In this document: positions 1 through 64,000 of the stretch, piece after piece
Position numbering within the stretch: position 1 is the stretch's first letter
How the letters are laid out: each line of letters opens with the position of its first letter
Virus record (IMG/VR): IMGVR_UViG_3300045988_161152
Length of the DNA: 64,000 nucleotides
Strand: one strand, 5' to 3'
DNA from: a virus
Lineage: Duplodnaviria > Heunggongvirae > Uroviricota > Caudoviricetes
Position numbers and translations under genes: made by a program
Notes under the pieces: model-generated
The model's input: only the letters and a program-made list of their open reading frames with translations
Database searches by the model: none
Told to the model about the DNA's origin: nothing

Positions 1-12546: not shown

Positions 12547-12792
12547 TTGGCAGAACGTGTTGATGATGCAGAGCTGAGCATGAATCAGTTAGAAGCTCTC
12601 AAAGACATGGCCATCGATAACATCAGAAAGCAGGCACAGGTCGTGAGCCAGGTATTTACAGGGAAGTGTCGTTACTGCAATGAATCGATTGAATCAGGCA
12701 TTTATTGTGACGCTGAATGTGCGCAATGGCACAGGGAAGAGCAGGCCGCAAAACAGCGTAAATATGGCATGCGACCGGCAGGATTTGACTGA
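12547..12792 (+). CDS. Small zinc-ribbon protein (TraR/DksA-like C4 motif)
   Basis: 81 aa from a TTG start with GAGGA RBS; CRYC...CDAEC cysteine pairs. Confidence 0.45.
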   Translation: MAERVDDAELSMNQLEALKDMAIDNIRKQAQVVSQVFTGKCRYCNESIESGIYCDAECAQWHREEQAAKQRKYGMRPAGFD

Positions 12793-12794
12793 TT

Positions 12795-13373
12795 ATGTTG
12801 CGCTTTACTGAGGAAGAGTTTCAGGCTTTTAGTGAGCGTCGAAATAAGGGGCGGTCCAGGCCAAAAACCAAAAAGGATCCATTCTTATCGCTTGCGCCGG
12901 TAAAAGAAGTTTCTCCACATGCGAAGGCACTTGCAGCACTTGCAAAGAACCCAGACCTGCGCGACGGAAATTGCGAGCACTTCGAGCAGGTTTTCATTTT
13001 TGATTACTTCGAACGCAAGCACCCTGACATCTATGAGCTGTTGCATGCAACGCCTAACGGAGGGAAGCGTTCAAAAGCAACCGCCGGGAAAATGAAGGCT
13101 GAAGGGCAGAAAAAAGGTTATCCGGACATGAGTCTCGATAAAGCATGCGGTATTTATCACGGCATGCGAATTGAGCTTAAAGAACCAAATGGTAAAGCCC
13201 CGACGAAAGAGCAGATCGCCTGGATGCGCAGGCTTAGAGAGGAAGGCTACTACGTTGTTCTTGCGTATGGTGCAGAACAAGCGATTACCGCCATCCTGGA
13301 ATACATAAGTCTTAAAAAGGGTGAGGCTATTGAGCATGTATTGAACGGCGATAAGTGGTTGCATGCTGCTTAA
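12795..13373 (+). CDS. VRR-NUC family PD-(D/E)xK nuclease-like protein
   Basis: 192 aa; GYPDMSLDKACGIYHGMRIELK (PD...ExK) followed by a Q..W...L...G block. Confidence 0.5.
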   Translation: MLRFTEEEFQAFSERRNKGRSRPKTKKDPFLSLAPVKEVSPHAKALAALAKNPDLRDGNCEHFEQVFIFDYFERKHPDIYELLHATPNGGKRSKATAGKMKAEGQKKGYPDMSLDKACGIYHGMRIELKEPNGKAPTKEQIAWMRRLREEGYYVVLAYGAEQAITAILEYISLKKGEAIEHVLNGDKWLHAA

Positions 13374-13439
13374 AATAATAAATTAATTAGTGCATGTACG
13401 CTCTTTGTGGTAGTGCACTTTAACATCGGGAGAATAATC

Positions 13440-13595
13440 GTGTCATCCAAGGTTAATTATGAGTCGCTGGCATCGGTCATGCCGCGTAATGAACAGGAAA
13501 CAGATGCTGTAGTGGACCCTGTAATCGCTGAAATGAATGCTCGCCTGGAGGCTGAATTTGCAGCTGAGAATGAACATACCACCCAGGGCGACTAG
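13440..13595 (+). CDS. Small acidic hypothetical protein
   Basis: 51 aa from a GTG start with GGGAGA RBS; ORF track gives 13407-13595; overlaps the next gene start. Confidence 0.3.
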   Translation: MSSKVNYESLASVMPRNEQETDAVVDPVIAEMNARLEAEFAAENEHTTQGD

Positions 13596-14199
13596 GACTG
13601 TTTTTTGTGTCGGTAGCGGTCCGTCACTCACTCGTGAGGACTGTGCTGCTATAGAAAAAACTGGCTGTTCAATCATCGCGGTTAACAATTCCTGGCAGAT
13701 GTTCGATGACATTTATGCCTTATACGCCGGTGATTTGTCATGGTGGAAGCAATACGGATCCACCATACCGGGAGGGAGATTCCGCAAAGTGACAGCCAAC
13801 CTGGCGGCGGCGAAATCATTTTCGTTGGAGTACAGGCGATATTGTGGACCGGCGGAAGGGGTAAATAGCGGCGCGCAGGCTATCAGTCTGGCTGCTGAAT
13901 CAGGGGCTGAAGTAGTGGTATTAGTCGGCTATGACTGTTCTCTGCAAAACGGCCTTCATTGGCATGGCGCGCACCCTCAAGCACTACGGAATCCAACGCA
14001 GGTGTCTATTTCAAAATGGCAACAGCAGTTCCTGGATACCCGCAAAAAACACGCAGATTTACATATTTTGAATGCAAGTAGGAGCAGTGCAATTCAATGT
14101 TTCCCAAGAATAAATTTAGAGGCAGTGATCGCGTTATTATCGTCGGCAGTGGCCCAAGCGCCGCAAACTTTGTTGCGCCGCGCGGAGTGCCGATTATAG
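13570..14199 (+). CDS. GxGPS-motif Rossmann-like protein, paralogue 1 (DUF115/GT42-like by motif)
   Basis: VFCVGSGPSL...IIAVNN...VVLVGYD; start set at ATG 13570 so the GSGPS motif sits at the same distance from the N-terminus as in paralogue 2. Confidence 0.5.
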   Translation: MNIPPRATRTVFCVGSGPSLTREDCAAIEKTGCSIIAVNNSWQMFDDIYALYAGDLSWWKQYGSTIPGGRFRKVTANLAAAKSFSLEYRRYCGPAEGVNSGAQAISLAAESGAEVVVLVGYDCSLQNGLHWHGAHPQALRNPTQVSISKWQQQFLDTRKKHADLHILNASRSSAIQCFPRINLEAVIALLSSAVAQAPQTLLRRAECRL

Positions 14200-14723
14200 C
14201 GGTCAATGGGGCCATCGACTGGCTTAACCGCGCTTCTTATTTTTTCACCCTTGATCCATCCCCAGACAATATGCGGCGCGTTGGTCGTGGCCGCCGTCGC
14301 CGTGGTGTTTGTTATTGCATGGCACTACCCGATGTTAAAGAACGTGAAGTCAGAGATGGCGTTCTGTGCTTCCGTCGTGTGGCTGAACGCGGCATGGAGC
14401 CAAAAAATACGAATTCTCCCGAGTGGTGGGCGTGGCGCTGGTCCGCACATTTCGGCCTTTGCGAAGATGAGAATGAAATTGCCAGCGGCAATAGTGCATA
14501 TGGTGCTCTGAACCTGGCTTTCCATATCGGATTCAAACATGTAGCTCTGGTGGGCGTTGACGCTACGCAAGAACTACGCGTTCACTCCGGCGGCACGCCA
14601 AAAAATCTAAGTCACCTGCCTTTGTTATTCCAGTCTGCGCGTGAACAGATTGACGTTGTTTCATGCGGGAAAATGGGAGGTATTCCGCAGATGACTCTTA
14701 AAGAATGGCTGAAGAATACATGA
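14097..14723 (+). CDS. GxGPS-motif Rossmann-like protein, paralogue 2
   Basis: 208 aa; [10 protein letters not shown]...IIAVNG...VALVGVD; overlaps paralogue 1 by 103 nt in another frame. Confidence 0.5.
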
Positions 14724-15397
14724 TGGCACCCACAATTTATCACCGTATCGACGGTACCAAATACAGGAATGTCTGGGTTGTTGGTGATCTGCATGGTTGC
14801 TACACCAGACTGATGTCCGAACTCCATCGTGTGGATTTTGACCCGGCGCAGGATTTACTGATATCGGTCGGCGACCTTATCGATCGCGGTACTGAAAATG
14901 TCGAATGTCTGGAACTATTGCAGATGCCCTGGTTCAGGGCAGTGATGGGGAACCATGAGCGGCTGATGATTGATGCGTTAAGTCCAGATGGCAACGTGAA
15001 TAACTGGCTAATGAATGGCGGACAATGGTTCTTCATGCTGGACACTGATCAGGAAATATTAGCCTGGGCGCTGGTGGAGCTGGTAAAGCGTCTGCCCTAT
15101 ATCATTGAGCTGAACACCGGGCAAGAAACTATCGTTATAGCCCATGCCGACTATCCGGATAATGAATACCAATTCGGTAAGGAGGTACCGCTTTTCAACG
15201 TTGTCTGGGCGCGCGAGCGTATCAGTGATTCGATGGATGATATTGGTGGCGAAATTTCGGGCGCAGATCGTTTTATCTTTGGCCACACTCCGGTGAAAAG
15301 CCCGAAGACATTCTGGAATCAGCAGTATATCGACACTGGTGCCGTATTTTGCGGAAACCTGACATTGATGAAAGTGAAAGGTGATGGTGCAGCATGA
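14705..15397 (+). CDS. ppp: Ser/Thr protein phosphatase (lambda-PP family metallophosphatase)
   Basis: GDLHG, GDLIDRG and GNHE metallophosphatase motifs; N-terminus resembles lambda PP; true start may be ATG 14723. Confidence 0.8.
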
Positions 15398-16095
15398 AGA
15401 TTGCTTTAGTTTTTCGCTCTGGTGGTGACTATAACGCTTCCGATGTGCAGTGGCTGGTTAATCAACTGCCAAAAGGCTATGAAATTATTTGCCTGACAGA
15501 CCTGAAGCGTTTACATGTACCTGGCGTCAAAGTTGTCCCATTGATCAACCAGTGGCAAAAGTGCCGTGGCTGGTGGGCGAAAATCGAGTTGTTCCGACCG
15601 GATATAACCGATGATCTGTTCTATCTGGATTTGGACACGGTTATTGCCGGTGATATACGCCCAATCCTAGAGCATCCACCAACCAGCTTCACCATGCTTA
15701 GGGATTTTTACCATCCACAATATCGTGGCAGCGGTGCCCTGTGGATACCAAATAGTGTTAAAGCGCATATCTGGAGTTCATTCTGGCAAGATCCGGAAGG
15801 TTGGATTTCTCGTTGTGTCACTACTGAGTGCTGGGGTGACCAGGGGTTCTTACGAAAGGTTATGGGCGATGATACACCAGCATTTCAGGATCTGTATCCA
15901 GGATGGTTTGTAAGTTACAAGGCCGATGTTGTGGAACCTGGTTCAAAATATGCGAGCGCGCGTTACTCCAGGGGGAATGGGGCATTACCAAAAGACTGCC
16001 GAATAATCTTTTTCCACGGCAAACCGCGACCTCGCGAAGTGTCAGAGGATTGGCTTCCCCTTATCAGCTCATTTTTTGAGCGAGAATCAGAATAA
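15394..16095 (+). CDS. Glycosyltransferase-like protein (GT-A type, DxD motif)
   Basis: 233 aa; [12 protein letters not shown] DxD signature; ATG overlaps ppp stop (ATGA). Confidence 0.45.
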
Positions 16096-16096
16096 T

Positions 16097-16113
16097 ATTG
16101 CTCTAATAATTCC
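16097..16113. promoter_or_regulatory. C1 operator
   Basis: ATTGCTCTAATAATTCC (14 of 17 consensus positions) starting 2 nt after the stop codon at 16093-16095. Confidence 0.5.
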
Positions 16114-16120
16114 ATATTTT

Positions 16121-16151
16121 TAAAACGTGATGTACACTCATCACGTTTTTT
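16121..16151. terminator. Bidirectional rho-independent terminator
   Basis: AAAACGTGATG-TACACT-CATCACGTTTTTT: 8-bp stem flanked by an A-run and a T-run. Confidence 0.55.
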
Positions 16152-16162
16152 ATTAGAGCAAT
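16146..16162. promoter_or_regulatory. C1 operator (inverted orientation)
   Basis: TTTTTTATTAGAGCAAT is the reverse complement of ATTGCTCTAATAAAAAA. Confidence 0.5.
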
Positions 16163-16176
16163 CTACAAGGTGCACT

Positions 16177-16395
16177 ATGTGGCCATTCCGACGGAAATAT
16201 CACTACTGGCTGATCGCCTTTGTTACGCCGACCGGCGGTATCAGGCATGTCATCACCAGGTATCGCAACAAGAGACTCACCTTAGCCAGAATTTTACAGG
16301 CTGCCATAGGTGAGGGACTGGATACAAATTGCGTAGTCCTTCCTCCTTCATACTTAGGAAAAATGACCGAAGCACAAGCTAATACGGAACTTTGA
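16177..16395 (+). CDS. Hypothetical small protein, first gene of a C1-controlled operon
   Basis: 72-aa ORF just after the operator; its stop abuts the next start. Confidence 0.4.
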   Translation: MWPFRRKYHYWLIAFVTPTGGIRHVITRYRNKRLTLARILQAAIGEGLDTNCVVLPPSYLGKMTEAQANTEL

Positions 16396-16396
16396 A

Positions 16397-17659
16397 ATGA
16401 GCACTTCAGCACAAAACCAATCAATCGAAAATGTATCTATCCCTGACGTCCTGAATGCCGGTATCCCGGCCATTATCCAGAACATCCGGGCCGCGCAACG
16501 CCGCGTTAGTTGTGATGACCTCACAGCGCGTTTTTTTGATAATGCGGTTCAGTCAGCGGAGATGCTTCACGCACAGCTTATTGATGTTTATAACGCAGAA
16601 GCTGATAGCCATAACTCCCTGGTAGATGCAGCTGAAAATATGCAGTTGGATCTCGGTCTGAAGGGTAAAGAAATTGAAGAGCTTCAGCTGGAAATTGAAC
16701 ATTTGAAACGCCAGCAACAGGACGCGATCGACGATGCGACGCATGACGCCAACCAGCGTGCTGATAATGCCGAACGTATAAGCATTGAGCTGGAAACAAA
16801 ACTCAATGAAATGACCGCGATGGTTGAACTGCGGAACTCACAGATTTCAACGCTAAAATCTCAATATAAAGAGATCATGAAACTTGATCCTTTTAACCTT
16901 GAGAAACGCTATAACAAAGCTAAAAGCGAGCGACAGGAACTGCGTAAGCAGGTCGCCGACCTTAACCAACAGCTCAAAAAAACTATTAAAGATGCAAGCG
17001 AAGCGCGCGTGGCATTTGCTAATAAAAAAGCAGAGGTTACCGCGCTGGTTAATGAGAATGCCAAATTTGCGACGCTCAAGAAGGAAATGTATGGCATTAC
17101 TGAGCACCGTTTCCCTGCAAGCAAACTTCATCCGACGTTAGGGCAAATCTCCTTCTTCCCGCGTCTCCTGGCTTATGGGATCTCATCGCCTAAAGAGTTC
17201 AATAACGAGCGTCCTTATATCGTTTCTAAGCTGGACTTTGCTTATCAGTTCTGCTGCGACATGGGCTATGCCATTGATATCCGAATCAACGAATGGTTGA
17301 TGCCAAACTTCCAGCCGTTGGCAATTTTCCGCGAGTTCCAGCCGGAAGGTTGGGTAGAGTTCTTCCATGAATTGATCTGTAAAGAGATGGAAAGCCGCCG
17401 CCCGGAACTGGTCCGCCGTGTCGAGTGGGCGCAAGAGGTTATGTTGGCAGATGCAGAGCTGCCGTTCGAACCGGAATTCATTGATGATCTGGCAACTAAA
17501 GGGCTGCATACCCTGTTTGATGTGGTTACCCGCCGTCATGAGCAGTTGGTTGTCGAATTGGGTTTAGAGGAAACTGCGGCAAGAAGACTTCTCGATGTTT
17601 GCTATGCACGTAGCGATGCATGGGAAAAAGAGAACGGCGGCACTATTTACGTTCGCTGA
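16397..17659 (+). CDS. Hypothetical protein with N-terminal coiled coil
   Basis: 420-aa ORF; heptad-rich region (LQLEIEHLKRQQQ...). Confidence 0.6.
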   Translation: MSTSAQNQSIENVSIPDVLNAGIPAIIQNIRAAQRRVSCDDLTARFFDNAVQSAEMLHAQLIDVYNAEADSHNSLVDAAENMQLDLGLKGKEIEELQLEIEHLKRQQQDAIDDATHDANQRADNAERISIELETKLNEMTAMVELRNSQISTLKSQYKEIMKLDPFNLEKRYNKAKSERQELRKQVADLNQQLKKTIKDASEARVAFANKKAEVTALVNENAKFATLKKEMYGITEHRFPASKLHPTLGQISFFPRLLAYGISSPKEFNNERPYIVSKLDFAYQFCCDMGYAIDIRINEWLMPNFQPLAIFREFQPEGWVEFFHELICKEMESRRPELVRRVEWAQEVMLADAELPFEPEFIDDLATKGLHTLFDVVTRRHEQLVVELGLEETAARRLLDVCYARSDAWEKENGGTIYVR

Positions 17660-17731
17660 TAGTTACAGTGTCACTTTTAATGCTGGTGGAGTGCTCCCAC
17701 CAGCATTTTTTTCGTCCAATGAGGAGGGCAT

Positions 17732-18238
17732 TTGAGTATTTTCAATAAACACGCACACCAGGAACGTCCGTACATCGTCATAGTAGATATTGATGGGACG
17801 ATATCAGAGGCAACGGAAGACAGGCTGCATTTACTTCCACCACCTGGCAAAGGTGCATTAACAGAGCACTGGAACGAGTTTAACCTTGCCTGTGACACTG
17901 ATGCTCCCATCACTCCAGTTATTGATATGGTGCGCCAGTTGTCCGGCATTTACACCCTCTGGTTTGTAACCGGGCGCTGTGAGATAGCCAGGGATAAAAC
18001 ACGAGCCTGGTTGCGTAAGCACGTAACAAATGGGGCTGAGCCTTTGCTATCTATGCGTCCTGCCACCGATGACAGAAATGACGGTCCAGCAAAGATTGAT
18101 CTCCTTAAGAAAATTGGTCTAAGTAAAATTGCGTTCGCGCTGGAAGATAAGATTGAAGTGGCGCGTGTATTCAGGAGGCACGGCGTGCTTACGTTAATGG
18201 TCAGGGAGTATGAAAACGCGCTTCTCCATCAACAATAA
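17732..18238 (+). CDS. pap: HAD-superfamily phosphatase (class B acid phosphatase-like)
   Basis: 168 aa from a TTG start with GGAGG RBS; HAD motif I VDIDGT; symbol from recalled P1 gene order. Confidence 0.55.
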   Translation: MSIFNKHAHQERPYIVIVDIDGTISEATEDRLHLLPPPGKGALTEHWNEFNLACDTDAPITPVIDMVRQLSGIYTLWFVTGRCEIARDKTRAWLRKHVTNGAEPLLSMRPATDDRNDGPAKIDLLKKIGLSKIAFALEDKIEVARVFRRHGVLTLMVREYENALLHQQ

Positions 18239-18254
18239 TTGCTCTAATAAATAT
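18238..18254. promoter_or_regulatory. C1 operator
   Basis: ATTGCTCTAATAAATAT (16 of 17 consensus positions) directly after the pap stop. Confidence 0.55.
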
Positions 18255-18332
18255 TGATTTTTAAAACAGAGAAAGTGAAAATAAAAACATGCCGCAAGGC
18301 GCGGCATGTATCCAATCACAGGAGCTGAAAAT

Positions 18333-18419
18333 ATGAACACGGCATTCAAAATCATTATGGCCGCGATCTATTTCTGGCTGTTCTCTATCACTTTTGGCGG
18401 CATCGTCGCACATGGGTAA
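18333..18419 (+). CDS. 28-aa hydrophobic micro-protein
   Basis: ATG with AGGAG RBS at 8-nt spacing; MNTAFKIIMAAIYFWLFSITFGGIVAHG; not in ORF track (under 60 aa). Confidence 0.4.
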   Translation: MNTAFKIIMAAIYFWLFSITFGGIVAHG

Positions 18420-18428
18420 GGGGGATGC

Positions 18429-19016
18429 ATGAAAGGCGAAGTGAAAGAGCGCGGCATGATTTTTAACGATGAGATGGTCCGGGCAATTCTTGGCGGGAAT
18501 AAAACACAGACTCGCAGGATTGTTGAAGAAAAATTCTATGGACGGGCAGTGGCCGCAGAGTTGCTTGCCAAGCATTGTCCATATGGTCAACCGGGCGATC
18601 GTATTTGGGTTCGCGAAACCTACCGGGTACATGGCAAAGCGACGGACGTCGCAACGCTGGTTTATCGCGCAAGCGTGCGTAACTCCTGGACAGAACAAAC
18701 GCACCGGGTTCCGGTCGAGGTTTGTAATAAACCAGTATCAGAAAAGTGGACGCCATCAATTCACATGCCGCGCTGGGCATCGCGCATTCTTCTGGAAATT
18801 ACCAACGTGCGCGTTGAGCGGTTGAACGATATCAGCGAATGCGATGCAAGGGCTGAGGGCGCACCAACAGAATCGACCCTCATTGGCGATAAGCATTACC
18901 CAAGTTTCCGTAGCCTATGGAAATCAATTTATGGCGAAGATAGTTGGAACGCTAATCCTTGGGTGTGGGTAATCGAGTTTAAGCGTATTCAGGGGGCAAC
19001 CAGTGAGCAAAATTAA
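18429..19016 (+). CDS. ASCH-domain protein (YqfB-like)
   Basis: MIFNDEMVRAILGGNKTQTRR and C-terminal WVWVIEFKRI resemble E. coli YqfB; start may be ATG 18456. Confidence 0.6.
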   Translation: MKGEVKERGMIFNDEMVRAILGGNKTQTRRIVEEKFYGRAVAAELLAKHCPYGQPGDRIWVRETYRVHGKATDVATLVYRASVRNSWTEQTHRVPVEVCNKPVSEKWTPSIHMPRWASRILLEITNVRVERLNDISECDARAEGAPTESTLIGDKHYPSFRSLWKSIYGEDSWNANPWVWVIEFKRIQGATSEQN

Positions 19017-19707
19017 CTATCAAGAACTGCGCGAGGCGGCGGAACAGGCAACGCAAGATGAATGGGTAGCATATATTTTGCCGGGTCATAACGGCATTTA
19101 TCCTGCGCGCACGTCTGAGGGTAGGCATTGCGGATACTTTATTGACTGGCCTGGCATTGATGGACAAAGGAATGCTGGTGCCAATGCCCGTTATATCGCG
19201 GCTATCCCACCAAAAGTTGCGCTGGCGCTACTGGATAAAATTAAGCACCTGGAGGACACAAATATTGATGCCACATGCCGTATTGCGGAGTTTGAGACTA
19301 ATCTCGCGGCGCTGGTGGCAGAGAACGCCGGGCTGAAACACGCAATGGCCGTAACTCTTGAGCATGTGTCGGTCACGGATGCAGGGCAGGCTGGTGTTGC
19401 TGCAATGATTATCAACGATGCCCTATACCACAGCGAAACTCCAGCTACCGATGCTTTTCTGGCTGAAATTCGTGCGGAAGCACGCAACGAGGGGATTAAC
19501 TATACCGCCAGCCGTCTTGCTGCTGCGTTCAATCACGGATTTATCAATAAGTCTTTGCGTGAAGTTTTCGACGTTACACGCATGATTTTGTCAGCGAAAG
19601 AAGAGTTGGCTAATGAAGCGCATCCGATTGATGGCCTGTCTGGTGAATATGCGGAGAAATCCCTTGAAGAATGGGCGGAACAGATTCGCAAAGGAAGCAG
19701 CCAGTGA
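19003..19707 (+). CDS. Mosaic paralogue family member A
   Basis: 234 aa; shares MSKINYQELREAAEQA with 21002 and PATDAFLAEIRA plus a ...QIRKGSSQ tail with 19991. Confidence 0.6.
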   Translation: MSKINYQELREAAEQATQDEWVAYILPGHNGIYPARTSEGRHCGYFIDWPGIDGQRNAGANARYIAAIPPKVALALLDKIKHLEDTNIDATCRIAEFETNLAALVAENAGLKHAMAVTLEHVSVTDAGQAGVAAMIINDALYHSETPATDAFLAEIRAEARNEGINYTASRLAAAFNHGFINKSLREVFDVTRMILSAKEELANEAHPIDGLSGEYAEKSLEEWAEQIRKGSSQ

Positions 19708-19994
19708 ATATCGACACGACAATAACGATCGATACGCTCCTAAATACCGGTCTGGCACTTCTCGGTTGGCTTTACATCATGTCCCGTACATGGCGATGGC
19801 TGGGTTCCATTTTCCTAAAACAGTGGAAAAAACGGCGCAAACAGGAACTACGCCAGAAGGCATTAGAAGCGTTCTATGACGCATTTGAGCTTAGCCGCAT
19901 TGAACCAGGTACAACAGCCAGGATAGCGACAAAAGGCGACCTGATGATAGTGATGTTCCGACAGGAGAGAGCAGAGAAAGGGGAATCAGCATGA
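19704..19994 (+). CDS. Small membrane protein
   Basis: GTG overlapping the upstream stop (GTGA); hydrophobic segment LLNTGLALLGWLYIM. Confidence 0.45.
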   Translation: MNIDTTITIDTLLNTGLALLGWLYIMSRTWRWLGSIFLKQWKKRRKQELRQKALEAFYDAFELSRIEPGTTARIATKGDLMIVMFRQERAEKGESA

Positions 19995-20704
19995 AATTTT
20001 CCAAATTTTCTGAGTTGGTGAATCGTATTTTGTCCAACAACCACAGCCATCGTCGCGATATGGATGTAACAATCGTTGTTCATTCGCCTGGCAGCATTGG
20101 TTCAACACCTTCAGTTGAGGTTCAGTCAATTCACGCTGGTTTTGATTGGGATTCCGGGAAAGTGCTGATTTTCCCATCACAGCCACTGACCACGCTAACA
20201 CCAGAACAGATTACTGATATCACTGATAGTGTGCGCAAAGGTCAGTCTTGGCACGCATATCAGGAATACAAGAAGCATCAAGAGCAGTTGGAAAAATTGT
20301 CGATTGAACTGGATGCCGCAAAACAGCGCATTGCAGAGCTGGATGGTAATCGCACGGCGCTGGCAGTGGAGAATGCCTCAATGAAGCTGTTTATCAGGGG
20401 CTGTTGCTACGTGTTTGATGGCCAGCAGGATGAAATATCTGATGCGTATATCTGCGCAACAGACGGAGGGATGCCGCAAATTCCAGCCACCGACGCTTTC
20501 CTGGCTGAAGTTCGGGCGCAGGGGGTGGATGCTGCTATAGAAGCTGCAAAAAATCTGGTGGCCCAAGAATATGAGTATAAGGATTTCAAAGCGGCGCAGA
20601 GTGATTGCTGTATGCACCCTGGTTCAGACCGGGTAGGGAAGGTTGAAATGACTGAGTGGTTAGTTGACTTTGCTGCCCAGCTTCGCAAAGGAGGCAACCA
20701 GTGA
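19991..20704 (+). CDS. Mosaic paralogue family member B
   Basis: 237 aa; ATGA overlap with upstream stop; shares blocks with member A. Confidence 0.6.
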   Translation: MKFSKFSELVNRILSNNHSHRRDMDVTIVVHSPGSIGSTPSVEVQSIHAGFDWDSGKVLIFPSQPLTTLTPEQITDITDSVRKGQSWHAYQEYKKHQEQLEKLSIELDAAKQRIAELDGNRTALAVENASMKLFIRGCCYVFDGQQDEISDAYICATDGGMPQIPATDAFLAEVRAQGVDAAIEAAKNLVAQEYEYKDFKAAQSDCCMHPGSDRVGKVEMTEWLVDFAAQLRKGGNQ

Positions 20705-21000
20705 CTGTATGTCTTATTGATAAACGTCGACGTGGGCAACAAATACCATCTGTTGAAATGCCGAATCACACATGGTTTTGCGTACTTGATATCGATGGTA
20801 TGGATACGTTGGTTGACACTCGTCATTACTGCGATACCGCAACAGCTACTCCGGCGAAAGCAAAGAAAATGGCTGCTCTGATAGAAAACTGGACTCCACC
20901 TGATGGTTGGTGCAATGGGAATGATCGAGATTGGCACGAAAAAATGAAGGGCTATATCTGCGATTTTTTACGTAAATGCAACGGCTTCAGGGTGATGTGA
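20701..21000 (+). CDS. Hypothetical protein
   Basis: 99-aa ORF, GTGA-coupled to the upstream gene. Confidence 0.5.
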   Translation: MTVCLIDKRRRGQQIPSVEMPNHTWFCVLDIDGMDTLVDTRHYCDTATATPAKAKKMAALIENWTPPDGWCNGNDRDWHEKMKGYICDFLRKCNGFRVM

Positions 21001-21001
21001 T

Positions 21002-21691
21002 ATGACCAAAATTAACTATCAGGCACTGCGTGAGGCGGCAGAACGTGCAATTCCGGCAATGGAACGCCTGTTAATGTTGCCAGTTGATGATGATCTGATA
21101 AGCGAACAGGAACTTAAAGATTACGGTGTGGATATTGATGCGCTCAACGCCTTCAAATTTCTGGCCGGACCAGAAACCGTGCTGGCACTGCTGGATGAAC
21201 TGGAAAGAAACCAGCAATACATCAAACGCCGTGACCAGGAGAACGAGGAAATTGCGCTAACGGTAGGGAGGCTTCGCGTTGAGCTGGAAGGCAAAGACAG
21301 CAAAATAGCCAATCTTACCGCCGAACGCGATGCTCTTCGTGAAGGTGAGATGGGCGACGCTAGGCATAGCAACACACGGGCCGCAGCTGATATCTACTTC
21401 CAACTGGTCGAGGAGTGCGAAATTCCTGCTGGCGGATCTCTGGTCGAGTACGTTGACGATATGCGCGAGAAGCTGGAAGCCGCAGAGAAGCGCATTGCAG
21501 AGTTAGAAAGTGGTTCTCAGGCACAAAAGTTAGTTGAAGCAATCATTGTTGCGATAGAAAACGAACAGGAAAGGCTTTTTGATGAAGATTACCTAATGGA
21601 TTCGAAAGAATGCATTGACGTAATTCGTGAAGAAGTAAAGCGATGGAATGATTCCCGTGCCGCTGGCATTCGCATCAACGGAGGTGAGTAG
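21002..21691 (+). CDS. Mosaic paralogue family member C (coiled-coil)
   Basis: 229 aa; N-terminus MTKINYQALREAAERA parallels member A. Confidence 0.6.
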   Translation: MTKINYQALREAAERAIPAMERLLMLPVDDDLISEQELKDYGVDIDALNAFKFLAGPETVLALLDELERNQQYIKRRDQENEEIALTVGRLRVELEGKDSKIANLTAERDALREGEMGDARHSNTRAAADIYFQLVEECEIPAGGSLVEYVDDMREKLEAAEKRIAELESGSQAQKLVEAIIVAIENEQERLFDEDYLMDSKECIDVIREEVKRWNDSRAAGIRINGGE

Positions 21692-21863
21692 TGCGTGTGG
21701 CATGTATCGGCTTGTTACCGTACCCGACTCGTTTTTGGGCTTCTGCGCTAATTGCAAAGCCACATGTCCTGATGGCTGACAACATCATCCCGGCACCAAA
21801 GCGCCGCCATACCGGTATTGCAGCGGCACGACGAGCAGCAAAGAGACGCAGGAGAGCAAAGCG

Positions 21864-22040
21864 ATGAAAAACCGTAAGGCAAAACGACTTTTTTTACAGC
21901 GTCCTGTGCGTGTGGTGGAGCTGGTTATTAGCAACCATAAGATAGCGGTACTCCATCCATTTGGTCAGGTGGCTTTTGCCGCAAAGCGTAAGCCTACTGC
22001 GTCACAGAACAGGCGGAAGAAAGGGTACGCTGTAAGATGA
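21864..22040 (+). CDS. Small basic protein, tandem copy 1
   Basis: 58 aa, GGAGAG RBS; MKNRKAKRLFLQR...; stop overlaps the next ATG (ATGA). Confidence 0.45.
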   Translation: MKNRKAKRLFLQRPVRVVELVISNHKIAVLHPFGQVAFAAKRKPTASQNRRKKGYAVR

Positions 22041-22225
22041 AAAACCGTAAAGCAAAGATTCTGTTAGTTCGTAGAAACGCTCCTGGCGTCTGGCAGTGGG
22101 TGAGACTCAGCAACCGACGGATGGGGTTGATGAAATATTACGGGATGATGGATTGTGGTTTTTGCAAAAAGCCCAGCGCGGCGCAAAACCGCTGGAAAAA
22201 CCACTTGCGCACTAAAGGAGAGTGA
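22037..22225 (+). CDS. Small basic protein, tandem copy 2 (paralogue of 21864-22040)
   Basis: 62 aa; MKNRKAKILLVRR...; shares N-terminus and a KKPSAAQNRWK block with copy 1. Confidence 0.5.
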   Translation: MKNRKAKILLVRRNAPGVWQWVRLSNRRMGLMKYYGMMDCGFCKKPSAAQNRWKNHLRTKGE

Positions 22226-22226
22226 T

Positions 22227-22742
22227 ATGGCGTTAACACACCGCGAACTCTGTCAGATTGCGTACAAGTTCCTTAAGCGCAACGGGTTCAAGGTTTGTTT
22301 TCATGACCGCTTTATAGCTGTAACCAGTACCGGAGAACAGCCAGATGCTATGGGATTCAGAAATTCAGCATCATGCCTGATAGAGGCGAAATGTTCTCGT
22401 GCTGACTTGTTGGCAGATAGAAAAAAGCGTTTTCGTAAAAATCCGTCTCTTGGAATGGGCGACTGGCGATTCTTTATTAGTGAGCCGGGAATTATTTCAA
22501 TTGAGGATTTACCACCTGGCTGGGGATTACTTCACGTTGTTAACGGAAGAGTACGGAAAGTACATGGGTGGCCCAAGGGTAATTGCTGTTGGGGTAATCC
22601 TGACGATAAGCCATTTACTGGAAATAAGCAGGTTGAATGCGATTACATGTTATCTGCATTAAGGCGTATGGAGTTGAGAGGGCACCTTAATGAAATATAT
22701 GACGGTGTAATTGTTAATAAGAAAGAAGGAAACGCGGCATGA
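22227..22742 (+). CDS. PD-(D/E)xK nuclease-fold protein
   Basis: Start set at ATG 22227 with AAGGAGAG RBS (ORF track 22155); GEQPD...LIEAKCS motif. Confidence 0.5.
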   Translation: MALTHRELCQIAYKFLKRNGFKVCFHDRFIAVTSTGEQPDAMGFRNSASCLIEAKCSRADLLADRKKRFRKNPSLGMGDWRFFISEPGIISIEDLPPGWGLLHVVNGRVRKVHGWPKGNCCWGNPDDKPFTGNKQVECDYMLSALRRMELRGHLNEIYDGVIVNKKEGNAA

Positions 22743-23749
22743 CCACTATTGCCAAAGATCGACTACTGACAATCAAGCAGTGGCGCGAAACATACGGACC
22801 GGGTAGCAACGTTGTACTGCCAGCAGAAGAAGCGGAAGAACTGGCACGAATTGCTCTGGCATCGCTGGAAGCAGAGCCTGTTCTGTATCAGTCCTGCACT
22901 CGCCCCACTTGGAATAGCGGTGTTCCGTGGACGGAATGGAAAGAACGAAGTCGTGAGTGCTACGAAGACGATTTGCGCTTTACAGACACGCCTGACCATG
23001 CCGGTTGGATATACAAATGTCGAAAATTATATACCACTCCGCCAGCGCCGATAGCGTTAGAGGCCATCGAAAACGCAATTGAATACATCCGCAGTATCGC
23101 TTTTCACATCGATGACGACGATTACCACGGCAAACATATTGCGTATTTCATGCGACAAGCATTGGCCTGGCTGGAAGGGCATTCATGCAGCGACGACAGA
23201 CTGGGTAAGGCCGACAATCAACCCGCATCTGGTAACCAGGCTGCCGAATCCAATCGCGGTAATGAGTGGACCGGCAATCCTGATATTGATAACGCCATCA
23301 TCATGCTCGACCGCATAGATACGGCGGAAAGTTGCGATGATGACCGTATTGAGGCCGTTAAGGCTGTGTTGCGTAGACTGGCAGGCAACTATCCGGATAT
23401 TCCGGATAGTTCGGTGCCAGCGCCAGGAAAGGGCGTCACCGGTGAACGTATCCGCATTAAGCCGCATGTTTATCGCGAACTGGTTAACCGTCTCCACGAT
23501 ACAGCGATCAAGTGTGCTGGCACCCAGCAATTACGAGAAAGAATTAGCCGTGTTTTGGGCGACGTTATTACGCCATATCATCATAAACAAGCCGAGAAAA
23601 GCGGTCTGGAAAGGTGTCATCTTGAGGCAGCATTAAACATTAAGCCGGGGCATACGCTTGGCATTATTGATGCACTGTTGGTTCATAAGATGGCCAGGGC
23701 TTTATTGTCGTTGGTGGACGCTGGTGATACAAGCGAGGGTGAAGTATGA
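22739..23749 (+). CDS. Hypothetical acidic protein
   Basis: 336-aa ORF, ATGA-coupled to the upstream gene. Confidence 0.6.
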   Translation: MTTIAKDRLLTIKQWRETYGPGSNVVLPAEEAEELARIALASLEAEPVLYQSCTRPTWNSGVPWTEWKERSRECYEDDLRFTDTPDHAGWIYKCRKLYTTPPAPIALEAIENAIEYIRSIAFHIDDDDYHGKHIAYFMRQALAWLEGHSCSDDRLGKADNQPASGNQAAESNRGNEWTGNPDIDNAIIMLDRIDTAESCDDDRIEAVKAVLRRLAGNYPDIPDSSVPAPGKGVTGERIRIKPHVYRELVNRLHDTAIKCAGTQQLRERISRVLGDVITPYHHKQAEKSGLERCHLEAALNIKPGHTLGIIDALLVHKMARALLSLVDAGDTSEGEV

Positions 23750-24108
23750 GAGTTGCAGATCACATCAAACACCTTGAAAGAATTATCGAAAACGGTGAAC
23801 TCTTAAGAGATCAGATGAGACGCACGGCAGAAGCCAGGGAGGCGATAATCCGCAGTCAGGCTGGTAAATTAAAGCAATTGTCAGAGATTAACACGCTATA
23901 CAAGAACAGACGTAACCGGGCGGTGATGCGGCTTCAGAAAGCACGTAATGAAATTAAATTGGTGGAGGCAAAACTGAAAAAACAGATCCAGCGTTACGAT
24001 CAGCAAGATGCTTTTTATGCCGCCATCAAGGCGGCTGCTAATGAAATAGGCATCTGGAAGTTGCTGGTGGAGAAAGCAAAGACGAAGTTAAATGCCAACG
24101 AAAGCTGA
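23746..24108 (+). CDS. Hypothetical coiled-coil protein
   Basis: 120-aa ORF, ATGA-coupled; last gene of the operon. Confidence 0.55.
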   Translation: MRVADHIKHLERIIENGELLRDQMRRTAEAREAIIRSQAGKLKQLSEINTLYKNRRNRAVMRLQKARNEIKLVEAKLKKQIQRYDQQDAFYAAIKAAANEIGIWKLLVEKAKTKLNANES

Positions 24109-24164
24109 ACTACAGGTGCCCACCAGCACATACAGAAAATGATTGTTTCCACATCAAGGAGATT

Positions 24165-24187
24165 TTAATGTTTCACTGAAACATTAA
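24165..24187. repeat. Perfect 23-bp palindrome TTAATGTTTCACTGAAACATTAA
   Basis: 11-bp arms around a central C; overlaps the stop of the small minus-strand ORF. Confidence 0.5.
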
Positions 24188-24321
24188 GTAAGCCAGTGCA
24201 TAATTCCATTTTTTACTGACCTTAAAAGCAAAATCAAAACGATGATGAGGATAATAGCCAGAATCTGGCTAATAATAGGCGCATCTAAAAATGCACTCAG
24301 GAACTGAAAAAAAGCGTTCAT
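24184..24321 (-). CDS. 45-aa single-pass membrane peptide
   Basis: MNAFFQFLSAFLDAPIISQILAIILIIVLILLLRSVKNGIMHWLT; AGGA about 10 nt upstream of the ATG; sits in an AT-rich non-coding island. Confidence 0.35.
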   Translation of the reverse strand: MNAFFQFLSAFLDAPIISQILAIILIIVLILLLRSVKNGIMHWLT

Positions 24322-25183
24322 TCAGGTGGTTCCTTGTCAAATGTAAAGGTGCACTTGCTCACGTTGACGTAGAAACCCAACCCCTATATAGTTGGATTCG
24401 GTGAATGAAAGTCGTTAACGTGAGCTTACGGCACATGTTTTCGGAAAAACATCAGGGAACGGCTAATTCCTTGATGCGGGTGGGGTCTGTAATACAGACC
24501 CTATCTATTAACGTCATGATTGCATCTCAAATTTTCTCCTTATCTTCAATTAATCTACATTCATTTCATCTGTTAGCCACCACAATATGTAGAAAATGGC
24601 CCTCTTGCAAGTGCATAACTTTGTGGATAACTCAGGAAGGAAAAAGTGGCTTTCGCGCACCTTCGGTCAGACAAGGTGTCCGGGAAAGTCAACGCAAAGA
24701 AAAAAATTGTTAAAAATAACGTTTGTTGGAATTGTATATTTTTATCCCCTTCAATGGTTAGCATTCCATTAACATCTTTTTTTAGAGACAGAAAAACATA
24801 TCGTAACAACATATATACAGTATTAAGAGGCGAGTATTATCCTGCGGTGGGAATTCTGGGCGCTGTTAGATTCGACTTTCTCAGCAGGATTACATCGTCA
24901 ACTTGCGACGTTGCCGTATGACTTTCGTGTAATAGGTGACAATGATGCGGCTAGTGAGTTACTTGTGAAGTTTTTCGGAAAAGGTTTTGTGGCCTCGGAT
25001 CTTGATGAGCTACAGCAACATGAAGTGTCTAATTTGATTTTTAGCCATAGCCAATAAGCCTCCCTCCTCCATCAAGGCCACAATTTGTGACCTTAAACAA
25101 TTTGTTTTCTGCTTTTTCTTATTTGAGAAAATAACGTTGTTGACAGCTAATAGGCTCGTTGTTGTTATACATGCCTGTATAGA

Positions 25184-25540
25184 TTATGACCGTAAATTAT
25201 TAGCGGATTTTAAGCCATATTCACCGTTGTAGAAATTACTCATGTTCCATTCATTAGGAAGTTCTTTTCTGTCCAATGTATAGTGGCGCACGATATAACG
25301 ATCTTCATCTTCTTCGATGGACAGGCGGACATAGCCAATGTGGATCACCGATACGGGCGGTGTTCGTATTGCATAGATGTCGCGGAGATATACCGGTAGC
25401 TCGACAAATGCATCAGGTGCATCTGTGATGCTCGTTTTTTCACAGTATTCATATAACGCATCGTTGATATCGTTAAGAGATTCATGATCGTATATTTCCA
25501 GGTAATTACCGCGATCGCGATGGTACTCGATTTTAGCCAT
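25184..25540 (-). CDS. Hypothetical protein, second gene of a two-gene minus-strand module
   Basis: 118-aa ORF; start abuts the stop of the upstream 194-aa gene. Confidence 0.55.
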   Translation of the reverse strand: MAKIEYHRDRGNYLEIYDHESLNDINDALYEYCEKTSITDAPDAFVELPVYLRDIYAIRTPPVSVIHIGYVRLSIEEDEDRYIVRHYTLDRKELPNEWNMSNFYNGEYGLKSANNLRS

Positions 25541-26125
25541 TCAAAATCCCCTGTTATCGTTTTGCATTTCTCTAATCCGGTTCAGAACTACTTCATGCTG
25601 GGCTTGGATAGCGGCTTTTTCGTTTTCAAGTCGGGCAATAGACATCTCTAATTCTTTGCTGTACCAGGCGAGTTGGGCCAGGTTCATCCGGTTGTGGTCG
25701 AGAGTTGGAGACACTTCGACGCGCTCCCTTTCTTCCTGCTTTAATGAGAAGAGATTCATCTCATCCCTAGAGGAAAATTCAGCAACAATTTCTTGTTGAT
25801 GATCCGGTCGCTGCGGCATCCTCGCCAGTATAAATGGCGGTTCTTTTGAAAACATGAATGTCGGTTCAGAACGTGTTTTCACCCATCTAGCCTGCTGTCT
25901 TTCGGCAAGTTCACAGGCTTCATCATAGTTATTTGCCAAACCAAGCACGGATGGGCGGTCCCACGCGCCACCATTCAGACAATAAACAACAATTTTCCCG
26001 TCATGTTCTGTAACCCCATAGGGATGGTCCCACCAGGCGTCCAGCTGAGCTTTAGAGCGTTTCTCGTTAGGAGTGCAGTCAAAATTTTTGGGCAATACAG
26101 GATCGAGAGGAATGCGATTAGGCAT
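25541..26125 (-). CDS. Hypothetical protein with C-terminal coiled coil
   Basis: 194-aa ORF transcribed divergently from humD. Confidence 0.55.
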   Translation of the reverse strand: MPNRIPLDPVLPKNFDCTPNEKRSKAQLDAWWDHPYGVTEHDGKIVVYCLNGGAWDRPSVLGLANNYDEACELAERQQARWVKTRSEPTFMFSKEPPFILARMPQRPDHQQEIVAEFSSRDEMNLFSLKQEERERVEVSPTLDHNRMNLAQLAWYSKELEMSIARLENEKAAIQAQHEVVLNRIREMQNDNRGF

Positions 26126-26260
26126 AGCTAATTCCTTATTAACTGATTGGCAACGAGGTTACGCTGATCCGTTGGTGATGAATAGTAGCAAAGAGCACAA
26201 AATCATCAGCGGTGGTTGATGTACGTAACGCGTTTGCACCAAAGGTGTCTCTTTAATGTA

Positions 26261-26280
26261 TACTGTATAAATGAACAGTA
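26261..26280. promoter_or_regulatory. LexA box (SOS operator) overlapping the humD promoter
   Basis: TACTGTATAAATGAACAGTA: perfect CTGT-N8-ACAG about 20 bp upstream of the humD ATG and overlapping a TATAAAT -10. Confidence 0.8.
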
Positions 26281-26299
26281 TTATTGAGGTGAAAACGCT

Positions 26300-26689
26300 A
26301 TGGGCTTCCCTTCTCCTGCGGCGGATTATGTTGAAAGCCGAATTTCTCTTGATCAGCAACTAATCAGGCATCCATCAGCAACCTACTTCATGCGGGCAGC
26401 TGATAGCCATCACCGTGAGGGAATATTGCAGGGTGCTTTGCTGGTGGTTGATTCCTCGCTTACTCCGGTTGATGGTTCTCTGCTTGTCTGCGCTATGGAG
26501 GGTGAATATCGCATAAAGAGATACCGAAAGTATCCGCGCCAGCACCTGGAGGATTTAAGCACCGGGAAGAAAGAGGCGTTACCAGTAGATGACGATGGTT
26601 ACACGGGTAGTAATGCTGTTTTTGGTGTGATCACTCATGTCATCAATGATGCCCGAAGTGGGGAATTTGATGATTGTCCGGTGATTTAA
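26300..26689 (+). CDS. humD: UmuD-prime homologue HumD
   Basis: 129-aa ORF with GAGGTGA RBS directly downstream of the LexA box; position before phd-doc as in P1; UmuD' relation is from recalled P1 annotation. Confidence 0.75.
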   Translation: MGFPSPAADYVESRISLDQQLIRHPSATYFMRAADSHHREGILQGALLVVDSSLTPVDGSLLVCAMEGEYRIKRYRKYPRQHLEDLSTGKKEALPVDDDGYTGSNAVFGVITHVINDARSGEFDDCPVI

Positions 26690-26730
26690 GCTGCAAAGTG
26701 CTGGTGCTTTATGCCTGTGAAGTTTATAAT

Positions 26731-26755
26731 TGTGTACACATAACGAGTACACGAG
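26731..26755. promoter_or_regulatory. phd-doc promoter with palindromic operator-like sites
   Basis: TATAAT at 26725-26730 followed by perfect palindrome TGTGTACACA and half-site AGTACAC. Confidence 0.5.
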
Positions 26756-26761
26756 GTGTTT

Positions 26762-26983
26762 ATGCAATCCATTAACTTCCGTACCGCGCGCGGCAACCTT
26801 TCTGAAGTGCTCAACAATGTTGAAGCCGGGGAAGAGGTTGAAATCACCCGCAGAGGCCGTGAGCCAGCAGTAATTGTCAGCAAGGCTACTTTCGAAGCCT
26901 ACAAAAAAGCGGCGCTGGATGCTGAATTTGCATCCCTGTTTGACACCCTGGACTCCACCAACAAGGAACTGGTTAACCGATAA
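26762..26983 (+). CDS. phd: Antitoxin Phd
   Basis: 73 aa ([16 protein letters not shown]...); ATG overlaps the doc start. Confidence 0.9.
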
Positions 26984-27363
26984 TGAGACATATATCACCG
27001 GAAGAACTTGTTGCGCTTCATGATGCGAATATAAGCCGCTACGGCGGCCTGCCGGGAATGTCTGATCCGGGTAGGGCAGAGGCCATTATCGGGAGAGTTC
27101 AGGCCAGAGTTGCCTACGAAGAGATCACCGACCTTTTCGAAGTCTCCGCCACCTACCTGGTGGCTACAGCGAGAGGGCATATATTCAATGATGCCAATAA
27201 GCGTACCGCGCTAAACAGTGCGCTGCTATTTCTACGCCGTAACGGGGTGCAGGTATTTGATTCACCTGAACTGGCAGACCTTACCGTAGGCGCTGCGACT
27301 GGCGAGATATCTGTATCTTCTGTCGCCGACACGTTACGTAGATTGTATGGTTCTGCGGAGTAG
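26983..27363 (+). CDS. doc: Toxin Doc (Fic-fold kinase)
   Basis: 126 aa; Fic-like motif [11 protein letters not shown]. Confidence 0.9.
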
Positions 27364-27367
27364 ATTA

Positions 27368-27547
27368 ATGGCACGTAAATACAACAAGTTGTCCCGTGAA
27401 GCGTTAAAGATGCTTCTTGATGGCGTGAGCCGCCGCAAGGTAAAGCAATACCTGGTCGGTAAGCAAATTGGAGTCAGGACCGCTATTGCTGTGTTATGCC
27501 GTCAGGAAATGGTTGTGCTTAAACAGAGAATGCCGGGCAGCAGATAA
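27368..27547 (+). CDS. pdcA: Small post-doc protein
   Basis: 59 aa from ATG 27368 (ORF track 27347); symbol from recalled P1 order. Confidence 0.45.
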   Translation: MARKYNKLSREALKMLLDGVSRRKVKQYLVGKQIGVRTAIAVLCRQEMVVLKQRMPGSR

Positions 27548-27574
27548 AGCCCAATCAGTGATTAAAGGTGTGAT

Positions 27575-28618
27575 GTGAAAGCCATAATTACTCCCTTTGT
27601 ACAGAAAGAGCTTGGCCTCGCCACGTTCAAAGTGGATCAGGAGGTCAGAAAGCTGGTGGAGGCTGGCCGTAAATTTATTATGGAGCCGGTGCCGCGTGAG
27701 TTAATCGAGCACATGGAAGACGGCCTCGTTGTTACCGAGCAAACCATGGCAACAAATGAGGCGTTGCAGCCGTTTTTTAACAGCGATGAACTGTTTCGCC
27801 GTATTGGTGGAATTGACTCGCTGGTGGCGTGGTTGCGTAGGAAAGAGGGTCAATGCCAGGCCGCAGATCGTAGTTGGTGTGACAACCATATTGTCCACGC
27901 TGAACGAGACAATAGCGCGGTGTTGTTGTGCTGGCATCACGATAACCATTACCGGATGCGTGGTTTTAATGAGCTGAAAGAAACGTTGCACAATAATCGC
28001 GTTAACTGGATACTGGATGTCGCCCGTCAGGAAATGGGCCTTTCAAATAGCCATGATTTAAGTATTCAGGAGCTGTGCTGGTGGGCTTTCATGCGCAACA
28101 TGATGCACCTGATGCCGGAAGAAGTCTGCCGCATATCAATAAATAAGATGAAGGCTACTCCGCAGGATAGCGGACCTCTGAAAGAGGCGGATATTCGCCC
28201 GTATGACGATCGCGCTACAGCATATGTTCAGATGATGGAAGAACGCGCCGCGCCGATGCGTGCAAAAGTATGCCCTGTGGATGTTGACTCCGACCCAGGT
28301 ATGGCGCATTTCAAAATACCAAAACTTCAATCGCTAAAATTGCCCGAGTACATGGACTTTGTGGCTTCCCGTCCATGCTGTGGCTGTGGAGCTGCGGGAG
28401 CTGGCGCTCACATTACGCCTTATATCGTTCGTCATAGTCGATTATGCGCGCATGACATTTATGCTATTCCTCTGTGCCAGTCATGCCAGCGTGATATTGA
28501 GCGTGACCGCGATAATTGGGAGAAGACGCACGGTAGGCTGGCGATGCATCAACGATTGTTCTTTGATTACGCGCTTGGAGTCGGCGCTATCACAAGTCAT
28601 TCGTCGAGCGTTAGATAA
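27575..28618 (+). CDS. pdcB: Cysteine-rich post-doc protein
   Basis: 347 aa from a GTG start; [12 protein letters not shown] and CQSCQ motifs. Confidence 0.55.
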
Positions 28619-28619
28619 A

Positions 28620-28636
28620 ATTGCTCTAATGTATTG
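28620..28636. promoter_or_regulatory. C1 operator upstream of lpa
   Basis: ATTGCTCTAATGTATTG followed by an overlapping second ATTGCTAT. Confidence 0.5.
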
Positions 28637-28706
28637 CTATTTCTTTAATCGAGGGTATTATATTCGACGTTGATTAGTTGACATGGGCTAATCAGTAGGT
28701 GACAGG

Positions 28707-29159
28707 ATGTTACTTAACTGGCAGGGACGCCACTTCATGGAAATAAATCACTCACGAATAACATCGTACGAGATTGCGGATTACATGATCCGCACTAAAT
28801 CTCTTCTATCAGCGAAAGAACTCGCAGCAATTCTTGAAAAGGAATACCCGCATCTGGATGTCGATAAGCGCGATGTTTATCTGCGCTTAAAGGCTATCGC
28901 TGTGTCTAAGTATTCGTCTGTTTTGATTGATGACAGTACACGCCCACGTAGATTTCAGATCCACTCTCTGAATCCTGAATTCTTTCGCCGCAGCCGCGCT
29001 CCGCGCCGGTTTGATGAAAAACTCCAGAACGAACTCTATATGACGCAGGACGAAAAGGAACGCCGGGAGCACCAGCCTTGGGTGATGGCGCGTCAACTTT
29101 TCAATAAGGTGGTCCGTCAGCACCGTCATTACGGTAATGCCACATCCGCACGTATCTGA
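28707..29159 (+). CDS. lpa: Late promoter activator Lpa
   Basis: 150-aa ORF between pdcB and pacA with a C1 operator upstream, as for P1 lpa. Confidence 0.6.
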   Translation: MLLNWQGRHFMEINHSRITSYEIADYMIRTKSLLSAKELAAILEKEYPHLDVDKRDVYLRLKAIAVSKYSSVLIDDSTRPRRFQIHSLNPEFFRRSRAPRRFDEKLQNELYMTQDEKERREHQPWVMARQLFNKVVRQHRHYGNATSARI

Positions 29160-29245
29160 TTGATTGCTTGCCCGTTCCGGGCCTTTTGACATGTGACTTT
29201 CGTTACCCTCGCGTCAAAAAGAGTTTTATACGAAAGGAAGCATAA

Positions 29246-30439
29246 GTGACCTGGGACGATCACAAGAAGAATTTTGCTCGCCTGGCGCGAGATGGTGGTT
29301 ACACCATCGCACAGTATGCCGCCGAGTTTAATCTTAACCCTAATACCGCACGTCGTTATCTCCGTGCCTTCAAAGAAGACACCAGGACAGCGGACAGCCG
29401 CAAGCCAAATAAGCCAGTCAGGAAGCCTCTAAAAAGCATGATCATTGATCACGCTAATGATCAACGTGCATGTGATCACATTGTGGCTGAAATGGCTGAA
29501 AAACAAAGAGTTAATGCTGTTGTCAGTGCCGCAGTCGAGAACGCTAAGCGCCAAAATAAGCGCATAAATGATCGTTCTGATGATCATGACGTGATCACCC
29601 GCGCCCACCGTACCTTACGTGATCGCCTGGAACGCGACACCCTGGATGATGATGGTGAACGCTTTGAATTCGAAGCTGGCGATTACCTGATAGATAACGT
29701 TGAAGCGCGGAAGGCCGCGCGCGCTATGTTGCGTCGGTCCGGGGCCGATGTTCTGGAAACCACTCTTCTGGAAAAGTCTCTTTCTCATCTCCTTATGCTG
29801 GAGAACGCCAGGGATACGTGTATTCGCCTGGTGCAGGAAATGCGCGATCAGCAAAAAGACGATGATGAAGGTACTCCGCCTGAATACCGTATCGCGAGCA
29901 TGCTAAACAGCTGTTCCGCGCAGATAAGCAGCCTGATCAACACCATTTACAGCATCCGGAATAACTATCGAAAAGAAAGCCGGGAGGCGGAAAAGCACGC
30001 TTTATCTATGGGGCAAGCTGGCATTGTTAAGCTGGCATACGAACGAAAGCGTGAAAATAACTGGTCAGTGCTGGAAGCGGCTGAATTCATCGAGGCGCAT
30101 GGAGGAAAAGTGCCTCCCCTGATGCTGGAGCAAATCAAAGCCGATCTGCGTGCTCCTAAGACCAATACCGATGATGAGGAAAACCAAACAGCATCTGGCG
30201 CTCCATCACTTGAAGATCTGGATAAAATCGCGCGAGAACGGGCCGCCAGCCGCCGCGCTGATGCCGCATTGTGGATTGAGCATCGTAGAGAAGAAATTGC
30301 CGATATCGTCGATACAGGTGGTTATGGTGATGTCGATGCGGAAGGCATATCAAACGAAGCATGGCTTGAACAGGATCTGGACGAAGACGAGGAGGAAGAC
30401 GAAGAAGTTACCCGCAAACTGTACGGGGATGATGATTAA
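29246..30439 (+). CDS. pacA: Terminase small / pac-recognition subunit PacA
   Basis: 397 aa from a GTG start; contains the pac site; acidic C-terminus. Confidence 0.85.
29439..29630. other. pac packaging site (two clusters of TGATCA/G hexamers)
   Basis: Four TGATCA repeats at 29439-29480 and four TGATC(A/G) repeats at 29568-29625, all with GATC Dam sites. Confidence 0.8.
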
Positions 30440-31923
30440 TGGCCAGAAGTTGCGTAACGGACCCACGTTGGCGCGAGCTTGTGGCGCTATATCGTTATGA
30501 CTGGATTGCGGCCGCTGATGTGTTGTTTGGGAAGACACCAACCTGGCAGCAGGATGAGATCATTGAGTCCACGCAGCAGGACGGCAGTTGGACAAGTGTG
30601 ACCTCCGGCCATGGTACTGGTAAATCGGATATGACGAGTATCATTGCAATACTCTTCATCATGTTTTTCCCCGGCGCTCGCGTCATTCTGGTCGCTAACA
30701 AAAGACAGCAAGTCCTTGATGGTATTTTCAAATACATAAAGAGCAATTGGGCTACTGCTGTTAGCAGATTCCCGTGGTTGTCGAAGTATTTCATTCTTAC
30801 AGAAACGTCTTTTTTTGAGGTGACTGGCAAGGGTGTTTGGACAATATTGATAAAGTCCTGTCGCCCCGGGAATGAGGAGGCGTTGGCTGGTGAACACGCC
30901 GATCATCTCTTGTATATCATCGACGAAGCGTCGGGTGTGAGTGATAAAGCATTCAGTGTGATAACAGGTGCGCTGACCGGTAAGGATAACCGTATTCTGC
31001 TTCTTTCCCAGCCTACGCGACCTTCAGGCTATTTCTACGATTCACACCACAGACTAGCTATTCGCCCGGGAAATCCTGATGGATTGTTTACTGCGATAAT
31101 ACTGAATAGTGAAGAATCTCCGCTTGTAGATGCAAAATTTATACGAGCAAAACTTGCGGAGTATGGCGGTCGTGATAACCCCATGTACATGATCAAAGTA
31201 CGTGGTGAATTTCCCAAATCTCAAGATGGCTTTCTTCTTGGTCGTGATGAGGTTGAGCGGGCGACGCGGCGAAAGGTCAAGATTGCCAAAGGATGGGGCT
31301 GGGTTGCATGTGTTGACGTTGCTGGTGGCACAGGACGAGATAAGTCCGTTATTAATATCATGATGGTGTCCGGCCAGCGAAATAAACGCCGTGTAATCAA
31401 CTATCGTATGCTGGAATACACAGACGTTACAGAAACGCAGTTAGCCGCCAAGATTTTCGCAGAATGTAACCCAGAACGGTTCCCGAACATAACCATAGCT
31501 ATTGATGGCGATGGCTTGGGGAAATCGACGGCTGATCTAATGTACGAACGCTATGGCATTACCGTCCAGCGTATCCGCTGGGGTAAAAAGATGCACAGCC
31601 GTGAAGATAAAAGCCTTTATTTCGATATGCGCGCTTTCGCGAATATTCAGGCGGCAGAAGCTGTAAAATCAGGGCGTATGAGGCTTGATAAGGGGGCTGC
31701 GACTATAGAGGAAGCATCAAAGATACCGGTAGGGATAAATTCCGCAGGTCAATGGAAGGTGATGTCAAAGGAAGATATGAAGAAAAAACTCAACCTGCAC
31801 TCACCGGACCATTGGGATACATATTGTTTCGCTATGTTGGCGAACTATGTTCCCCAGGATGAAGTGCTTAGCGTCGAAGACGAAGCGCAGGTTGATGAAG
31901 CTCTGGCATGGCTTAATGAATAA
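30439..31923 (+). CDS. pacB: Terminase large subunit PacB
   Basis: 494 aa; Walker A GHGTGKS, Walker B IIDEAS; ATG overlaps pacA stop. Confidence 0.85.
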
Positions 31924-31947
31924 CTCATTAACCATGCCGGATAGAAA

Positions 31948-32799
31948 CTATTGCGCGCTTTCGGGGTTGTCGTTTACTGGCTGCCCCTTCTTAGTTTTAC
32001 GGCTGCGCGTAACTGATGCGGCTGATTTGACCTTTTTCTCTTCGCGAGTGATGGCAATTTGTTTTTTTACATTTTCAATATCTGCCAGGCGATATATTTT
32101 TGCCTGCGGCCAGCGGTCGCAGATGATCGGTTCTATAGAGTCATAAAGGCTAAATTTTGCTTTCTCGAATTCACCGTTGATGATGATTCCATCACGGAGA
32201 GTTTCATCGCAGATAAACACACCACACAGCGGCACATGGTAACTAACTGATTTACCATCATTGTAGTTAGGGCTACTGGAAATGTAATGGACGCGCAGCA
32301 TTGTTTCGCTAAAGCCGTGTACACGCATACGGAATTTTTCATCCTCCGGGTACTGCTTCATTAGCTCTTTTGTTGCTTCCAGGTTCTCTATGTATTTCGC
32401 ACTGTGCTCATTGATCCCCGCGCTTTTCTGGATGCGAATGTCCTTATCAATCAGATGAATAATGCGGCCAGCGGTCATGTTGACGCTGTTCACAGCTTCT
32501 GTCTGATACGTTGTAACCTTACGCACACCGCGAAGGATGTTAGGCACTGGATATAAAATAGTCTTTGGGATATTGAGGTCTGGGTACTGTTCCAGTTCTC
32601 GCGCCATTAAAGTCCATTTATCAATTTCAGCCTGAATGCTGTCCGTTTCTTTGAACGGCAGAACGACAACCGGGCGTACAGGACGACCGTCGCTGGCGGC
32701 ATCAACGTGTTGGGCGCGTGCAACAGCTTTTTTTAGAAAGAGATCCCTGAAGCTGACGAACTCCTGGTACAGTTGTTCGCCGTAGACATAATTTATCAT
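31948..32799 (-). CDS. c1: Primary repressor C1
   Basis: 283 aa, convergent with pacB; matches P1 C1 length and position. Confidence 0.9.
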   Translation of the reverse strand: MINYVYGEQLYQEFVSFRDLFLKKAVARAQHVDAASDGRPVRPVVVLPFKETDSIQAEIDKWTLMARELEQYPDLNIPKTILYPVPNILRGVRKVTTYQTEAVNSVNMTAGRIIHLIDKDIRIQKSAGINEHSAKYIENLEATKELMKQYPEDEKFRMRVHGFSETMLRVHYISSSPNYNDGKSVSYHVPLCGVFICDETLRDGIIINGEFEKAKFSLYDSIEPIICDRWPQAKIYRLADIENVKKQIAITREEKKVKSAASVTRSRKTKKGQPVNDNPESAQ

Positions 32800-32893
32800 T
32801 GATCCTCCTCCAGAATTGACATGGCCAACAACTCACAGCGGATTACACTGGGAGTTGTTGGCCACCATTATAGAAGGATCCAACGAAAATAAT

Positions 32894-32910
32894 AGATTTA
32901 TTAGTGCATT
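32894..32910. promoter_or_regulatory. C1 operator-like site between coi and c1
   Basis: AGATTTATTAGTGCATT (3 mismatches to consensus). Confidence 0.35.
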
Positions 32911-33119
32911 TATTGTGAGTCTGGCTGGTTAGTGGCCATGAGATATTCGATTGTGTCAGTGAGATCATCCAGGTCGTCTTGGGTGATGCGGTACTCCTGA
33001 TTGGATATCTTTGAGTAGTGTTCAGCAATGGCGCGGGCAGCGTCGGTTTCGGCAGGGTCTACAGATAAAGCGTTAGAGCAATGTCTAACGTCGTCGATGG
33101 TTGGTGGAATGAAAGCCAT
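32910..33119 (-). CDS. coi: C1 inactivator Coi
   Basis: 69-aa acidic protein immediately upstream of c1. Confidence 0.85.
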   Translation of the reverse strand: MAFIPPTIDDVRHCSNALSVDPAETDAARAIAEHYSKISNQEYRITQDDLDDLTDTIEYLMATNQPDSQ

Positions 33120-33358
33120 AATTATGCCTCACTGTATTGACAACACAGAGCCTGAAGCTCTGACCTACTGTTTCACCCATGATCCATGCTGGGGTAATCT
33201 AACAACATTGCGCTGTGTGTAAGATGAGCAATGCATAGCTGTAATGCCGTTGTATAAGGTTTCCCTGTTTGCTCATTTCCTTCTGAGCCGCTCTACAACG
33301 CTGAAGACACATTAAATAGTGAATCCAAAGTCGTATTACGAAACGGCGGCAAAACTAT

Positions 33359-33374
33359 AATTTATTAGAGCAAT
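33359..33374. promoter_or_regulatory. C1 operator
   Basis: AATTTATTAGAGCAAT, perfect reverse complement of ATTGCTCTAATAAATT. Confidence 0.65.
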
Positions 33375-33440
33375 TGTCAAACAACAATGAAAAACAATCC
33401 AGTTTTTGGCTGGTGGAGTGGGATTTTTCTCTCAAAATTT

Positions 33441-33457
33441 ATTGCTCTAATAATTCT
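33441..33457. promoter_or_regulatory. C1 operator
   Basis: ATTGCTCTAATAATTCT with overlapping AAATTTATT. Confidence 0.55.
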
Positions 33458-33500
33458 TGATTTTTATGCGCAGCTGGACGTAAACTCCTCTTCGGACCTA

Positions 33501-33534
33501 ATAACTTCGTATAGCATACATTATACGAAGTTAT
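33501..33534. other. loxP recombination site
   Basis: Exact ATAACTTCGTATA-GCATACAT-TATACGAAGTTAT. Confidence 0.98.
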
Positions 33535-33723
33535 ATTAAGGGTTATTGAATATGATCAATTTACCTGTAAATCCATACAGTTCAATACCTTAGCAGGTCA
33601 AATAGTGACCACTTGATCATTTGATCAAGGTTGCGCTACGTAAAATCTGTGAAAAATTGGCGGTGTTAGTCCTACAGATTTCGCGTAGCGCACTTAGCAC
33701 CACCAATCAATCAGAGGTGAAAA

Positions 33724-33945
33724 ATGGGATATTCAACTGCTAAAGTGTCCACTCATCTTGAGCTTGAGAAAAACCGTGGTTACTGGCGGGCAAAAGGGTT
33801 TGATCGTGATAGTTGCCAACTGTCATTATCGCGCGGTGAAGAGAAAATAGAACGCACGCGCGGTCGCTGGCGTTTCTATGACGAGAACCATAAACAGGTA
33901 AAGGCAGAGCCGATCCTGTACACTTTACTTAAAACCATTATCTGA
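33724..33945 (+). CDS. Hypothetical basic protein between loxP and cre
   Basis: 73-aa ORF with GAGGTGA RBS; fills the loxP-cre spacer. Confidence 0.35.
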   Translation: MGYSTAKVSTHLELEKNRGYWRAKGFDRDSCQLSLSRGEEKIERTRGRWRFYDENHKQVKAEPILYTLLKTII

Positions 33946-33952
33946 GTGTTAA

Positions 33953-34984
33953 ATGTCCAATTTACTGACCGTACACCAAAATTTGCCTGCATTACCGGTC
34001 GATGCAACGAGTGATGAGGTTCGCAAGAACCTGATGGACATGTTCAGGGATCGCCAGGCGTTTTCTGAGCATACCTGGAAAATGCTTCTGTCCGTTTGCC
34101 GGTCGTGGGCGGCATGGTGCAAGTTGAATAACCGGAAATGGTTTCCCGCAGAACCTGAAGATGTTCGCGATTATCTTCTATATCTTCAGGCGCGCGGTCT
34201 GGCAGTAAAAACTATCCAGCAACATTTGGGCCAGCTAAACATGCTTCATCGTCGGTCCGGGCTGCCACGACCAAGTGACAGCAATGCTGTTTCACTGGTT
34301 ATGCGGCGGATCCGAAAAGAAAACGTTGATGCCGGTGAACGTGCAAAACAGGCTCTAGCGTTCGAACGCACTGATTTCGACCAGGTTCGTTCACTCATGG
34401 AAAATAGCGATCGCTGCCAGGATATACGTAATCTGGCATTTCTGGGGATTGCTTATAACACCCTGTTACGTATAGCCGAAATTGCCAGGATCAGGGTTAA
34501 AGATATCTCACGTACTGACGGTGGGAGAATGTTAATCCATATTGGCAGAACGAAAACGCTGGTTAGCACCGCAGGTGTAGAGAAGGCACTTAGCCTGGGG
34601 GTAACTAAACTGGTCGAGCGATGGATTTCCGTCTCTGGTGTAGCTGATGATCCGAATAACTACCTGTTTTGCCGGGTCAGAAAAAATGGTGTTGCCGCGC
34701 CATCTGCCACCAGCCAGCTATCAACTCGCGCCCTGGAAGGGATTTTTGAAGCAACTCATCGATTGATTTACGGCGCTAAGGATGACTCTGGTCAGAGATA
34801 CCTGGCCTGGTCTGGACACAGTGCCCGTGTCGGAGCCGCGCGAGATATGGCCCGCGCTGGAGTTTCAATACCGGAGATCATGCAAGCTGGTGGCTGGACC
34901 AATGTAAATATTGTCATGAACTATATCCGTAACCTGGATAGTGAAACAGGGGCAATGGTGCGCCTGCTGGAAGATGGCGATTAG
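33953..34984 (+). CDS. cre: Tyrosine recombinase Cre
   Basis: 343 aa; MSNLLTVHQNLPALPVD N-terminus and the catalytic R-H-R-Y region of Cre. Confidence 0.97.
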   Translation: MSNLLTVHQNLPALPVDATSDEVRKNLMDMFRDRQAFSEHTWKMLLSVCRSWAAWCKLNNRKWFPAEPEDVRDYLLYLQARGLAVKTIQQHLGQLNMLHRRSGLPRPSDSNAVSLVMRRIRKENVDAGERAKQALAFERTDFDQVRSLMENSDRCQDIRNLAFLGIAYNTLLRIAEIARIRVKDISRTDGGRMLIHIGRTKTLVSTAGVEKALSLGVTKLVERWISVSGVADDPNNYLFCRVRKNGVAAPSATSQLSTRALEGIFEATHRLIYGAKDDSGQRYLAWSGHSARVGAARDMARAGVSIPEIMQAGGWTNVNIVMNYIRNLDSETGAMVRLLEDGD

Positions 34985-35001
34985 CCATTAACGCGTAAAT
35001 G

Positions 35002-35018
35002 ATTGCTATAATTATTTG
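35002..35018. promoter_or_regulatory. C1 operator-like site upstream of cra
   Basis: ATTGCTATAATTATTTG (variant). Confidence 0.4.
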
Positions 35019-35034
35019 ATATTTATGGTGACAT

Positions 35035-35346
35035 ATGAGAAAGGATTTCAACATCGACGGAAAATATGTAGTGCTGTCTGTAAGCACTAATATTCAGTCG
35101 CCAGCCGTCATTGTCACTGTAAAGCTGAGCGATAGAATGCCTGATATTGACTCAATATCCGTTGCGTTTCCTGTCAAAAGTATGCGTAGTGCTGAACATT
35201 TCGTGATGAATGCCACCGAGGAAGAAGCACGGCGCGGTTTTGCTAAAGTGATGTCTGAGTTTGGCGAACTCTTGGGTAAGGTTAACAATGTCCTTTCAAT
35301 CAGTTCAGCAAGGTCCAAAGCGTTAACAGCTTCCATGATGAAATAA
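35035..35346 (+). CDS. cra: Cre-associated protein
   Basis: 103-aa ORF directly downstream of cre; symbol from recalled P1 order. Confidence 0.55.
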   Translation: MRKDFNIDGKYVVLSVSTNIQSPAVIVTVKLSDRMPDIDSISVAFPVKSMRSAEHFVMNATEEEARRGFAKVMSEFGELLGKVNNVLSISSARSKALTASMMK

Positions 35347-35351
35347 AAAAA

Positions 35352-35372
35352 AGCCTGGCAAGGAGCCAGGCT
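35352..35372 (-). terminator. Hairpin with U-tract on the minus strand only
   Basis: AGCCTGGC-AAGGA-GCCAGGCT preceded by A8 on the plus strand. Confidence 0.35.
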
Positions 35373-35478
35373 GCACAAAAGAGCGGGTTTGTATTCCGCA
35401 TCCAATCAATCAAGAAGGAGTATAGCACACAGGTACTGAAGTGAAAAAATGTGATTCGCGATAAACAAAATATCTATC

Positions 35479-35508
35479 ATTGCTCTAATTGATTGCTATA
35501 ATTGAGCC
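35479..35508. promoter_or_regulatory. Tandem C1 operators upstream of ref
   Basis: ATTGCTCTAATTGATTG overlapping ATTGCTATAATTGAGCC. Confidence 0.55.
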
Positions 35509-35562
35509 GCAGTTTTTGTCAACTACGAAGACGTTGCCATTACTTCACTCCTTGACATCATT

Positions 35563-35588
35563 GGCGGCCATTAGGCCGCCTTTTTTTT
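35563..35588 (+). terminator. Hairpin plus U8 tract ending 5 nt before the ref ATG
   Basis: GGCGGCC-ATTA-GGCCGCC followed by TTTTTTTT. Confidence 0.5.
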
Positions 35589-35593
35589 GCCAT

Positions 35594-36154
35594 ATGAAAA
35601 CAATCGAACAAAAAATTGAACAGTGCCGCAAGTGGCAGAAGGCAGCCAGAGAACGAGCGATCGCTCGGCAACGGGAGAAGTTGGCTGATCCGGTCTGGCG
35701 AGAATCTCAATATCAGAAAATGCGGGATACTCTCGACCGCCGTATCGCTAAACAGAAAGAGCGCCCACCAGCCAGCAAAACGCGGAAAAGCGCGGTAAAA
35801 ATAAAATCTCGTGGCTTGAAGGGGAGAACACCAACGGCGGAGGAACGGCGCATCGCCAATGCTCTTGGCGCTCTCCCCTGCATTGCCTGCTATATGCATG
35901 GAGTAATATCTAATGAGGTGTCTCTGCACCATATCGCCGGTCGTACCGCGCCGGGTTGTCATAAAAAGCAATTGCCACTTTGTAGATGGCACCACCAGCA
36001 TGCAGCTCCGGCTGAAGTAAGAGAAAAATACCCATGGCTGGTCCCTGTTCATGCCGATGGTGTGGTTGGAGGCAAGAAAGAATTCACCTTGCTGAACAAG
36101 TCAGAGATGGAGTTACTGGCTGACGCCTATGAGATGGCAAACATCATGCACTAA
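35594..36154 (+). CDS. ref: Recombination enhancement function Ref (HNH endonuclease)
   Basis: 186 aa from ATG 35594; cysteine/histidine-rich C-terminal half consistent with an HNH fold; the longer track ORF would span operator and terminator. Confidence 0.8.
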   Translation: MKTIEQKIEQCRKWQKAARERAIARQREKLADPVWRESQYQKMRDTLDRRIAKQKERPPASKTRKSAVKIKSRGLKGRTPTAEERRIANALGALPCIACYMHGVISNEVSLHHIAGRTAPGCHKKQLPLCRWHHQHAAPAEVREKYPWLVPVHADGVVGGKKEFTLLNKSEMELLADAYEMANIMH

Positions 36155-36343
36155 TAAATATATTATTTTTAATGATAAATGATTGACAACTGACAAGTGA
36201 CTTCAGTCAGAATCATCACACGCCCGGTACGGATGGATCCCTTTTCAAATATTCCATGGACGGCACAGTCTGAGTACCGGGCGCTACCTTCAGTTGTATT
36301 GCTAAGCCGCCGCTGGTGGCTTTTCTTTTTTGTAGGGGGCGCT

Positions 36344-36985
36344 ATGGATAAGAAAATATGCGTTGTTTCGATGAGCGTCGGCAAACCGGCGTCAATGACT
36401 GCTGCATGGATCAATAACGAGCTGATAATGGCTGAGCGGACCAGCTACCCTGAACGCCGCCGCGATATGGAACTCCAGCTGCTGCGCGAATTGCGAGAAA
36501 AAGAGGAAAAGGGTTTTATCGTGCTGGTGGAAGAGGAAAACAGCTTTATTACTGGACGAGTTGGCCAGCGTGTAAGGTTGCGTGATCCCTTCATGAACGG
36601 TAGACCGGTACTGATTGAAGCAATGCAGATTTACAAGGAATTAGAACGCCAGAAAGCGATCAAGTTACCGCGCAAGGAATCCGGCAAATACATCCTCCAC
36701 CAAAGCATCTTCGATTCCGAACATGACAAAAAAGGCGATGAATTTTTCAACATCAACTGGAGCGAAATAACGACAGAGCACGTTCTGACGTTGTTATGCT
36801 GCTTCGCAACGGAATACAACAACGTTGCAAACTCCGACTACATCAGGGCAATGGCTGGAGAAGTTGAGCCACGCCAGGAACCATCGTTACTAAGCCCACT
36901 GATTAACATAATTCGCGGCACACAGAGACTTGCGGAAAAAAGCGTTCCACATGGAATCTTAACTGGAAAGGGAAACTATTTTTAA
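36344..36985 (+). CDS. mat: Hypothetical protein in the P1 mat position
   Basis: 213 aa from ATG 36344 with AGGGGG RBS; symbol from recalled P1 order. Confidence 0.5.
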   Translation: MDKKICVVSMSVGKPASMTAAWINNELIMAERTSYPERRRDMELQLLRELREKEEKGFIVLVEEENSFITGRVGQRVRLRDPFMNGRPVLIEAMQIYKELERQKAIKLPRKESGKYILHQSIFDSEHDKKGDEFFNINWSEITTEHVLTLLCCFATEYNNVANSDYIRAMAGEVEPRQEPSLLSPLINIIRGTQRLAEKSVPHGILTGKGNYF

Positions 36986-37026
36986 CGACCTGAGCGCCAC
37001 TTCTTTCAGGTCGTGTTGGATGTCAT

Positions 37027-37051
37027 AAAAAGGAGGTTTTCACCTCCTTTT
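37027..37051. terminator. Bidirectional terminator between mat and res
   Basis: AAAAAGGAGG-TTTTCA-CCTCCTTTT. Confidence 0.55.
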
Positions 37052-37060
37052 AAACTGGAA

Positions 37061-39973
37061 TTATGGTAATGCGCTCTTGATTAACTGATAAATATCATCA
37101 TTAGCAAACTGCGTTTTGAATTCAACTTTAACAGACTGACTTATTTGATTGAAAAGCGCCTGGGCATGTTCAATTTTCTTTTTTTCTTCAAGCCGTAAAC
37201 TATCCTTACTATCTACGTTTTTTGTTTCAATGATAAAGTTAAGATAATCACCTTCTGCTGTTTTTACAACATAAGCAAAATCGGGTGAGTAAGTGTATCC
37301 ACCAGCTACCGGGATCTTAATAGAATTCTTCGGTATCTTTGAAAAAACAACAACAGACTGGATCTCTCTATCTGTTATATTACGCCTTTCAAGCTCTGAA
37401 TCATAAAAAACTTCTTCAAAAAGATAAGTATCTAATGGTGCTTTTGAATTATCCTGTAATACACCAAGATCACTTGATAATACCTCGTCTAGAGGCTTAC
37501 CATCAGCATTTGTGAACTTTGTGGGATGAATTGAACCCGAAATCAAATTATATCCGAGGCTGAATTTATTAAACGAATTGTTCAACAAATACTTACTAAA
37601 ACCAGATTTAATTTTTCTGATTGTTTGAATATTCAGGTATTCAGTGATATTAATAGTGTCTTTTATATCACAAAAAACTTTATGTAAAGTATCGTGTTTA
37701 ACAAAAATAGTCTGTGATAAGTTATCGAGAAACTCTCGATAACTCATTGTGTTTAGCTTAGCAAAGTCATCGTCATCACTAACAATGCTTTTCGACATTG
37801 CCATATCATTGTGGATGTAAATTTTATCAATGCGAGTATGAACGCCTGATTTGGTAAATCGTTCTGTTTCTTCGAGCATGAATGACTTGAAAATGGATAA
37901 AAACTCATTTTCACTGTTTATTTTGTACTCAATCACCGCTTTTTGATTGATTAATTCCCATAGTTCTTTCAGCTCACTGAACTTACCAACACGCATTTTA
38001 GTGCGTCTTTTTCCATCAGTAGCTTTTTTGATTTTACCTGGTTTCACTCCTATAGGGAATGCTGCTGGATATTTGGATTTTAAGCGGCTGTAGGCATCTG
38101 AATCTTTGAAATTATCATTGTCATCAATGATTTCATCATTGAAAAGTTCATTCATTAGTGCTCTGGATGAAAGCTCAGGATACTGAGCCCTGATTTGTTC
38201 CTTAAGCTCTTGAGTAAACTTACTTGGAACCCTTTCTTTGAAAGAACTCTCATTGACCTCTTTAACAAGTGAGTCAACAAAATCCTTTTCTGTAAAATCG
38301 ACATAATATTTAAGGGTAAAATTGCGGTCTTTCACTCGACACATGTATTCATTCACAGGAAGACGCAAACCGCGCCCTACCTCTTGAAGCTTGGATGTGG
38401 TACTACCGCTCGAACGGAGCTTACAGATCTGAAAGACATTAGGATTATCCCATCCCTCACGCAACGTCCATTTGGAGAAAATGAAACGACGTGGATTATC
38501 TAAAGACAGCAAAAGCTCTTTGTCATGAAGGATTTCGTTGATTTCCTTCTCGATTTTATCATCCTTATCACTGTTATCTTTTGAAAAATAACCGCCATGA
38601 ACGGAAGATATATCTTTAACTGTTTTTTCAAGATAGTTACTATAAAACTCATCTTTTTCTATTTTTAACAGTTCATTAGCTTCTGCCAAAACATATTCTT
38701 CGAACTTAGCTTTCAAACTTCCGGCAATATTATTACCGTCACGATAACCTTCAATATCATCAATAAAGAAAAGAGTAAGAGGCTTTATGCGTGGCCTTTG
38801 TGTCAGAAACTCTTTTTCTAACTTAAAGTGTTCTTTGATAGCTTTCCTCATCATGCTGTCAGCAAGTGTCTGATCGTAAGAATAGGGGTTTATTGAGCAA
38901 CCAATTTTTAGCTCAATACCATTACTCAACACTACTGTATTCTTGCCTAAGGCATCAAGAGTTAAATCGTGAATAGCACTATGTGTCTTAGATAGAGATT
39001 CACCTTTTGTTAACTTAAATAAAGTTTTCTTGTTATTTTCATTTAGCTCAAATGTAACTTCTTCCCCATCAGATTTAATGAACTTTAGGTTGGCGTCACC
39101 ATCACCAACAATATCCTCAATGTACGCATCAATACCTTTAACAAGGTCTTCATTAAATGCATCCACAGCTGTAAGTCGATAAACTAAATTCTTATAGCCT
39201 TCACTAAAGGTCGCACCGTAGCGGATAATATATTGAGCATTAAACTTCTCTATATTTTCCCATGTCTTTTTACCAGTAGGAAATTTATGTGGTTCATCAA
39301 TGATAATGAATGGTTTTACCGCACCAAGAGCTGAAAAGGGAGAATCAAAATGATTGTCAAGCAAGCCAACATCATAAGTGGAATTTAAATTCTTAGAGTG
39401 AATCATTCCCGTGTTAATAACAAGAACGTGTATATATTTCTTATTGAAATTACTAGCTTCAACAAAATCATGTATAGCTTGAGGCATATACGATTTTGTG
39501 CTTTTACCGGCATTTTTCTGACTTTCAACAACGTAAGTCTTTATTTCACGCTCATAATCATCTCTAAAGTGTTCTTTTAACGCATCGCTTTTCAAAAAGT
39601 TCACTGTTCCAGCTTTGATCGATAGAGTAGGAACAATAATGATAAACTTATTAATGCCAAATGATTTGTTCAGATCAAAAATTGTTTTAGTGTAGGTATA
39701 CGTTTTACCTGTACCTGTCTCCATAGAAACATCAATTACGTTGCTTCTAGCATCGTAATTATTTTTTACATGTTCAATACCATTGAGTTCCTGAACTTTT
39801 TTTATATTTTTATAGTATTGCTGTTCAGTAAGCCGTAATTCTGGATTAACTAACAGGCGAATAGAAACATTATCCTCCTGATGAGATGTCGCGGAAACAA
39901 AAACGTTCATCACCGCATCGACACCTGCTTTCTGATGCGGTAAGTTCTTTTCGAATGTGAACCCTTTTGACAT
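37061..39973 (-). CDS. res: Type III restriction enzyme Res subunit (SF2 helicase/endonuclease)
   Basis: 970 aa; helicase motifs (GTGKTYT, DEPH); AT-rich; immediately downstream of mod. Confidence 0.9.
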   Translation of the reverse strand: MSKGFTFEKNLPHQKAGVDAVMNVFVSATSHQEDNVSIRLLVNPELRLTEQQYYKNIKKVQELNGIEHVKNNYDARSNVIDVSMETGTGKTYTYTKTIFDLNKSFGINKFIIIVPTLSIKAGTVNFLKSDALKEHFRDDYEREIKTYVVESQKNAGKSTKSYMPQAIHDFVEASNFNKKYIHVLVINTGMIHSKNLNSTYDVGLLDNHFDSPFSALGAVKPFIIIDEPHKFPTGKKTWENIEKFNAQYIIRYGATFSEGYKNLVYRLTAVDAFNEDLVKGIDAYIEDIVGDGDANLKFIKSDGEEVTFELNENNKKTLFKLTKGESLSKTHSAIHDLTLDALGKNTVVLSNGIELKIGCSINPYSYDQTLADSMMRKAIKEHFKLEKEFLTQRPRIKPLTLFFIDDIEGYRDGNNIAGSLKAKFEEYVLAEANELLKIEKDEFYSNYLEKTVKDISSVHGGYFSKDNSDKDDKIEKEINEILHDKELLLSLDNPRRFIFSKWTLREGWDNPNVFQICKLRSSGSTTSKLQEVGRGLRLPVNEYMCRVKDRNFTLKYYVDFTEKDFVDSLVKEVNESSFKERVPSKFTQELKEQIRAQYPELSSRALMNELFNDEIIDDNDNFKDSDAYSRLKSKYPAAFPIGVKPGKIKKATDGKRRTKMRVGKFSELKELWELINQKAVIEYKINSENEFLSIFKSFMLEETERFTKSGVHTRIDKIYIHNDMAMSKSIVSDDDDFAKLNTMSYREFLDNLSQTIFVKHDTLHKVFCDIKDTINITEYLNIQTIRKIKSGFSKYLLNNSFNKFSLGYNLISGSIHPTKFTNADGKPLDEVLSSDLGVLQDNSKAPLDTYLFEEVFYDSELERRNITDREIQSVVVFSKIPKNSIKIPVAGGYTYSPDFAYVVKTAEGDYLNFIIETKNVDSKDSLRLEEKKKIEHAQALFNQISQSVKVEFKTQFANDDIYQLIKSALP

Positions 39974-39975
39974 GA

Positions 39976-41916
39976 TTAGTTCCTTACCACTAAATCTAAC
40001 TCAATAGATTTTTTGTTAGCATAACTTTTTAGCGCCTCATTAAGCTCCCTTTGTTTTGCACTTTCAAAGTTACAACCATAAAACACGACTTTGTTTGGGG
40101 CAAAATCTTCATCTGAATCCAGCTTTTGGAGCAACGCTTTCAATGCTTCGCTAGTAAAATTAGGTGCAATCAAATACAGACGGCCATTGCAAAAGTGTGC
40201 TGTATAGCCACTAAGATCAACATCTTCAATAGGTGTTGTTAACAAGCTACCATCATATACACACCATGTAGTCAATAGGGCATCATACTGTTCAGGCGTT
40301 AATACCGCATCATCAAAGAATGTATGATTAGTGAGCGTAAGTTCAGACTCAACTTTTGCTCTAAAGTCATCAATAGTATGAATCACTTTGAAACCTATTT
40401 TAGCCGCATTATCACTTGTGGTTGTGCTTTTTTTAAATACCTCCTGTATCCTTTTTTTTGTTATTTCAAAAATAGATCTATAGCCAAGAGAATAGGCATT
40501 CTTTGTTTTATTTATAACTTCATCTTTTTGTATGCATATAAAATTCCTACAGCCTGAATCTTTTTCATTTAAATATGCAACAGCTTCTGCTGTCGTACCA
40601 GAGCCAGCAAAAAAGTCAAGAACTAATGAATCCTTTTTTGTTCCTATTTTTACAAGATCGGTTATAAGAGGAACAGGTTTTGGTCCTTCAAATAATTTTG
40701 CACCTAAAAGATTTTTAAGCTCAGTTGTCGCCGTGCTTGTACTATATTCAGGTTTATACCAAATTGATTTTGGCTTTTTAGTTGGTAGCTCTCCAAGAGC
40801 AGGCCGCTGTTTTTTATAGATATTTTTACCATCTTTTATATCTATTACTATTAGATTATAAAACTCATCATTTATTTTTTTCTTTCCCCACGACCATGAA
40901 AGCTCTTCACCCGTAGGGCTTACTGGGTAAAGTACATAGTCATCTTCGTTAAGAGGTTTATCATCATCTGTTACATAAACCTTATTTTCTGAATTGATGA
41001 ATACCGGAAACCAACCTTTTGGTCTTGATTTTCTAGAAGCATCTTGGCCAGTACGCTTTAATGTATCAGCTCTTTTAAATAGCCCATATTCATCTTCATC
41101 CCACTCTTTTTCAACTTCACTTTCATCAATATCGAATTGCCCCAAACTACAAACATCTTTGTTTTTAGCGTATACATATATATATTCATGCGTATCTGAA
41201 AAGCCAAAGTTATCATGATTGCCTTTGAGATTCATGATTGTAGGGAGTTTTGCAACAAAATTACCTTGCCCAAATACTTCGTCGCATAATAATCCCAACT
41301 GTTTATCTTCGTTATCGTCTATGGAGATGAATATTACTCCATCCTCTTTTAAAAGTTCACGTGCAATATAAAGACGAGGATAAATGAATGTCAGCCATGC
41401 ACTATGACTGCTTGAACCCTTGGTGGTAAATTCAAGTATGCGGTTAGCCTCATCAAGCTCGATACCTGCCAGTTCAGAAAGCTGTTCTGGTGTAAACTTG
41501 CGATCATCGTTATAGACGAATCCATCTTTACCCGTATTGTATGGTGGGTCAATGTAAATCATATTCACCTTTTCAGCATAAGCATTAACCATATGCTTCA
41601 ATACTTCGAGGTTATCCCCTTTGATTAACAGGTTTTGACTGTTCTTGTTCTCTTCTTGTTGGTTATGTGTTTTATCTTCTGCCAACAACGTTTTCGGTGG
41701 TAGATTGGCCAACAAACGGGCATAAGATTTACCCAGCCAGTTTAAACTGTATGATTCTTTAGAGAGTTCAACCTCCGATGCTCTAATAATCTCAAGCAAT
41801 TTTTCTTGAATGAAGGCTCCGTTTTTATCAAAACACTGTGGGAAATTAGCTTTCAACACAGCCAGTTGCTTGCTGTTAGCCGTTTCTACTTCGGAAAAAA
41901 TCGTTTCTTTTTTCAT
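39976..41916 (-). CDS. mod: Type III N6-adenine DNA methyltransferase Mod subunit
   Basis: DPPY catalytic motif and FFAGSGTT SAM motif; start set at MKKETIF (646 aa) from recalled Mod length; track ORF extends to 41937. Confidence 0.85.
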   Translation of the reverse strand: MKKETIFSEVETANSKQLAVLKANFPQCFDKNGAFIQEKLLEIIRASEVELSKESYSLNWLGKSYARLLANLPPKTLLAEDKTHNQQEENKNSQNLLIKGDNLEVLKHMVNAYAEKVNMIYIDPPYNTGKDGFVYNDDRKFTPEQLSELAGIELDEANRILEFTTKGSSSHSAWLTFIYPRLYIARELLKEDGVIFISIDDNEDKQLGLLCDEVFGQGNFVAKLPTIMNLKGNHDNFGFSDTHEYIYVYAKNKDVCSLGQFDIDESEVEKEWDEDEYGLFKRADTLKRTGQDASRKSRPKGWFPVFINSENKVYVTDDDKPLNEDDYVLYPVSPTGEELSWSWGKKKINDEFYNLIVIDIKDGKNIYKKQRPALGELPTKKPKSIWYKPEYSTSTATTELKNLLGAKLFEGPKPVPLITDLVKIGTKKDSLVLDFFAGSGTTAEAVAYLNEKDSGCRNFICIQKDEVINKTKNAYSLGYRSIFEITKKRIQEVFKKSTTTSDNAAKIGFKVIHTIDDFRAKVESELTLTNHTFFDDAVLTPEQYDALLTTWCVYDGSLLTTPIEDVDLSGYTAHFCNGRLYLIAPNFTSEALKALLQKLDSDEDFAPNKVVFYGCNFESAKQRELNEALKSYANKKSIELDLVVRN

Positions 41917-42067
41917 ATCCATTTTAAACCAGATCATTTAGCAACAAAGCGCCGCCTCCCCAGCCCGTTAGAGCCAGAAGTTGTGGCACTATCACTATCT
42001 ATATGTTTGAAGAATCGTGCTTCTTTGAGCGATGCTCGGTGAGCAAACAGCCATAATTTGGGGAAGT

Positions 42068-42316
42068 TTAATCCGCATTGAGAAGCAATGCATTATCTAT
42101 GATGATCTGCTCCCATTCTTCGAATGCCCGATCGCGGACGCCCTGGGGAACACTGTTAGTTTTGAAATCGACCACCGTCCGCCATTTCCCGTCCGGGCGG
42201 TACATGCGCAGAGCTTTACTTCCCCCTTCCCTGCGCACCTCAACGTTATGCTTATCAGCAAACTCTTGTAATGCTCGTAGCGTCCCATGCTTTACTGTGT
42301 AGTATCGCTTTTTCAA
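42068..42316 (-). CDS. lxc: C1 co-repressor Lxc (Bof)
   Basis: 82-aa ORF between mod and ulx, as in P1. Confidence 0.6.
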   Translation of the reverse strand: MKKRYYTVKHGTLRALQEFADKHNVEVRREGGSKALRMYRPDGKWRTVVDFKTNSVPQGVRDRAFEEWEQIIIDNALLLNAD

Positions 42317-42753
42317 GTTTTCTCTCCAGCCTGTGCCAAGGCTTCAACTTCCAAATCGTAAGACTCAAACTCATAGTCCTGGTCGTCAACTTCTTCAGGC
42401 ACTGGCAGTAAATGCCAGGCTGAGTATATCTGACCATTATCAAAACGCTCCTGGCTGTAGAGCGTCGCGGCTATGAGTGTTAGCGCCGGGCGGTCATAAC
42501 GGTAAATTTTGCGAACGTCACGGTCAACGAGACGACCGAAATTACCATAACCGCGCTCCAGTAATAATTTTTTAATTTCCGGCCAGTATGGGCCATAGCT
42601 GCGGTACAGGCGGGGATTTTTCAGTAATCGCCCGCGTAGCCCTGACAGGAAGAAATCAACGTATTCGTCTTCTGTCTTTCCTAACAATGCCGTACGCAGT
42701 ACCGCCTCAAGATATGTTTTATTCGGTTTTATTGTATCAGATAGTGTGGCCAT
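42313..42753 (-). CDS. ulx: Ulx protein, downstream of darB
   Basis: 146-aa ORF between darB and lxc. Confidence 0.6.
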   Translation of the reverse strand: MATLSDTIKPNKTYLEAVLRTALLGKTEDEYVDFFLSGLRGRLLKNPRLYRSYGPYWPEIKKLLLERGYGNFGRLVDRDVRKIYRYDRPALTLIAATLYSQERFDNGQIYSAWHLLPVPEEVDDQDYEFESYDLEVEALAQAGEKT

Positions 42754-42786
42754 ATTATGCGACGCCCGGCGAACCGGGCGCTCCTG

Positions 42787-45700
42787 TTATGCGTATTGTT
42801 GGATGACGGCCAGAACGTCCGCCACGTTGTGTTTTGTCTCGATAATCCACCAGTTACCCGGGAAATCGCTGTTCTTCGCCTTCGCTGGCAGCCAGCGAGC
42901 GCCGAATTTCGCCTTGATTGCGTCTTTCGCACGGAAAAGAACGCCTTTCATGCCTGAGGCTTCCTGAAGCCCAAATACCTCGCCAGCGGCGAATTTTGGT
43001 GCGTACATCATCTTCAGGTCGGCGGTGGATACGCGATAATTCAGACCAAGAGACTGAGCTATGCTGGTGGCATCACCCTGTATTGATGATAACTCTTCTT
43101 GTTTCTCGTTTCTGGCGGCAATTTCTTCCTCCGTGATGTTGCCAAGGGCCAGGTTTATCCGATCAGCGTCGGCCTGTTTCTCTTCATCGGTGCGTCCGGC
43201 AAGAACCGTGTTAACTCTCTGCAATATCTCCACATGATTCTTGCGCATGCTGAGCAATTCCGGCGTAACCTCGTTAAGATCCACCAGCCCAAGGATGGCA
43301 AGGTCGGAAAACATTGATACCAGGTTGTAGGTCATGCGATAGCTGAGTTGACCATAGGCTGATGGCAACTTCACCGCATCCATTTGATAGGCATCCATAA
43401 ATTTAGAGCCGTCGTTTACGACATCCGCAATTGCCGGTGTGATTTTTCCTGTGGTGGCGGCCTCCCTGATTGCTGTTACCCACGATTGAGTCAGCGCGGC
43501 GACTGCATGATTCAGATTGGCTTTCCGTTCTGCTGCAATGCGCGCACTTGCTGCGTCCATTGCCTGCTTGATCTCGTCTTTATTGCTGTAAATGCCAATG
43601 GTGCCAAACTGTGCTGTGGTGATCTCATAATCTGACGCCCGGAACTCATTGGTACCGAAAATGGCATTGGTGACTTCAAGTTCAGAATCCCCGTTACGAG
43701 TAGACCCCTGGCTTGTTTTTTCCGGCATTCTGGCGATCGCATCCGCTATTTTCTCCTGAATTGCTTCAGGGGATAGCGTATCTCCGTATGACGCGATTAC
43801 ATCGCCATAATTGGAGCCAAACAATTCAACCAGGAATGTTTCTGCCGAACGGATCTGGCGGTTATTCCCTTCCGACATCATACCAAGCACCCATTTTGCA
43901 ATTGACGACTTCAGCGCGCCGTCACGGCGATCCGGGTAAACCGCATGCTTCAGTGGGTCCGTATAGGTGCCAACAAAATCAATGCTATAGCCTGACTCTG
44001 TAGTCTGAACGCCGTATGAGTCAGTGATTTTGATCATGCCGCGCTGCTGGAAACGGTAGAAATCGTCACAGGAAATGATGTCGTTAATCCCGGCGATGGA
44101 GACGCCACCACTGATTTTCTGCATAACAGCATCTTCATCGGGAGTTACATCCACCTGTTTATCCAGCGTCTTCACATCCCAGTTACCCGATTTGGTGCCT
44201 TTGAAGGTAAAGATGATCTCCACGTCTGCGCGCTGGCTGTCGAAGTCCAGCGACTTAATGCGAACGATATCACCGGCACAATCATAGTATTGGCCTACAC
44301 GCCATGAGCGATCGCCGATAACAAGGAACTCATTCGCATGGTTAACCAGATCAGGATCAACATCCAGAATGCCTTTATTTATTGCATCCTCCACCAGCGG
44401 GCGCAGGCGTTTGATATCCGTCGCGGCCTTCTGAGTACGGTTCAATAATTTCTCATAGCGGGAGATGGCCTGAGAGATATTAGCCTTGCGCTGAATGGCG
44501 CTTTTCAACGACGCGCGATACTGTGCTAACAACATACGGTCTGTGTGATGGACGCTACCCCAGCGGGCTTTCCAGTCTGCGTTATCAGCTGCTTTGGCCA
44601 TTACCGCCTGTTTGAATTTGGCGACGTCGGCGGTGGTCTTTTCAAGTTCCGCTTTGCTTCGCTCCAATTCAGCGGTAAGTACCTCCACATCCTCACCAGC
44701 TGCGTGCTGCGCCTTGATGTAGTTCTGAAGGTCGATAGTAGCCTGTTCTTTCTGGCGAGCGCGTTTCGCAGCTTTCGCCTTATCCATTTGAACCTGCATC
44801 ATTACCAGACGTTCGCCGTCATCCTTCGCGGTATACATCTGCATTTCGATCATGTCATTGGCGTCGGCGTTCTCCATTTCTGACTTATCTGAACGGAGGA
44901 TATCGGAGATCCAGCCTGCTTTACGCTTCAGCGTCTTCAGTCGGTATTCATCGAAAGACCCCTTGCCGCAGTAGTAGTGAACGCGAACGCTTGCACGGTT
45001 GGAGCCAACTCGTGCACCGCGACCGTTACGTTGTGCGATACTGGCTGGTGTCCACGGCAACGTCAGGTGGTGGATATCCGTCGTTCCTCGATGCAGGTTG
45101 ATACCCACCTCTGCCTTTTTGTTGCAGATGATGATCGGAGTCCGGCCCTCCTGGAAGTCGGCTGCAATCTTTTCCAGACCGCCCAACGACATTTCATTTT
45201 GCTGCGCGATATAGGCGTCATACAGAGCCATTTGCTCGTTGTATTTCGCTATCTGTGCATCTGTTGGTTCATCCGGTAGCTCTTTCGGCGGTTTAACCGC
45301 TTTCAGTTTCTTACCGGTTTTACCTGCCTCGGCAACCGTCTGAGCATTCAGGATCCCCACCTTTGAAGGTTCAAGGTTTAGAGCATTGCAGATAATGCGC
45401 TTGAGCTTCTGGTGCTGCGTTTTTTCATCGGTGAAGATGATTTGCTTACCTTCCGGGAAAAACTCCTTCAGCGTGGCGATCAGCTTCGCGTATTTCGGCG
45501 TAACGGGGTGAGTTACGGTCTGTTCGTCAATGCCAAACCTGGCCAGGCGATTATTCACTTCCTGCTCAAATGCTTCCGGTACCTGCAACTGAATAAACTC
45601 GCCCTTATCTATCAGGGAGTATTGCGATTGCTGCGTGATCGAATCATCACTGTCGTCGTCTTCGCTGGTGGCTTGTTTAGGCAAACTGTCCGCCAGCTGC

Positions 45701-48700
45701 TGCACCGCATCGGCGTACTCCGGCAGGAAACGATAGGTGATCCTGCGATAGTACAGGTCCATGTCAGTACATACGCGGTCCATATCCCTGATTATTGAGA
45801 AGATCGGACGGGCTTTCTCGTGCTCAATCACGCCGTCTTCATTGACCGAGGTCGTTACGCCATTGTTGGCTTTGGCTGCCGCTTCCGCCTGCTGACGCAA
45901 TTCTTCATACGCCGCCAGTTGTTCTTCCGTAAGTGGTGCATCCTGCTGGTGTTCGTCCAGTTCCGGGATCTCCACGGTATCCTTAACGTCTTCCGCCGTT
46001 TTAAGCGTTGTCCAGCGATGGAATATGCCGCGCAGCGCATCAAGGTTTTCAAAGCCCACCAGCGCCATTTTTTCTTCAACTTCACCGCTGATTTTCTGTA
46101 CCGTTTCCAGCCTGGTCTTGCCGAAGAATTTAACGAAGTCATCAGGACCGTAGATCCCCATCTTCTGCCAGTATTCCTTCGGCAGCACATGAGAAAGCAT
46201 GTTGTATGCATCGATCGGGGTGTTAACGACTGGCGTTGCAGTCAGGAGAACCGGTCCGCGCCCACCATTCTTTTTCATCAGGTACGCGTTTTTAATTGCC
46301 ATATCCCGCGCCGATTGCGCCACCGCGCTGGTGGGCAGATAGGCCAGTTGTGACGCTTCGCGACCATTTTTATAGCTATTGCGGTAGTTGTGACCTTCGT
46401 CAGCGATCACACTATCGAAGCCCATATCCTCAAAGTACGGATACTTCTCTGCTTTTTCGGTGCCGGTATCTGAATACTCCGACAATACCCGGCGACGCGC
46501 GGCCTCTTTGCGGTGGGAGTCGGAGTCCATTGCGCTGGCTACGCGCCCGGCGGCAACGAAGTCATAAAGCATATCCTGTGCATGCTCATCTACGGTGTCA
46601 TCACGTAGCGGAATGCGGGCGTATTGTTCTTTGGTAAACACGACTGCACGGTAATTTGAGTGCGGGATCGCGTTCATCCGCGCCGTGATAGTGGCTTCAT
46701 CTGCCAGTTTTAGGGCATCGCGCATAACTGGAGTGCCATCAGTACCAAGAACAGGTTTACCGTTCTCATCGAGCACCGGCACCTGGCGAATCTGATCGCC
46801 ATCCATCAGCACATCAAGACCGACGAACAGGTAGTTACTGAATGCCTCTTCACTCAGGAATTCTTTTGCTTCGTAATACCAGTTTTCCAGCACTGATTTA
46901 GGCACTACATACGCAGTACGGGTGGAGCGACCGTTCTCATAGTTGAACGCCTCAAGCGCCAGCGCGGTCGTAGTTTTACCCAGCCCGGTGCCGAAGCCCA
47001 GGATGCCGCGCCCATCTTCGGACAGTCGGCGCACTTCGCTATTCTGGTAATCAAATGGCTGGCGCTTACCGCTTAATCCCTTCAACCCAAGCGGATCGCC
47101 AGAGTGTTCATACGGGATATTGCTATTGAACACATCGTTGTATTTGGCAACCAGTTCATCGTAGCGATCGTGCGTCTTGATCCACTTATTGAACTGGTCC
47201 TCAAGCAGTGCCATCAGCTCGCGGTAGCCGTTCGCCGTCGCGCTATCTTTGCCACCGATACGCGCACCATTGAGATACTTTTCCAGCTGTGCCGGGAACC
47301 CGGTCGCGTTTTCACCTGATTTACGGTCCCACTCGTAGCGGATCTCGCCTGTTTCTTTATCCTTGCGCTGGACGACACCGTATCGGTGCCCGACGAACAG
47401 ACCATCACCACCGTGATAGGTGTCAGAAACCATTTCGTCGCCTTCCAGCTGCACTGACTGCACATAGCGAAGATCCGGATAGCCGTTTTCCTGCAAAAAT
47501 TCCAGAATGACGGAACGGTCGAACCAACGGCTATTGAGCTTAAAGCGGATATTCTCTGCTGGCGTCTTGATGCGCTTCTCTTCGATCGCTGCCAGCTGAT
47601 TAAGGACGTTGTTCTTTACTGGACCGTCGGGGAGTGTGGCAAGGAATTCCTGTTTTGGTGCCACTATCTCGTTAATGTCTCCGCTGGTGGCGCGGGCGAA
47701 CGGAACAATCCCGCCATACGGTGAAACCGCAATGCCAGGGGTGCTGGCCAATAAATTAAGCAACTCGTCATCACTGGCTGGCAGTTCGCCGGTAAACGCA
47801 AGGCGGAAATCATCGAGCTGGATTGGATCGCGAGTGAGATCACTGTAGAGATAACGCAGGGTGTCCTGATAGCTGGTGGAGTCATAACTGGCGCTGGAAT
47901 CATGCGTAACCAGTTTTCCTGTCAGCTCGTCAGAAATAGTGCCATCCAGCTTAATTGCACCACGGAAAGCAAACCAGGCGCGCGCACCGCTCCCCGATAA
48001 TTTCGCTATCGGACCGCGACCGGGGTTACCAAAACGGTCAATCTCTGCCTGCAAACGGGATACCAGAGAAAGGCGCTGCTGTTCGATTTGTTCAGCACTA
48101 TGCCCGGCGGCCTTCATGTCCTGATATTCAATTAACATCCGGCCAATCATCGCCCCGCGATACAAGCGTTCACGGTATTTTTCAGGCTGGCTGTTAATCC
48201 AGTCCACCAGCTGCACCATATCGTCGCTGATTGATGTGGTGTACTTATCGCGGACATTTGCCATCTGGGTAAATGTCATACCGAGACGGCCTTCTGTTGT
48301 AGTCAGGTTACGCTGAAGAGCCTCCCAGCTGTCCGCGCCATAACTGGCAACATCAATCTTCAGCTCCTTCCCTGCATCAGATTCAATCCAGCGACCACCA
48401 GCATATTTTTGCCATACGCCATTAATCAGGCGCATTTCCCCTTCATCAACAACGTCTGCGGTCGGTGACGGTTCAGCCATATTGAGCAAAGACCAGTCGA
48501 TACGACTTTCGAAACGATGAATCAGCTTCGCTTTAAGAGCCTGGTTATCAATCTGCCCGTCGGCACGAACCTCAATACGCCCCTGGAATCCCTTCTCCTG
48601 GGTGCCATGAACAAACCGGCGACCGTCCTTTTCAAACCACTTGCCAGAAATAAACGTTGGCCAAAGCACATTTGCCGATTCAAGAGTGCTTTCATCCACC

Positions 48701-49554
48701 AGGGGGATTTTCTCAGCCATCTCTGCCGGATGTTTGCGCATCAGCACCACATCAACGACTGTACTGGTCCCGTTTGCGTCAAAAGTACCGGTAGGCAAGC
48801 GGTGAGCACCAAGAAATTCAGCTTTCCGTGATAGGCGCAGGCGTAACCGCTTCATGTTTGAACCTGAAACAATGGACGGCGGCACAATCACGCACATGAA
48901 TCCGCCTGGCTTTATCTTGTCCAGCATGCGGAGCATGAAGTAAGAACCCATGTCCGTTTCTTCTGCGTAAGGCTTATCGATGTTGCGTGTGTTATCACGA
49001 CCACCGAACGGAACGTTACCCACAACATGGTCGAATGAATCGTTAGGCGTGCTTACAGCCAGTTGTTCGAACGGAGAAATCTGTACGCTGTCTTCCGGGT
49101 GCAACAGCTGGTTTATACGACCGGAAACACTGCTGATCTCAGTCGCGGTCATCACCGTACCAACCGGTTTTGTCTCATTAAAAACGCCGGTTCCCGCCGA
49201 TGGTTCCAGAGTGTTACCTACGTCCGCGCCGTAGAGCTTCATGATCTCCCAGACACCTTCAGCGATCGGCTTTGGTGTGTAATATTCGGAGACGGACCCG
49301 CCAATGCCGCCTTCGCCGGTGTACCCAGCCAGGATCTGGCGCTGTTCATCTGTCAGTGTCGCGCCGTCCACCAGCGAATTAAGCAAATCTATCGCCTTCT
49401 GATTCGCCTCCCGGCGTAGTCGGTCATAGCTTTTGCCTTCCACCTTTTCCACGCCGTATCTAATCGGCGCTCGGTGAGATGTTATTGCCCTAATGTATTT
49501 CAATATTTCGCTGACACTTGAACAGCGAAACACCCCTATAGATAGCTTGTTCAT
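42787..49554 (-). CDS. darB: Antirestriction protein DarB (MTase plus DExH helicase fusion)
   Basis: 2255 aa; N6-MTase-like VGNVPFG and helicase ADEGHNYRNS motifs. Confidence 0.9.
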   Translation of the reverse strand: MNKLSIGVFRCSSVSEILKYIRAITSHRAPIRYGVEKVEGKSYDRLRREANQKAIDLLNSLVDGATLTDEQRQILAGYTGEGGIGGSVSEYYTPKPIAEGVWEIMKLYGADVGNTLEPSAGTGVFNETKPVGTVMTATEISSVSGRINQLLHPEDSVQISPFEQLAVSTPNDSFDHVVGNVPFGGRDNTRNIDKPYAEETDMGSYFMLRMLDKIKPGGFMCVIVPPSIVSGSNMKRLRLRLSRKAEFLGAHRLPTGTFDANGTSTVVDVVLMRKHPAEMAEKIPLVDESTLESANVLWPTFISGKWFEKDGRRFVHGTQEKGFQGRIEVRADGQIDNQALKAKLIHRFESRIDWSLLNMAEPSPTADVVDEGEMRLINGVWQKYAGGRWIESDAGKELKIDVASYGADSWEALQRNLTTTEGRLGMTFTQMANVRDKYTTSISDDMVQLVDWINSQPEKYRERLYRGAMIGRMLIEYQDMKAAGHSAEQIEQQRLSLVSRLQAEIDRFGNPGRGPIAKLSGSGARAWFAFRGAIKLDGTISDELTGKLVTHDSSASYDSTSYQDTLRYLYSDLTRDPIQLDDFRLAFTGELPASDDELLNLLASTPGIAVSPYGGIVPFARATSGDINEIVAPKQEFLATLPDGPVKNNVLNQLAAIEEKRIKTPAENIRFKLNSRWFDRSVILEFLQENGYPDLRYVQSVQLEGDEMVSDTYHGGDGLFVGHRYGVVQRKDKETGEIRYEWDRKSGENATGFPAQLEKYLNGARIGGKDSATANGYRELMALLEDQFNKWIKTHDRYDELVAKYNDVFNSNIPYEHSGDPLGLKGLSGKRQPFDYQNSEVRRLSEDGRGILGFGTGLGKTTTALALEAFNYENGRSTRTAYVVPKSVLENWYYEAKEFLSEEAFSNYLFVGLDVLMDGDQIRQVPVLDENGKPVLGTDGTPVMRDALKLADEATITARMNAIPHSNYRAVVFTKEQYARIPLRDDTVDEHAQDMLYDFVAAGRVASAMDSDSHRKEAARRRVLSEYSDTGTEKAEKYPYFEDMGFDSVIADEGHNYRNSYKNGREASQLAYLPTSAVAQSARDMAIKNAYLMKKNGGRGPVLLTATPVVNTPIDAYNMLSHVLPKEYWQKMGIYGPDDFVKFFGKTRLETVQKISGEVEEKMALVGFENLDALRGIFHRWTTLKTAEDVKDTVEIPELDEHQQDAPLTEEQLAAYEELRQQAEAAAKANNGVTTSVNEDGVIEHEKARPIFSIIRDMDRVCTDMDLYYRRITYRFLPEYADAVQQLADSLPKQATSEDDDSDDSITQQSQYSLIDKGEFIQLQVPEAFEQEVNNRLARFGIDEQTVTHPVTPKYAKLIATLKEFFPEGKQIIFTDEKTQHQKLKRIICNALNLEPSKVGILNAQTVAEAGKTGKKLKAVKPPKELPDEPTDAQIAKYNEQMALYDAYIAQQNEMSLGGLEKIAADFQEGRTPIIICNKKAEVGINLHRGTTDIHHLTLPWTPASIAQRNGRGARVGSNRASVRVHYYCGKGSFDEYRLKTLKRKAGWISDILRSDKSEMENADANDMIEMQMYTAKDDGERLVMMQVQMDKAKAAKRARQKEQATIDLQNYIKAQHAAGEDVEVLTAELERSKAELEKTTADVAKFKQAVMAKAADNADWKARWGSVHHTDRMLLAQYRASLKSAIQRKANISQAISRYEKLLNRTQKAATDIKRLRPLVEDAINKGILDVDPDLVNHANEFLVIGDRSWRVGQYYDCAGDIVRIKSLDFDSQRADVEIIFTFKGTKSGNWDVKTLDKQVDVTPDEDAVMQKISGGVSIAGINDIISCDDFYRFQQRGMIKITDSYGVQTTESGYSIDFVGTYTDPLKHAVYPDRRDGALKSSIAKWVLGMMSEGNNRQIRSAETFLVELFGSNYGDVIASYGDTLSPEAIQEKIADAIARMPEKTSQGSTRNGDSELEVTNAIFGTNEFRASDYEITTAQFGTIGIYSNKDEIKQAMDAASARIAAERKANLNHAVAALTQSWVTAIREAATTGKITPAIADVVNDGSKFMDAYQMDAVKLPSAYGQLSYRMTYNLVSMFSDLAILGLVDLNEVTPELLSMRKNHVEILQRVNTVLAGRTDEEKQADADRINLALGNITEEEIAARNEKQEELSSIQGDATSIAQSLGLNYRVSTADLKMMYAPKFAAGEVFGLQEASGMKGVLFRAKDAIKAKFGARWLPAKAKNSDFPGNWWIIETKHNVADVLAVIQQYA

Positions 49555-49566
49555 TGGTAATCCTTA

Positions 49567-49586
49567 ACAAGTGACTAGTGTTAAAT
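49567..49586. promoter_or_regulatory. Late promoter candidate (AACAAGTGACTAGTG plus TTAAAT) in the divergent darB/prt region
   Basis: Near-palindromic ACTAGT-centred element followed by a -10-like hexamer. Confidence 0.4.
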
Positions 49587-49620
49587 TCCGTTCAAACACG
49601 ATGCGAATTATTCTAATTAA

Positions 49621-52351
<2,731 letters not shown>

Positions 52352-52364
52352 CCACCAAAAATAA

Positions 52365-52390
52365 CCCCGGCAGCTGCCGGGGTTCTCGTT
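52365..52390. terminator. Bidirectional terminator between pro and lyz operons
   Basis: Perfect 18-bp palindrome CCCCGGCAGCTGCCGGGG flanked by A- and T-rich runs. Confidence 0.55.
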
Positions 52391-52398
52391 AACTATTA

Positions 52399-52656
52399 TC
52401 ACCTTCGCCTGCGTGCCATATATTTGCGCACCGCGCGGCCTGGACAATCTGAAGCTGTTTCTTTCTGCTGCATCAATCTCGCAGCCATGCTCAAAAATGT
52501 CAGGCACAGCCGAAGCCCGGCATACAATAGCGGTTCCAGTGGCCACGTCTCATTGAGCACATATACCGCCATGAAAATCGAGTCAAAAACTATCGCCGCC
52601 AGCGATAACTTCATTGTCGAAAGTCGGCGGAGCTGCCGGAGTTTATTCATTGACAA
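52399..52656 (-). CDS. Small membrane protein downstream of lyz (possible lysis accessory)
   Basis: 85 aa with one hydrophobic helix; overlaps lyz stop by 14 nt. Confidence 0.4.
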   Translation of the reverse strand: MSMNKLRQLRRLSTMKLSLAAIVFDSIFMAVYVLNETWPLEPLLYAGLRLCLTFLSMAARLMQQKETASDCPGRAVRKYMARRRR

Positions 52657-53200
52657 GCCCCGTCAGGCAAAGCTGGCGTTCTTTTTCACGGCGAATCTTT
52701 AAACCTCGCAGGGGCACGCCGTTACTGTTCACGAAATCAGGGAGATGGTTACACATATTCACCCATTCCCCTTTCTGCGCCCACTTGTGGATGGACGTTT
52801 CTACTCGCATGCCTCGCGCTTTGCTGTAGTAGGTCCGTAAGCTATTGCATCCCATATTGAATGCCGCGCTTGTCATTGCACTGAAGGCATTATCGGGCAT
52901 GTCTTTGCCCCGGAAGTGCTGATTAATACAGCGTTCAGCGATCAGGATATTCTTTTCCCAATCAGCGGCGATTTGCTGGTCGGTTTTTCGCACACCCGGC
53001 GTTACCCCGTGTGTATTACCGATCCCGTCAGTCCATACCCCCGCCGGGCACATGTATGGATCACGTCGGCAACCTTCAGCGTTACCAATCAGCTCAAGCC
53101 CCGCCTGGTTGGTTCGCACATTGCCATTACCCATCACGATGGTAATCATCACCGCGATAGCGCAAATTGCACCGCCTCCTGCGGCTGTTTTTCCCTTCAT
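52643..53200 (-). CDS. lyz: SAR endolysin (T4-lysozyme family)
   Basis: 185 aa from MKGKTAAGGGAICAIAVMITIV (signal-arrest-release segment) then catalytic E...D...T region. Confidence 0.85.
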   Translation of the reverse strand: MKGKTAAGGGAICAIAVMITIVMGNGNVRTNQAGLELIGNAEGCRRDPYMCPAGVWTDGIGNTHGVTPGVRKTDQQIAADWEKNILIAERCINQHFRGKDMPDNAFSAMTSAAFNMGCNSLRTYYSKARGMRVETSIHKWAQKGEWVNMCNHLPDFVNSNGVPLRGLKIRREKERQLCLTGLVNE

Positions 53201-53333
53201 AAAGACCTCATAAGCGAATTTTTTACGCTCCAGGACAAACACTCATTCACAGCCAATACCGACTGACTCGATCCCTTTAGAAGGCACAGGATAATGCAAA
53301 TCACTTGTTAGCCACGTTTCAAAGATATACATT

Positions 53334-53350
53334 ATTGCTCTAATTAATTT
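53334..53350. promoter_or_regulatory. C1 operator upstream of ssb
   Basis: ATTGCTCTAATTAATTT (1 mismatch). Confidence 0.55.
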
Positions 53351-53369
53351 ATTTTATTAGGTAAGAAAA

Positions 53370-53858
53370 GTGGCACAACGCGGTGTAAACAAAGTCATCC
53401 TGATTGGTACCCTGGGGCAAGACCCGGAGATCAGGTATATACCAAATGGCGGAGCGGTCGGAAGACTCAGCATCGCAACGAATGAATCATGGCGCGACAA
53501 GCAAACGGGCCAACAGAAAGAGCAAACAGAATGGCATAAAGTAGTTTTGTTCGGAAAACTTGCTGAAATTGCGAGTGAATATTTACGAAAAGGTTCTCAG
53601 GTCTACATCGAAGGGAAACTGAAAACCCGTAAGTGGACAGATGACGCCGGTGTAGAACGTTACACGACGGAAATTATCGTCAGCCAGGGCGGCACCATGC
53701 AAATGATCGGCGCTCGCCGTGACGATTCACAGTCCTCAAATGGCTGGGGGCAATCAAACCAACCTCAAAACCACCAGCAATACAGTGGTGGCGGTAAACC
53801 TCAGAGCAACGCCAATAACGAACCTCCAATGGACTTTGACGACGATATTCCGTTTTGA
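53370..53858 (+). CDS. ssb: Single-stranded DNA-binding protein
   Basis: 162 aa; OB-fold N-terminus, G/Q-rich linker and acidic DFDDDIPF tail. Confidence 0.9.
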
Positions 53859-54055
53859 ATGTGTAAAAAACGACTGAAAGAAAAGCGGTGGTCCAGACGC
53901 CGACAAAAGCACGAACTCGCTCAAAAACGCCAAAGTTGGCAATGGCACGCGCTTTTAACGAATAGAACACCCCGAGATATTGCTTTCGCTGGTGGGAAAA
54001 CATTCCTAACCAACCTGAAGGCGCAATACATCAGTTTTTAAGCAGAGAAAAGACT

Positions 54056-54850
54056 ATGACAGCACAAAATACTAAAACCATTCAATACCGCCTACGTAAT
54101 GGCCAGAGTGTCGAAGTGACCATCAATAACGATGGAGTGCCAGGCGAAAAGGTTTCTATCTCTGATCTGGCTATCGAAAAAACCATCATGTGCCACCTTG
54201 GCTTTACTGAAGAAGTGAGCAAAAAGCATGGTGTAGCTATCTGGCGCACAATGGATACTGGAATGCGCAGATTCATTACTGCTCGTACCCCTGGTATGAC
54301 CATGATGGACCTCATGCAGATTGCGCCGCTGTTTGAGTGTGAACCTCTGGATGTATTCAGTAATCCAGTTATCTGCCAGCAGTTATATGGTGAGATGAAA
54401 CTCGCGGTTACCCCCATCGTGCTGCATGAAGGATCGCTTGCTGGCGTATGGAAAGTAGAGCGAATTTCAAGCTACATGCCCTTCCACGTCCATGTCAACG
54501 GCGTAATCACAGGTGAAAATCAACCTGTTTCAGTTACAAAGTCAGACCTCAAGCGTGCAATTCTTGAAGCAAGTTGTCGAGTTATCGGCCTGGGCAAACA
54601 GTCTTATGTTTGCTTCCCCGCAGGCCCAGAAGGCCAGGCTGAAATACTGGCGATGGATGCCGATCTGCTCTGGCAAATAGAGTTTATGATAGGGAAAAGC
54701 ATCATCCGAGCTGAAGAACTCGATCAGTACATTACCTGCACAATGACGGATGAGGTAAAAAGTGTGGCTATAGCCAAAGCCCGGAACCTGTGTCGTGCTG
54801 CATTAACAGAACTGCGAGAAAACACCACGGAAGAGGTGGAAAGTGATTAA
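54056..54850 (+). CDS. Hypothetical protein, upstream partner of the PacB paralogue
   Basis: 264-aa ORF whose stop overlaps the next start by 8 nt. Confidence 0.55.
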   Translation: MTAQNTKTIQYRLRNGQSVEVTINNDGVPGEKVSISDLAIEKTIMCHLGFTEEVSKKHGVAIWRTMDTGMRRFITARTPGMTMMDLMQIAPLFECEPLDVFSNPVICQQLYGEMKLAVTPIVLHEGSLAGVWKVERISSYMPFHVHVNGVITGENQPVSVTKSDLKRAILEASCRVIGLGKQSYVCFPAGPEGQAEILAMDADLLWQIEFMIGKSIIRAEELDQYITCTMTDEVKSVAIAKARNLCRAALTELRENTTEEVESD

Positions 54851-55937
54851 TCGTATACAGAATGAATCTGCCTGGTTAGCACTGATAGAACAGTATAAAG
54901 ACAATTGGGAACTGGCAGCGAAAGAGTTGCTTGATATTGAGTTAACACCTCATCAAGCAAAAATTATTAACGCGATAAAGAACACCGGAGCCAAAGTCAC
55001 TGCCACCACACCACATGGTATTGGGGAAACCTCTATTGTGGCAGTGATTAGCATCCTGCAAACAATACTGTATTCGTGTTCCCGTACAGTGGTTGTTTCT
55101 CCTGCTATTAACGATAGTCGAAAAACAATAATTGACTATATGTTCCGTTATTGGGAGCGAGTTACCCAAAAACACCCTTTTCTTGGCAATCATTTCAGAA
55201 TGCACCCTGACAAAGGGTTGGTGCATATCAGTGAAACATGGGGATGCGTCTATATAACCTATTGTCTGAATAACGAAGTGTCTCTGGCTGGTTTTACTGG
55301 ACCGCACGATCTTTTCATCGTTATTAACTCGGCGGAAATCAGCGATCGCGCTCATGCAGTGATAACTGGCAATTTAACCAATTATGACTCGCGCCTGCTG
55401 TTGCTGTCGAAACCATCGGAACGCGAGAAAGGGTACTTTTATGATTCGCATCACCGGTTGGCCCATAGTAAAAACAATCCTGCTGGTTTTTTCACGGCGA
55501 TAACTCTAAACACAGAGGATTCGCCTCTCGTTTCTGAAGCATATCTTGAATTCAAAGCCAAAGAGTTTGGTGGGCGCAATAGCGATGAATATCGCCGATT
55601 GATCTTGGGGAAATTTCCCGGGATTCGGGAGTTGATGGAAAAGTCATCTGTTCCCCGTAATATGCACTTCACAATGACTGACGGTAGTAAATGGGTAGTG
55701 CCTACGATCGTGATCGCCAAACACCATGCGAAACATCACGCTCAAAAACACAACTCCAGCACATTAGACTGGCTGAAGGCCTATACAATACCGTTATTCT
55801 CGGCAAACCATAACGCTATAGCTGAATGGGCTAAACAAATCCCCTGGCAGGATGTGGCTGAAGAGGCATTTGTCGAAAAACCTCCGAGAGATTTGCACGA
55901 GCACTGTTGGCTGACATCAGAAAAGAGCTTCTCGTGA
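54843..55937 (+). CDS. Terminase large-subunit (PacB) paralogue with degenerate Walker A/B motifs
   Basis: 364 aa; aligns to PacB N-terminal ATPase half ([21 protein letters not shown]) but has PHGIGETS for GHGTGKS and VINSAE for IIDEAS. Confidence 0.6.
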   Translation: MINRIQNESAWLALIEQYKDNWELAAKELLDIELTPHQAKIINAIKNTGAKVTATTPHGIGETSIVAVISILQTILYSCSRTVVVSPAINDSRKTIIDYMFRYWERVTQKHPFLGNHFRMHPDKGLVHISETWGCVYITYCLNNEVSLAGFTGPHDLFIVINSAEISDRAHAVITGNLTNYDSRLLLLSKPSEREKGYFYDSHHRLAHSKNNPAGFFTAITLNTEDSPLVSEAYLEFKAKEFGGRNSDEYRRLILGKFPGIRELMEKSSVPRNMHFTMTDGSKWVVPTIVIAKHHAKHHAQKHNSSTLDWLKAYTIPLFSANHNAIAEWAKQIPWQDVAEEAFVEKPPRDLHEHCWLTSEKSFS

Positions 55938-55968
55938 GGTAAAAATCCCGCCGATTGGCGGGATTTCT

Positions 55969-56277
55969 TTAATATATGATCTGGTCTATATGATCACCAA
56001 AATCATCGTCGTCGTCCTCATCGCCACCATCTACTGCTGGCCAATCAACAAACCAGCCAGCGTAAAGATACAGCGTTCGGAGAACATCACTTGCGGGAGC
56101 ATCAAGGGTGTTAACGAATCCCATATAGCTATTGGGATTTGCTCCAGCTATGGCTTCAGCGATCATGTCCTCGGTAATGTCACCGGAGATAATGCTTAAA
56201 CGCCCGGAAACTTCTTCATTATCATCAAATTCGATAATGGCATCTCCGCCTAATGGCGCTGCGATTTTAATCTGCAT
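55969..56277 (-). CDS. Small acidic protein downstream of ddrB
   Basis: 102 aa; GGDEDDDDDFGD tract; start overlaps ddrB stop. Confidence 0.45.
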   Translation of the reverse strand: MQIKIAAPLGGDAIIEFDDNEEVSGRLSIISGDITEDMIAEAIAGANPNSYMGFVNTLDAPASDVLRTLYLYAGWFVDWPAVDGGDEDDDDDFGDHIDQIIY

Positions 56278-59254
56278 TATTTAGCTCCTTTGCCACACCT
56301 AATAACAGTTCCAGCAATCCGTCACCATTCATCAGTGATGCGGCAGCGGCCTCTTTGTCATGATACAACTGAAGAGCCATAGAGAATACTTCCGTTGCTG
56401 ACGTTTTGGAAATGGTCGGTGATTTCTGCCGAATTTTCCCGGAGTTACTCACTGAGACTGGCGGGTATACCTTCGCCATATAAATATTACTCAATCGAGA
56501 TCTGAAGCACCATTCAGGCTTGCCACGCCCACCGATATTAACGAAAGATGGCTTATCCCCTTCAACATTGGCCTTCAGGAATGACCGGGCTTTCTCTAAC
56601 AAACCAGGGTTACTGTACTCAAGATGATGACCCAGCTCGTGCCACAGTGCACTTGCATTTTCATCGTTCAAATTGACAGCAACAACACCATTAAGATTTG
56701 CATATGCCCTTCCCTTGTGGTGAACCACCTTTGATAAGGTCGAAATTTTACCGCCGGTCAGGCGATAAATATCAGCAAGTTCCTTGCGCAGGTCTATCCC
56801 ACCATTCTGTCCAGCGCGGGCTTCTTCCACTTCTTCCGTGATAAAAGAGTCGGCCCACTCAAGAGCTTTTTCTTCAGATACGGATGAGTTTGCGATCGCA
56901 CTGTTCATGGCAGATAACACTTTCTCGTGGACCGAACCCATACTTCGCTGATTCATTTGCCAGCGTGTCTGCGGGTTGTATGAGAATCGCTTAAGTAGTT
57001 GGTCAAGCTGCTCAAGTTCTTCTTCACTGACATACTTTTTAGCCTCACCAATAATGCCAGGGAGAATATTGCCGTTAGGATTAAACGCTCGCGAAAGGAA
57101 GAGTTTCAGCGCCCCCATGCCCTCCGATGCTTCAATATCACCAATAACCCGGTTAACAATGGCCGCACTCTTCGGATTAGCATCCGCCAACGCCCTGGCT
57201 ACAATTTGCAGGGACGATACGACCTCACGCTGCATATCAGTCCTGATCTCATCAATAAACTCTGGCGTTATGCCGTGCTCTTTAAGGATATCCCTGCCTT
57301 CCGCCGTTACCCCATCGATATCACCGACATGTTTATTAACCTGACTTTGCAATGCCTTAAATGCCTTCAGAATTCCACGGGCATCATCAGCTTTACTAAC
57401 GGCCTTCCTGAATGCTGGCAAGAAGTCTGAGTTAACCTCATTTTGTTGATCGGCCCACTGAATGGAGGCTTCTTTCATCTCGTCCAGAGTCAGATCACCC
57501 AACGCGGTATGGTCTGTGAATATGAGCGACAACCTCTGAACCATTTCTGCCAATGGTGATGCCGAATGCGCCGCGCTAAGGAATGCTTTCACCCTGGTTG
57601 GGCGAATGGAAAACCAGTCAATAGCTGGTGGCATATCTCCGTTTTTTATCGCCTGCGCTATCTCGTCAAAGCCATCGCGCCCAAGGGAGGATGCGTGATT
57701 TAACAATCCGCGAAGTAACGAATTGCTGATACCGAATAATCGGCACCATTTTTTCACGTCGGCAACAGGCATTCGAACAAAATGCGCAAGCACTTGTACA
57801 AGCTGTTCATCCTGGGGATCTGTGCGGGAAAGCAGCCTGATCAGATGAATAATGTCTTTGATGCCGGATGCCCGATGTAATAGCAAACTGGTATACGGAG
57901 CAACACCGTTGTAACTACCGCCGGAAACGGACTCGAAAAGACCGCCGGATATCCCTTGCATGCCTTCGTATTCCAGTTCCTGAGACACCTGGCGAAGGAT
58001 ATCCTGTAACGACACATCGCCGCCGCCAAACATATCCCCGAGCGCCTGGCCCTGGTGCTGTAACTCATCATTGATACGTTGCGCCATCAACTTAAAGGCG
58101 GTGGCCATACGCTTCGCGCTACGGTTATTCGCGACGATGAACAACGCGAGTGCTTTCACTTCCGGGGCCGTTTCGCTGAACATATCCCCCTGAGCAATAA
58201 CATCGGTAATATGCTGGCCTGACTCCTTCGATTGCCTTACCAGGTCTACCGCATCTTTCAATGCCGCCAGCGCCTTTTTATCGAGGCTATCCGCTGTCTC
58301 AATGCCATCAACAATAGTTGTCACAGCCTGCTTGTGCGCTTCTCCTGATAAAGCCTGCATCTGGACAAAATCATTGGCTGCCGCATTAAGCGCCGTCAGA
58401 ACATTACGCATATCCGGATCAGGTTCTTCTGCAACCATCCTTACCAGGCGCGCATCCTTATATGCCTTGGCAAAGATCGCGTTTTGTATACGGTCAACAA
58501 GTTGCCGTGTTGGTCGCCCATCTTCAGTTACAAGGCCAGCCGCCTGTGTGGCACCAACTTGCGTCATGAATCCGCGAATAAACGCGTCATTACTGCGGCT
58601 AAGCAGATCTCCGCTTTCTGACGGGTTAAACAACGCCATCATCGCCGGTGTTATGCTGTCGGCATCAACAAAAGCCTTTTCACTGGCTGCCATTTCCTGG
58701 AGATCAGAAATATTTGAGTCCTTGGCAAACTGAACACGGTCAACCTTCGTTAACCGGCGGCGCACCAGTACCGGAGCCGTCATTGATTCAACCTTTTCAG
58801 GCCGTATGCCGAATTCGGTCGCATGTTCAATCAGGTACTCCCGATACCGATCCGCATTACCGTCCTGATAGGCTTTGATGATCCCCATGGTCCGTCCATT
58901 ACCTGACTCAACGGCATTGTCCTCACCAATTATCGGCGCGCCATGGCTGGATAAACCGGAATCAGTAAGCTGAGCAGGCCGCAAATCTTTGGATATCTGG
59001 TTAACCTGAAGAAGGCTGGATGCGCGGGTCCGGTCGCGCGGCTGAAGTTCCTGGGGATAGTCAGGATTAATTTTCCCATCCAGAGTATTGGATACCAAAA
59101 GAGCTGAGGCATCGACGATATCAAACGCTGTTTTTACCTCGTCTCCCTTCGCTGTCACCACATACGAAACCCGCCCATAATCGGGCAGGTTCTTTAGCAG
59201 CTCGATCAGCGTTTCTATGCTGGTGGCCATTACCACCTGATCGCTTAAGCTCAT
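56267..59254 (-). CDS. ddrB: Dar-operon protein DdrB
   Basis: 995-aa ORF downstream of ddrA/darA. Confidence 0.75.
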   Translation of the reverse strand: MSLSDQVVMATSIETLIELLKNLPDYGRVSYVVTAKGDEVKTAFDIVDASALLVSNTLDGKINPDYPQELQPRDRTRASSLLQVNQISKDLRPAQLTDSGLSSHGAPIIGEDNAVESGNGRTMGIIKAYQDGNADRYREYLIEHATEFGIRPEKVESMTAPVLVRRRLTKVDRVQFAKDSNISDLQEMAASEKAFVDADSITPAMMALFNPSESGDLLSRSNDAFIRGFMTQVGATQAAGLVTEDGRPTRQLVDRIQNAIFAKAYKDARLVRMVAEEPDPDMRNVLTALNAAANDFVQMQALSGEAHKQAVTTIVDGIETADSLDKKALAALKDAVDLVRQSKESGQHITDVIAQGDMFSETAPEVKALALFIVANNRSAKRMATAFKLMAQRINDELQHQGQALGDMFGGGDVSLQDILRQVSQELEYEGMQGISGGLFESVSGGSYNGVAPYTSLLLHRASGIKDIIHLIRLLSRTDPQDEQLVQVLAHFVRMPVADVKKWCRLFGISNSLLRGLLNHASSLGRDGFDEIAQAIKNGDMPPAIDWFSIRPTRVKAFLSAAHSASPLAEMVQRLSLIFTDHTALGDLTLDEMKEASIQWADQQNEVNSDFLPAFRKAVSKADDARGILKAFKALQSQVNKHVGDIDGVTAEGRDILKEHGITPEFIDEIRTDMQREVVSSLQIVARALADANPKSAAIVNRVIGDIEASEGMGALKLFLSRAFNPNGNILPGIIGEAKKYVSEEELEQLDQLLKRFSYNPQTRWQMNQRSMGSVHEKVLSAMNSAIANSSVSEEKALEWADSFITEEVEEARAGQNGGIDLRKELADIYRLTGGKISTLSKVVHHKGRAYANLNGVVAVNLNDENASALWHELGHHLEYSNPGLLEKARSFLKANVEGDKPSFVNIGGRGKPEWCFRSRLSNIYMAKVYPPVSVSNSGKIRQKSPTISKTSATEVFSMALQLYHDKEAAAASLMNGDGLLELLLGVAKELNNAD

Positions 59255-59266
59255 CCCTGTTACGCC

Positions 59267-59632
59267 TTATGCTGCCTCTTTAATGTTGGCGGCTATCCAT
59301 GCCGCCGTGTGCTGTTTAACCTGGTCCAGGTCGATGTATGTGCCAACATATTGACTCAAGTCCTGCAAGGTACCGATAAATGCATCTGTGCTCTGATCGA
59401 CGAATTTATCAGCCAGGAAATCAGCAACCAGTTTTGGCACACCATCATGTTCCGAAGGTTGTTTTTCATCGCCACTACCACCGCCGGACGCGCCGTACCC
59501 CATCTGTTGCATGATCTGGTCAATTTCATCGCTGATATCCAGCAACTCCATGCCACTCGCGGTGGCCGCTTTGGACATCAGAGCATCCAACTTATCGCTG
59601 AGATCCATTAACTCAATAGCTGATAGTGTCAT
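59267..59632 (-). CDS. ddrA: Dar-operon protein DdrA
   Basis: 121 aa; overlaps darA stop (ATGA). Confidence 0.7.
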   Translation of the reverse strand: MTLSAIELMDLSDKLDALMSKAATASGMELLDISDEIDQIMQQMGYGASGGGSGDEKQPSEHDGVPKLVADFLADKFVDQSTDAFIGTLQDLSQYVGTYIDLDQVKQHTAAWIAANIKEAA

Positions 59633-61548
59633 GCCGCTACCCCCGCTTTCTGGATTGCTACCAACAGATCAGCCAGGTGGCGAGCTGCGCCGTTAACCAG
59701 CTCTTCGTTTTCCTCAAAACGTCCGGCAGCCTGAAGGGCTGCAATCGCTTCCCGGATATTGCCCCGGGCGTTACGGATCTCCGCCATGTCAGTGCTTTGC
59801 ATATCCATTACGTTATTGAGATATTCAATGGCTTTATTAGCCTCTGCATCTGCTTCGCTAACCGTTTCATCAGGCTGTGCCGGGGCCGGTTCTGGCTGAG
59901 TAATCTCACCGACTTCGGCCTGCAATGCATTGATCATGCTCTGCACCATTTTCTCGGTGCCAGCGCCCCCAGGAAACGCAATATTGGGGAAAGTTTTTTG
60001 AAACTGAGTTTTCAGCATTACGCGGAACTCGTCTGGTGAGCTGGTGGCCAGCTCCAGAGCTTTTTGTGCATATTTGCCAAACGGACCATTAGTAAGTGTC
60101 TTCGCCAGGAAGTCGAAAGAATCCTCGCGAGGCAATAACTTCAGGTCGTACTCACTCATTTGCTGATCAGAAAGCGGGGTATCGTAAGTAGCAATGCCGT
60201 AGCGTGCATATTCATAATACGGGTCACCTTCATCAGGGCGCGGCAGAATCGCTTTGTTACCTTCAGGTATTGCGCCAGGGGCCGCCGGACGCATTTGCAG
60301 GGCATATCGATATGCACCTACAGAGACTTCTGGTTCAGGCGAAGAGCTACCGGTATCCTCCGCTGGTTCAGGTTCGACGTTTTCCGGTTTATGTTCTTCT
60401 GGTTGGACCAGATATTCCGATACATTACCCGCTTTATAGGCTTTAAACAGCTTGCCGATCGCATCTGCCATGTCCACACCCTGTATGGATTTAGCCTTGA
60501 TCATGTATACGCTGCCATCCGGATCGGTTAACTGGATATACCCTTCACCATCCCCAATGAATTGCTTCATTGATGCACCATTACTGAGCGTCGCTTCCCC
60601 GTCCATATGCATACGATTTTTGATACTGGCAAGGCGATCCGTCAGCGCGCGAGAGTGCCCACCAGTCATCCCCGCTGGAGCAATGGTATCGCGCCCACCA
60701 GTGCGATTGAGCTGATCAATCTCCGTCTGCAAACGCTCATTCTCTTCATAAAGAGAATCCGCTTCCGATGCAACAGCGTTAATTTTCTGCTCCAGATCTG
60801 CCTTCTGCCCTTCTACCGCTGCCACCTGATCCGCGAGGTCGCTCATGGCATCCTCTTTCTGGTCACTGTCAGCCTGTAGTTGGGTTATTTCATCAACAAG
60901 GGCTTTTTTCTTCTTCTGCGCACGCTGGAATTTTGCCGAGTTTTTCTCTGCAAGGTTGGCAAGTTTCATGGTGACCTGCGCCAGCGTCATATCACGTCCA
61001 CTCATCGGAGCAACGGTGTGAGTAACGTCTTTTTTATTCAGTAAGAACTGGAAAGCAACCAGCGTATCGCTATTGGTGATCCGGTTTTCCGCTGTCGGGC
61101 TATGAAACAGAATGCTGATAGTCTGACCATCACTGAGCGGAATAATGGCTGGCAAGACCGGCAGCCCGTTAACGTTACGTGCCCGGCCAATTTCAGCGCC
61201 GCCGATCGCGCGCGCGCCGCTCTGGGCCACATCCCCCGTTTTATCACTCCCCGCAGAGATTCCGGTACCATTCAGCTTCTGGTTCAATGCCCGGACAAAT
61301 GCCTGCATGGTCCGGTGTAACTGCAAACGAGTAGAACTAATCGCCTCCAGTAAATCCGTAGCACACCAGTGGATCGGCGTGTCATAGAAGAACGTAGCCT
61401 CGATTTCCTCCAGGGTGTTGGATTCCGTCATCAGATAGCGGTCCTCACCGGCCATTAATGCGCGATATTCATCATCAGTCACTGGCGGGGGAAGCACGTC
61501 AAGCCCAGGCTTGAGCGTCACCCCTTTATTGATATTGAACTGTTCCAT
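59629..61548 (-). CDS. darA: Antirestriction protein DarA
   Basis: 639 aa; shares a KNSAKFQ block with the upstream hdf product. Confidence 0.85.
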   Translation of the reverse strand: MEQFNINKGVTLKPGLDVLPPPVTDDEYRALMAGEDRYLMTESNTLEEIEATFFYDTPIHWCATDLLEAISSTRLQLHRTMQAFVRALNQKLNGTGISAGSDKTGDVAQSGARAIGGAEIGRARNVNGLPVLPAIIPLSDGQTISILFHSPTAENRITNSDTLVAFQFLLNKKDVTHTVAPMSGRDMTLAQVTMKLANLAEKNSAKFQRAQKKKKALVDEITQLQADSDQKEDAMSDLADQVAAVEGQKADLEQKINAVASEADSLYEENERLQTEIDQLNRTGGRDTIAPAGMTGGHSRALTDRLASIKNRMHMDGEATLSNGASMKQFIGDGEGYIQLTDPDGSVYMIKAKSIQGVDMADAIGKLFKAYKAGNVSEYLVQPEEHKPENVEPEPAEDTGSSSPEPEVSVGAYRYALQMRPAAPGAIPEGNKAILPRPDEGDPYYEYARYGIATYDTPLSDQQMSEYDLKLLPREDSFDFLAKTLTNGPFGKYAQKALELATSSPDEFRVMLKTQFQKTFPNIAFPGGAGTEKMVQSMINALQAEVGEITQPEPAPAQPDETVSEADAEANKAIEYLNNVMDMQSTDMAEIRNARGNIREAIAALQAAGRFEENEELVNGAARHLADLLVAIQKAGVAA

Positions 61549-61549
61549 G

Positions 61550-62161
61550 TTAATTTCCTGCTTTCAGTTGCTTAAGACGGCGTTTGAGTTCGCCATTTCG
61601 GGCCTTTTCGTTATTGAGTCGGCCTGTCTCCTTATCCAGCTTCGCCCGCAAATCAGTGATCTGCTGTTGATTGAAAGACACCGAGTTCTGAGCTGATTTA
61701 TAAGCGGCAACCACCTGAGCATTCCGCTGTTTTGCTTCTTGCAGGCGCTGAAAGTTGGATTTAACTGCCGGTTTCTTGTCTACCGGATTGGCAACACGCT
61801 TCGCTTTGGCGATCAGTGATTTCTGGAATTTTGCGGAGTTTTTGCGAGCCGCCTGTCCCATGACGGTACCAAGCGTCTTGATATCCGGCGACTGAGCGTT
61901 AGGAATAGCTTTTCCATTCAGTTTCACAGACGATATATCGCCAGTATCGTTTACCTGTATGGCAAGAATTTGTCCGTCGTTAAGAACCAGCTTTGCGGTT
62001 TTAACTTTAACGCCATCTTTCGTTGTTGCGCGGTTGCTGGAGTCAACCTCAATTACCGTAACCCCGGTTTTATTGATCGCCGCGATAAGGGATTTCAGCC
62101 CCTTTTCATTAACCTGGTCAAAATCGACCGTTGCATACTTATTTTTCGTCATCTGACACAT
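61550..62161 (-). CDS. hdf: Hdf (homologue of a DarA fragment)
   Basis: 203 aa with internal similarity to DarA residues around KNSAKFQ. Confidence 0.7.
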   Translation of the reverse strand: MCQMTKNKYATVDFDQVNEKGLKSLIAAINKTGVTVIEVDSSNRATTKDGVKVKTAKLVLNDGQILAIQVNDTGDISSVKLNGKAIPNAQSPDIKTLGTVMGQAARKNSAKFQKSLIAKAKRVANPVDKKPAVKSNFQRLQEAKQRNAQVVAAYKSAQNSVSFNQQQITDLRAKLDKETGRLNNEKARNGELKRRLKQLKAGN

Positions 62162-62582
62162 CCTGTGCGAGATTTATTACGTAACTTCTGCGGATTTGCT
62201 GAGTAACAGGGAAAATCCGATACAACGGGTTAATGAACGAGTCGCCATGCGTAACCATGACGTTGAAATGCCACAGTCGCTCTCCTTTACCCATATATTC
62301 AGTGGGTATGTACAACCATTCACTGTTTTCGCCCTGTTCAGCCGACGTCAGACAACGTTGTTCGCCTTCAATCACTGTCGTCGGCTTCTGAACATCGCGG
62401 ATCCAATATCTGACCGTTGCGCCGCGCAAAAACGGGAATTTAGACCGGTATTTGAACGGCACCCGGATGAAACCCGGTTTAATTTCCACATCACCAAGTT
62501 CTAAATGCGTGATGTCCTTGCGTTTTAGCAAATAGCGATCGGCTAAGGCTAACGCAAGAACGCATACACCCCAGCCAATCAT
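62139..62582 (-). CDS. lydB: Antiholin LydB
   Basis: 147-aa ORF overlapping lydA stop; position as in P1. Confidence 0.65.
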   Translation of the reverse strand: MIGWGVCVLALALADRYLLKRKDITHLELGDVEIKPGFIRVPFKYRSKFPFLRGATVRYWIRDVQKPTTVIEGEQRCLTSAEQGENSEWLYIPTEYMGKGERLWHFNVMVTHGDSFINPLYRIFPVTQQIRRSYVINLAQDVSDDEK

Positions 62583-62908
62583 TTCCCGCCTCCCTTTTTC
62601 ACCAAACTTGTAAGAACATTCAGAATGCTATCGATATTCACTCGTTTCATCCCTGAAATCACCTCATGACCGTTATTGCTGGCTATCGTTACCATTAAGT
62701 ACGTAATTGATAACTCCCAGCCCTCGTGTTGCCCCAATAGGTACGCCACCGCGCCAGCTGTCACTGCAACAAAGATCTCCGTAACCAATCCCAACAAATT
62801 GCCAGACTGGCGACCGTCTCGGACATCCATCAGGAACGTGCCTATCCCACCAATTACTGAAAGCAGGAGCGCAATAGCAACTGGAGCTAATTCCTGTGTG
62901 TCAAGCAC
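62579..62908 (-). CDS. lydA: Holin LydA
   Basis: 109 aa with hydrophobic helices (VAIALLLSVIGGIGTFL, IFVAVTAGAVAYLL). Confidence 0.7.
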   Translation of the reverse strand: MLDTQELAPVAIALLLSVIGGIGTFLMDVRDGRQSGNLLGLVTEIFVAVTAGAVAYLLGQHEGWELSITYLMVTIASNNGHEVISGMKRVNIDSILNVLTSLVKKGGGK

Positions 62909-62975
62909 AAGTTCCCTCCTACGTTGTCAGGAGGTAATGGTATGCAAAGTAACTTCTCAACCGGTCATTTGTTGC

Positions 62976-63257
62976 TTAAGAGGCATTTCTATTGAGGTGC
63001 GAATCGATAATCCTTTGTAACTTTTCAAGAATGAGCCTGTTATTGATGCTGCAAATAATAGTCACGCAATTCTGAAGACTTTCATCCATACCCTTATATT
63101 CCGCGAAATACATGCCTATAAAGCCTGCAAGTACGGCAGCAATACACTCGGCCATCAATTGCCTGCATGACGCTTCGTAACGTTTTTCACGAACCCCATT
63201 CAGAAACGAATGCACCCCGCCAAGGATGGAGAGGAGCATTATTGTGAAATCACACAT
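62976..63257 (-). CDS. Holin-like membrane protein (LydC-like)
   Basis: 93 aa with two hydrophobic segments; upstream of lydA. Confidence 0.5.
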   Translation of the reverse strand: MCDFTIMLLSILGGVHSFLNGVREKRYEASCRQLMAECIAAVLAGFIGMYFAEYKGMDESLQNCVTIICSINNRLILEKLQRIIDSHLNRNAS

Positions 63258-63384
63258 AACTATTTCCTTAATAGTGAATTAAATATCATTGGGAAACGGT
63301 ATGTACTTTGTGATTTCCACACATACTGGTTTTTGTTAATTAAAATCCGCAGCTTGCTATAAATAACGATAGTGAGCAGAAAAT

Positions 63385-63945
63385 ATGCTAATAGGCTATG
63401 TACGCGTATCAACAAATGAACAAAACACTGCTTTACAACGAAACGCTCTTGAAAGCGCAGGATGTGAGCTAATTTTTGAGGACAAGGCGAGCGGCAAAAA
63501 GGCTGAACGCCCTGGGTTAAAAAAGGTTCTCCGTATGCTTTCCAGAGGTGACACCCTAGTCGTATGGAAGTTAGATCGTCTTGGGCGCAGCATGCGTCAC
63601 TTAGTTGTGCTGGTGGAAGAGCTGCGTGACAGAGGCATTAACTTCCGGAGTCTCACTGACTCCATCGACACCAGTACACCAATGGGGCGCTTTTTCTTTC
63701 ACGTAATGGGGGCGCTGGCAGAAATGGAACGTGAGCTTATCGTTGAACGTACACGCGCTGGACTTGATGCAGCTCGCGCAGAAGGTCGTATAGGTGGACG
63801 TCGGCCTAAATACCAAGAAGAAACATGGCAGCAAATGCGGCGATTGCTCGAGAAGGGCATCCCCCGTAAGCAGGTTGCAATCATCTATGATGTGGCTGTT
63901 TCCACGCTTTATAAGAAGTTTCCGGCGTCATCATTTCAATCCTAA
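63385..63945 (+). CDS. cin: Serine DNA invertase Cin
   Basis: 186 aa; MLIGYVRVSTNEQ catalytic-serine N-terminus typical of Hin/Gin/Cin resolvase-invertases. Confidence 0.95.
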   Translation: MLIGYVRVSTNEQNTALQRNALESAGCELIFEDKASGKKAERPGLKKVLRMLSRGDTLVVWKLDRLGRSMRHLVVLVEELRDRGINFRSLTDSIDTSTPMGRFFFHVMGALAEMERELIVERTRAGLDAARAEGRIGGRRPKYQEETWQQMRRLLEKGIPRKQVAIIYDVAVSTLYKKFPASSFQS

Positions 63946-63962
63946 ACCTTGGTTTAAGAGAA
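63935..63962. other. cix inversion crossover site
   Basis: TTCAATCCTAAACCTTGGTTTAAGAGAA: imperfect dyad overlapping the cin stop codon. Confidence 0.6.
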
Positions 63963-64000
63963 CTCGGTACCAGCGGTGAAAAGATCCCCCTGTTGAGCAC

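Follow-up and report, generated by a model that had tools for sequence, protein, structure and literature searches.

T4 endonuclease VII, T7 endonuclease I, lambda Rap and RusA are phage nucleases that clear branches from phage DNA before packaging, and mutants in T4 gp49 and T7 gp3 have clear packaging defects. Among the VRR-NUC proteins, three stand-alone Holliday-junction resolvases have been crystallized, namely psNUC of Psychrobacter (4QBL), stNUC (4QBO) and saNUC (4QBN), and all three are dimers that cleave Holliday junctions symmetrically (Pennell 2014, PMC4103454). In FAN1, which cuts 5' flaps, a helical insertion keeps the protein monomeric, and a Gln conserved among VRR-NUC proteins contacts the catalytic Lys (Pennell 2014, PMC4103454). 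One subfamily of VRR-Nuc, the “PmgM subfamily” defined by Iyer, Babu and Aravind (2006, as cited in PMC9635880), is named for PmgM of phage P1, so that the nuclease identity of this protein is already published. Small zinc-finger proteins of mobile elements form a second point of comparison. TraR of the F plasmid, Orf73 of lambda and Orf82 of P2 are regulators that act by way of RNA polymerase's secondary channel. The DxxDxA helix of TraR reaches the active site of the enzyme (PMC9239242).

Here we describe a pair of adjacent genes, one encoding a VRR-NUC-like protein and the other a small zinc-finger protein, in a 64,000-nucleotide stretch of viral DNA from IMG/VR, the whole of which is referred to below as the window.

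Identity and Layout of the Locus

The two genes are pmgL and pmgM of a P1-like phage. Window positions 12400-13450 align without gaps to positions 78455-79505 of phage P1 (AF234172), with seven substitutions in 1051 bases, and a megablast search with the same interval matched 19 phage records, every one of which is P1-like. The closest is the P1-like phage-plasmid JL22 (99.8% identity), slightly above reference P1 (99.3%), followed by SJ46 (98.3%), RCS47 (97.3%) and P7 (96.9%). PmgL is identical to the P1 protein, and PmgM agrees with it at 191 of 192 residues, the sole change being H190Y. While pmgM carries six substitutions relative to P1, five of them are synonymous, which is the pattern expected of a real coding sequence. 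P1 PmgM (AAQ14056; Upf81.2 in P7) is the product of the same gene, with the same neighbors and operators, and we transferred the P1 features to the window by the ungapped alignment (window coordinate = locus coordinate + 8899; Table 1).

Table 1. Features of the pmgL-pmgM locus, in window coordinates.
Feature	Position	Strand	Source and remarks
Late (Lpa-dependent) promoter LPpmgL	12440-12458	+	P1 annotation, transferred by alignment
Predicted sigma-70 promoter P2pmgL	12450-12477	+	P1 annotation; -10 overlapped by the operator
C1 operator O26 (former Op82), ATTGCACTAATAATTTT	12473-12489	-	P1 annotation as C1 binding site; identical in P1
Predicted sigma-70 promoter P1pmgL	12483-12510	+	P1 annotation; -35 overlapped by the operator
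pmgL	12547-12792	+	81 aa, TTG start; open reading frame list and P1 annotation
pmgM	12795-13373	+	192 aa; open reading frame list and P1 annotation
C1 operator Oppp (former Op83), CATGCACTAATTAATTT	13380-13396	-	P1 annotation; identical in the window; between pmgM and pmgN
pmgN, pmgO, pmgP, ppp, pmgQ	13407-16095	+	Downstream, same transcription block; same early kinetics

Both open reading frames that the initial annotation had described, the shorter one with its TTG start, are present where they had been placed. A Shine-Dalgarno sequence (GAGGA) lies 7 nt 5' of the TTG, and a 53%-identical PmgL homologue has an ATG start at the same alignment column. The ATG of pmgM begins 2 nt past the pmgL stop (TGAttATG). 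Both genes are already catalogued in P1, where their annotation dates back to the genome paper; the locus is an ordinary one, and there is nothing new in the pair. We consider it probable, taking the explanation as a whole, that the locus is the start of a C1-regulated block that encodes a junction resolvase, PmgM, and a TraR-like accessory protein, PmgL. The locus would then form the head of the pmgL-pmgQ transcription block in a P1-type phage-plasmid.

Many pmgL variants in the protein database (P0113-P0138) are frameshifted at several positions into the +1 frame (window 12547-12811) and end in ...DRQDLTDYVALY, overlapping the start of pmgM. These entries suggested pseudogenization of pmgL, an idea that we rejected, as the gene is intact in 79 of 80 P1-like IMG/VR loci and frameshifted in the remaining one. 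The frameshifted variants are a minority and reflect either sequencing errors or sporadic decay. A second set of irregular entries consists of “PmgM” proteins of 266 aa, found in some P1-like assemblies, in which the pmgM stop reads Leu (seven member sequences). We considered these as PmgL-PmgM fusions and rejected this; they are read-through fusions of PmgM and PmgN. The long form of pmgN, starting at the GTG at 13407, is in the same frame as pmgM and separated from it only by the pmgM TAA (window 13371-13595; P0001, P0003).

C1 Control and Timing of Expression

An operator variant had been noted upstream of the two genes, which had in turn been described as C1-controlled, and both statements are borne out. 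The coordinates noted for it coincide exactly with those of Op82/O26, annotated as a monovalent C1 operator, which overlaps the predicted promoters P1pmgL and P2pmgL. Read on the minus strand, it differs at two positions from the 17-bp asymmetric C1 consensus, ATTGCTCTAATAAATTT. A scan with this consensus, at a threshold of three or fewer mismatches, returned 14 matches in the window, compared with 0.24 expected from shuffled sequences. Oppp was missed by the scan because it has four mismatches to the consensus. The 13 further C1-operator-like sites, some of them overlapping or closely paired, include those at 2414-2441, 16097-16162 and 33358-33457, and they fit a window that covers much of a P1-type genome.

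The two annotated sigma-70 promoters of pmgL were not recovered by a simple sigma-70 consensus scan, which indicates that they are weak matches to the consensus, and they are still predictions. According to the P1 annotation, the -22 element of LPpmgL (12440-12448) is common to LP26, the divergent late promoter of gene 26. In a lysogen, C1 repressor bound to Op82 would block the sigma-70 promoters. Upon infection or induction, the block would be transcribed early and then still be transcribed late, with the help of the Lpa-type late promoter.

Published RNA-seq data for P1vir (Table S1 of PMC8201110) give, in the wild type at 10 min, log fold changes of 6.99 for pmgL and 7.98 for pmgM, with 3.6 and 3.4 for the adjoining late genes 25 and 26. 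From the same table we computed a 10-min mean of 8.23 (range 6.6-10.0) for ten classical early genes and of 3.87 (sd 0.66) for twenty structural or late genes. At this time point pmgL and pmgM fall within the early range and 4.7-6.2 sd above the late genes. By 30 min their values were 11.0 and 11.95 (PMC8201110), a rise consistent with LPpmgL as a further, late promoter. The description of the two genes as an early pair is thus supported by the 10-min data insofar as it says early, but exclusively early it is not, given the annotated LPpmgL and the levels at 30 min; pmgL and pmgM are expressed early and late as well.

When pmgL was knocked down by CRISPRi the plating efficiency was 1.3, and when pmgM was knocked down it was 0.38; both genes were scored non-essential. 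The CRISPRi table lists them as non-essential in the Gonzales knockout library, too. The main text of Gonzales 2022 reports that 24 of 29 single-gene knockouts had no plaquing defect, with pmgL and pmgM unnamed there, and that knockouts without a plaquing defect were also unchanged in antirestriction activity.

PmgM as a Predicted VRR-NUC Nuclease

The VRR-NUC signature that the initial annotation had read in the 192-aa protein is confirmed by homology to a crystallized resolvase, by the predicted fold and by the catalytic residues. PmgM carries the motifs GYPD(111)MSLDK and IE(127)LK(129), and its VRR-NUC (PD-(D/E)xK) domain extends over residues 58-175 approximately, with E61, D111, E127, K129 and Q140 as the catalytic residues. 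The Pfam profile VRR_NUC (PF08774) does match PmgM (E 3e-4), over profile positions 55-115 only, but at 21.3 bits the match falls below the gathering score of 23.8. A phmmer search of PDB sequences gave stronger evidence, aligning PmgM residues 77-180 with 4QBL (E 3.5e-17, 66 bits) with a single indel, a 10-residue deletion, and no insertion in PmgM. In addition, the PHROG_5702 family, “Holliday junction resolvase,” matches PmgM at 4.8e-27. A search of NCBIfam gave no match for either PmgM or PmgL.

We retrieved 103 PmgM homologues from a large protein collection, many of which are named VRR-NUC or carry a precomputed PF08774 match. In an alignment of 42 sequences, at least 90% share E61, H62, Q65, TPNGG (86-90), AEG (102-104), D111, E127, K129 and Q140. 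Among these positions are the catalytic residues of the PD-(D/E)xK type and the Gln specific to VRR-NUC proteins, with Q140 aligned to a Gln of psNUC. The AlphaFold2 model of PmgM (pLDDT 88.3) has helices at residues 60-75, 138-149 and 160-171 and strands at 83-85, 112-114, 124-129 and 153-158. A Foldseek search with this model places the three VRR-NUC crystal structures at the top, with 4QBL as the best match (E 2.5e-10, TM 0.83, rmsd 2.3 A over 125 columns), followed by 4QBN and 4QBO and then by RecU, FAN1 and Hjc. Judged by homology to a solved structure, predicted fold and catalytic residues, PmgM is a genuine VRR-NUC nuclease. Our literature search for a biochemical assay of PmgM found none.

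Residues 1-57 of PmgM constitute an extension that is conserved in the subfamily and comprises two helices joined by a basic linker. This extension could alter specificity or recruit a partner.

Likely Activity of PmgM

Like PmgM, psNUC has the E/D/ExK/Q residues, the catalytic core and the fold, and the stand-alone resolvases stNUC and saNUC have a similar fold. PmgM differs from psNUC (about 30% identity) in its 57-residue N-terminal extension and in a linker between beta1 and beta2 that is 10 residues shorter. Whereas the helical insertion of FAN1 blocks dimerization, PmgM has no insertion relative to psNUC. PmgM is a stand-alone protein of the PmgM subfamily. Going by its homology to psNUC, it would most likely be homodimeric, bind four-way (Holliday) junctions and, with Mg2+, cut them symmetrically. 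Against such a specificity stands the preference of other VRR-Nuc proteins for 5' flaps (FAN1) or splayed arms (TseV3; PMC9635880). PmgM would resolve the recombination and replication branches of the P1 concatemer ahead of headful packaging. Host RuvC would do the same work, and this redundancy would account for the dispensability of pmgM in the laboratory. We infer dimerization, junction specificity and the packaging-related role from a homologue of roughly 30% identity.

The role proposed for PmgM would resemble that of the four phage nucleases named at the outset, which take branches out of replicating or recombining phage DNA. PmgM belongs to a different protein family from these nucleases, although T7 endonuclease I is distantly related within the PD-(D/E)xK group, and pmgM is dispensable in P1, in contrast to T4 gp49 and T7 gp3.

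The initial annotation had also raised the possibility that the nuclease targets host DNA or defense intermediates, for which we found no support. PmgM would in that case be an offensive or counter-defense enzyme that degrades host DNA or cleaves branched intermediates of defense systems. Its early expression would suit such a function, and there is a precedent in the T6SS effectors TseV2 and TseV3, toxic structure-specific VRR-Nuc proteins that make double-strand breaks (PMC9635880). However, in the published tree the PmgM clade, whose members are encoded among DNA-metabolism genes, stands apart from the toxic TseV/Plu1493-like clade (Hespanhol 2022, PMC9635880). Moreover, no immunity-type gene lies next to pmgM, the nearest structure is that of a canonical junction resolvase, and antirestriction was unchanged in the knockouts without plaquing defect that Gonzales 2022 reports. 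We regard an offensive function as highly improbable and retain that of a junction resolvase.

Association of pmgL and pmgM

Relatives in which PmgL shares 46-53% identity retain the gene order pmgL-pmgM-pmgN-pmgO/P-ppp-pmgQ, and there, too, the equivalent block is headed by C1-type operators. In four of the relatives (L082, L085, L088 and L089), the pmgM block lies directly 3' of a darB-like gene and two conserved small genes. The darB-like gene encodes a protein of about 2250-2280 aa with N6-methyltransferase and helicase parts. As the block adjoins tail genes in P1 and a darB-like gene in these relatives, the Op82 region marks a mosaic boundary.

The close spacing of the two genes raises the question of whether their products work together, with PmgL as the DNA-binding or regulatory subunit of a two-subunit nuclease. 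Such an enzyme would make sense of a spacing of 2 nt from the pmgL stop to the pmgM start and of possible translational coupling, and relatives whose PmgL is 46-62% identical do keep the two genes together. PmgM homologues of about 50% identity in other 80-kb phage-plasmids, however, have no zinc-finger gene upstream. Distant members of the PmgL family, for their part, occur in other phage contexts, beside a dUTPase fragment or a holin; their contigs show no VRR-NUC gene but, at 0.5-1.4 kb, are too short to say much. In addition, the crystallized VRR-NUC resolvases are homodimers without a partner (PMC4103454), and the detectable homology of PmgL is to an RNA-polymerase-binding protein, TraR. 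The nuclease gene is thus the more widely kept of the two and pmgL a lineage-specific add-on, which counts against an obligate complex. We rejected the obligate two-subunit enzyme on the basis of the pmgM homologues that lack a zinc-finger gene on their 5' side, and we consider a two-subunit enzyme of any kind very unlikely. PmgL would instead be a separate accessory protein and not a subunit of the nuclease.

PmgL and the TraR Family

PmgL has four cysteines in the arrangement C41-x2-C44-x9-C54-x3-C58, and in its AlphaFold2 model (pLDDT 77.7) a helix at residues 7-32 is followed by a zinc knuckle formed by these cysteines and a helix at 56-73, an arrangement that TraR also has. The initial annotation had called it a C4 zinc-ribbon protein; more precisely, it is a small TraR/DksA-like protein whose finger is atypical.

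When 1.84 billion representative proteins were searched exhaustively with HMMER, only 29 matched PmgL. The full-length ones are 67-91 aa long and share an N-terminal MxDxxDxA motif, TGxCxYC and (Y/F)CDxxC, with D6, G39 and the four cysteines invariant. In a comparison of the family profile with the PDB, the best match is TraR (E 0.0043), and hhalign aligns PmgL 4-49 with TraR 1-45 (93.2%, E 2.9e-7). This match is confined to the N-terminal helix and the first CxxC, where the alignment ends. PHROG_54, “DksA-like zinc-finger protein,” also matches PmgL (1.6e-12). Other searches were negative: at E up to 1, neither PmgL nor any of the 22 family members matches the Pfam family zf-dskA_traR (PF01258), a Foldseek search with the predicted PmgL structure gives nothing significant (DksA only at E 6.5), and phmmer with PmgL alone against PDB sequences gives only chance matches to PHD fingers.

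PmgL (81 aa) and TraR (73 aa) are of similar size and have an N-terminal helix with an acidic motif, which in PmgL approximates DxxDxA, then I..IR.K, a CxxC knuckle and, toward the C-terminus, another helix, and the proteins of the TraR group are, like PmgL, accessory and non-essential phage or plasmid proteins. The fingers differ, CxxC-x9-CxxxC in PmgL versus CxxC-x17-CxxC in TraR, with the second half of the PmgL finger shorter and of a different type. The motif of P1 PmgL itself is D6-D-A-E9-L-S11 (DxxExS), with five residues before the first Asp versus two in TraR. Deviations of this kind were associated with weaker activity in the TraR study (PMC9239242). On sequence grounds, we tentatively regard the N-terminal helix and first CxxC of PmgL as homologous to those of TraR.

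PmgL could also be a generic treble-clef zinc finger with another target, either DNA or a host enzyme such as gyrase (compare YacG), with a likeness to TraR that amounts to an acidic amphipathic helix only. The CxxC-x9-CxxxC spacing and the (Y/F)CDxxC motif do resemble those of treble-clef fingers, and there are weak Pfam matches to VATC, DUF2116 and MYND. Foldseek superposes 37 residues of YacG with an rmsd of 1.8 A, at a non-significant E of 4.2, and the alignment with TraR ends past the first CxxC. On the other hand, the MxDxxDxA motif of the family is as far from the N-terminus as that of TraR, the I-x-x-IR-x-K/Q match with TraR follows it, and PHROGs places the family among the DksA-like proteins. 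A generic treble-clef finger is accordingly possible but, in our assessment, doubtful.

Because the N-terminal helix and first knuckle appear homologous to those of TraR, PmgL would most likely be an RNA-polymerase binder. It would bind the secondary channel and modulate host transcription early in infection. That PmgL works like TraR is reasonable but unproven, and we offer it as a lead, not as an assignment to the canonical family. A more specific version, in which PmgL represents an unrecognized branch of the TraR family that kept the helix, swapped in a short finger of the treble-clef type and reprograms host transcription early, we put forward as a speculative and on balance unlikely proposal. 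P1vir develops better in DksA-deficient hosts (PMC8201110), and a TraR-like PmgL of this kind could bear on that observation.

Neighboring Genes

Several genes around the pair have features of their own. For example, pmgN (window 13407-13595) is recorded in P1 as encoding 51 aa, while the GTG-started open reading frame encodes 62 aa. Positions 2-62 of these 62 match PHROG_2350 (E 1e-45), and this full-length match suggests that the 62-aa form may be the genuine product. The gene is essential according to CRISPRi and non-essential according to deletion.

PmgO and PmgP (window 13537-14723) are encoded by overlapping genes, are paralogues and have sub-threshold MptE-like Pfam matches. PmgO also matches PHROG_4603, “alpha-2,3-sialyltransferase,” at 4.4e-74. 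From their sequences, both look more like enzymes than like “morphogenetic” proteins.

On the other side of the pair, gp25 (“tail stability”; gene 25, window 10796-12013, minus strand) contains a CxC...CxH pattern (CDCGRHQYW...ACKHVLHAM) that is similar to a SWIM zinc finger. The pattern gave no Pfam match at E up to 0.1.

Implications for P1 Biology

The importance of these results is small and consists mainly of tidying annotation. The label “putative morphogenetic function” is misleading for both pmgL and pmgM. For pmgM, a better label would be predicted VRR-NUC Holliday-junction resolvase, which RefSeq already uses for P1 and P7, and for pmgL it would be TraR/DksA-like zinc-finger protein. 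If PmgL does bind RNA polymerase, the known sequence range of TraR-type regulators would be widened. If the resolvase role of PmgM is true, it would fill in the debranching of P1 concatemers before headful packaging and would bear on generalized transduction.

What the first reader, a model, noticed from the sequence alone, without database searches (positions are those of the whole stretch)
13570..16095. Candidate glycosylation/modification module: overprinted GxGPS paralogue pair, Ppp phosphatase and DxD glycosyltransferase
Two paralogous Rossmann-type proteins (VFCVGSGPSL...IIAVNN...VVLVGYD and [10 protein letters not shown]...IIAVNG...VALVGVD) resemble the N-terminal signature of DUF115/Maf and GT42 sialyltransferase-like enzymes. 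Their genes overlap by 103 nt in different frames, so paralogue 2's catalytic-motif region is read in a second frame as paralogue 1's tail. They are followed, with coupled start/stop codons, by a lambda-PP-type Ser/Thr phosphatase and a 233-aa protein with a DxD motif (FYLDLD). The whole unit is closed by an operator-terminator-operator sandwich. The grouping suggests a coordinated modification pathway whose substrate is not evident.
Basis: inference. Interest (0 to 1): 0.6.

Follow-up and report, generated by a model that had tools for sequence, protein, structure and literature searches.

The report
Phage P1 three-enzyme glycosylation cassette
This stretch is the known but uncharacterised pmgN-pmgO-pmgP-ppp-pmgQ operon of a P1-like phage; three of its genes form a sugar-transferase trio that recurs next to the capsid gene in many phages of Gram-negative bacteria, so it probably adds sugars to a phage-particle protein, though this has not been tested.

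Summary
The window is a P1-like phage (99.4% identical to P1), and 13570-16095 is the repressor-controlled operon pmgO-pmgP-ppp-pmgQ, with pmgN upstream.

- **The overlap:** the two genes overlap by 103 nt. A distant prophage has a 94-nt overlap, so it is not a sequencing frameshift. The overprinted PmgO tail is not conserved.
- **PmgQ** is a GT8-like glycosyltransferase with an invariant DxD motif.
- **Ppp** is a lambda-type protein phosphatase.

What changes is the grouping. The conserved unit is O+P+Q. Ppp occurs only in P1-like genomes, and phage D6 has ppp without O, P or Q, so it is a passenger. The trio is found fused into single proteins and mixed with sugar methyltransferases and other transferases. 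In 17 of 30 diverse viral contigs it lies just after the major capsid gene. In one chromosome it is interspersed with adhesin genes.

Best reading: a lytic-cycle glycan-assembly module, probably acting on a virion-associated protein and probably drawing on host CMP-Kdo and a UDP-hexose. The acceptor and donors are inferred. The genes are dispensable for plaque formation, and public annotation already calls them transferases.

The parts
13341..13367 (+). Predicted sigma-70 promoter PpmgN (-35 TTGAAC, -10 CATGCT)
   Evidence: Position transferred from the P1 annotation (P1 coordinate minus 66055). Sequence read.
13380..13396 (-). C1 repressor operator Oppp (formerly Op83), which controls the operon
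   Evidence: P1 annotation. The sequence has 4 mismatches to the operator consensus, so the 3-mismatch scan did not find it.
13440..13595 (+). pmgN: small acidic protein of 51 aa, function unknown
   Evidence: P1 annotation. PHROG 2350, E 1e-37. A similar acidic small ORF precedes the O gene in the Pantoea P1-like locus L092.
13570..14199 (+). pmgO: minimal Maf/sialyltransferase-fold transferase, about 200 aa (P1 annotates the start at 13537)
14097..14199 (+). 103-nt pmgO/pmgP overlap; the PmgP N-terminus including SGPS is read in another frame as the non-conserved PmgO tail
   Evidence: A 94-nt overlap in the Citrobacter rodentium prophage. Variable overlap length elsewhere. The PmgO tail is not conserved.
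14097..14723 (+). pmgP: distant paralogue of pmgO with the same fold family
   Evidence: hhalign of A1 against A2: 97.8% probability, E 9.5e-13.. Sub-threshold PF01973 hits covering profile positions 22-166 in homologues.
14705..15397 (+). ppp: lambda-PP-type Ser/Thr protein phosphatase; lineage-specific passenger (likely start at 14720 or 14723)
   Evidence: PDB 1g5b, E 1.5e-94. Pfam Metallophos 59.3 bits. Beside the trio only in P1-like loci. Alone in phage D6.
15394..16095 (+). pmgQ: GT8-like GT-A glycosyltransferase with invariant D79-x-D81 and an FHGxPRP motif
   Evidence: Alignment A3. Profile against PDB sequences: 6mw5 E 1.9e-6. AlphaFold pLDDT 94.6. Foldseek hits to 6mw5, glycogenin, LgtC and GlyE, E 1e-9 to 1e-7.
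16097..16162 (.). Inverted C1 operators OpmgRa (16097-16113, +) and OpmgRb (16146-16162, -) flanking a hairpin plus T-run; this closes the operon and controls pmgR
   Evidence: RNA fold -26.9 kcal/mol, z = -8.1.

Best explanation
This is the P1 operon pmgN-pmgO-pmgP-ppp-pmgQ. The phage repressor C1 keeps it off in the lysogen, so it is expressed during lytic growth.

**The unit.** PmgO, PmgP and PmgQ form a conserved three-enzyme glycan-assembly cassette. PmgO and PmgP are two paralogous minimal enzymes of about 200 aa with the Maf/sialyltransferase-like fold. PmgQ is a GT8-like, DxD-dependent hexosyltransferase. The three genes are translationally coupled, which explains the overlaps. The 103-nt pmgO/pmgP overlap is an enlarged version of an ancestral short overlap. 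Ppp is an unrelated lambda-type protein phosphatase that was inserted into the cassette in the P1 lineage.

**Proposed mechanism (inferred).** In the cytoplasm of the infected cell the three enzymes build a short glycan on an acceptor. PmgO and PmgP would add 2-keto-3-deoxy acid sugars from a CMP-activated donor. In E. coli K-12 the only such donor I know of is CMP-Kdo. PmgQ would add an alpha-linked hexose from a UDP-sugar.

**Acceptor (inferred).** The most likely acceptor is a phage-particle protein, head-associated in most relatives, rather than DNA.

**Shown versus inferred.** Gene identity, paralogy, fold families, co-occurrence, domain fusions and synteny are shown here. Enzyme activity, donors and the acceptor are inferred.
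For: **Identity and regulation**
- The region is 99.4% identical to P1, with annotated C1 operators on both sides.

**Fold families**
- PmgP is homologous to PmgO.
- PmgQ is GT8-like, with invariant DLD and FHGxPRP motifs.

**One pathway**
- O, P and Q co-occur in most of the 18 species-level genome loci and in many of the 52 diverse viral contigs.
- Single polypeptides join a Q domain to an O- or P-like domain in both orders. One joins it to a PF01973 domain that passes Pfam's threshold at 72.5 bits.

**Glycan chemistry**
- Q domains are fused to sugar O-methyltransferase domains of the CmcI and TylF types.
- Of 40 genes intercalated in the clusters, 12 are SAM methyltransferases and 5 are FkbM type. 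The rest include 2 KpsS/KpsC-type capsule-synthesis proteins, 2 GT8, 1 GT29, 1 GT2 and 1 sulfotransferase.

**Acceptor**
- In 30 viral contigs the nearest upstream gene of at least 300 aa, within three genes, is a major capsid protein in 17, Mu-F head protein in 4 and portal in 3.
- The same position is seen in a Pseudomonas prophage, phage D3, and Zhongshania and Gilvimarinus prophages.
- In Pseudescherichia chromosomes the three genes are interspersed with giant Big_1/invasin adhesin genes.
- The closest solved relatives of both folds include protein glycosyltransferases: Maf, glycogenin, Skp1 GalT and GlyE.

**Donor**
- Maf enzymes expressed in E. coli BL21 O-glycosylate Ser/Thr with Kdo taken from endogenous CMP-Kdo (bioRxiv 10.1101/2020.06.03.131540).
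- No nonulosonic-acid synthesis genes accompany the cassette.
- All loci with a named organism come from LPS-bearing phyla.

**Precedent**
- Mycobacteriophage capsid glycosylation by phage-encoded transferases (cited in PMC11256854).
Against: - There is no experimental evidence of glycans on P1 particles. The virion proteomics paper (PMC9024508) and a P1 head cryo-EM paper (PMC12810830) do not mention any.
- pmgO, pmgP, ppp and pmgQ are dispensable for plaque formation, and their deletion gives no anti-restriction phenotype.
- In P1 the operon is not in the head-gene cluster. It has a C1-controlled sigma-70 promoter rather than a dedicated late promoter.
- PmgO and PmgP fail Pfam's gathering threshold for PF01973 (23 and 21 bits against 34.6). 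They show no significant sequence similarity to Cst-II.
- GT8 and GT42 enzymes also act on LPS, so an envelope acceptor is not excluded.
- Synteny is guilt by association.
Confidence: 0.5

Rival explanations
1. The trio remodels the host envelope rather than phage proteins. During lytic growth it would add Kdo or hexose to the LPS core, which is the P1 receptor, or to another surface glycan. This would block superinfection or stop progeny from re-adsorbing to debris.
For: - GT8 includes the LPS-core enzymes WaaO, WaaJ and LgtC, and LgtC is among the structural hits.
- GT42 enzymes sialylate lipo-oligosaccharide.
- The PmgP N-terminus weakly hits the WaaZ Kdo-III transferase model (E 0.1). WaaZ aligns at the NSA..G.D motif, at only 17% probability.
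- All loci with a named organism are from LPS-bearing bacteria.
- In the Citrobacter rodentium prophage the trio lies between the lysis genes and terminase, a position I take, from background knowledge, to be typical of accessory genes.
Against: - C1 represses the operon in the P1 lysogen, so it cannot act as classical lysogenic conversion.
- The dominant position immediately after capsid genes, and the adhesin-island context, point to protein acceptors.
- The WaaZ and WaaO comparisons are not significant.
- None of the three proteins gave any Pfam match to a membrane-protein family. Transmembrane segments were not predicted directly.
Confidence: 0.25
2. PmgO and PmgP are not glycosyltransferases. 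They would be ATP-dependent pyrophosphokinases or kinases of the MptE/thiamine-pyrophosphokinase type, activating or phosphorylating a small molecule or sugar that PmgQ then uses.
For: - The only Pfam relationship is to the family named after MptE.
- PmgO and PmgP are single-domain proteins of about 200 aa, like MptE (216 aa) and unlike Maf (about 630 aa).
Against: - The N-terminal GxGPS(L) motif and the NSG..G.D motif line up with those of Cst-II at motif level.
- The consistent partners are transferases and sugar-modifying enzymes, including GT29 and KpsS/KpsC-type genes in the same clusters.
Confidence: 0.1
3. All four enzymes, Ppp included, form one coordinated pathway. The phosphatase would process a phosphorylated intermediate or regulate the transferases.
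For: In P1, ppp is co-transcribed with both neighbours and its start and stop are coupled to them. The arrangement is conserved among P1-like genomes, including the Pantoea one with 72% PmgP identity.
Against: - Ppp lies beside the trio only in P1-like genomes. Most other trio loci place O, P and Q adjacent or separated only by methyltransferase or transferase genes.
- Phage D6 has a ppp 89% identical in DNA sequence, sitting among lambdoid early genes without O, P or Q.
- Ppp matches lambda phosphatase over its full length (E 1.5e-94; P1's annotation gives 64% identity). Lambda phosphatase is a protein phosphatase from a phage whose ninI gene, to my knowledge, has no such transferases beside it.
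Confidence: 0.07
4. The overlap is an artefact or a recoding site. Either a sequencing frameshift splits one ORF, or a programmed -1 frameshift makes an O-P fusion protein.
For: pmgP lies in the -1 frame relative to pmgO. A canonical slippery heptamer, A_AAT_TTA, sits at 14112-14118 in the pmgO frame inside the overlap. Natural fusions of related domains exist.
Against: - The same sequence occurs in about 100 independent P1-like records.
- Each protein covers its whole family profile, and the two are paralogues, not halves of one protein.
- The heptamer is absent from the long overlaps of the Citrobacter rodentium and Chimaeribacter loci. Its chance expectation, by my estimate, is about 8% per overlap.
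- No downstream stimulatory structure was found.
Confidence: 0.03

Closest known systems
Maf (motility-associated factor) flagellin O-glycosyltransferases, Pfam PF01973 / DUF115 (structure 5mu5)
   Different: PmgO and PmgP are about 200 aa and consist of the core domain only, without the flanking domains of Maf (the solved chain is 632 residues). No flagellin gene or nonulosonic-acid synthesis genes lie nearby. The scores fall below Pfam's threshold. They always come as a paralogue pair together with a GT8-like enzyme.
GT42 sialyltransferases Cst-I and Cst-II of Campylobacter jejuni
   Different: There is no significant sequence similarity (hhalign probability below 8%). The position of a catalytic histidine is unresolved. 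To my knowledge the K-12 host has no CMP-sialic acid. The public label therefore over-specifies the function.
GT8 retaining glycosyltransferases (glycogenin, Skp1 alpha-GalT 6mw5, LgtC, GlyE; E. coli WaaO/WaaJ)
   Same: PmgQ has the GT-A fold, an invariant DxD motif and a C-terminal H-G-x-P-x-P motif resembling HxxGxxKPW.
   Different: P1 PmgQ has no Pfam PF01501 hit. It is shorter (233 aa), and the histidine-to-proline spacing differs by two residues. It belongs to a large family of its own, with 5459 clusters at 50% identity.
Virion glycosylation in mycobacteriophages (Che8 and relatives; Freeman et al. 2023, cited in PMC11256854)
   Same: Phage-encoded transferases build glycans on capsid proteins using host sugar donors. 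They are dispensable for growth in the laboratory.
   Different: The hosts are different (diderm, LPS-bearing). The enzymes here are a Maf-like pair plus a GT8-like protein; which families the mycobacteriophage enzymes belong to could not be checked, because that paper is not in the library. In most relatives the cassette lies right after the capsid gene. For P1 and its relatives no glycan has been demonstrated.
Bacteriophage lambda Ser/Thr protein phosphatase (NinI, PDB 1g5b)
   Same: Ppp aligns over its full length at E 1.5e-94 and carries the GDxHG, GDxxDRG and GNHE motifs.
   Different: In P1 it is embedded in the transferase cassette rather than in a nin region. This embedding is specific to the P1 lineage.

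Membership tests
Pfam PF01973 MptE-like / Maf_flag10 (DUF115) | Score at or above Pfam's gathering threshold (34.6 bits) | tested here: not met
   PmgO 23.1 bits and PmgP 20.9 bits. Ten homologues score 25-31 bits.
Pfam PF01973 MptE-like / Maf_flag10 (DUF115) | Modified GT-A/Rossmann fold of the Maf central domain | tested here: met
Maf flagellin glycosyltransferases | Multi-domain protein of about 600 aa with flanking domains, encoded next to flagellin and nonulosonic-acid synthesis genes | tested here: not met
   PmgO and PmgP are single-domain proteins of 208-220 aa. The neighbours are phage genes.
Maf flagellin glycosyltransferases | Catalytic acidic residues plus a serine (E324 and D415 in M. 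magneticum Maf; D257, D272 and S334 in C. botulinum Maf) | tested here: inconclusive
   Invariant D55, S100 and D122 in the PmgO family and D53, S133 and D155 in the PmgP family. No residue-level superposition was available.
CAZy GT42 (Cst-I/Cst-II) | Significant sequence similarity to GT42 members | tested here: not met
   hhalign of A1 and A2 against the Cst-II sequence: probabilities 7.8% and 5.3%. No PDB sequence hits with the profiles.
CAZy GT42 (Cst-I/Cst-II) | N-terminal GxGPS motif and the general-base histidine (H188 in Cst-II; the residue number is from memory) | tested here: inconclusive
   GSGPS is present in both proteins. Invariant H130 and H132 in PmgO and H173 in PmgP, but their equivalence to H188 is not established.
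CAZy GT8 | Pfam PF01501 match | tested here: not met
   PmgQ has no Pfam hit at E up to 1. The Q domain of one relative hits PF01501 at E 0.0013, below threshold.
CAZy GT8 | GT-A fold close to solved GT8 structures | tested here: met
   Foldseek: 6mw5 E 1.7e-9; glycogenin, LgtC and GlyE at 1e-8 to 1e-7; probability 1.0; TM-score about 0.57. Profile against PDB sequences: 6mw5 E 1.9e-6 and 5gvv E 0.002.
CAZy GT8 | DxD metal and nucleotide-sugar motif plus a C-terminal histidine ligand (HxxGxxKPW) | tested here: met
   D79, L80 and D81 are invariant, and H208, G209, P211 and P213 are invariant, across 34 sequences. The histidine spacing differs by 2 residues from 6mw5, so its role as a metal ligand is inferred.
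Lambda-PP / PPP-family protein phosphatases | Metallophosphoesterase motifs and full-length similarity to lambda PP | tested here: met
   GDLHG, GDLIDRG and GNHE are read directly from the translation. Pfam Metallophos 59.3 bits against a threshold of 21.5. PDB 1g5b E 1.5e-94 over residues 11-229.
Phage virion glycosylation systems | A glycan covalently attached to a virion protein and dependent on the phage transferases | not testable with these tools
   Only association is available. A capsid gene lies immediately upstream in 17 of 30 viral contigs. The P1 virion papers searched do not mention glycans.
Known anti-phage defence systems (PADLOC) | Match to any defence-system protein model | tested here: not met
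   No hits for any of the five proteins.

The most novel reading that the evidence does not exclude
Many tailed phages of LPS-bearing bacteria, P1 included, may decorate a head or other virion protein with a short, often methylated, O-linked glycan that contains Kdo. In some bacteria the target would be giant Ig-domain adhesins. The glycan would be built from the host's own CMP-Kdo pool by a pair of minimal Maf-like transferases plus a GT8-like enzyme. This would be a widespread and so far unrecognised virion glycosylation system in Gram-negative phages, and the first natural Ser/Thr-O-Kdo protein modification.
Probability: 0.2. Interest if true: 0.75.

Novelty: new variant of a known kind. 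Interest (0 to 1): 0.45.

Why it matters
P1 is among the most used phages in genetics, yet this operon has only a placeholder name ('putative morphogenetic function'). Its automatic label, 'alpha-2,3-sialyltransferase', is probably wrong in detail.

If the trio glycosylates virion proteins, phage-particle glycosylation would extend from mycobacteriophages to phages of Proteobacteria, Bacteroidota and other diderm bacteria. That bears on immune recognition of therapeutic phages, on particle stability and on host range.

The enzymes are small and soluble and probably use donors that E. coli already makes, which would make them attractive for glyco-engineering. The comparative result also yields a direct experiment: mass spectrometry of wild-type against deletion virions.

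If the acceptor is LPS instead, the cassette would be a lytic-cycle receptor-masking device for a phage whose receptor is the LPS core.

Tried and rejected
- **Sequencing frameshift or single fused ORF:** rejected. About 100 independent records carry the same sequence, both proteins span their full profiles, and the overlap is conserved in a distant relative.
- **Programmed -1 frameshift:** rejected. The heptamer A_AAT_TTA at 14112 is not conserved in other long overlaps.
- **WaaZ-type Kdo-III transferase membership for PmgP:** only a weak N-terminal hit (E 0.1) and a motif-level hhalign match (17% probability). I keep it as a lead, not a result.
- **Direct sequence link to GT42 Cst-II:** not significant.
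- **PDB sequence searches with PmgO or PmgP, single sequences or profiles:** no meaningful hits.
- **Anti-phage defence role:** no PADLOC hits.
- **DNA glycosylation:** not tested here. I consider it unlikely because, from general knowledge, P1 DNA is not known to be hypermodified; the cluster context (capsid genes, adhesins) also points elsewhere.
- **First viral-contig scan:** returned only P1 copies. I repeated it with an alignment headed by a distant member.
- **AFDB50 fold library:** not available.
- **Papers not held in the library:** Lobocka 2004 (P1 genome) and Freeman 2023 (virion glycosylation).
- **Literature search for phage, DUF115 and glycosyltransferase together:** nothing found.
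Full report
**1. What the region is**

The window is a P1-like phage. Bases 13400-16300 are 99.4% identical to phage P1 (NC_005856, 79455-82355). They are at least 97.9% identical to 19 P1/P7-type records. The P1 annotation names the genes as follows:
- pmgN: 13440-13595
- pmgP: 14097-14723
- ppp: 14705-15397
- pmgQ: 15394-16095

Upstream lie a predicted sigma-70 promoter and the C1 repressor operator Oppp (Op83). Downstream lie the inverted operators OpmgRa and OpmgRb, which flank the promoter of pmgR. P1 calls these genes 'putative morphogenetic function'. P7 calls them hdmA-D, 'head morphogenesis'. Neither label rests on an experiment described in those records.

**2. Check of the observation**

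The ORFs, motifs and coordinates are as described.
- The pmgO/pmgP overlap is 103 nt. The SGPS codons of PmgP lie inside it.
- The pmgP stop lies within ATGATG at 14720-14725. The ppp stop and pmgQ start form ATGA.
- The downstream element consists of two inverted 17-mers, each matching the C1-operator consensus with three mismatches, around an 8-bp hairpin with a T-run. The whole palindrome folds at -26.9 kcal/mol, z = -8.1.

Single-sequence BLASTP between PmgO and PmgP is weak (E 0.004). Alignments of 84 and 80 homologues match each other at 97.8% probability, E 9.5e-13, over 156 columns. The two are therefore true but distant paralogues.

**3. The overlap**

It is not a sequencing error.
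- The sequence recurs in about 100 independent records.
- Each protein covers essentially its whole family profile.
- A lambdoid prophage of Citrobacter rodentium, whose O-like protein is only 41% identical, has a 94-nt overlap. The conserved SGPS motif of its P-like gene again lies upstream of the O stop codon.

However, the overlap length varies. It is 49 and 40 nt in Pantoea and Chimaeribacter P1-like genomes, and 7-16 nt or none in Pseudomonas, Zhongshania, Brevundimonas and Commensalibacter loci. The PmgO residues encoded in the overlap lie beyond the conserved end of the family and differ between lineages.

In 7 of 8 loci the P gene is in the -1 frame, as expected if an ancestral ATGA-type junction was enlarged. 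A slippery heptamer, A_AAT_TTA, at 14112 is not conserved. The overlap is best read as translational coupling with an incidental overprinted tail.

**4. What the proteins are**

*PmgO and PmgP.* Both give only sub-threshold hits to Pfam PF01973 (MptE-like/DUF115): 23.1 and 20.9 bits against a threshold of 34.6. Their homologues score 25-31 bits.

Many uncharacterised phage proteins share the fold. The Cst-II sequence, which I recalled and then verified against PDB entry 1ro7, aligns only locally, at the (T/N)SG...G.D motif, and without significance. The fold-family claim therefore holds. Membership of GT42, or of PF01973 by its own threshold, does not.

*PmgQ.* It has no Pfam hit.
- Its family profile matches the GT8-type Skp1 alpha-galactosyltransferase 6mw5 (E 1.9e-6) and a GT8 enzyme, 5gvv.
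- Its model (pLDDT 94.6) matches 6mw5, glycogenin, LgtC, GlyE and WbbM at E 1e-9 to 1e-7.
- D79-L80-D81 and H208-G209-x-P211-x-P213 are invariant.

*Ppp.* It is a full-length lambda phosphatase homologue (E 1.5e-94).

**5. What belongs together**

I scanned one genome per species and took a diverse set of viral contigs. I then searched them with profiles of the three families.
- O, P and Q co-occur widely: in Enterobacterales, Pseudomonas, Zhongshania, Commensalibacter, Brevundimonas, a Bacteroidota genome and many uncultured phages. A few loci show only two of the three: a Methylophilaceae contig with P and Q, and a Longimicrobiales contig with Q and a P-like gene.
- Ppp accompanies them only in P1-like genomes. 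Phage D6 carries ppp without them.
- The PmgQ family is large, with 5459 clusters at 50% identity.
- Some of its members are fusions with an O-like or P-like domain, in both orders. One is fused to a PF01973 domain that passes threshold at 72.5 bits. Others are fused to sugar O-methyltransferase domains of the CmcI and TylF types.
- Of 40 genes intercalated in the clusters, 12 are SAM methyltransferases and 5 are FkbM type. The rest include 2 KpsS/KpsC-type capsule-synthesis proteins, 2 GT8, 1 GT29, 1 GT2 and 1 sulfotransferase.

Together this is good evidence that O, P and Q act in one glycan-building pathway. It argues against a pyrophosphokinase role for O and P.

**6. Where the cassette sits**

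- In 30 viral contigs that have a gene of at least 300 aa within three genes upstream, that gene is a major capsid protein in 17, a Mu-F head protein in 4 and a portal in 3.
- The typical order is terminase, portal, protease, capsid, one or two small genes, then O-P-(methyltransferase)-Q, then head-tail connectors and the tape measure. The gene roles here are inferred from gene sizes plus the Pfam checks.
- The same order holds in a Pseudomonas prophage, and in Zhongshania and Gilvimarinus prophages.
- Phage D3 retains a truncated O-like gene, orf7, right after its capsid gene.
- In the Citrobacter rodentium prophage the trio lies between the lysis genes and terminase.
- In Pseudescherichia chromosomes the three genes are interspersed with giant intimin/invasin-type Big_1 adhesin genes, outside any phage.

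**7. Mechanism proposed**

*Shown:* identity, paralogy, folds, co-occurrence, fusions and synteny.

*Inferred:* PmgO and PmgP transfer a CMP-activated keto-deoxy acid sugar, and PmgQ transfers an alpha-hexose from a UDP-sugar.
- To my knowledge the only CMP-activated sugar of this class in E. coli K-12 is CMP-Kdo.
- Maf enzymes have been shown to use CMP-Kdo in E. coli to make Ser/Thr-O-Kdo (bioRxiv 10.1101/2020.06.03.131540).
- No nonulosonic-acid synthesis genes accompany the cassette.
- Every locus with a named organism comes from an LPS-bearing phylum.

The acceptor is most likely a virion-associated protein, given the capsid-adjacent position, the adhesin context, and the protein-directed nature of the closest solved enzymes. 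The LPS core remains a serious rival, because it is the P1 receptor and GT8 and GT42 enzymes act on LPS.

**8. Evidence against, and limits**

- The four genes are non-essential for plaque formation (PMC10695390). Their deletion gives no plating or anti-restriction phenotype (PMC9024508).
- None of their products is in the P1 virion proteome. This is expected for enzymes.
- Neither that paper nor a P1 head cryo-EM study mentions glycans. This is absence of evidence only.
- In P1 the operon is not in the head cluster, and its own promoter is C1-controlled.
- No residue-level superposition on Maf or Cst-II was possible, so the catalytic residues are only candidates.

**9. Novelty and verdict**

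The genes, the operators and the phosphatase are known. The transferase labels already exist in automatic annotation.

What is added here:
- separation of a conserved O-P-Q trio from the passenger Ppp
- the fusion and cluster evidence for a single glycan pathway
- the systematic placement after capsid genes in phages of diderm bacteria
- the CMP-Kdo donor argument

I rate this a new variant of a known kind (phage-encoded glycosylation) and of moderate interest. Its value depends on a simple mass-spectrometry experiment.

Noticed in passing
L111 (phage D3) 5691-5978; L109 9166-9555; L121 421-705; L153 5037-5312; L154 6247-6498; L126 5258-5599; L114 4357-4656: A small protein family (PHROG 7993, D3 orf6.5 type) is encoded between the capsid gene and the O-like gene. 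It has a domain of about 50 aa, then a tail rich in Ser, Thr, Pro, Ala and Gln (for example SSASPAGQ..TANESGSG), and ends in RGRP or KRGRKP-type basic motifs that resemble AT-hooks. It could be the glycosylation substrate or a DNA-binding head protein.
   Followed up: partly
L114 3983-4360; L133 1127-1516; L145 163-543; L149 5810-6187: A second recurrent small protein of about 125 aa, with 22-26% Ser+Thr, is encoded directly after the capsid gene and before the cassette. It looks like a head-decoration protein and is another candidate acceptor.
   Followed up: no
L108 (Pseudescherichia chromosome) 2241-15359; also L094-L098: A non-phage island in which the O-, P- and Q-like genes are interspersed with four Big_1/invasin-type genes, one of them a 1166-aa inverse autotransporter. 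The arrangement is conserved in five species-level genomes.
   Followed up: partly
L111 (phage D3) 5951-6409; L109 9609-10013: The O-like genes of D3 (orf7) and of the Gilvimarinus prophage lack the N-terminal SGPS region. They may be truncated or degenerate copies. D3 also lacks P and Q. It does have an orf12 (PHROG 6804) plus methyltransferase pair, also seen in L007.
   Followed up: partly
window 14112-14118: A canonical -1 slippery heptamer, A_AAT_TTA, lies in the pmgO reading frame inside the pmgO/pmgP overlap. It is not conserved in other long overlaps, so it is probably chance.
   Followed up: yes
window 13440-13595 (pmgN): CRISPRi knock-down of pmgN reduced plating about 70-fold, yet deletion studies call it non-essential and the downstream genes are dispensable (PMC10695390). 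The discrepancy is unexplained. PmgN is a 51-aa acidic protein whose gene overlaps pmgO.
   Followed up: no
L004-L006 (Pantoea chromosome) 8001-8633: A stand-alone PmgQ-like gene sits between lpdA and acnB in a Pantoea chromosome, with no O- or P-like gene in the 8 kb held on either side. The GT8-like enzyme can therefore exist outside the trio.
   Followed up: no
window 36001-42000: A block of low G+C content (0.36-0.40, against about 0.49 elsewhere). By position relative to P1 it may be the res/mod restriction-modification region. This was not checked.
   Followed up: no
window, 14 sites (for example 2414-2430, 12473-12489, 18238-18254, 33358-33374): Fourteen matches to the C1 operator consensus with up to 3 mismatches, against 0.24 expected by chance. 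This is consistent with the dispersed C1 regulon of P1.
   Followed up: partly
L101 8636-9184; L008 7254-7835; L103 5911-6525: Extra small putative transferases accompany the trio in some phages: one Nucleotid_trans-like, one 193-aa protein with a DVD motif, and one PHROG 854 'glucosyltransferase'. This suggests lineage-specific elaboration of the glycan.
   Followed up: partly

Follow-up and report, generated by a model that had tools for sequence, protein, structure and literature searches.

What is the task of a 66-bp stretch in which two repressor sites enclose a hairpin, between two blocks of phage genes that are read in the same direction? The stretch occupies positions 16097-16162 of a viral sequence of 64,000 nucleotides assigned to the Caudoviricetes (IMG/VR record IMGVR_UViG_3300045988_161152), the whole of which is called the window below. 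In an initial annotation it was taken for two inverted C1 operators around a strong bidirectional terminator, and it was supposed that repressors bound at both sites could loop the DNA and so isolate an upstream modification operon from the downstream one in lysogens. Our reading, to which we would give a probability of roughly 0.7, is that the 66-bp element forms the junction of two rightward units, each bearing C1 operators, and that a terminator, a promoter and the operators overlap within it.

Results

The element is a curated operator pair of P1 between two rightward gene blocks

Over about 4.5 kb around the element the window is P1-like (99.2% identity to JL22, 98.6% to P1 and 98.4% to P7), with P1 and P7 100% identical over the 381 bp centred on the element, and this stretch is present in 687 plasmid records, mainly phage-plasmids of Escherichia and Salmonella. 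When the P1 annotation (AF234172 / NC_005856) is transferred to the window with an offset of 10999, the features OpmgRa, OpmgRb and PpmgR fall on these exact bases and are sequence-identical in the window. The left-hand site is worded in AF234172 as 'monovalent C1-controlled operator OpmgRa; corresponds to former Op86a; controls expression of pmgR and pmgS', the right-hand site is named 'OpmgRb; former Op86b', and both are called 'monovalent'; the same two protein_bind features are annotated in P7 (AF503408). By sequence and annotation, then, the operator pair is no new device but a regulatory element already known and curated in P1 and P7; the former names Op86a and Op86b are used here. The hairpin that lies between the two operators is unannotated in the 18 kb of AF234172 examined, but as there is no terminator feature whatsoever in those 18 kb, even at the strong hairpin 3′ of pmgS, its absence from the record is uninformative. 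What goes beyond the annotation is a conserved nested hairpin, a presumed transcription start in its loop and a U tract shared with an operator, a combination that is plausible, has support in part and is modest in interest.

From pmgL to pap, every gene that is annotated lies on the + strand. The upstream block consists of pmgL, pmgM, pmgN, pmgO, pmgP, ppp and pmgQ, and its controls are the late promoter LPpmgL (12440-12458), predicted sigma-70 promoters and the operators Op82 (12473-12489) and Op83 (13380-13396). The last gene of this unit (pmgL/pmgN to pmgQ) is pmgQ (15394-16095, + strand, from the open reading frame list and the P1 annotation), whose stop codon ends 1 base before Op86a. 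Downstream of the element the order is pmgR, pmgS, a strong hairpin, pap, Op88 and pmgT. The first gene of the downstream unit, pmgR (16177-16395, + strand, 72 aa), is preceded by the Shine-Dalgarno sequence AAGG at 16167-16170, and the second, pmgS (16397-17659, + strand, 420 aa), is again given by both the open reading frame list and the P1 annotation. That the flanking genes make up modification operons was not established by the domain searches. The only Pfam families found were a metallophosphatase upstream (Ppp) and a PNKP-type HAD phosphatase downstream (Pap), PmgQ, PmgR and PmgS giving no significant family, and pmgR is an essential head-tail joining gene, the deletion of which results in unjoined heads and tails (PMC9024508).

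Several features of the neighbourhood deserve mention in their own right. PmgO and PmgP (13537-14720) have sub-threshold Pfam matches to the MptE-like family PF01973 (E 6e-5 and 3e-4); weak as they are, these matches, which do not reach the gathering score, suggest a pair of paralogous enzymes. In JL22 (L211, 3973-4275) and in many plasmid records pmgR is unannotated, so that pmgQ and pmgS seem to be 300 bp apart. In plasmids NZ_OP242262 and NZ_OY757106 an IS1 transposase about 235 bp 5′ of the element interrupts pmgQ, and the element and pmgS are kept. Farther downstream, the interval from pmgT to lpa (about 18430-28620) is about 4.8 kb longer than that of P1 (operator offsets 66055 vs 61283) and about 2 kb longer than that of JL22, in which it holds an adenine methyltransferase gene and Ea22/EaA-like genes; this interval is a variable region of P1-like phage-plasmids (PMC9603915).

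Op86a and Op86b match the C1 consensus and enclose a predicted start site

The consensus C1 operator is an asymmetric sequence of 17 bp, ATTGCTCTAATAAATTT (PMC8546580). The element from 16097 to 16162 reads ATTGCTCTAATAATTCC-atattttt-AAAACGTGATG-tacact-CATCACGTTTT-tt..., its right-hand end being closed by ATTAGAGCAAT. Op86a (ATTGCTCTAATAATTCC, 16097-16113, + strand, annotated in AF234172 as a protein_bind feature for 'phage repressor C1') and Op86b (ATTGCTCTAATAAAAAA, 16146-16162, - strand, likewise annotated there) each agree with the consensus at 14/17 positions, bases 1-13 being exact in both, and their outer arms (16097-16109 with 16150-16162) make a perfect 13-nt inverted repeat. The three mismatches of Op86b all fall at positions 15-17 (A for T), and it is these departures that turn AAATTT into an unbroken run of T on the + strand. 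Op86a differs from Oc1e at one base. Matches to the consensus with at most three mismatches number 14 in the window where chance would give 0.24, the exact 11-mer ATTGCTCTAAT is present nine times (about 0.03 expected) and the paired-operator pattern occurs once, with none in 100 shuffles. The two oppositely oriented operator copies of the initial annotation thus stand, and on these matches and the annotation in P1 and P7 Op86a and Op86b are C1 operators. It could be objected that each site is 3/17 off the consensus and that both might be chance look-alikes or functionless relics, but this is scarcely credible: the 13-base core is exact in both, the pair arose in no shuffle, the sites are kept (bar position 1 of Op86b) among lineages where the flanks are about 30% diverged, and recognised operators can be no nearer to the consensus, the other nine annotated operators of P1 having 1-7 mismatches when read out and Olpa/Op94 having three, equal to Op86a and Op86b.

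A bivalent C1 operator, in which inverted 17-mers overlap with their centres about 11 bp apart, was also considered for the pair and rejected, as the sites are separated by 32 bp (49 bp centre to centre) and are annotated as monovalent.

The sigma-70 promoter PpmgR, labelled 'predicted' in AF234172, spans 16098-16126 on the + strand, with a -35 hexamer TTGCTC (16098-16103), a 17-bp spacer and a -10 hexamer TAAAAC (16121-16126). By consensus it is weak (7/12 positions overall, 3/6 in the -35 and 4/6 in the -10, the last -10 position lacking T), and it was not called in a consensus promoter scan of the window. At the same position JK004 has the -10 sequence TGAAGC. From the standard spacing between -10 and start, transcription would begin at about 16133-16134. 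Op86a contains the -35 hexamer and Op86b is placed about 13-29 bp past this presumed start, a geometry suited to occlusion of the promoter. The layout TTGCTC-17-TAAAAC recurs at Op88/P2pmgT.

Some variation was seen at other control sites. At Op88/OpmgT (18238-18267) the window has ATTGCTCTAATAAATAT where P1 has ...AAATCT, which brings the window one base nearer to the consensus, and in the -10 of the predicted promoter PpmgN (13341-13367) it has CATGCT where P1 has TATGCT, so that the first T of the hexamer is lost. The pmgT leader contains a strong G+C-rich hairpin (18287-18309, 10 pairs of which 6 are G-C) about 15-20 nt past the expected P2pmgT start; the T run that belongs to it is found on the minus strand, where no gene runs into it. 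The P1 record notes that the same stretch is also present downstream of plasmid hsd loci.

The hairpin looks like a moderate terminator for rightward transcription

The hairpin at 16122-16151 on the + strand starts 27 nt past the pmgQ stop codon and consists of arms at 16122-16132 and 16139-16149, a loop at 16133-16138 and a U tract at 16146-16151. The stem is a perfect 11 bp with a 6-nt loop (-13.4 kcal/mol, z = -5.9; 0/200 shuffles fold equally well). Its core, 16126-16132 paired with 16139-16145, has 7 bp, 4 of them G-C, with an energy of -8.5 kcal/mol, and TTTTTT follows directly. The hairpin is interlocked with the other signals of the element at both of its sides: the -10 of PpmgR overlaps the 5′ arm, and the T run is also part of Op86b, the last six bases of the operator being its complement. 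Although the terminator scan of the window did not list this hairpin, this is probably because the extension of the stem through A:T pairs consumes the T run. A G-C stem-loop, a U tract, a place at the 3′ end of a unit and pairing kept in evolution are the properties of an intrinsic terminator, and the hairpin looks like a moderate one for rightward transcription from pmgQ. The initial annotation was right about a terminator-like hairpin, which is moreover conserved, but 'strong' overstates it; the strong one is the hairpin that closes the pmgR-pmgS unit (17679-17714, + strand; 11 pairs, 6 G-C in the scan), at -17.7 kcal/mol. The latter hairpin, between pmgS and pap, has its stem at 17679-17707 and seven T, and is without annotation in AF234172.

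Nor does the hairpin appear to work in both directions, as had been proposed. With every gene from pmgL to pap on the + strand there is no convergent gene that a leftward terminator could serve; the minus-strand tail (UUUUAAAAA / UUUUAAAAAUA) has only UUUU and then A's; and the A run is unconserved, being GAAG in JK004.

Operators and pairing are conserved across diverged lineages

Four diverged lineages were compared, comprising Cronobacter phage JK004, three Salmonella plasmids, one IMG/VR contig and the P1 group. When the lineages are aligned together, the coding flanks differ by about 30%, and no alignment is possible over the 14 bp that separate Op86b from the start codon of pmgR. Constant throughout are ATTGCTCTAATAATT at the left-hand end, GTTTTTTATTAGAGCAA at the right-hand end and the length of 66 bp. 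Positions 1-15 of Op86a are invariant and Op86b is conserved except at position 1 (A, G or T). As this position varies without a matching change in Op86a, the outer arms are maintained as a pair of protein sites rather than for stem formation. The same picture was obtained among 79 close-relative loci, which were ascertained through PmgS and so carry no bias towards intact operators. In these loci operator positions 1-15 never vary; the 34 operator positions show three singleton sites (one singleton variant in Op86b), and the 14 bp that follow show six segregating sites with 42 variant cells. At both depths, therefore, the operators are more conserved than the surrounding non-coding DNA. The element is 66 bp long in nearly all of about 170 loci, the exceptions all being 67 bp.

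The hairpin core exists in two alleles, CGTGATG/CATCACG and CATGGTG/CACCATG, which differ by two compensatory pairs (G-C to A-T and A-T to G-C); JK004 adds a U.G pair, and G.U changes also occur among the lineages. Pairing is retained in 97% of hairpin cells, and neither the paired fraction nor the covariation score was reached in 500 shuffles; in slid controls of the alignment the paired fraction drops to 40-57%. In all alleles the core has an energy of -8.5 to -9.1 kcal/mol and is followed by six U. Several singleton variants in close relatives break a stem pair. Because only two alleles were found, the covariation rests on few independent events, and the two compensatory changes may trace to one lineage split. 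When IMG/VR and metagenomes were scanned for the pattern, the 118 and 51 stretches retrieved, respectively, showed the architecture at this locus only, and none had a third hairpin allele. A genome-contig scan with the PmgS alignment gave two near-identical loci and a viral-contig protein scan gave 80, and in a tblastn search of phages with PmgS the only matches were P1-like phages, JK004 and two weak ones in Pseudomonas phages, with none in D6.

As the inner palindrome is perfect in the DNA and its half-sites changed together between lineages, which is also possible for a symmetric protein site, it might be a binding site for a dimeric protein, or a cruciform, to which the operators are merely adjacent. 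The alignment speaks against this. Twelve cells, the U.G of JK004 included, pair only as G.U on the + strand RNA, so that the symmetry of the DNA is broken; about 12 cells keep their pairing through G.U on the + strand RNA vs about four on the - strand, a bias that is suggestive and is not treated as significant. In addition the loop sequence varies freely (TACACT vs TATCAT), six T in a row are conserved after the stem, and 27 nt past a stop codon is the standard place for a terminator. No known motif was matched: a search of Rfam yielded nothing beyond a miRNA hit to the long inverted repeat, which was below threshold and without meaning, and inspection of the palindrome by eye for LexA or other known boxes gave no match. 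We regard the DNA-site explanation as highly improbable and continue to treat the palindrome as an RNA hairpin.

Expression changes class at the pmgQ/pmgR gap

Published RNA-seq of P1vir provides gene-level logFC values at 10 and 30 min, from one study with a virulent mutant and with unclear length normalisation (PMC8201110, Table S1). In the wild-type host the logFC of pmgQ is 7.05 at 10 min and 11.66 at 30 min, and the increase between these times is 4.0-4.6 for 7/7 genes from pmgL to pmgQ (PMC8201110). Immediately beyond the element the values go from 9.02 to 10.81 for pmgR (a rise of 1.8) and from 9.99 to 11.70 for pmgS (1.7), and pmgT behaves similarly (9.72 to 11.66, 1.9), as do hrdC (9.40 to 11.98, 2.6) and dmt (8.85 to 11.25, 2.4) (PMC8201110). 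The step is seen again in the dksA host, where the upstream genes rise by 4.0-5.0 vs 1.45-1.49 for pmgR and pmgS (PMC8201110). At the resolution of gene-level values, the expression class therefore switches exactly at the gap between pmgQ and pmgR (PMC8201110). The supposition that this junction separates two transcription units is supported, if not decisively, by these kinetics, which fit a separate early promoter at the junction with little late read-through from LPpmgL, partial read-through at 30 min being possible. The pap gene, which is without an annotated promoter, shows an intermediate rise of 2.8 (PMC8201110).

The early expression also bears on a different role for the hairpin, that of a leader attenuator of pmgR-pmgS, in which transcription would start 5′ of 16122 and mostly end at the U tract until some factor lifted the block in lytic growth. 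Although the hairpin does sit between the -35 of the sole predicted promoter and the pmgR start codon, the annotated -10 would place the start at about 16133, within the loop, and no better -10 was found further upstream. As pmgR and pmgS are already high at 10 min, with no sign of a strong stop in the leader, attenuation seems unlikely to us, and we keep to the reading of the hairpin as the end of the upstream unit.

CRISPRi roadblocks in pmgO, pmgP, ppp and pmgQ leave plaque formation unharmed (PMC10695390). This fits with pmgR having its own promoter, but as the pmgR guide is itself without a phenotype the CRISPRi data are given no weight (PMC10695390). The roadblock in pmgN (about 13440-13595) was scored as essential (EOP 1.4E-02), whereas deletion of pmgN is harmless (PMC10695390); since the roadblocks in pmgO, pmgP, ppp and pmgQ are nonessential, simple polarity on pmgR does not explain the pmgN score.

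Discussion

In the scheme that we propose for the junction, the hairpin and its U tract (16122-16151) would end rightward transcripts of the pmgL/pmgN-pmgQ unit, including the late ones from LPpmgL, and PpmgR would start the RNA of pmgR-pmgS at about the hairpin loop. If the start is in the loop, transcripts from PpmgR lack the 5′ arm and the terminator could not form on them. In the prophage, C1 on Op86a (over the -35) and on Op86b (about +13 to +29) would keep PpmgR off; as both sites lie within the footprint of RNA polymerase, their occupation should suffice for tight repression and no DNA loop is required. Put together, these steps would make the element a nested module, a terminator inside a repressible promoter, by which upstream transcripts are stopped and local starts are immune, with the U tract written into Op86b. 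We advance this nested arrangement tentatively, and think it a little less probable than not that all of its parts hold. A bolder version, in which C1 on Op86b alters the efficiency of the terminator and insulation thus depends on immunity, is unlikely.

The initial proposal placed the need for isolation in lysogens. There the upstream unit bears its own C1 operators, Op82 and Op83, which points to insulation mattering mainly in lytic growth, when LPpmgL fires. The same fact weakens the idea that C1 repressors bound at the inverted pair make contact, looping or clamping the intervening 32 bp, as a repressor-dependent insulator against read-through in lysogens, for little would be left to insulate. 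Such contact between bound repressors would agree with the presence of inverted operators at a fixed distance in all lineages, and we have counted for it that C1-mediated looping has reportedly been described in the Schuster laboratory's work on the c1 region. The fixed length is, however, fully explained by the 17-bp spacer, the -10 in the stem and the U tract in Op86b, and AF234172 calls both sites 'monovalent'. Moreover, the first obstacle to a polymerase coming from pmgQ would be C1 at Op86a and not the hairpin, which would be redundant in that state. The classical repressor loops are also much longer (lac O1-O3 92 bp, gal OE-OI 113 bp), the 49 bp from centre to centre being about half the shortest of them. 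For these reasons we judge looping to be very unlikely, and prefer occlusion of PpmgR by C1 at two separate sites.

The significance of the locus beyond annotation is small, the operator pair being a curated feature of a model phage. What the comparison adds is that the hairpin is real and evolutionarily maintained and is likely to be the 3′ boundary of the pmgL-pmgQ unit, for its late transcripts too. The essential head-tail gene pmgR would be read from its own early, C1-controlled unit and not from the upstream late promoter. Should the start and stop sites be confirmed, the compact overlap of operator, promoter and terminator might find use as a small insulating part in P1-based engineering.

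Comparison with known systems

Compared with OpmgRa, OpmgRb and PpmgR of P1, the element is the same here in sequence, position, orientation and neighbouring genes. The hairpin, as a putative terminator, resembles the canonical intrinsic terminators of E. coli and its phages in having a G-C stem-loop with an immediate U tract just 3′ of a stop codon, but differs in its short 7-bp core, its moderate G+C content and its embedding in a promoter-operator region. As with Op86, the pairs of operators in the lac O1-O3 and gal OE-OI loops bracket a promoter, but the Op86 spacing is about half of theirs and C1 is described as binding asymmetric single sites (PMC8546580). Within P1 the closest parallel to PpmgR is OpmgT/Op88 with P2pmgT (18238-18267), in which the -35 likewise lies in the operator, followed by the spacer and the -10, directly past the stop codon of the preceding gene; at Op88, unlike Op86, there is neither a second operator nor a hairpin in the interval from the -10 to the gene. 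The bivalent operators of P1, such as Oc1ab (Op99a/b), in which inverted 17-mers overlap with centres 11 bp apart, share with the Op86 pair the inverted order (+ then -), the A/T-rich ends that face each other and the regulation of one promoter. Unlike Oc1ab, the Op86 pair consists of two monovalent sites that enclose the -10, the start site and the hairpin.

What the first reader, a model, noticed from the sequence alone, without database searches (positions are those of the whole stretch)
18333..18419. 28-aa hydrophobic micro-protein with a strong RBS at the head of an operon
The ORF (MNTAFKIIMAAIYFWLFSITFGGIVAHG) has an AGGAG RBS at 8-nt spacing, lies just after a C1 operator and just before the ASCH-domain gene, and is missed by length-thresholded ORF calling. 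Single-helix phage peptides of this size are often membrane-targeting effectors.
Basis: seen in the sequence. Interest (0 to 1): 0.4.

Follow-up and report, generated by a model that had tools for sequence, protein, structure and literature searches.

The report
Conserved membrane micro-protein gene in P1 phages
The 28-codon ORF is very probably a real gene for a single-helix membrane micro-protein, the first gene of a repressor-controlled early operon in P1/P7-like phage-plasmids; it is missing from the P1 and P7 reference annotations, and what it does is untested.

Summary
The window is a P1/P7-like phage-plasmid. AGGAG+ATG alone is no more frequent than chance (8 found, 7 expected). The case for a gene is comparative.

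- **Four lineages:** The ORF is the first cistron after the same operator in P1-type, Salmonella pCFSAN058588-type, an IMG/VR and Logan type, and Cronobacter phage JK004.
- **Shared layout:** All have operator/-35, -10, a stem-loop at the predicted transcript start (different stem sequences), a CAAT-repeat spacer, GGAG and ATG.
- **Selection:** dN/dS is about 0.1 where measurable. Codons 7-25 stay strongly hydrophobic. M1, F5, K6, A11, Y13 and W15 are invariant.
- **Integrity:** 148 of 148 P1-type copies with an intact leader keep the frame open.
- **Start codon:** A 4-bp indel and the three other lineages fix the start at 18333. The 44-aa GenBank versions start too early.

No Pfam, NCBIfam, PHROG, PADLOC or Rfam family matches. 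The downstream genes vary, so the peptide probably acts on its own in the membrane after C1 derepression. Its target is unknown. The "ASCH" label for the next gene is unsupported. This is an ordinary kind of feature, but a real and unannotated gene.

The parts
17732..18238 (+). pap, a HAD/PNKP-type 3'-phosphatase. It is the last gene of the preceding operon, and its stop codon overlaps the operator.
   Evidence: ORF list. Pfam PF25109 HAD_PNKP, E=2e-11. Aligns with P1/P7 pap.
18238..18254 (+). Monovalent C1 repressor operator ATTGCTCTAATAAATAT, equivalent to P1 OpmgT (former Op88) and P7 Op(hea).
   Evidence: Position-for-position alignment with the annotated protein_bind features of P1 and P7. 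Ten operator-like sites in the window against 0.06 expected. The core is invariant in all four lineages.
18239..18282 (+). Predicted sigma-70 promoters. P2pmgT has -35 TTGCTC at 18239-18244 and -10 TAAAAC at 18262-18267. P1pmgT has -35 TTGATT at 18254-18259 and -10 GAAAAT at 18277-18282.
   Evidence: Transferred by alignment from the P1 GenBank annotation. The -35 TTGATT/TTGTTT, a 17-nt spacer and an AAGAAT/AATAAT -10 recur in lineages B, C and D. The tool's own promoter scan did not call these sites. No transcript start has been mapped.
18287..18309 (+). Stem-loop ACAUGCCGC-AAGGC-GCGGCAUGU at the predicted 5' end of the mRNA. Read on the minus strand it looks like an intrinsic terminator, with a T-run at 18286-18277.
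   Evidence: Folds in every lineage at the same place with different stems: GGCCAC/GUGGCC in B and C, GGCCGC/GCGGCC in D. One A-U pair changes to G-C. Only 2 of 23 columns vary among 69 P1-type haplotypes. The T-run is absent in B, C and D.
18310..18324 (+). Unstructured CAAT-repeat spacer (ATCCAATCAC) followed by the Shine-Dalgarno AGGAG (18320-18324).
   Evidence: CAATCAATCA(C/T)nGGAGC is nearly invariant across the four lineages. The window lacks one CAAT unit relative to P1, P7 and SJ46.
18333..18419 (+). Micro-protein gene of 28 codons plus TAA: MNTAFKIIMAAIYFWLFSITFGGIVAHG. One transmembrane helix is predicted at residues 7-25.
   Evidence: Homologues of 46, 48 and 53 aa sit at the syntenic site. 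dN/dS is 0.09-0.14. Hydropathy. AlphaFold helix. 148/148 copies are open.
18418..19016 (+). Shine-Dalgarno AAGGGGGA (18418-18425) and the next cistron (ATG 18429, 195 aa). It is a homologue of P7 Upf86.8 and the N-terminal part of P1 PmgT, and is the first gene of variable region 8.
   Evidence: phrog_874, unknown function. No ASCH support. Literature on the variable region: PMC9603915.

Best explanation
The ORF is a real gene. It is the first cistron of the C1-repressed early operon that P1 annotates as PpmgT/OpmgT (former Op88).

**Expression (inferred).**
- In a lysogen, C1 sits on the operator that overlaps the -35 regions and the operon is silent.
- After infection or induction, transcription starts about 7 nt after the -10.
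- The mRNA therefore begins with a stable 5' stem-loop, which probably protects the 5' end.
- An unstructured CAAT-repeat spacer then presents a strong Shine-Dalgarno site.

**Product.**
- Translation gives a 28-residue peptide that is essentially one aromatic-rich transmembrane helix. It has a short MNTAFK head and almost no tail.
- The related lineages carry a poorly conserved acidic tail of 20-28 residues.

**Action (inferred).**
- The peptide inserts into the inner membrane. It acts there on its own, through helix-helix contact with a host or phage membrane protein or by perturbing the bilayer.
- It does not act as a subunit of the next gene's product, because the downstream genes differ between elements.

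**Shown here:** the gene structure, selection on the peptide, the conserved regulatory layout and the helix prediction.
**Not shown:** the transcript start, the role of the stem-loop, membrane insertion and any target.

The neighbouring operon genes pmgT, pmgU and pmgV are non-essential in P1, and occasional disrupted alleles of this ORF exist. It is therefore probably an accessory function rather than an essential one.
For: **1. Synteny in four lineages.** The ORF directly follows an Op88-type operator after pmgS or pap in each of these:
- P1/P7/window
- Salmonella pCFSAN058588, L009:3001-3141
- IMG/VR L014:1810-1956 and Logan L093
- Cronobacter phage JK004, L098:3501-3662

**2. Coding selection.**
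- B versus C has dN/dS 0.09-0.10, and B versus B2 has 0.14.
- A versus B or C has dN 0.23-0.41 with dS saturated.
- Second codon positions change least, 2-7 of 24.
- Seven of the 14 residues identical between A and B use different synonymous codons (read from the sequences).
- Antisense and shifted frames are closed or unconserved.

**3. The start codon is pinned.**
- A 4-bp indel puts the upstream ATGs in different frames in the window and in P1/P7/SJ46.
- In B, C and D this ATG is the first possible start after a stop.

**4. Integrity.** 148/148 P1-type copies with an intact leader keep the frame open through codon 28, and 122 peptides are identical.

**5. The N-terminal/helix core is more constrained than the tail.** Within lineage B there are 0-1 changes in residues 1-26 against 3-6 in the 20-residue tail.

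**6. Helix.** Hydropathy is 2.0-2.1 over residues 7-25. AlphaFold gives a helix at 2-27 with pLDDT 86-92 over residues 1-20.

**7. Conserved leader layout.** The stem-loop changes sequence but keeps its position.

**8. Independence from cargo.**
- The gene downstream may be upf86.8/pmgT, a convergent hsdR, a Ren-like wHTH gene, or deletion derivatives.
- pmgT-humD is a known variable region (PMC9603915).
- pmgT, pmgU and pmgV are non-essential (PMC10695390).
Against: - There is no direct evidence of transcription, translation or membrane location.
- AGGAG+ATG is not above chance on its own.
- Within the P1-type population the few ORF polymorphisms show no third-position bias: 4/4/4 by codon position.
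- Synonymous sites are unusually invariant, 2/28 against 53/133 in pap. Something other than the peptide therefore also constrains this DNA.
- Where no + strand gene follows (hsdR context), the ORF carries more amino-acid changes, 6 non-synonymous against 5 synonymous sites. That fits a role tied to the downstream operon.
- A few truncated or fused alleles exist (P0019, P0024, P0026-P0028).
- The family is confined to P1-like elements. The four lineages give limited statistical power: the codon-position chi-square p-values are 0.01-0.37.
Confidence: 0.6

Rival explanations
1. Cis-acting leader ORF. What matters is that ribosomes translate it, not the peptide. Translation would deliver ribosomes to the next start by termination-reinitiation or by unfolding of the RBS, or would prevent Rho-dependent polarity in the leader. 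The ORF would then set the expression of the downstream operon.
For: - The stop and the next start are packed tightly in every lineage. C has TGATG, D has an ATGA overlap, B has a 4-nt gap and A has a 9-nt gap.
- The downstream Shine-Dalgarno site lies inside or at the 3' end of the ORF. The only recurring feature of the tails is a glycine next to an acidic residue (LGE, QEG, QGD), and it coincides with that site.
- A valley of nucleotide diversity runs from the stem-loop through the ORF and about 50 nt into the next gene, only in the context where a + strand gene follows.
- The 185-nt leader-ORF-start region folds better than shuffles, z=-2.5.
Against: - The peptide sequence is conserved, with dN/dS about 0.1, a maintained TM helix and six invariant residues. 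A pure coupling device would not need this.
- The ORF stays intact in most of the 41 elements where only a convergent hsdR follows.
- Predicted accessibility of the downstream RBS is not consistently low (0.16-0.58). It is not consistently raised by holding the ORF single-stranded.
- The MFE structures change with the chosen ends. The two common polymorphisms do not pair and show 10 'mixed' haplotypes.
- The two roles are not exclusive.
Confidence: 0.2
2. Type I toxin-antitoxin-like module. The hydrophobic peptide is a membrane toxin. A cis-antisense RNA on the minus strand, ending at the hairpin plus T-run (18309-18277), blocks its translation.
For: - Size and hydrophobicity are in the range of TisB, Ibs, ShoB and Zor (own knowledge).
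- A terminator-like site lies on the minus strand exactly upstream of the ORF.
- There are sub-threshold Rfam matches to sRNA models on the minus strand at 18281-18376. They score 24.6 and 19.5 bits against gathering scores of 50 and 42.
- The DNA is strictly invariant at the nucleotide level in the P1 type.
Against: - No minus-strand promoter was found by the scan. The best hand-picked candidates match 8/12 or less, and they are not conserved between P1 and the window.
- The T-run is simply the complement of the + strand -10/+1 A-run. It is absent in lineages B, C and D, where the stem-loop persists.
- The Rfam hits are driven by the terminator and fall below threshold.
- No Pfam toxin family matches.
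- The Shine-Dalgarno site is not sequestered; P(unpaired) is about 0.4-0.65.
- Control is already provided by a protein repressor, and the ORF heads a polycistronic operon.
Confidence: 0.08
3. Not a gene. It is a chance open frame in the 5' untranslated leader of the pmgT/upf86.8 operon, conserved only because the leader or the recombination boundary is conserved.
For: - AGGAG+ATG is at chance frequency.
- AT-rich intergenic DNA readily encodes hydrophobic ORFs (PMC11188072).
- P1-type copies are too similar to show codon bias in their polymorphisms.
Against: - The frame, start, Shine-Dalgarno site and hydrophobic core persist at 53-74% nucleotide identity in four lineages, with a coding substitution pattern.
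- No other frame is conserved.
- There is no frameshift or stop before codon 28 in 148 copies.
Confidence: 0.05

Closest known systems
Small single-pass inner-membrane regulators of enterobacteria (AcrZ, MgrB, MgtS, KdpF, CydX; own knowledge) and the 'Entero67K' intergenic micro-proteins (PMC11188072)
   Same: - It is under 50 codons, with its own Shine-Dalgarno site and essentially one hydrophobic helix.
- It is under purifying selection and is missed by standard annotation.
- The expected mode of action is helix-helix contact with a larger membrane protein.
   Different: - There is no sequence similarity to any of them.
- It is phage-borne and held silent by the C1 repressor.
- It is the first cistron of an operon whose other genes vary.
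- No partner is known.
Type I toxins (TisB, Ibs, ShoB, ZorO, Hok, Ldr; own knowledge)
   Same: - It is a 19-50 aa hydrophobic peptide.
- It is carried on a mobile element.
- A terminator-like hairpin on the opposite strand lies next to the start in the P1 type.
   Different: - No conserved antisense promoter or terminator exists across lineages.
- The ribosome site is not sequestered.
- Control is by a repressor.
- The setting is polycistronic.
- No family match was found.
Upstream ORFs that couple translation by termination-reinitiation at overlapping stop/start codons (Huber et al. 2019, listed among the references of PMC11188072)
   Same: - TGATG and ATGA overlaps, or gaps of 4-9 nt, separate it from the next start.
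- The next gene's Shine-Dalgarno site lies in its 3' end.
   Different: - The peptide sequence itself is conserved.
- The ORF is kept where no gene follows on the same strand.
Other C1-controlled early units of P1 (for example Op51-kilA/repL, Op53-ban, Op72-lpa; own knowledge and the P1 annotation)
   Same: - It has the same 17-bp asymmetric operator overlapping a sigma-70 promoter.
- It is derepressed on induction.
   Different: The P1 and P7 annotations place pmgT/upf86.8 as the first gene and leave the roughly 180-nt leader empty. The micro-protein gene and the 5' stem-loop are not features of those records.

Membership tests
Bacterial/phage small membrane proteins (<=50 aa, single TM helix) | Short ORF with its own start codon and Shine-Dalgarno site | tested here: met
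   AGGAG lies 8 nt before ATG 18333. GGAG lies 5 nt before the ATG in lineages B, C and D. The start is fixed by the indel and by the first-start argument.
Bacterial/phage small membrane proteins (<=50 aa, single TM helix) | Conservation with a protein-coding substitution pattern | tested here: met
   dN/dS is 0.09-0.14. Second codon positions are the least variable. Other frames are not conserved.
Bacterial/phage small membrane proteins (<=50 aa, single TM helix) | One predicted transmembrane helix | tested here: met
   Mean hydropathy is 2.0-2.1 over residues 7-25 in lineages A-C. AlphaFold gives a helix at 2-27.
Bacterial/phage small membrane proteins (<=50 aa, single TM helix) | Detected translation and membrane localisation | not testable with these tools
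   This needs ribosome profiling, tagging and fractionation. No paper in the library holds the sequence.
Type I toxin-antitoxin systems | Antisense RNA with its own promoter and terminator overlapping the toxin mRNA | tested here: not met
   A terminator-like site occurs on the minus strand only in the P1 type. No minus-strand promoter was called. The T-run is absent in lineages B, C and D. The Rfam matches are below threshold.
Type I toxin-antitoxin systems | Toxin mRNA folded so that the ribosome site is blocked | tested here: not met
   The Shine-Dalgarno/start region has P(unpaired) of 0.36-0.65. The MFE leaves AGGAG almost free.
Type I toxin-antitoxin systems | Growth arrest or membrane depolarisation on expression | not testable with these tools
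   Experimental test only.
C1-controlled operons of P1/P7 | 17-bp asymmetric operator (consensus ATTGCTCTAATAAATTT) overlapping the promoter | tested here: met
   18238-18254 matches 16 of the 17 consensus positions and is co-linear with the annotated OpmgT/Op(hea).
C1-controlled operons of P1/P7 | Repression by C1 and derepression on induction | not testable with these tools
   Taken from the P1 and P7 record annotation. It was not measured for this element.
Attenuator-type leader peptides | Alternative RNA structures or a terminator between the leader ORF and the structural gene | tested here: not met
   Only 9 nt separate the stop from the next start. No + strand terminator was found at 18240-18470. 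There is no consistent occlusion of the downstream RBS.
Holins | Location in a lysis cassette next to an endolysin, with a charged C-terminal tail | tested here: not met
   The neighbours are pap and upf86.8/Ead-Ea22-like genes. The P1-type peptide ends AHG with no charged tail.
ASCH domain (label given to the downstream gene) | Match to PF04266 or an ASCH/PUA-like fold | tested here: inconclusive
   There is no Pfam, NCBIfam or PDB sequence hit. No homologue has a precomputed Pfam domain. The model has pLDDT 52 and the fold search found nothing meaningful.

The most novel reading that the evidence does not exclude
The segment is a dual-function element specific to the P1 family.

- It encodes an early membrane micro-protein that takes part in host takeover. 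It could be a repressor-gated membrane toxin or a modulator of a host envelope protein.
- The same 200 nt (stem-loop, ORF and the first codons of the next gene) would also be constrained at the nucleotide level.
- That second role would be either an RNA switch, or the fixed left edge at which cargo of variable region 8 is exchanged or deleted.

This would explain three observations: the diversity valley, the invariance of synonymous sites, and the several independent junctions at the same base of the stop codon.
Probability: 0.15. Interest if true: 0.6.

Novelty: new member of a known kind. Interest (0 to 1): 0.35.

Why it matters
- P1 is a classic, heavily used phage. P1-like phage-plasmids with this segment at full length are in about 10% of complete E. 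coli genomes (564 of 5,426).
- A conserved gene at the head of the Op88 operon is missing from the P1 and P7 reference annotations and from most RefSeq records. Where it is annotated, the start is wrong.
- Adding it corrects the operon map: the first gene is not pmgT/upf86.8.
- It gives a defined, easily testable 28-residue candidate for an early phage-host membrane interaction.
- It marks the exact left boundary of a cargo hot-spot that is implicated in carrying accessory and resistance genes (PMC9603915).
- The kind of feature, a hydrophobic micro-protein under purifying selection, is common in Enterobacteriaceae (PMC11188072). The find is therefore useful rather than surprising.

Tried and rejected
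**Family searches.**
- Pfam, NCBIfam and PADLOC gave no hits. PHROGs gave only insignificant hits (E 0.04-0.16) for all peptide versions tried.

**Exhaustive searches for more relatives.**
- A profile search of 1.84 billion representatives returned only this family.
- The species-representative genomes gave only 2 P1-type loci.
- The metagenome scan gave only P1-type copies. No fifth lineage was found.

**Antisense sRNA idea.**
- It was followed because of the minus-strand terminator and weak VrrA/GcvB matches.
- It was rejected as the main model. The T-run is absent in three lineages and no promoter is conserved.

**RNA switch or coupling structure.**
- Folding of four lineages gave no consistent masking of the downstream RBS.
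- The suspected compensatory pair (+77 G/A with +131 C/T) is not predicted to pair, and 10 haplotypes are mixed.

**Read-through fusion to the next gene.**
- The ORF is in frame with the next gene only in the P1 type, not in B, C or D. This is worked out from the coordinates. The idea was rejected.

**ASCH test for the neighbour.**
- The alignment available was too shallow (82-99% identity). The resulting model had pLDDT 52 and the Foldseek result was meaningless.

**Literature.**
- 'pmgT' is swamped by mgtC-promoter papers.
- The P1 genome paper (PMC523184) is not held.
- The peptide string is in no paper, and not in the supplements of the Enterobacteriaceae micro-proteome study.

**The 44-aa and 37-aa upstream starts.**
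- These were rejected because of the 4-bp indel.

Full report
**What the window is**

The region matches P1-family phage-plasmids at 96-99% identity. The best matches are RCS47, JL22, SJ46, P7 and P1. Identical copies of the 174-nt segment lie on 90-100 kb E. coli plasmids. The local gene order follows P7: ppp, hdmD/pmgQ, shtA/pmgR, shtB/pmgS, pap, a C1 operator, then upf86.8 and further genes.

**The observation**

- The ORF runs from ATG 18333 to TAA 18417-18419 and encodes MNTAFKIIMAAIYFWLFSITFGGIVAHG.
- AGGAG is at 18320-18324, 8 nt before the ATG.
- The operator ATTGCTCTAATAAATAT is at 18238-18254 and overlaps the pap stop. It is co-linear with the annotated P1 OpmgT (former Op88) and P7 Op(hea).
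- Such operators occur 10 times in the window against 0.06 expected.
- The AGGAG-N6-9-ATG motif is at chance level, 8 against 7 expected. On its own the ORF would not be convincing.

**Why it is a gene**

A tblastn search with the peptide found a 58%-identical ORF in Salmonella plasmid pCFSAN058588. This is a divergent P1-like element, and the ORF lies in the gap after pmgS. Further searches added an IMG/VR and Logan lineage and Cronobacter phage JK004.

| Lineage | Source | Peptide |
|---|---|---|
| A | P1/P7/window | MNTAFKIIMAAIYFWLFSITFGGIVAHG |
| B | Salmonella pCFSAN058588 | MHTVFKLAMAAFYIWIFTIVFTGIAKATPVNASEVGVRTIYCDLGE |
| C | IMG/VR L014 (Logan L093 differs at one residue) | MNTAFKLAMAAFYFWIFCIAFNGLVKAAPTLQVIYHNDAPASNQEGSF |
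| D | Cronobacter phage JK004 | MHLIFKLAITAFYAWMLTVVITSFKPDANMKASRYLGNLSASYDCDQQGDDSL |

- M1, F5, K6, A11, Y13 and W15 are invariant.
- At 53-74% nucleotide identity the frame stays open.
- dN/dS is 0.09-0.10 for B versus C and 0.14 within B. A versus B or C has saturated dS with dN of 0.23-0.41.
- Second codon positions change least.
- Shifted and antisense frames contain stops or are not conserved.
- In B, C and D this ATG is the first start after a stop.
- In lineage A, a 4-bp CAAT indel puts the upstream ATGs in different frames in different isolates. The 44-aa GenBank versions (SJ46 'membrane protein', JL22, phi456, WP_029399105.1) therefore start too early.
- JK004 gene_94 starts too late.
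- All 148 lineage-A copies with an intact leader keep the frame open through codon 28, and 122 peptides are identical.
- A few disrupted alleles exist in the protein collection.

**The product**

- Residues 7-25 have mean hydropathy of 2.0-2.1 in lineages A-C.
- AlphaFold gives one helix at residues 2-27 with high confidence, and a low-confidence tail.
- Within lineage B the core has 0-1 changes and the tail 3-6.
- The only recurring tail feature is a glycine next to an acidic residue near the C-terminus (LGE, QEG, QGD). It coincides with the Shine-Dalgarno site of the next gene.
- The functional part is therefore the short N-terminal head plus the helix.
- Topology cannot be decided from the charges.

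**The regulatory layout**

All four lineages share the same order of elements:
1. the operator with a -35 of TTGATT or TTGTTT;
2. a 17-nt spacer;
3. a -10 of GAAAAT, AAGAAT or AATAAT;
4. about 6-7 nt;
5. a stem-loop;
6. a CAAT-repeat spacer;
7. GGAG and then ATG.

The stem differs between lineages: CAUGCCGC/GCGGCAUG in A, GGCCAC/GUGGCC in B and C, and GGCCGC/GCGGCC in D. That includes one A-U to G-C change, and each version folds on its own. Using the P1 record's predicted P1pmgT promoter, the transcript would begin at the stem-loop. I infer a 5'-terminal stabilising hairpin, but this has not been shown.

Read on the minus strand, the lineage-A hairpin plus the A-run of the -10/+1 region looks like an intrinsic terminator. 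It attracts weak, sub-threshold Rfam sRNA matches. The T-run is missing in B, C and D, and no minus-strand promoter was found. The type I toxin/antisense model is therefore weak.

**Context and independence from cargo**

Several different sequences follow the stop:
- 103 copies have upf86.8/pmgT.
- 41 copies have a convergent type I hsdR.
- The remaining copies are rare deletion derivatives.

In B, C and D a Ren-like winged-helix gene follows (phrog_142, E 2e-6 to 2e-9), with stop/start overlaps of TGATG or ATGA or a 4-nt gap.

pmgT-humD is one of eight variable regions of P1-like phage-plasmids (PMC9603915). pmgT, pmgU and pmgV are non-essential (PMC10695390). The micro-protein gene is thus the last conserved element before a cargo hot-spot. 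It probably does not need a particular neighbour.

IncF plasmids carry an 84-nt fossil of the ORF (18340-18423), cut by IS1 and lying next to an hsdR gene.

**What remains unexplained**

- **Diversity valley.** Among 51 lineage-A haplotypes in the upf86.8/pmgT context, nucleotide diversity changes sharply along the region. The low stretch spans about 18276-18483.

| Segment | Nucleotide diversity |
|---|---|
| pap | 0.048 |
| stem-loop to ATG | 0.008 |
| micro-protein ORF | 0.007 |
| next gene | 0.21 |

- **Invariant synonymous sites.** The first 63 nt of the ORF are invariant. Variable third positions are 2/28 in the ORF against 53/133 in pap, p=0.0007.
- **Context dependence.** In the hsdR context the ORF varies about as much as pap and carries more amino-acid changes. 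This points to an added nucleotide-level constraint tied to the downstream operon.
- **No explanation confirmed.** Translational coupling, an RNA structure and boundary homogenisation are all possible. Folding gave no consistent mechanism.
- **Shared deletion end.** At least three independent deletions, and L094 as well, share exactly the same left end, after CATGGGTA in the stop codon.

**Comparison with known systems**

- The ORF works like the small single-helix membrane proteins of enterobacteria and resembles type I toxins in size. No family membership could be shown.
- The antisense-RNA and sequestered-RBS features that define type I systems were tested and not met.
- Hydrophobic intergenic micro-proteins under purifying selection are numerous in Enterobacteriaceae (PMC11188072). 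The kind is known; this family is new and uncharacterised.

**Verdict**

It is a real, conserved membrane micro-protein gene at the head of a C1-controlled operon, but its effector role is untested.
- Interest is moderate to low (0.35).
- The diversity valley and the fixed junction are the features most worth a follow-up.

Noticed in passing
window ~18276-18483: There is a valley of nucleotide diversity in P1-type copies, from the stem-loop through the micro-ORF and about 50 nt into the next gene. Diversity is 0.007-0.008 there, against 0.048 in pap and 0.21 downstream. Synonymous sites of the ORF are far less variable than those of pap (2/28 against 53/133, p=0.0007). The valley is not seen where a convergent hsdR follows.
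   Followed up: partly
window 18411-18419 (CATGGGTAA); loci L059, L094, L095, L096/L097: Four rare downstream contexts join the conserved block at exactly the same base, after ...CATGGGTA inside the stop codon. For three of them the joined sequence was found elsewhere in the variable region of other P1-like elements, so they are independent deletions. Two of their right ends follow a TA. The stop codon is lost and the peptide gains 10-37 residues.
   Followed up: partly
window 18340-18423; L004:3001-3084, L005:3001-3086: An 84-nt fossil of the ORF, missing its first 7 nt, was seen in IncF plasmids. In L004 it lies between an IS1 copy and a convergent type I hsdR gene. In L005 it lies next to IS1 and no hsdR is annotated in the stretch fetched. 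About 280 plasmid records match less than 80% of the 174-nt query, and the 19 listed partial matches cover just this 84-nt stretch. P1's own record notes the same similarity to R124/3 and EcoDXXI hsd loci.
   Followed up: partly
window 18309-18277, minus strand: A terminator-like hairpin plus T-run lies on the minus strand, although no minus-strand gene lies downstream in this element. In phi456-type elements it is the only terminator-like site called in the 500-nt stretch scanned beyond the convergent hsdR stop. hsdR transcripts might therefore run antisense through the micro-ORF.
   Followed up: partly
L009:3146-3415, L014:1956-2270, L098:3659-3973: In the three non-P1 lineages the gene after the micro-ORF is a winged-helix protein. 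In L009 and L014 it matches the PHROG 'Ren-like exclusion protein' family (phrog_142, E 2e-6 to 2e-9). The JK004 protein (L098) was not scanned and is judged homologous by eye. Its start overlaps or abuts the micro-ORF stop.
   Followed up: partly
window 18429-19016: The 195-aa first 'large' gene of the operon (P7 Upf86.8, the N-terminal part of P1 PmgT, phrog_874) has no Pfam, NCBIfam or PDB match. Its 120 best-scoring database relatives (of at least 8,000 scored) are 82-99% identical and all lack a precomputed domain. The ASCH label could not be substantiated.
   Followed up: yes
window 18310-18319: The window and locus L088 lack one CAAT unit of the CAATCAAT repeat in the leader, relative to P1, P7, SJ46 and most other copies. 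This looks like a slippage indel. It changes which upstream ATG is in frame.
   Followed up: yes
L098:3546-3662 (JK004 gene_94); L002:3090-3224 (SJ46 J46_0098): The database start codons for this gene are inconsistent. JK004 starts at an internal ATG, giving 38 aa. SJ46, JL22 and phi456 start 16 codons upstream inside the stem-loop, giving 44 aa. PGAP in pLAO3 instead annotates a 41-aa ORF on the opposite strand.
   Followed up: yes

Follow-up and report, generated by a model that had tools for sequence, protein, structure and literature searches.

Three neighbouring genes on the + strand of the window (the whole stretch of 64,000 nucleotides that was analysed), here called A, B and C, belong to a single modular family of accessory proteins encoded by temperate phages. 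The explanation that best accounts for the locus as a whole, and that we consider likely, is that these Ea22/EaE-type proteins undergo block-wise exchange, are encoded in a coupled operon under C1 control and would serve as binders of host or immune proteins. Four observations are added here to what is known of the family: B, annotated as "hypothetical", can be assigned to it; the blocks shared by its members are conserved islands between unrelated flanks, with existing recombinants; the EaE-type region comprises a hinge, a hypervariable core and a conserved end; and the conserved protein ends fall where the gene behind them has its ribosome-binding site and start codon.

Family membership and protein architecture

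All three ORFs were intact at the predicted positions on the + strand (A, 19003-19707, 234 aa from a GTG start; B, 19991-20704, 237 aa; C, 21002-21691, 229 aa), and phrog_368 was their common PHROG match (E = 6e-68, 2e-75 and 6e-39 for A, B and C). BLASTP aligned A with B at E = 2e-8 (26% identity over 172 aa, spanning the N-domain, coiled coil and PATDAFLAE motif) and A with C at E = 6e-7, confined to the N-terminal 82 aa; B and C shared a single coiled-coil segment only (E = 0.002). Given the phrog_368 matches and these pairwise E-values, the similarity of A, B and C therefore reflects homology and not low complexity. The shared blocks that had been proposed from the sequence were thus significant at the protein level, and also as DNA repeats of 85-89% identity.

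Membership of Pfam PF13935 (Ead_Ea22) was defined as a score above the curated gathering threshold of 27 bits. A (89 bits, 5.6e-25) and C (97.6 bits, 1.2e-27) belong to the family on this definition; PF13935 gave no match to B at E <= 0.1, which places B outside Ead/Ea22 by the Pfam criterion, and the Pfam search of B returned no domain match. By sequence similarity, A and B belong with EaE/Oad2: the C-terminal part of A matched P22 EaE (3e-15), ST64T Eae and ES18 gp43, A matched Oad2 at E = 1e-8, and B matched Oad2 at E = 4e-9 over 170 aa and an annotated EaE protein at 6e-6. Alignment of C with Oad2 gave no match. A and C are accordingly classed from their sequences as Ead/Ea22 proteins (PGAP names A 'ead/Ea22-like'), and A and B as carriers of an EaE/Oad2-type C-terminal region. 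The Ead/Ea22 and EaE family is already known, and the mosaic structure of Ea22 genes has been published (PMC10834534, PMC7093339); the original prediction missed both the identity with this family and its described mosaicism.

Members share an overall plan: a short helix at the N-terminus, in some cases a beta-rich domain, then a central coiled coil, a variable C-terminal portion and a brief conserved end. A combines an Ead/Ea22-type N-terminus (helix and beta-rich domain) with a coiled coil, a hinge (19438-19464), a variable core (~19477-19671) and the end QIRKGSSQ; its N-domain is swapped between plasmids. B aligns with A across its full length and has a different N-terminal helix and beta-rich domain, a coiled coil (~aa 88-127), a hinge (20483-20509), a core (~20528-20668) and the end QLRKGGNQ; its N-domain is also found in Pseudomonas and Aeromonas phages. 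In C, an N-terminus and coiled coil of the classical Ea22 type precede an acidic C-terminal domain of cassette type (21286-21654), and the protein closes with AAGIRINGGE (21662-21691). An N-terminal MS.IN.QALREAAE segment followed by a coiled coil was present in A and C; in B the coiled coil follows an N-terminal helix of a different type. Over residues 1-102, C and lambda Ea22 have 53% identity (BLASTP 3e-26), and the C-terminal domain of C sits as a cassette inside conserved flanks, with breakpoints at 21285/21286 and 21654/21655; full-length homologs of C exist, for example in phage BP9 (69%). With pI values of 4.5-5.2, all three proteins are acidic, as are Oad2 and the C-terminal domains of Ea22; biophysical work on the family has been published (PMC10834534). 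The description of A, B and C as coiled-coil proteins is moderately supported. A crude heptad test gave p = 0.02, <0.004 and 0.02 for A, B and C, and AlphaFold placed long central helices in B (87-138) and C (57-115), but in models of low overall confidence (pLDDT 51 and 58) that gave no fold-based support.

A coupled operon behind a C1 operator

A C1-repressor operator homologous to OpmgT/Op88 (18238..18254, + strand) overlaps the operon's predicted promoter and has one mismatch to the consensus ATTGCTCTAATAAATTT; 14 operator-like sites occur in the window, where 0.24 would be expected. In P1 the homologous site carries the annotation of C1 operator OpmgT, together with the PpmgT promoters, and in P7 that of Op(hea). 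The first large gene of the operon is an ASCH-domain gene (PGAP name; 18429..19016, + strand), a homolog of P7 upf86.8 that matches P7 at 98.8% identity as far as window position 19007, where similarity stops; the P7 backbone identity ends 5 nt into A. Sequence comparison bore out a P1-family source for this DNA. A, B and C, interspersed with DUF4752 and DUF7739 genes, form part of the accessory operon of a P1-type phage-plasmid; this operon starts at the operator that controls pmgT in P1, with the array in place of pmgT and pmgU. The pmgT-pmgV interval is the published hypervariable region 8 of P1-family phages (PMC9603915).

A and B are each followed by a small + strand gene whose GTG start overlaps their TGA stop: a DUF4752 gene (19704..19994; PF15944, 2e-42), whose true start, as called by PGAP, is GTG 19704 with GGAAG 6 nt ahead of it, and a DUF7739 gene (20701..21000; PF24881, 1.5e-21). 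The rest of the coupled operon (21691..24108, + strand), delimited from ORFs, PHROG matches and the P7 and JL22 annotations, comprises a small ORF (21691-21867), two small basic paralogs (21864-22040 and 22037-22225), a phrog_9263 gene (22227-22742), an EaA-like gene (22739-23749) and, at its end, a pmgV homolog (23746-24108). Read directly, the junctions are GTGA or ATGA overlaps, 1-nt overlaps or 1-nt gaps, and no convincing + strand terminator was found across 18300-23600. Co-transcription is predicted from this gene packing and absence of terminators. The claim that tight start/stop coupling shows co-expression holds in part: the genes form a packed unit behind a C1 operator, but coupling indicates co-expression without proving it. 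The operon would be silent in the lysogen and transcribed as one unit once C1 repression is lifted, with translation of each gene probably coupled to that of the preceding gene.

Copy number varies across the P1 family, as does the N-domain of A. Identical (100%) copies occur in about 9 plasmids and the A-DUF4752-B sub-block occurs in many P1-like plasmids; other P1-like elements carry 0, 1 or 2 family copies in varied combinations, with none in reference P1 and one in P7. P7 upf88.3 and JL22 'ra22' belong to the same family and occupy the same operon position, between pap and pmgV, but are single copies, as opposed to three with DUF4752 and DUF7739 here, and the literature on region 8 of P7 and JL22 does not describe the A-DUF4752-B sub-block. 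Window positions 19011-22888 aligned with a Stx2c phage in five pieces of ~94% identity that cover part of the span only; part of the cassette is shared with Shiga-toxin lambdoid phages. The genes do not lie in a lambdoid exo-xis or early-left region; they lie in the P1-type, OpmgT-controlled operon.

Oad2 and Ea22 as functional precedents

The locus had been proposed to serve host interaction or anti-defence, and the EaE side of the family offers a precedent. Oad2 (HK446 gp27), which is related to P22 EaE, binds the OLD immune nuclease of P2 and inhibits it, and works alone; EaE fusions to EaD/Ea22, the architecture of A, were noted in the same work (bioRxiv 10.64898/2026.07.10.737580). The coiled-coil segment LAAENAG.K and the hinge TPATDAFLAEVRAQ of Oad2 recur in A and B, which are also similar to Oad2 in size and acidity; in B the end QLRKGGNQ is identical and the terminal DNA block is the same. 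However, the N-terminal parts of A and B differ from that of Oad2, and their cores between hinge and end are unrelated to the Oad2 core, so that OLD is probably not the target of A, B and C. The HK75 homolog of Oad2 is inactive against OLD (bioRxiv 10.64898/2026.07.10.737580), and our alignment showed that the two proteins diverge only in the core and in the linker ahead of the hinge; anti-OLD activity of A and B is therefore not assumed. By analogy, A, B and C may have an anti-defence or host-modulating role, binding host or immune proteins, like Oad2, as acidic oligomers whose variable cassettes set specificity.

For Ea22 proper, the group of C, the sole demonstrated phenotype is pro-lysogenic, and two-hybrid screens found no partner (PMC10834534). 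Deletion of ea22 from lambda and Stx phages speeds induction and lowers lysogenisation (PMC7093339). It is quite possible, though we lean against it, that all three proteins modulate the lysis-lysogeny choice in the manner of lambda and Stx Ea22, being early proteins that favour lysogeny or host survival and are unrelated to immune evasion. A and C score above the Pfam Ead_Ea22 threshold and share the N-terminal MS(E/K)IN(S/Y)QALREAAE segment with lambda and Stx Ea22, and C resembles lambda Ea22 from the N-terminus through the central coiled coil. Further likenesses are a C-terminal domain that is acidic and can be swapped, a conserved …IRIKG(G)E end, early expression under a phage repressor and the published mosaic gene structure. 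Against this reading, the C-terminal domains, which are thought to bear specificity, are unrelated to those of lambda (PDB 8DSX), and A and B are closer to EaE/Oad2, for which anti-defence activity is demonstrated. P1 lysogeny is that of a plasmid, with other decision circuitry, and reference P1 does without these genes and P7 has one only. Other differences from lambda and Stx Ea22 are that the C-terminal domains are also unrelated to those of three published Stx variants, that B has no N-terminal signature and is not matched by the Pfam model, and that the present operon, unlike the lambdoid exo-xis region, is C1-controlled and carries three family genes in place of one. Tetrameric assembly and the pro-lysogenic phenotype are known only for the lambda, phi24B and P27 Ea22 proteins (PMC10834534, PMC7093339). 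We favour binding of host or immune proteins for the trio; C may instead, or also, bias infection toward lysogeny as lambda and Stx Ea22 do.

Protein ends that coincide with translation signals

The 3' ends of A and B contain the motif AAAGGAGG within a 27-nt DNA repeat (89% identity), the type I terminal boundary block (19681..19707 in A, 20678-20704 in B; repeat families D7 and D9; + strand). This block comprises a ribosome-binding site, a 6-nt spacer and the GTG of the next gene overlapping the TGA stop. A partial copy forms the last 16 nt of the ASCH gene (18991-19006; D7), in a different reading frame. Across 128 unique contexts the type I block was 0.92 conserved against 0.41-0.59 in its flanks, and it joined 21 upstream to 28 downstream context types, with 89 four-gamete quartets. 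C ends in a type II variant, …AGIRINGGE-stop (21662..21691, + strand), with GGAGG 6 nt before GTG 21691; here GCTGGCATTCGCATCAAAGGAGAGTGA was 0.96 conserved family-wide ahead of 23 different downstream contexts, and lambda ea22 ends with the same block. The spacing from GGAG(G) to the start codon was 6 nt at all four junctions in the window, and 3' junctions were coupled in 92% of 166 unique family junctions compared with 44% of 860 non-family junctions.

K/RGE has been published, without explanation, as a conserved C-terminal tripeptide of Ea22 (PMC7093339). C terminates in NGGE and its close relatives in KGGE or KGE, while the termini of A and B (KGSSQ and KGGNQ) are related to K/RGE but distinct; exactly three residues follow the terminal (R/K)xG in 68 of 111 family representatives. 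We suggest that the terminal peptide motifs, including K/RGE, may be largely the protein-level shadow of a ribosome-binding site and start codon.

It could be argued instead that the blocks are conserved solely through the needs of the peptide, for instance as a hinge helix and a terminal helix that pack into a fixed frame, and that recombination and the ribosome-binding site are incidental; we think this unlikely. Hinge variation is codon-periodic, with third positions down to 0.41, as expected under selection on the protein, and in the low-confidence model of B helices 168-197 and 218-232 could pair. However, the terminal blocks lack any such excess of third-position variation, their third codon positions being as conserved as the first and second, and the same 16 nt occur in another frame at the ASCH gene. 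The 6-nt spacing is held in both terminus types despite different peptides after the glycine (E-stop and x-x-Q-stop), and C drops the lysine of K/RGE yet retains GGAGG. The terminal glycine codon is GGA, which is rare in E. coli. The blocks do persist in HK446 and lambda, where relic gene starts stand behind them without a functional downstream gene, and at 27 nt the terminal blocks are longer than a ribosome-binding site requires; protein-level or historical (recombinational) conservation therefore also contributes.

Hinge, hypervariable core and conserved end

The C-terminal region of A and B is built from a conserved hinge, PATDAFLAEVRAQGV, a core unrelated between members and a conserved end, …QLRKG-x-x-x-stop. 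We defined the EaE/Oad2 architecture as a PATDAFLAEVRAQ hinge and a …QLRKG-x-x-x end bracketing a variable core; both hinge and end are present in A and B. The hinge was carried by 113 of 150 family representatives, amongst which at least 62 core types were distinguished, and the fetched loci contained 20.

A conserved motif, a hypervariable C-terminal cassette and then a small gene is also the layout of polymorphic toxin loci, so that each core and the DUF4752 or DUF7739 gene after it might form a toxin/immunity-like pair. DUF4752 has a hydrophobic segment, and core type and downstream gene were associated (mutual information z = 9.5). We nevertheless consider such pairs very improbable: the association is many-to-many, with the core type of B preceding 8 different downstream contexts and, in Stx2_5044, lying directly ahead of an Ea22 gene; a recombination-prone block separates core from downstream gene; and Oad2 acts alone (bioRxiv 10.64898/2026.07.10.737580). 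Strict core-downstream linkage and a recognisable toxin domain, the marks of polymorphic toxins, were not found, and domain searches for toxin or defence domains detected none.

Exchange at the shared blocks

The other two named blocks lie at the 5' boundary and the hinge, both on the + strand. The 5' boundary block, M-S/T-K-I-N-Y-Q-x-L-R-E-A-A-E (19003..19051 in A, 21002-21050 in C; repeat family D1), is a DNA repeat of 48 nt at 85% (19004-19051 and 21003-21050); it was 0.88 conserved and joined 29 upstream to 13 downstream context types, with 61 four-gamete quartets. The hinge block, PATDAFLAE(I/V)RA (19436..19476 in A, 20478-20518 in B; repeat family D3), is a repeat of 41 nt at 85% and a crossover site that joined 16 upstream to 17 downstream context types, with 56 quartets. 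Further coiled-coil repeats link A with B (51 nt, 73%) and B with C (35 nt, 83%). Overall the four blocks were 0.88-0.96 conserved against 0.39-0.59 in the flanks, each with 13-29 context types per side and 24-89 quartets; as the blocks were found by similarity, their own conservation is partly ascertained, and only the flank diversity is an unbiased result. Similarity to B and C was also the basis on which loci were sampled. We counted 27 module architectures among 160 loci. A hybrid gene in Stx2_5044 has an A-type front (81% identity) and a B-type end (97%) and switches inside the hinge block. The mosaic of shuffled blocks that had been predicted is thus real, with recombinants at exactly those blocks in other phages, and the blocks are islands of near-identical DNA between unrelated flanks.

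The conserved blocks may act as homology handles for cassette exchange by Red- or Erf-type phage recombinases. They resemble the 'linker' sequences of lambdoid modular theory in being short conserved stretches that flank exchangeable modules, and Red-mediated recombination between diverged sequences (PMC2327257) in offering ~30-50 nt of homology, sufficient for phage recombinases. Unlike those linkers, several of the handles here lie inside coding sequence and delimit protein domains, and two also serve the next gene as ribosome-binding site and start codon.

Three same-family, same-strand genes within 2.7 kb, with direct repeats ~1 kb and 2 kb apart, could have arisen by tandem duplication within the plasmid lineage followed by divergence. 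This origin is effectively refuted: the proteins are only 26-32% identical outside the blocks, and closer relatives lie elsewhere (97% for the B end, in Stx2_5044, and 92.6% for the C front). Moreover, unrelated genes separate A, B and C, and other P1-like elements hold 0, 1 or 2 copies in different combinations. The term 'paralogous', under which the trio was first described, holds only insofar as the genes belong to the same family and share a genome; A, B and C are juxtaposed family lineages and not recent, in-situ duplicates. That the shared blocks are chance or low-complexity matches is refuted, despite their shortness (27-51 nt), the spurious similarity that coiled coils yield and a B-C match in coiled coil only, by the pairwise E-values, the family HMM matches common to all three and the recurrence of the blocks, aligned with gene starts and stops, across hundreds of loci.

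Block-wise exchange within the Ea22/EaE family leads to a more specific proposal, which we advance tentatively and regard as doubtful in its full form: hinge, core and end would constitute a plug-and-play specificity cassette of an Oad2-like counter-defence family, in which each of the at least 62 core types would hit a different host immune or stress protein. The handles, two of them carrying the next gene's ribosome-binding site and start, would permit exchange of cores and of whole genes without breaking translation of the operon. If so, P1-type phage-plasmids with A, B and C would possess a counter-defence battery of three specificities, borrowed from lambdoid phages.

The three genes belong to one mosaic family

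Three intact plus-strand ORFs, A (19003-19707, GTG start, 234 aa), B (19991-20704, 237 aa) and C (21002-21691, 229 aa), are interleaved with two smaller ORFs and are the only family members in the window. The original prediction that they share sequence blocks was confirmed by BLASTP, which aligned A with B (E = 2e-8, 26% over 172 aa), A with C (E = 6e-7, N-terminal 82 aa) and B with C (E = 0.002, a single coiled-coil segment). The blocks were also repeated in the DNA, at the N-terminus of A and C (48 nt at 85%), the PATDAFLAE block of A and B (41 nt at 85%), the C-terminus of A and B (27 nt at 89%) and two coiled-coil blocks. Since A, B and C all matched phrog_368 (E = 6e-68, 2e-75 and 6e-39, respectively), their similarity reflects homology, ruling out low-complexity coincidence. 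Duplication in situ was rejected from the identity levels and the existence of closer relatives elsewhere.

The Pfam Ead_Ea22 model (PF13935; cut-off 27) was passed by A (89 bits) and C (97.6 bits), and B did not pass it. Over its first 102 residues C shares 53% identity with lambda Ea22, and beyond them its very acidic C-terminal domain differs from that of Ea22. The C-terminal third of A matched P22 EaE, ST64T Eae and ES18 gp43. A 2026 preprint describes HK446 gp27 (Oad2) as a relative of P22 EaE and as a binder and inhibitor of the P2 OLD abortive-infection nuclease; it adds that Oad2-type proteins are sometimes fused to EaD/Ea22 proteins and that a 54% identical homologue from HK75 is inactive (10.64898/2026.07.10.737580). 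Oad2 matched B with E = 4e-9 over 170 residues and A with E = 1e-8, resembling them in a coiled-coil segment (LAAENAG.K), in the PATDAFLAE block, here termed the hinge (TPATDAFLAEVRAQ), and in the identical end QLRKGGNQ. The beta-rich N-domain of B aligned with that of A through the pattern PG..G..P…G..DW..D, and stands alone in Pseudomonas, Aeromonas and Klebsiella phages. On this sequence evidence B, labelled 'hypothetical' in RefSeq, is a genuine member of the family. Its exact sequence was present on more than 500 contigs, and all 120 matches listed in the homologue search were at least 92% identical, giving no alignment depth.

Sequence searches with A, B and C against solved structures gave nothing significant, with the lambda Ea22 C-terminal domain (8DSX) in the library and unmatched. 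AlphaFold2 models of B (pLDDT 50.7, shallow 8-row alignment) and C (pLDDT 58.4, single sequence) were too poor for fold comparison, and we used their secondary structure alone, in which long central helices were predicted. A crude heptad test missed the long central helix of C (57-115) and flagged 143-174; for the coiled coil of the family we relied instead on published biophysics.

One RefSeq record, 100% identical over 18200-22300, flags C as a partial pseudogene (L006 5303-5809, corresponding to 21002-21508). The ORF is intact and has full-length homologues in phages BP9 (69%) and SF11 (53%); the label probably arose as an artefact of annotating the mosaic C-terminal domain.

A packed gene array in a P1-type phage-plasmid

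The window represents a P1-family phage-plasmid, and 18200-22300 (4.1 kb) is 100% identical in about nine plasmids of E. coli, Salmonella and Shigella (e.g. NZ_CP058881). Here a 12-gene array takes the place of pmgT and pmgU, from an ASCH-domain gene (18429-19016) through to an EaA-like gene (22739-23749), with pmgV (23746-24108) kept, at the site published as hypervariable 'region 8' in P1-like phage-plasmids (PMC9603915). Family copy number is zero in P1, one in P7 and in JL22, two in MH422554 and three in this window and its relatives.

A P1 C1-operator sequence with one mismatch lies directly after pap (18238-18254). In reference P1 the homologous site is annotated as OpmgT (formerly Op88), an operator that overlaps the predicted pmgT promoters; the P7 annotation is Op(hea). 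Across the window there were 14 C1-operator-like sequences (0.24 expected by chance), including sites at 2414, 12473, 16097, 16146, 33358 and 53334, a scatter consistent with the P1 multi-operator immunity system. A perfect 10-bp GC-rich hairpin (18287-18309), placed between operator and first genes, gave a terminator score on the minus strand only.

All junctions from 19003 to 24108 are 4-nt, 14-nt or 1-nt overlaps or 1-nt gaps, the 14-nt overlap being that of the ASCH gene, whose stop reaches 19016, beyond the start of A at 19003. No convincing plus-strand terminator was found inside this part of the array. From the packed junctions and the lack of an internal terminator we infer, on good grounds, that the array is co-transcribed and translationally coupled. 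Tight start/stop coupling, as first proposed, was observed, and the packing suggests the co-expression proposed with it.

Each of two tandem, overlapping small basic ORFs (21864-22040 and 22037-22225; 58 and 62 aa) begins MKNRKAK…, and the pair have a 21-nt repeat (D11) in common at their starts; the Stx2c phage Stx2_5044 has an IS3-family element where the first would be. At 36000-42000, G+C is 0.36-0.40 (about 0.49 elsewhere) and GC skew is reversed, which probably marks a foreign or variable insert in the phage-plasmid.

Modules are exchanged at conserved blocks

A hybrid gene in Stx2_5044 is A-type over its first two-thirds (81% nt identity to 19011-19467) and B-type at its end (97% to 20478-20704), the switch falling within the hinge. 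The next gene has the front of C at 92.6%, and the last 12 codons of C plus the downstream gene at 97%; the different C-terminal domain of this C-like gene marks 21286-21654 of C as a cassette. Backbone identity to P7 and JL22 (98.8%) ends at 19007, 5 nt into A, and in P7 a different gene begins at the same GTG. Plasmids that are 89-100% identical over the remainder of A are 50% identical in its N-domain. The hybrid gene, the C cassette, the P7 breakpoint and the A N-domain swap bear out the predicted module shuffling, which these comparisons indicate is real and occurs at conserved blocks.

Among 160 loci taken from viral contigs we found 27 module architectures. Four blocks each showed 0.88-0.96 majority-base conservation, with 0.39-0.59 in the flanks; the block conservation is partly ascertained, as loci were found by similarity, but the flank diversity is not. 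The 5' INYQ.LREAAE block occurred in 29 upstream and 13 downstream contexts (61 four-gamete quartets) and the hinge in 16 and 17 (56 quartets). For the terminal blocks the counts were 21 and 28 (89 quartets) for type I, the shared 3' end of A and B, and 13 and 23 (24 quartets) for type II, the lambda ea22-type 3' end of C. A 20-codon Ea22-type stub (MSKIDYQALRE…) directly follows the oad2 terminal block in HK446 (L169 8450-8512), and a 5-codon stub directly follows the ea22 terminal block in lambda (L004 ~1330-1350); both are relic starts of downstream genes. Exchange through short conserved flanking sequences is established, and Red recombination is efficient with ~30 bp or diverged homology (PMC2327257).

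The EaA-like gene is a mosaic too: identity to P7 is 98-99.8% over the first ~48 codons (ending at 22882) and over the final part (starting at 23380), its middle differs, and its N-terminal peptide MTTI.K.RLLTIKQWRETYGPGSNVVLPAEEAEELARIALASLEA recurs ahead of other bodies.

The hinge and end enclose a variable core

The segment that joins the hinge (PATDAFLAEVRAQGV) to the end ((F)A.QLRKG…) is unrelated from member to member, with 20 core types in the fetched loci. A full HMMER scan against 1.84 billion cluster representatives yielded just 214 relatives; among the 150 listed, 113 have the hinge, and 62 unrelated core types (12-100 aa) come after it. In the first ~70 residues, the hinge and the end, no residue differs between active Oad2 and the inactive HK75 homologue; the pre-hinge linker and core are completely different. 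This confinement would locate the published activity difference in the variable cassettes. A toxin/immunity reading of core and downstream gene was rejected because their linkage is loose and many-to-many.

About 0.9 kb upstream of the hybrid gene, Stx2_5044 has a 159-aa gene (L003 2578-3057) with the Oad2 N-terminus (MKQMSLIEMDGFLKGKCIPRDLKVNETNAEYL), the hinge and an Oad2-resembling core. It may be the orthologue of Oad2 in this Shiga-toxin phage.

Protein ends coincide with translation signals of the next gene

According to Dydecka et al., every Ea22 protein ends in K/RGE, a motif to which they could assign no significance (PMC7093339). Two near-invariant 27-nt blocks dominate the 166 unique family 3' junctions: type I, CAGCTTCGCAAAGGAGGCAACCAGTGA (…QLRKGGNQ-stop), in which the GTG of the next gene is embedded, and type II, GCTGGCATTCGCATCAAAGGAGAGTGA followed by nATG (…AGIRIKGE-stop). 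Each lies ahead of many unrelated genes. Coupling was seen at 92% of these family junctions; for 860 non-family junctions at the same loci, the figure was 44%. GGAG(G) lies exactly 6 nt ahead of the start codon in type I and type II blocks alike and at four of four window junctions (GGAG(G)-like motifs starting at 18992, 19693, 20690 and 21680; starts at 19003, 19704, 20701 and 21691, respectively). The ends of A (19690-19697) and B (20687-20694) both use AAAGGAGG, of which AAGGGTGG is a synonymous form.

Third codon positions in the terminal blocks were conserved equally to first and second positions; in the hinge they drift, down to 0.41. The unrelated ASCH gene is closed by the same 16 nt of the type I block (18991-19006) in another frame (…GATSEQN-stop), an arrangement also present in viral contig L168 (2489-3019), and C has lost the basic residue of K/RGE (NGGE) and kept GGAGG. 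Of 111 hinge-bearing representatives, 68 end exactly three residues past (R/K)xG. These features point to DNA-level constraint, and suggest that the K/RGE and RKGxxQ termini reflect the next gene's start codon and its ribosome-binding site. The blocks exceed the length that a ribosome-binding site requires and remain in places with no following gene; constraint on the protein and homogenisation by recombination therefore probably add to their conservation.

Discussion

The family, its mosaicism, the P1-like variable region and an anti-defence member were already published. From sequence comparison we add the assignment of B; the three-gene array in P1-type plasmids, a cassette partly common with Stx phages; the hinge, core and end anatomy and its diversity; the placement of breakpoints at four conserved blocks; and a proposed account of the K/RGE and RKGxxQ termini. 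The annotation is thereby corrected, with B joining the family and C an intact gene.

The original observation was confirmed, and its interpretation as a host-interaction or anti-defence locus is supported in part. A, B and C are acidic (pI 4.5-5.2); domain searches detected no defence-system or toxin domains in them, and neither NCBIfam nor PADLOC gave a family for any of the three. Ea22 is tetrameric and pro-lysogenic, with no known partner (PMC10834534, PMC7093339), and OLD inhibition by Oad2 is direct and highly specific (10.64898/2026.07.10.737580). Our favoured reading is that A and B, and perhaps C, would be oligomeric binders of host or immune proteins, with targets set by the variable cassettes. 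These targets are probably other than OLD itself, and C may keep an Ea22-like developmental role.

The family provides a clean case of recombination handles inside coding sequence, and a simple, testable account of the Ea22 K/RGE terminus, unexplained in published work. Resistance genes in E. coli and Salmonella are commonly carried by P1-like phage-plasmids, whose counter-defence content therefore affects where they can spread. If A and B act like Oad2, the family would supply dozens of ready-made candidates for inhibiting bacterial immune systems, with a clear rule for which part to swap to change the target.

Follow-up and report, generated by a model that had tools for sequence, protein, structure and literature searches.

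Small basic proteins and a PD-(D/E)xK nuclease-fold protein as separately inherited accessory genes in a P1/P7-like phage-plasmid

In the 64,000-nucleotide viral sequence analyzed here (the window), two short genes for basic proteins, s1 and s2, run directly into a gene for a 171-aa protein, N. The arrangement resembles that of type II toxin-antitoxin (TA) modules, in which a small upstream ORF overlaps or adjoins a larger, possibly harmful downstream ORF, and the initial annotation likened it to a pair made up of a DNA-binding regulator or antitoxin and a nuclease. The question that this locus raises is therefore whether the small proteins and N belong together. Because each gene occurs without the other in related phages, we consider the locus to be mosaic phage cargo and not a TA or regulator-nuclease pair. 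The reading that we favor, with a probability of about 0.7, is that s1, s2 and N are independently shuffling accessory modules in an exo-xis-type block, situated downstream of ea22 in a P1/P7-like phage-plasmid and behind a C1-operator-like site. The TA-like or regulator-nuclease-like layout would then reflect the normal packing of shuffling accessory genes in such a lambdoid/P1-like block.

Gene layout and genomic setting

Coordinates and translations agree with the initial annotation in that two adjacent small ORFs, of 58 and 62 aa, both start with MKNRKAK and are coupled by an ATGA overlap (4 nt, 22037-22040). The s1 protein ends in ...KKGYAVR*, with its stop codon overlapping the s2 start, and the s2 protein ends in ...NRWKNHLRTKGE*, with the s2 tail containing the ribosome-binding site of N. 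This site, whose presence had also been pointed out, is AAAGGAGAG at 22214-22222, and its GGAG lies 6 nt from the ATG. The 171-aa ORF does follow s2 immediately, but the gap between the two measures 1 nt and not 2 nt as first described, with the ATG at 22227 placed 1 nt past the s2 stop (TGA-T-ATG). Close contacts of this kind are generic in the operon: between 19991 and 24108, 9/9 consecutive junctions are a 4-nt overlap, a 1-nt overlap or a 1-nt gap. The features of the locus are collected in Table 1.

Table 1. Positions of the genes and sequence elements at the s1/s2/N locus
Feature	Position	Strand	Remarks
P1 C1-operator-like site (ATTGCTCTAATAAATAT, 1 mismatch)	18238-18254	+	Overlaps a promoter-like -10 element
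Third small basic ORF, 58 aa, GTG or ATG start, pI 12	21691-21867	+	PHROG 13831, E 8.6e-42
21-nt direct repeat, copy 1, GATGAAAAACCGTAA(G/A)GCAAA, at small-ORF starts	21863-21883	+	Copy 2 at 22036-22056
s1, 58-aa basic protein (MKNRKAKRLF...)	21864-22040	+	PHROG 1380
s2, 62-aa basic protein (MKNRKAKILL...)	22037-22225	+	PHROG 1380
Junction cassette AAAGGAGAG-TGA-T-ATG	22214-22229	+	Ribosome-binding site, upstream stop and next start
N, 171-aa predicted PD-(D/E)xK nuclease related to MmcB and Hjc	22227-22742	+	
336-aa gene, 'EaA protein' in P1-like GenBank records	22739-23749	+	ATGA-coupled to N

A third small basic ORF precedes s1, its start overlapping the stop of the Ea22-like gene and its stop overlapping the s1 start (ATGA). 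This ORF, which has the C-terminus ...AAARRAAKRRRRAKR, co-travels with s1 in 58 instances and carries no annotation in the RefSeq and GenBank records examined; s1 is annotated as WP_000797290.1 in one RefSeq record, and s2 as WP_000797279.1.

The 1.2-kb stretch around s1, s2 and N recurs at 100% identity in E. coli plasmids some 89-119 kb long, and 16 kb around the three genes match records of P1, P7 and SJ46 at about 98%. Together with the flanking genes pmgS, lxr, humD, phd/doc and pacA, this similarity places the window among the P1/P7-like phage-plasmids. The three genes form part of a chain of plus-strand ORFs that extends from about 18.3 to 24.1 kb. Directly upstream of the small ORFs lie genes for a DUF7739 protein and an Ead_Ea22 protein (the latter at 21002-21691), and DUF7739 and Ead/Ea22-like genes are hallmarks of the lambdoid exo-xis region.

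The lambdoid exo-xis region is reportedly the subject of work by Wegrzyn and Donaldson on lambda, Phi24B and 933W. According to PMC8614690, it consists of a conserved block whose last gene is ea22 and, beyond that, of genes that differ in number and kind; that paper deals with neither the small basic family nor N, and the word 'nuclease' does not occur in it. Like the variable exo-xis genes, s1, s2 and N are tightly packed small ORFs on the same strand as, and downstream of, an Ead/Ea22-like gene, and lie between exo and xis in Stx phages. The maps of two other phages agree with this position: a small ORF lies between ea22 and xis in Stx phage Min27, and in the early-left arm of TL-2011c recT, exo and ssb precede s1, s2 and N. 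Unlike in the lambdoid phages, the block resides here in a P1-like phage-plasmid, where a C1-operator-like site takes the place of lambda pL.

Fourteen sites resembling the P1 C1 operator occur in the window, where chance would give 0.24. The one listed in Table 1 overlaps the only promoter-like site upstream of the gene chain. Between it and the s1/s2/N genes we found no further promoter-like site on the plus strand, the next ones being at 24176 and 24364, and the chain that holds s1, s2 and N is probably controlled from this operator-like site. The arrangement suggests a lambdoid-type block that has come under P1 C1 control, being repressed by C1 and expressed on derepression. The genes of the block would then share a transcript soon after derepression, and their translation would be coupled.

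The 171-aa protein N

The structure model of N is confident (pLDDT 86, pTM 0.80), and its core has the alpha-beta-beta-beta-alpha-beta fold of the PD-(D/E)xK superfamily. The closest structural match is the uncharacterized protein SPO1766 (3dnx). Nearly all of the matches that follow are PD-(D/E)xK proteins, and they include restriction endonucleases, Can2, AF1548, XisH-like proteins, Hjc, Bax1 and the R2 endonuclease domain. The GEQPD...LIEAK motif on which the initial annotation had based a nuclease fold is present (GEQPD at residues 36-40, LIEAK at residues 51-55) and yields E37, D40, E53 and K55 as catalytic candidates (motifs P39-D40 and E53-A-K55), the catalytic D and ExK residues being placed on the second and third core strands. 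Residues D40, E53 and K55 are invariant in 35 close homologs; among 44 family members that are 33-56% identical to N, D40 again never varies, while conservation of E37, E53 and K55 is 90% or more. The proposed nuclease fold is thus borne out by the confident model, by the fold matches and by the conserved D...ExK residues, all of which indicate that N is a stand-alone PD-(D/E)xK nuclease-fold protein with its active-site residues intact.

A profile search of 1.84 billion representative proteins returned 3,259 clusters at E 1e-3 or better, and the family comprises more than 3,000 clusters at 50% identity. N thus belongs to a large PD-(D/E)xK family with MmcB and Hjc as relatives, for which Pfam has no dedicated model: a Pfam scan of N gave no family at E 0.1 or better, PF06319 included. 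Caulobacter MmcB is the characterized member of the MmcB-like family (PF06319), to which SPO1766, the closest structural neighbor of N, presumably also belongs. By sequence the relation is distant. PF06319 is matched by 6 of the 44 distant relatives of N (best E 2.9e-4), the N profile matches the 3dnx sequence at E 0.3, and a PDB sequence search with N alone retrieved nothing significant. N also differs from the MmcB-like proteins by an extra conserved C-terminal part (GWGLL, W122, K134-E137, R146-R147), and its gene is phage or prophage cargo that belongs to an early operon rather than an SOS gene of the chromosome. By the Pfam criterion it is accordingly a sister family to the MmcB-like proteins and not a member of PF06319. 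MmcB itself has been described as an endonuclease of the PD-(D/E)XK type that guards Caulobacter against mitomycin C (PMC9578287).

N also resembles Hjc and other minimal PD-(D/E)xK structure-specific nucleases in being small and single-domain. Hjc structures are among its fold matches, 9 of the 44 distant family members match the Pfam Hjc family weakly (best E 1.3e-4), and in TL-2011c N lies downstream of recombination genes. N may be an endonuclease that requires metal ions and cuts damaged or branched DNA in phage replication or recombination.

The gene for N is mis-annotated as a pseudogene in RefSeq. In RefSeq/PGAP records identical to the window, the intact 171-aa ORF (22227-22742, corresponding to L001 6628-7274 and L002 3628-4274) is unannotated, the entries at this place being limited to a 179-nt 'frameshifted' pseudo-CDS and a partial CDS. 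PHROG 16308 is a 58-aa version of N. The pseudogene call is probably an annotation artefact that stems from truncated reference proteins. One database hit of 428 aa (P0195) fuses an N-like PD-(D/E)xK domain to an N-terminal Pfam TniB match (E 3.2e-6); in this protein the N family thus appears attached to an AAA+-type ATPase, reminiscent of transposon TnsC/TniB systems.

The small basic proteins

The s1 and s2 proteins are identical at 20/54 positions (37%; BLASTP E 5e-10, above chance) and both match PHROG 1380 over its full length, s1 at E 6.5e-23 (profile positions 1-60 of 62) and s2 at E 1e-40 (positions 1-62 of 62). Both are as basic as had been stated, with 16 Lys and Arg against 1 Asp or Glu in s1 (pI 12) and 16 against 2 in s2 (pI 11.3). 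At the DNA level, the first 21 nt alone are recognizable as a repeat (20/21 identical), and the remainder has diverged. The paralogy implied by the tandem duplication that had been proposed thus stands; because the DNA is diverged beyond the 21-nt start repeat, the sequences point to an old duplication, or to two diverged alleles brought side by side, rather than to a fresh tandem duplication.

Single-sequence and profile searches of 5.8 billion proteins gave about 200 clusters of the small family at 90% identity. All named hits are from Enterobacteriaceae (Escherichia, Salmonella, Citrobacter, Enterobacter and Hafnia), so that in these searches the family was confined to this bacterial group and its phages; its members are labeled only as 'hypothetical' or 'prophage' proteins, without a Pfam domain of their own. 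Scans of the small proteins gave a single sub-threshold match to zf-C2H2_jaz in Pfam (E 0.096) and no match in NCBIfam or PADLOC. The AF2 model of s2 is weak (pLDDT 66, pTM 0.31) and has an alpha-beta-beta-beta-alpha topology, for which Foldseek found no neighbor in the PDB (best E 0.63). A double-stranded-RNA-binding-domain-like (dsRBD-like) reading of s2 was rejected, as it shares this topology but is otherwise unsupported. The 3' part of s2 (22155-22204) contains a 12-nt inverted repeat, GTGGTTTTTGCA / TGGAAAAACCAC, with arms that are 92% complementary and 26 nt apart. It is absent from s1 and probably incidental, and an Rfam scan of 19000-26000 gave nothing at E 1 or better.

The charge of the small proteins suggests that they bind nucleic acid, and within the favored reading they would act on their own as nucleic-acid-binding early factors. 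A more specific proposal, which we put forward as speculative and rather unlikely, is that they are early effectors whose invariant basic ends (MKNRKAK..., ...QNRWKNH) contact nucleic acid or some host machine, while the beta-rich, fast-diverging core sets specificity and two to three diverged copies cover host or defence variants; alternatively, the small proteins might tune the next-encoded nuclease or small protein. If the effector reading were true, PHROG 1380 would be a small modular anti-defence or host-takeover factor.

Distribution, recombination and selection

We took a census of N loci using HMMs for the small family and for N, in 116 fetched loci plus the window (117 in all); the sample includes 80 E. 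coli viral contigs that are nearly identical and 33 loci drawn from a range of genomes. A small-ORF homolog upstream of N is absent from 76 of the 117 loci, including 33/33 of the non-E. coli ones. One copy is present in 19 loci and two copies in another 19. The remaining 3 have three or four HMM hits, which represent frameshift-split ORFs in two cases and three separate copies in one. A comparison with related phages had been proposed to look at copy-number variation, and the copies of the small ORF indeed vary from 0 to 3.

The picture is similar when loci are collected with s2 (n=80). Writing s for a small ORF, the arrangements are s in 30 loci, s-s in 10, s-N in 13, s-s-N in 25, and s-s-[746 nt]-s-N and a truncated s-s in one each. 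N is thus missing downstream of the small ORF in 40/80 of these loci; s-N or s-s-N is found in 39/80, and s-s in 36/80. At least four unrelated genes occur downstream of the small ORF as alternatives to N (a 69-aa Cys-rich ORF and ORFs of 72, 75 and 87 aa), and 51-aa out-of-frame reads after the small ORF are apparently frameshifted copies of the 69-aa gene. Near-identical s2 alleles (98%) are followed by N in some phages and by the 69-aa Cys-rich gene in others. This 69-aa ORF (MAIAASYTMHLYCDCLQCTDGKYK...) takes the place of N in about a third of the loci, via the same junction cassette; examples are found among L117-L196 (e.g. L168 and L173) and in Min27 (L198, 3691-3906).

At loci that lack a small ORF, N stands behind unrelated genes ending in ...AAGIRIKGE*, with the same AAAGGAGAGTGA(T/G)ATGGC cassette. 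On its other side, N is followed by genes that vary by genus (DUF551-like, methyltransferase-like, RusA-like and others) and usually share an ATGA junction with it. The idea that N has a conserved partner downstream was therefore rejected, and the 336-aa 'EaA protein' gene is one of its variable neighbors. In sum, s1/s2 and N are not co-inherited. Since N follows a small ORF in about half of the small-ORF-bearing E. coli loci, the small proteins could optionally interact with N, or with the product of another neighbor.

A hint of a functional link could come from PHROG 9263 (230 positions), which is matched by s2 at positions 1-61 and by N at positions 62-230; some deposited phage proteins could thus be read as fusions of a small ORF to N. 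Among the N homolog proteins retrieved there was no in-frame s-N fusion. Long N homologs were considered as such fusions and rejected, being products of upstream in-frame read-through, Ea22 fusions or downstream read-through.

The small proteins might also be promiscuous accessory factors, serving, for example, as nucleic-acid chaperones or recruiters for whichever protein is encoded next (N, the Cys-rich 69-aa protein and others), with two diverged copies widening the range of partners or targets. The small ORF always lies immediately 5' of another short accessory gene with the same cassette, two diverged cores stand side by side in many phages, and the charge of the proteins is extreme. Yet the position also fits the general packing of exo-xis genes, and N occurs without small ORFs in most lineages, so that we regard this reading as distinctly unlikely.

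Several observations bear on how copies and neighbors are exchanged. The similarity to other phages is interrupted at the s1 start (21869), at the s2 start (22036) and in the conserved s2 tail (22169), and in s2-type alleles dS is 0.14-0.44 at the ends but ranges from 0.65 to saturated in the core. One database protein from outside the window (P0172) is a chimera of an s1-like core (ISNHKRAVIGLFGRVVFAF) and an s2-type tail (AAQNRWKNHLRTKGD), indicative of recombination within the conserved C-terminal motif. The generic junction cassette also serves a start variant, MATNNRKAK, and is common to N, to the other genes found behind s2 and to the Ea22-like genes ending in ...AAGIRIKGE*. Because of these breakpoints, the dS pattern, the chimera and the start variant, we infer that recombination at the 21-nt start and in the tail/junction cassette is probably what changes copy number (0-3) and neighbors, the two copies of the 21-nt repeat being a likely crossover site for copy-number change. 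Such recombination at junctions is the classical lambdoid mosaic pattern. Single-gene modules joined via overlapping stop/start junctions could in this way shuffle independently, as the favored reading holds.

Alternatively, the small ORFs might be non-functional by-products of conserved recombination linker DNA with shared start and tail/junction sequences, in which an open frame passes ribosomes on to the next gene. In PHROG 1380 proteins the basic terminal motifs (MKNRKAK.L, SN, QNR.K) are strongly conserved and the cores deeply diverged, the low dS at the ends of the s2-type alleles is consistent with homogenization at the DNA level, the s2 tail bears the ribosome-binding site of the next gene, and the AF2 model is of low confidence. 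In addition, frameshifted variants circulate in the databases (P0140, P0142, P0143 and P0173), and selection is therefore not absolute. Against this, pN/pS is about 0.3 in frame, clearly below the other frames, for both types of small ORF: 0.28 versus 0.87 and 1.42 out of frame for the s1 type, and 0.31 versus 0.68 and 1.18 for the s2 type. The small-ORF sample contains 40 distinct nucleotide versions among 176 instances, many of them with identical protein, and dN/dS in the core is 0.12 in the closest allele pair. Between s1 and s2, 10 of the 20 identical residues use different synonymous codons, with switches between AGC, AGT and TCA for an invariant Ser and between CGC, AGG and AGA for an invariant Arg. 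Because dS is saturated at the termini and dN is just 0.26, the terminal motifs of s1 and s2 are conserved at the amino-acid level, persisting despite saturated synonymous divergence that includes Ser encoded as both AGY and TCA. An internal SN(R/H)(R/K) motif and a hydrophobic periodicity are also kept across the alleles. This evolutionary evidence identifies s1 and s2 as genes under purifying selection, and it leaves the linker explanation highly improbable.

For the third small ORF upstream of s1, pN/pS is 0.59 in frame versus 0.88 and 1.18 out of frame, and this ORF may possibly be coding as well. Positive selection in the variable core was considered and rejected, as dN/dS is 0.12-0.9 where dS is unsaturated, with one near-saturated comparison at 1.2. 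Being under purifying selection and widely distributed among the Stx phages of pathogenic E. coli, the small basic family is a reasonable target for dissecting how the exo-xis region affects the lysis-lysogeny decision.

That the small proteins are dedicated DNA-binding regulators or antitoxins of N, in a type II TA-like or regulator-effector cassette, is very unlikely indeed, even though small ORFs lie upstream of and are translationally coupled to the nuclease-fold gene, accompany it in 39/80 of the s2-found loci and resemble, together with it, PHROG 9263: the partners separate in 76/117 loci (all 33 non-E. coli genomes among them) and in 40/80 loci, 98%-identical s2 alleles precede either N or the Cys-rich gene, stop/start coupling is generic at all nine junctions, Pfam, NCBIfam and PADLOC gave no recognized toxin or antitoxin family (with no Pfam antitoxin domain, and no PADLOC defence model matching s1/s2 or N), and both partners are basic (pI 11.3-12 for the small proteins and 9.3 for N), which sets them apart from typical antitoxin-toxin pairs. 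The pairing proposed in the initial annotation is hence not upheld. By offset from L001, P1 humD (encoding an S24 peptidase) and the phd/doc toxin-antitoxin pair lie at about 26.3-27.4 kb; phd/doc itself (about 26.7-27.4 kb of the window) is a true TA module carried by the same replicon, in contrast to s1, s2 and N.
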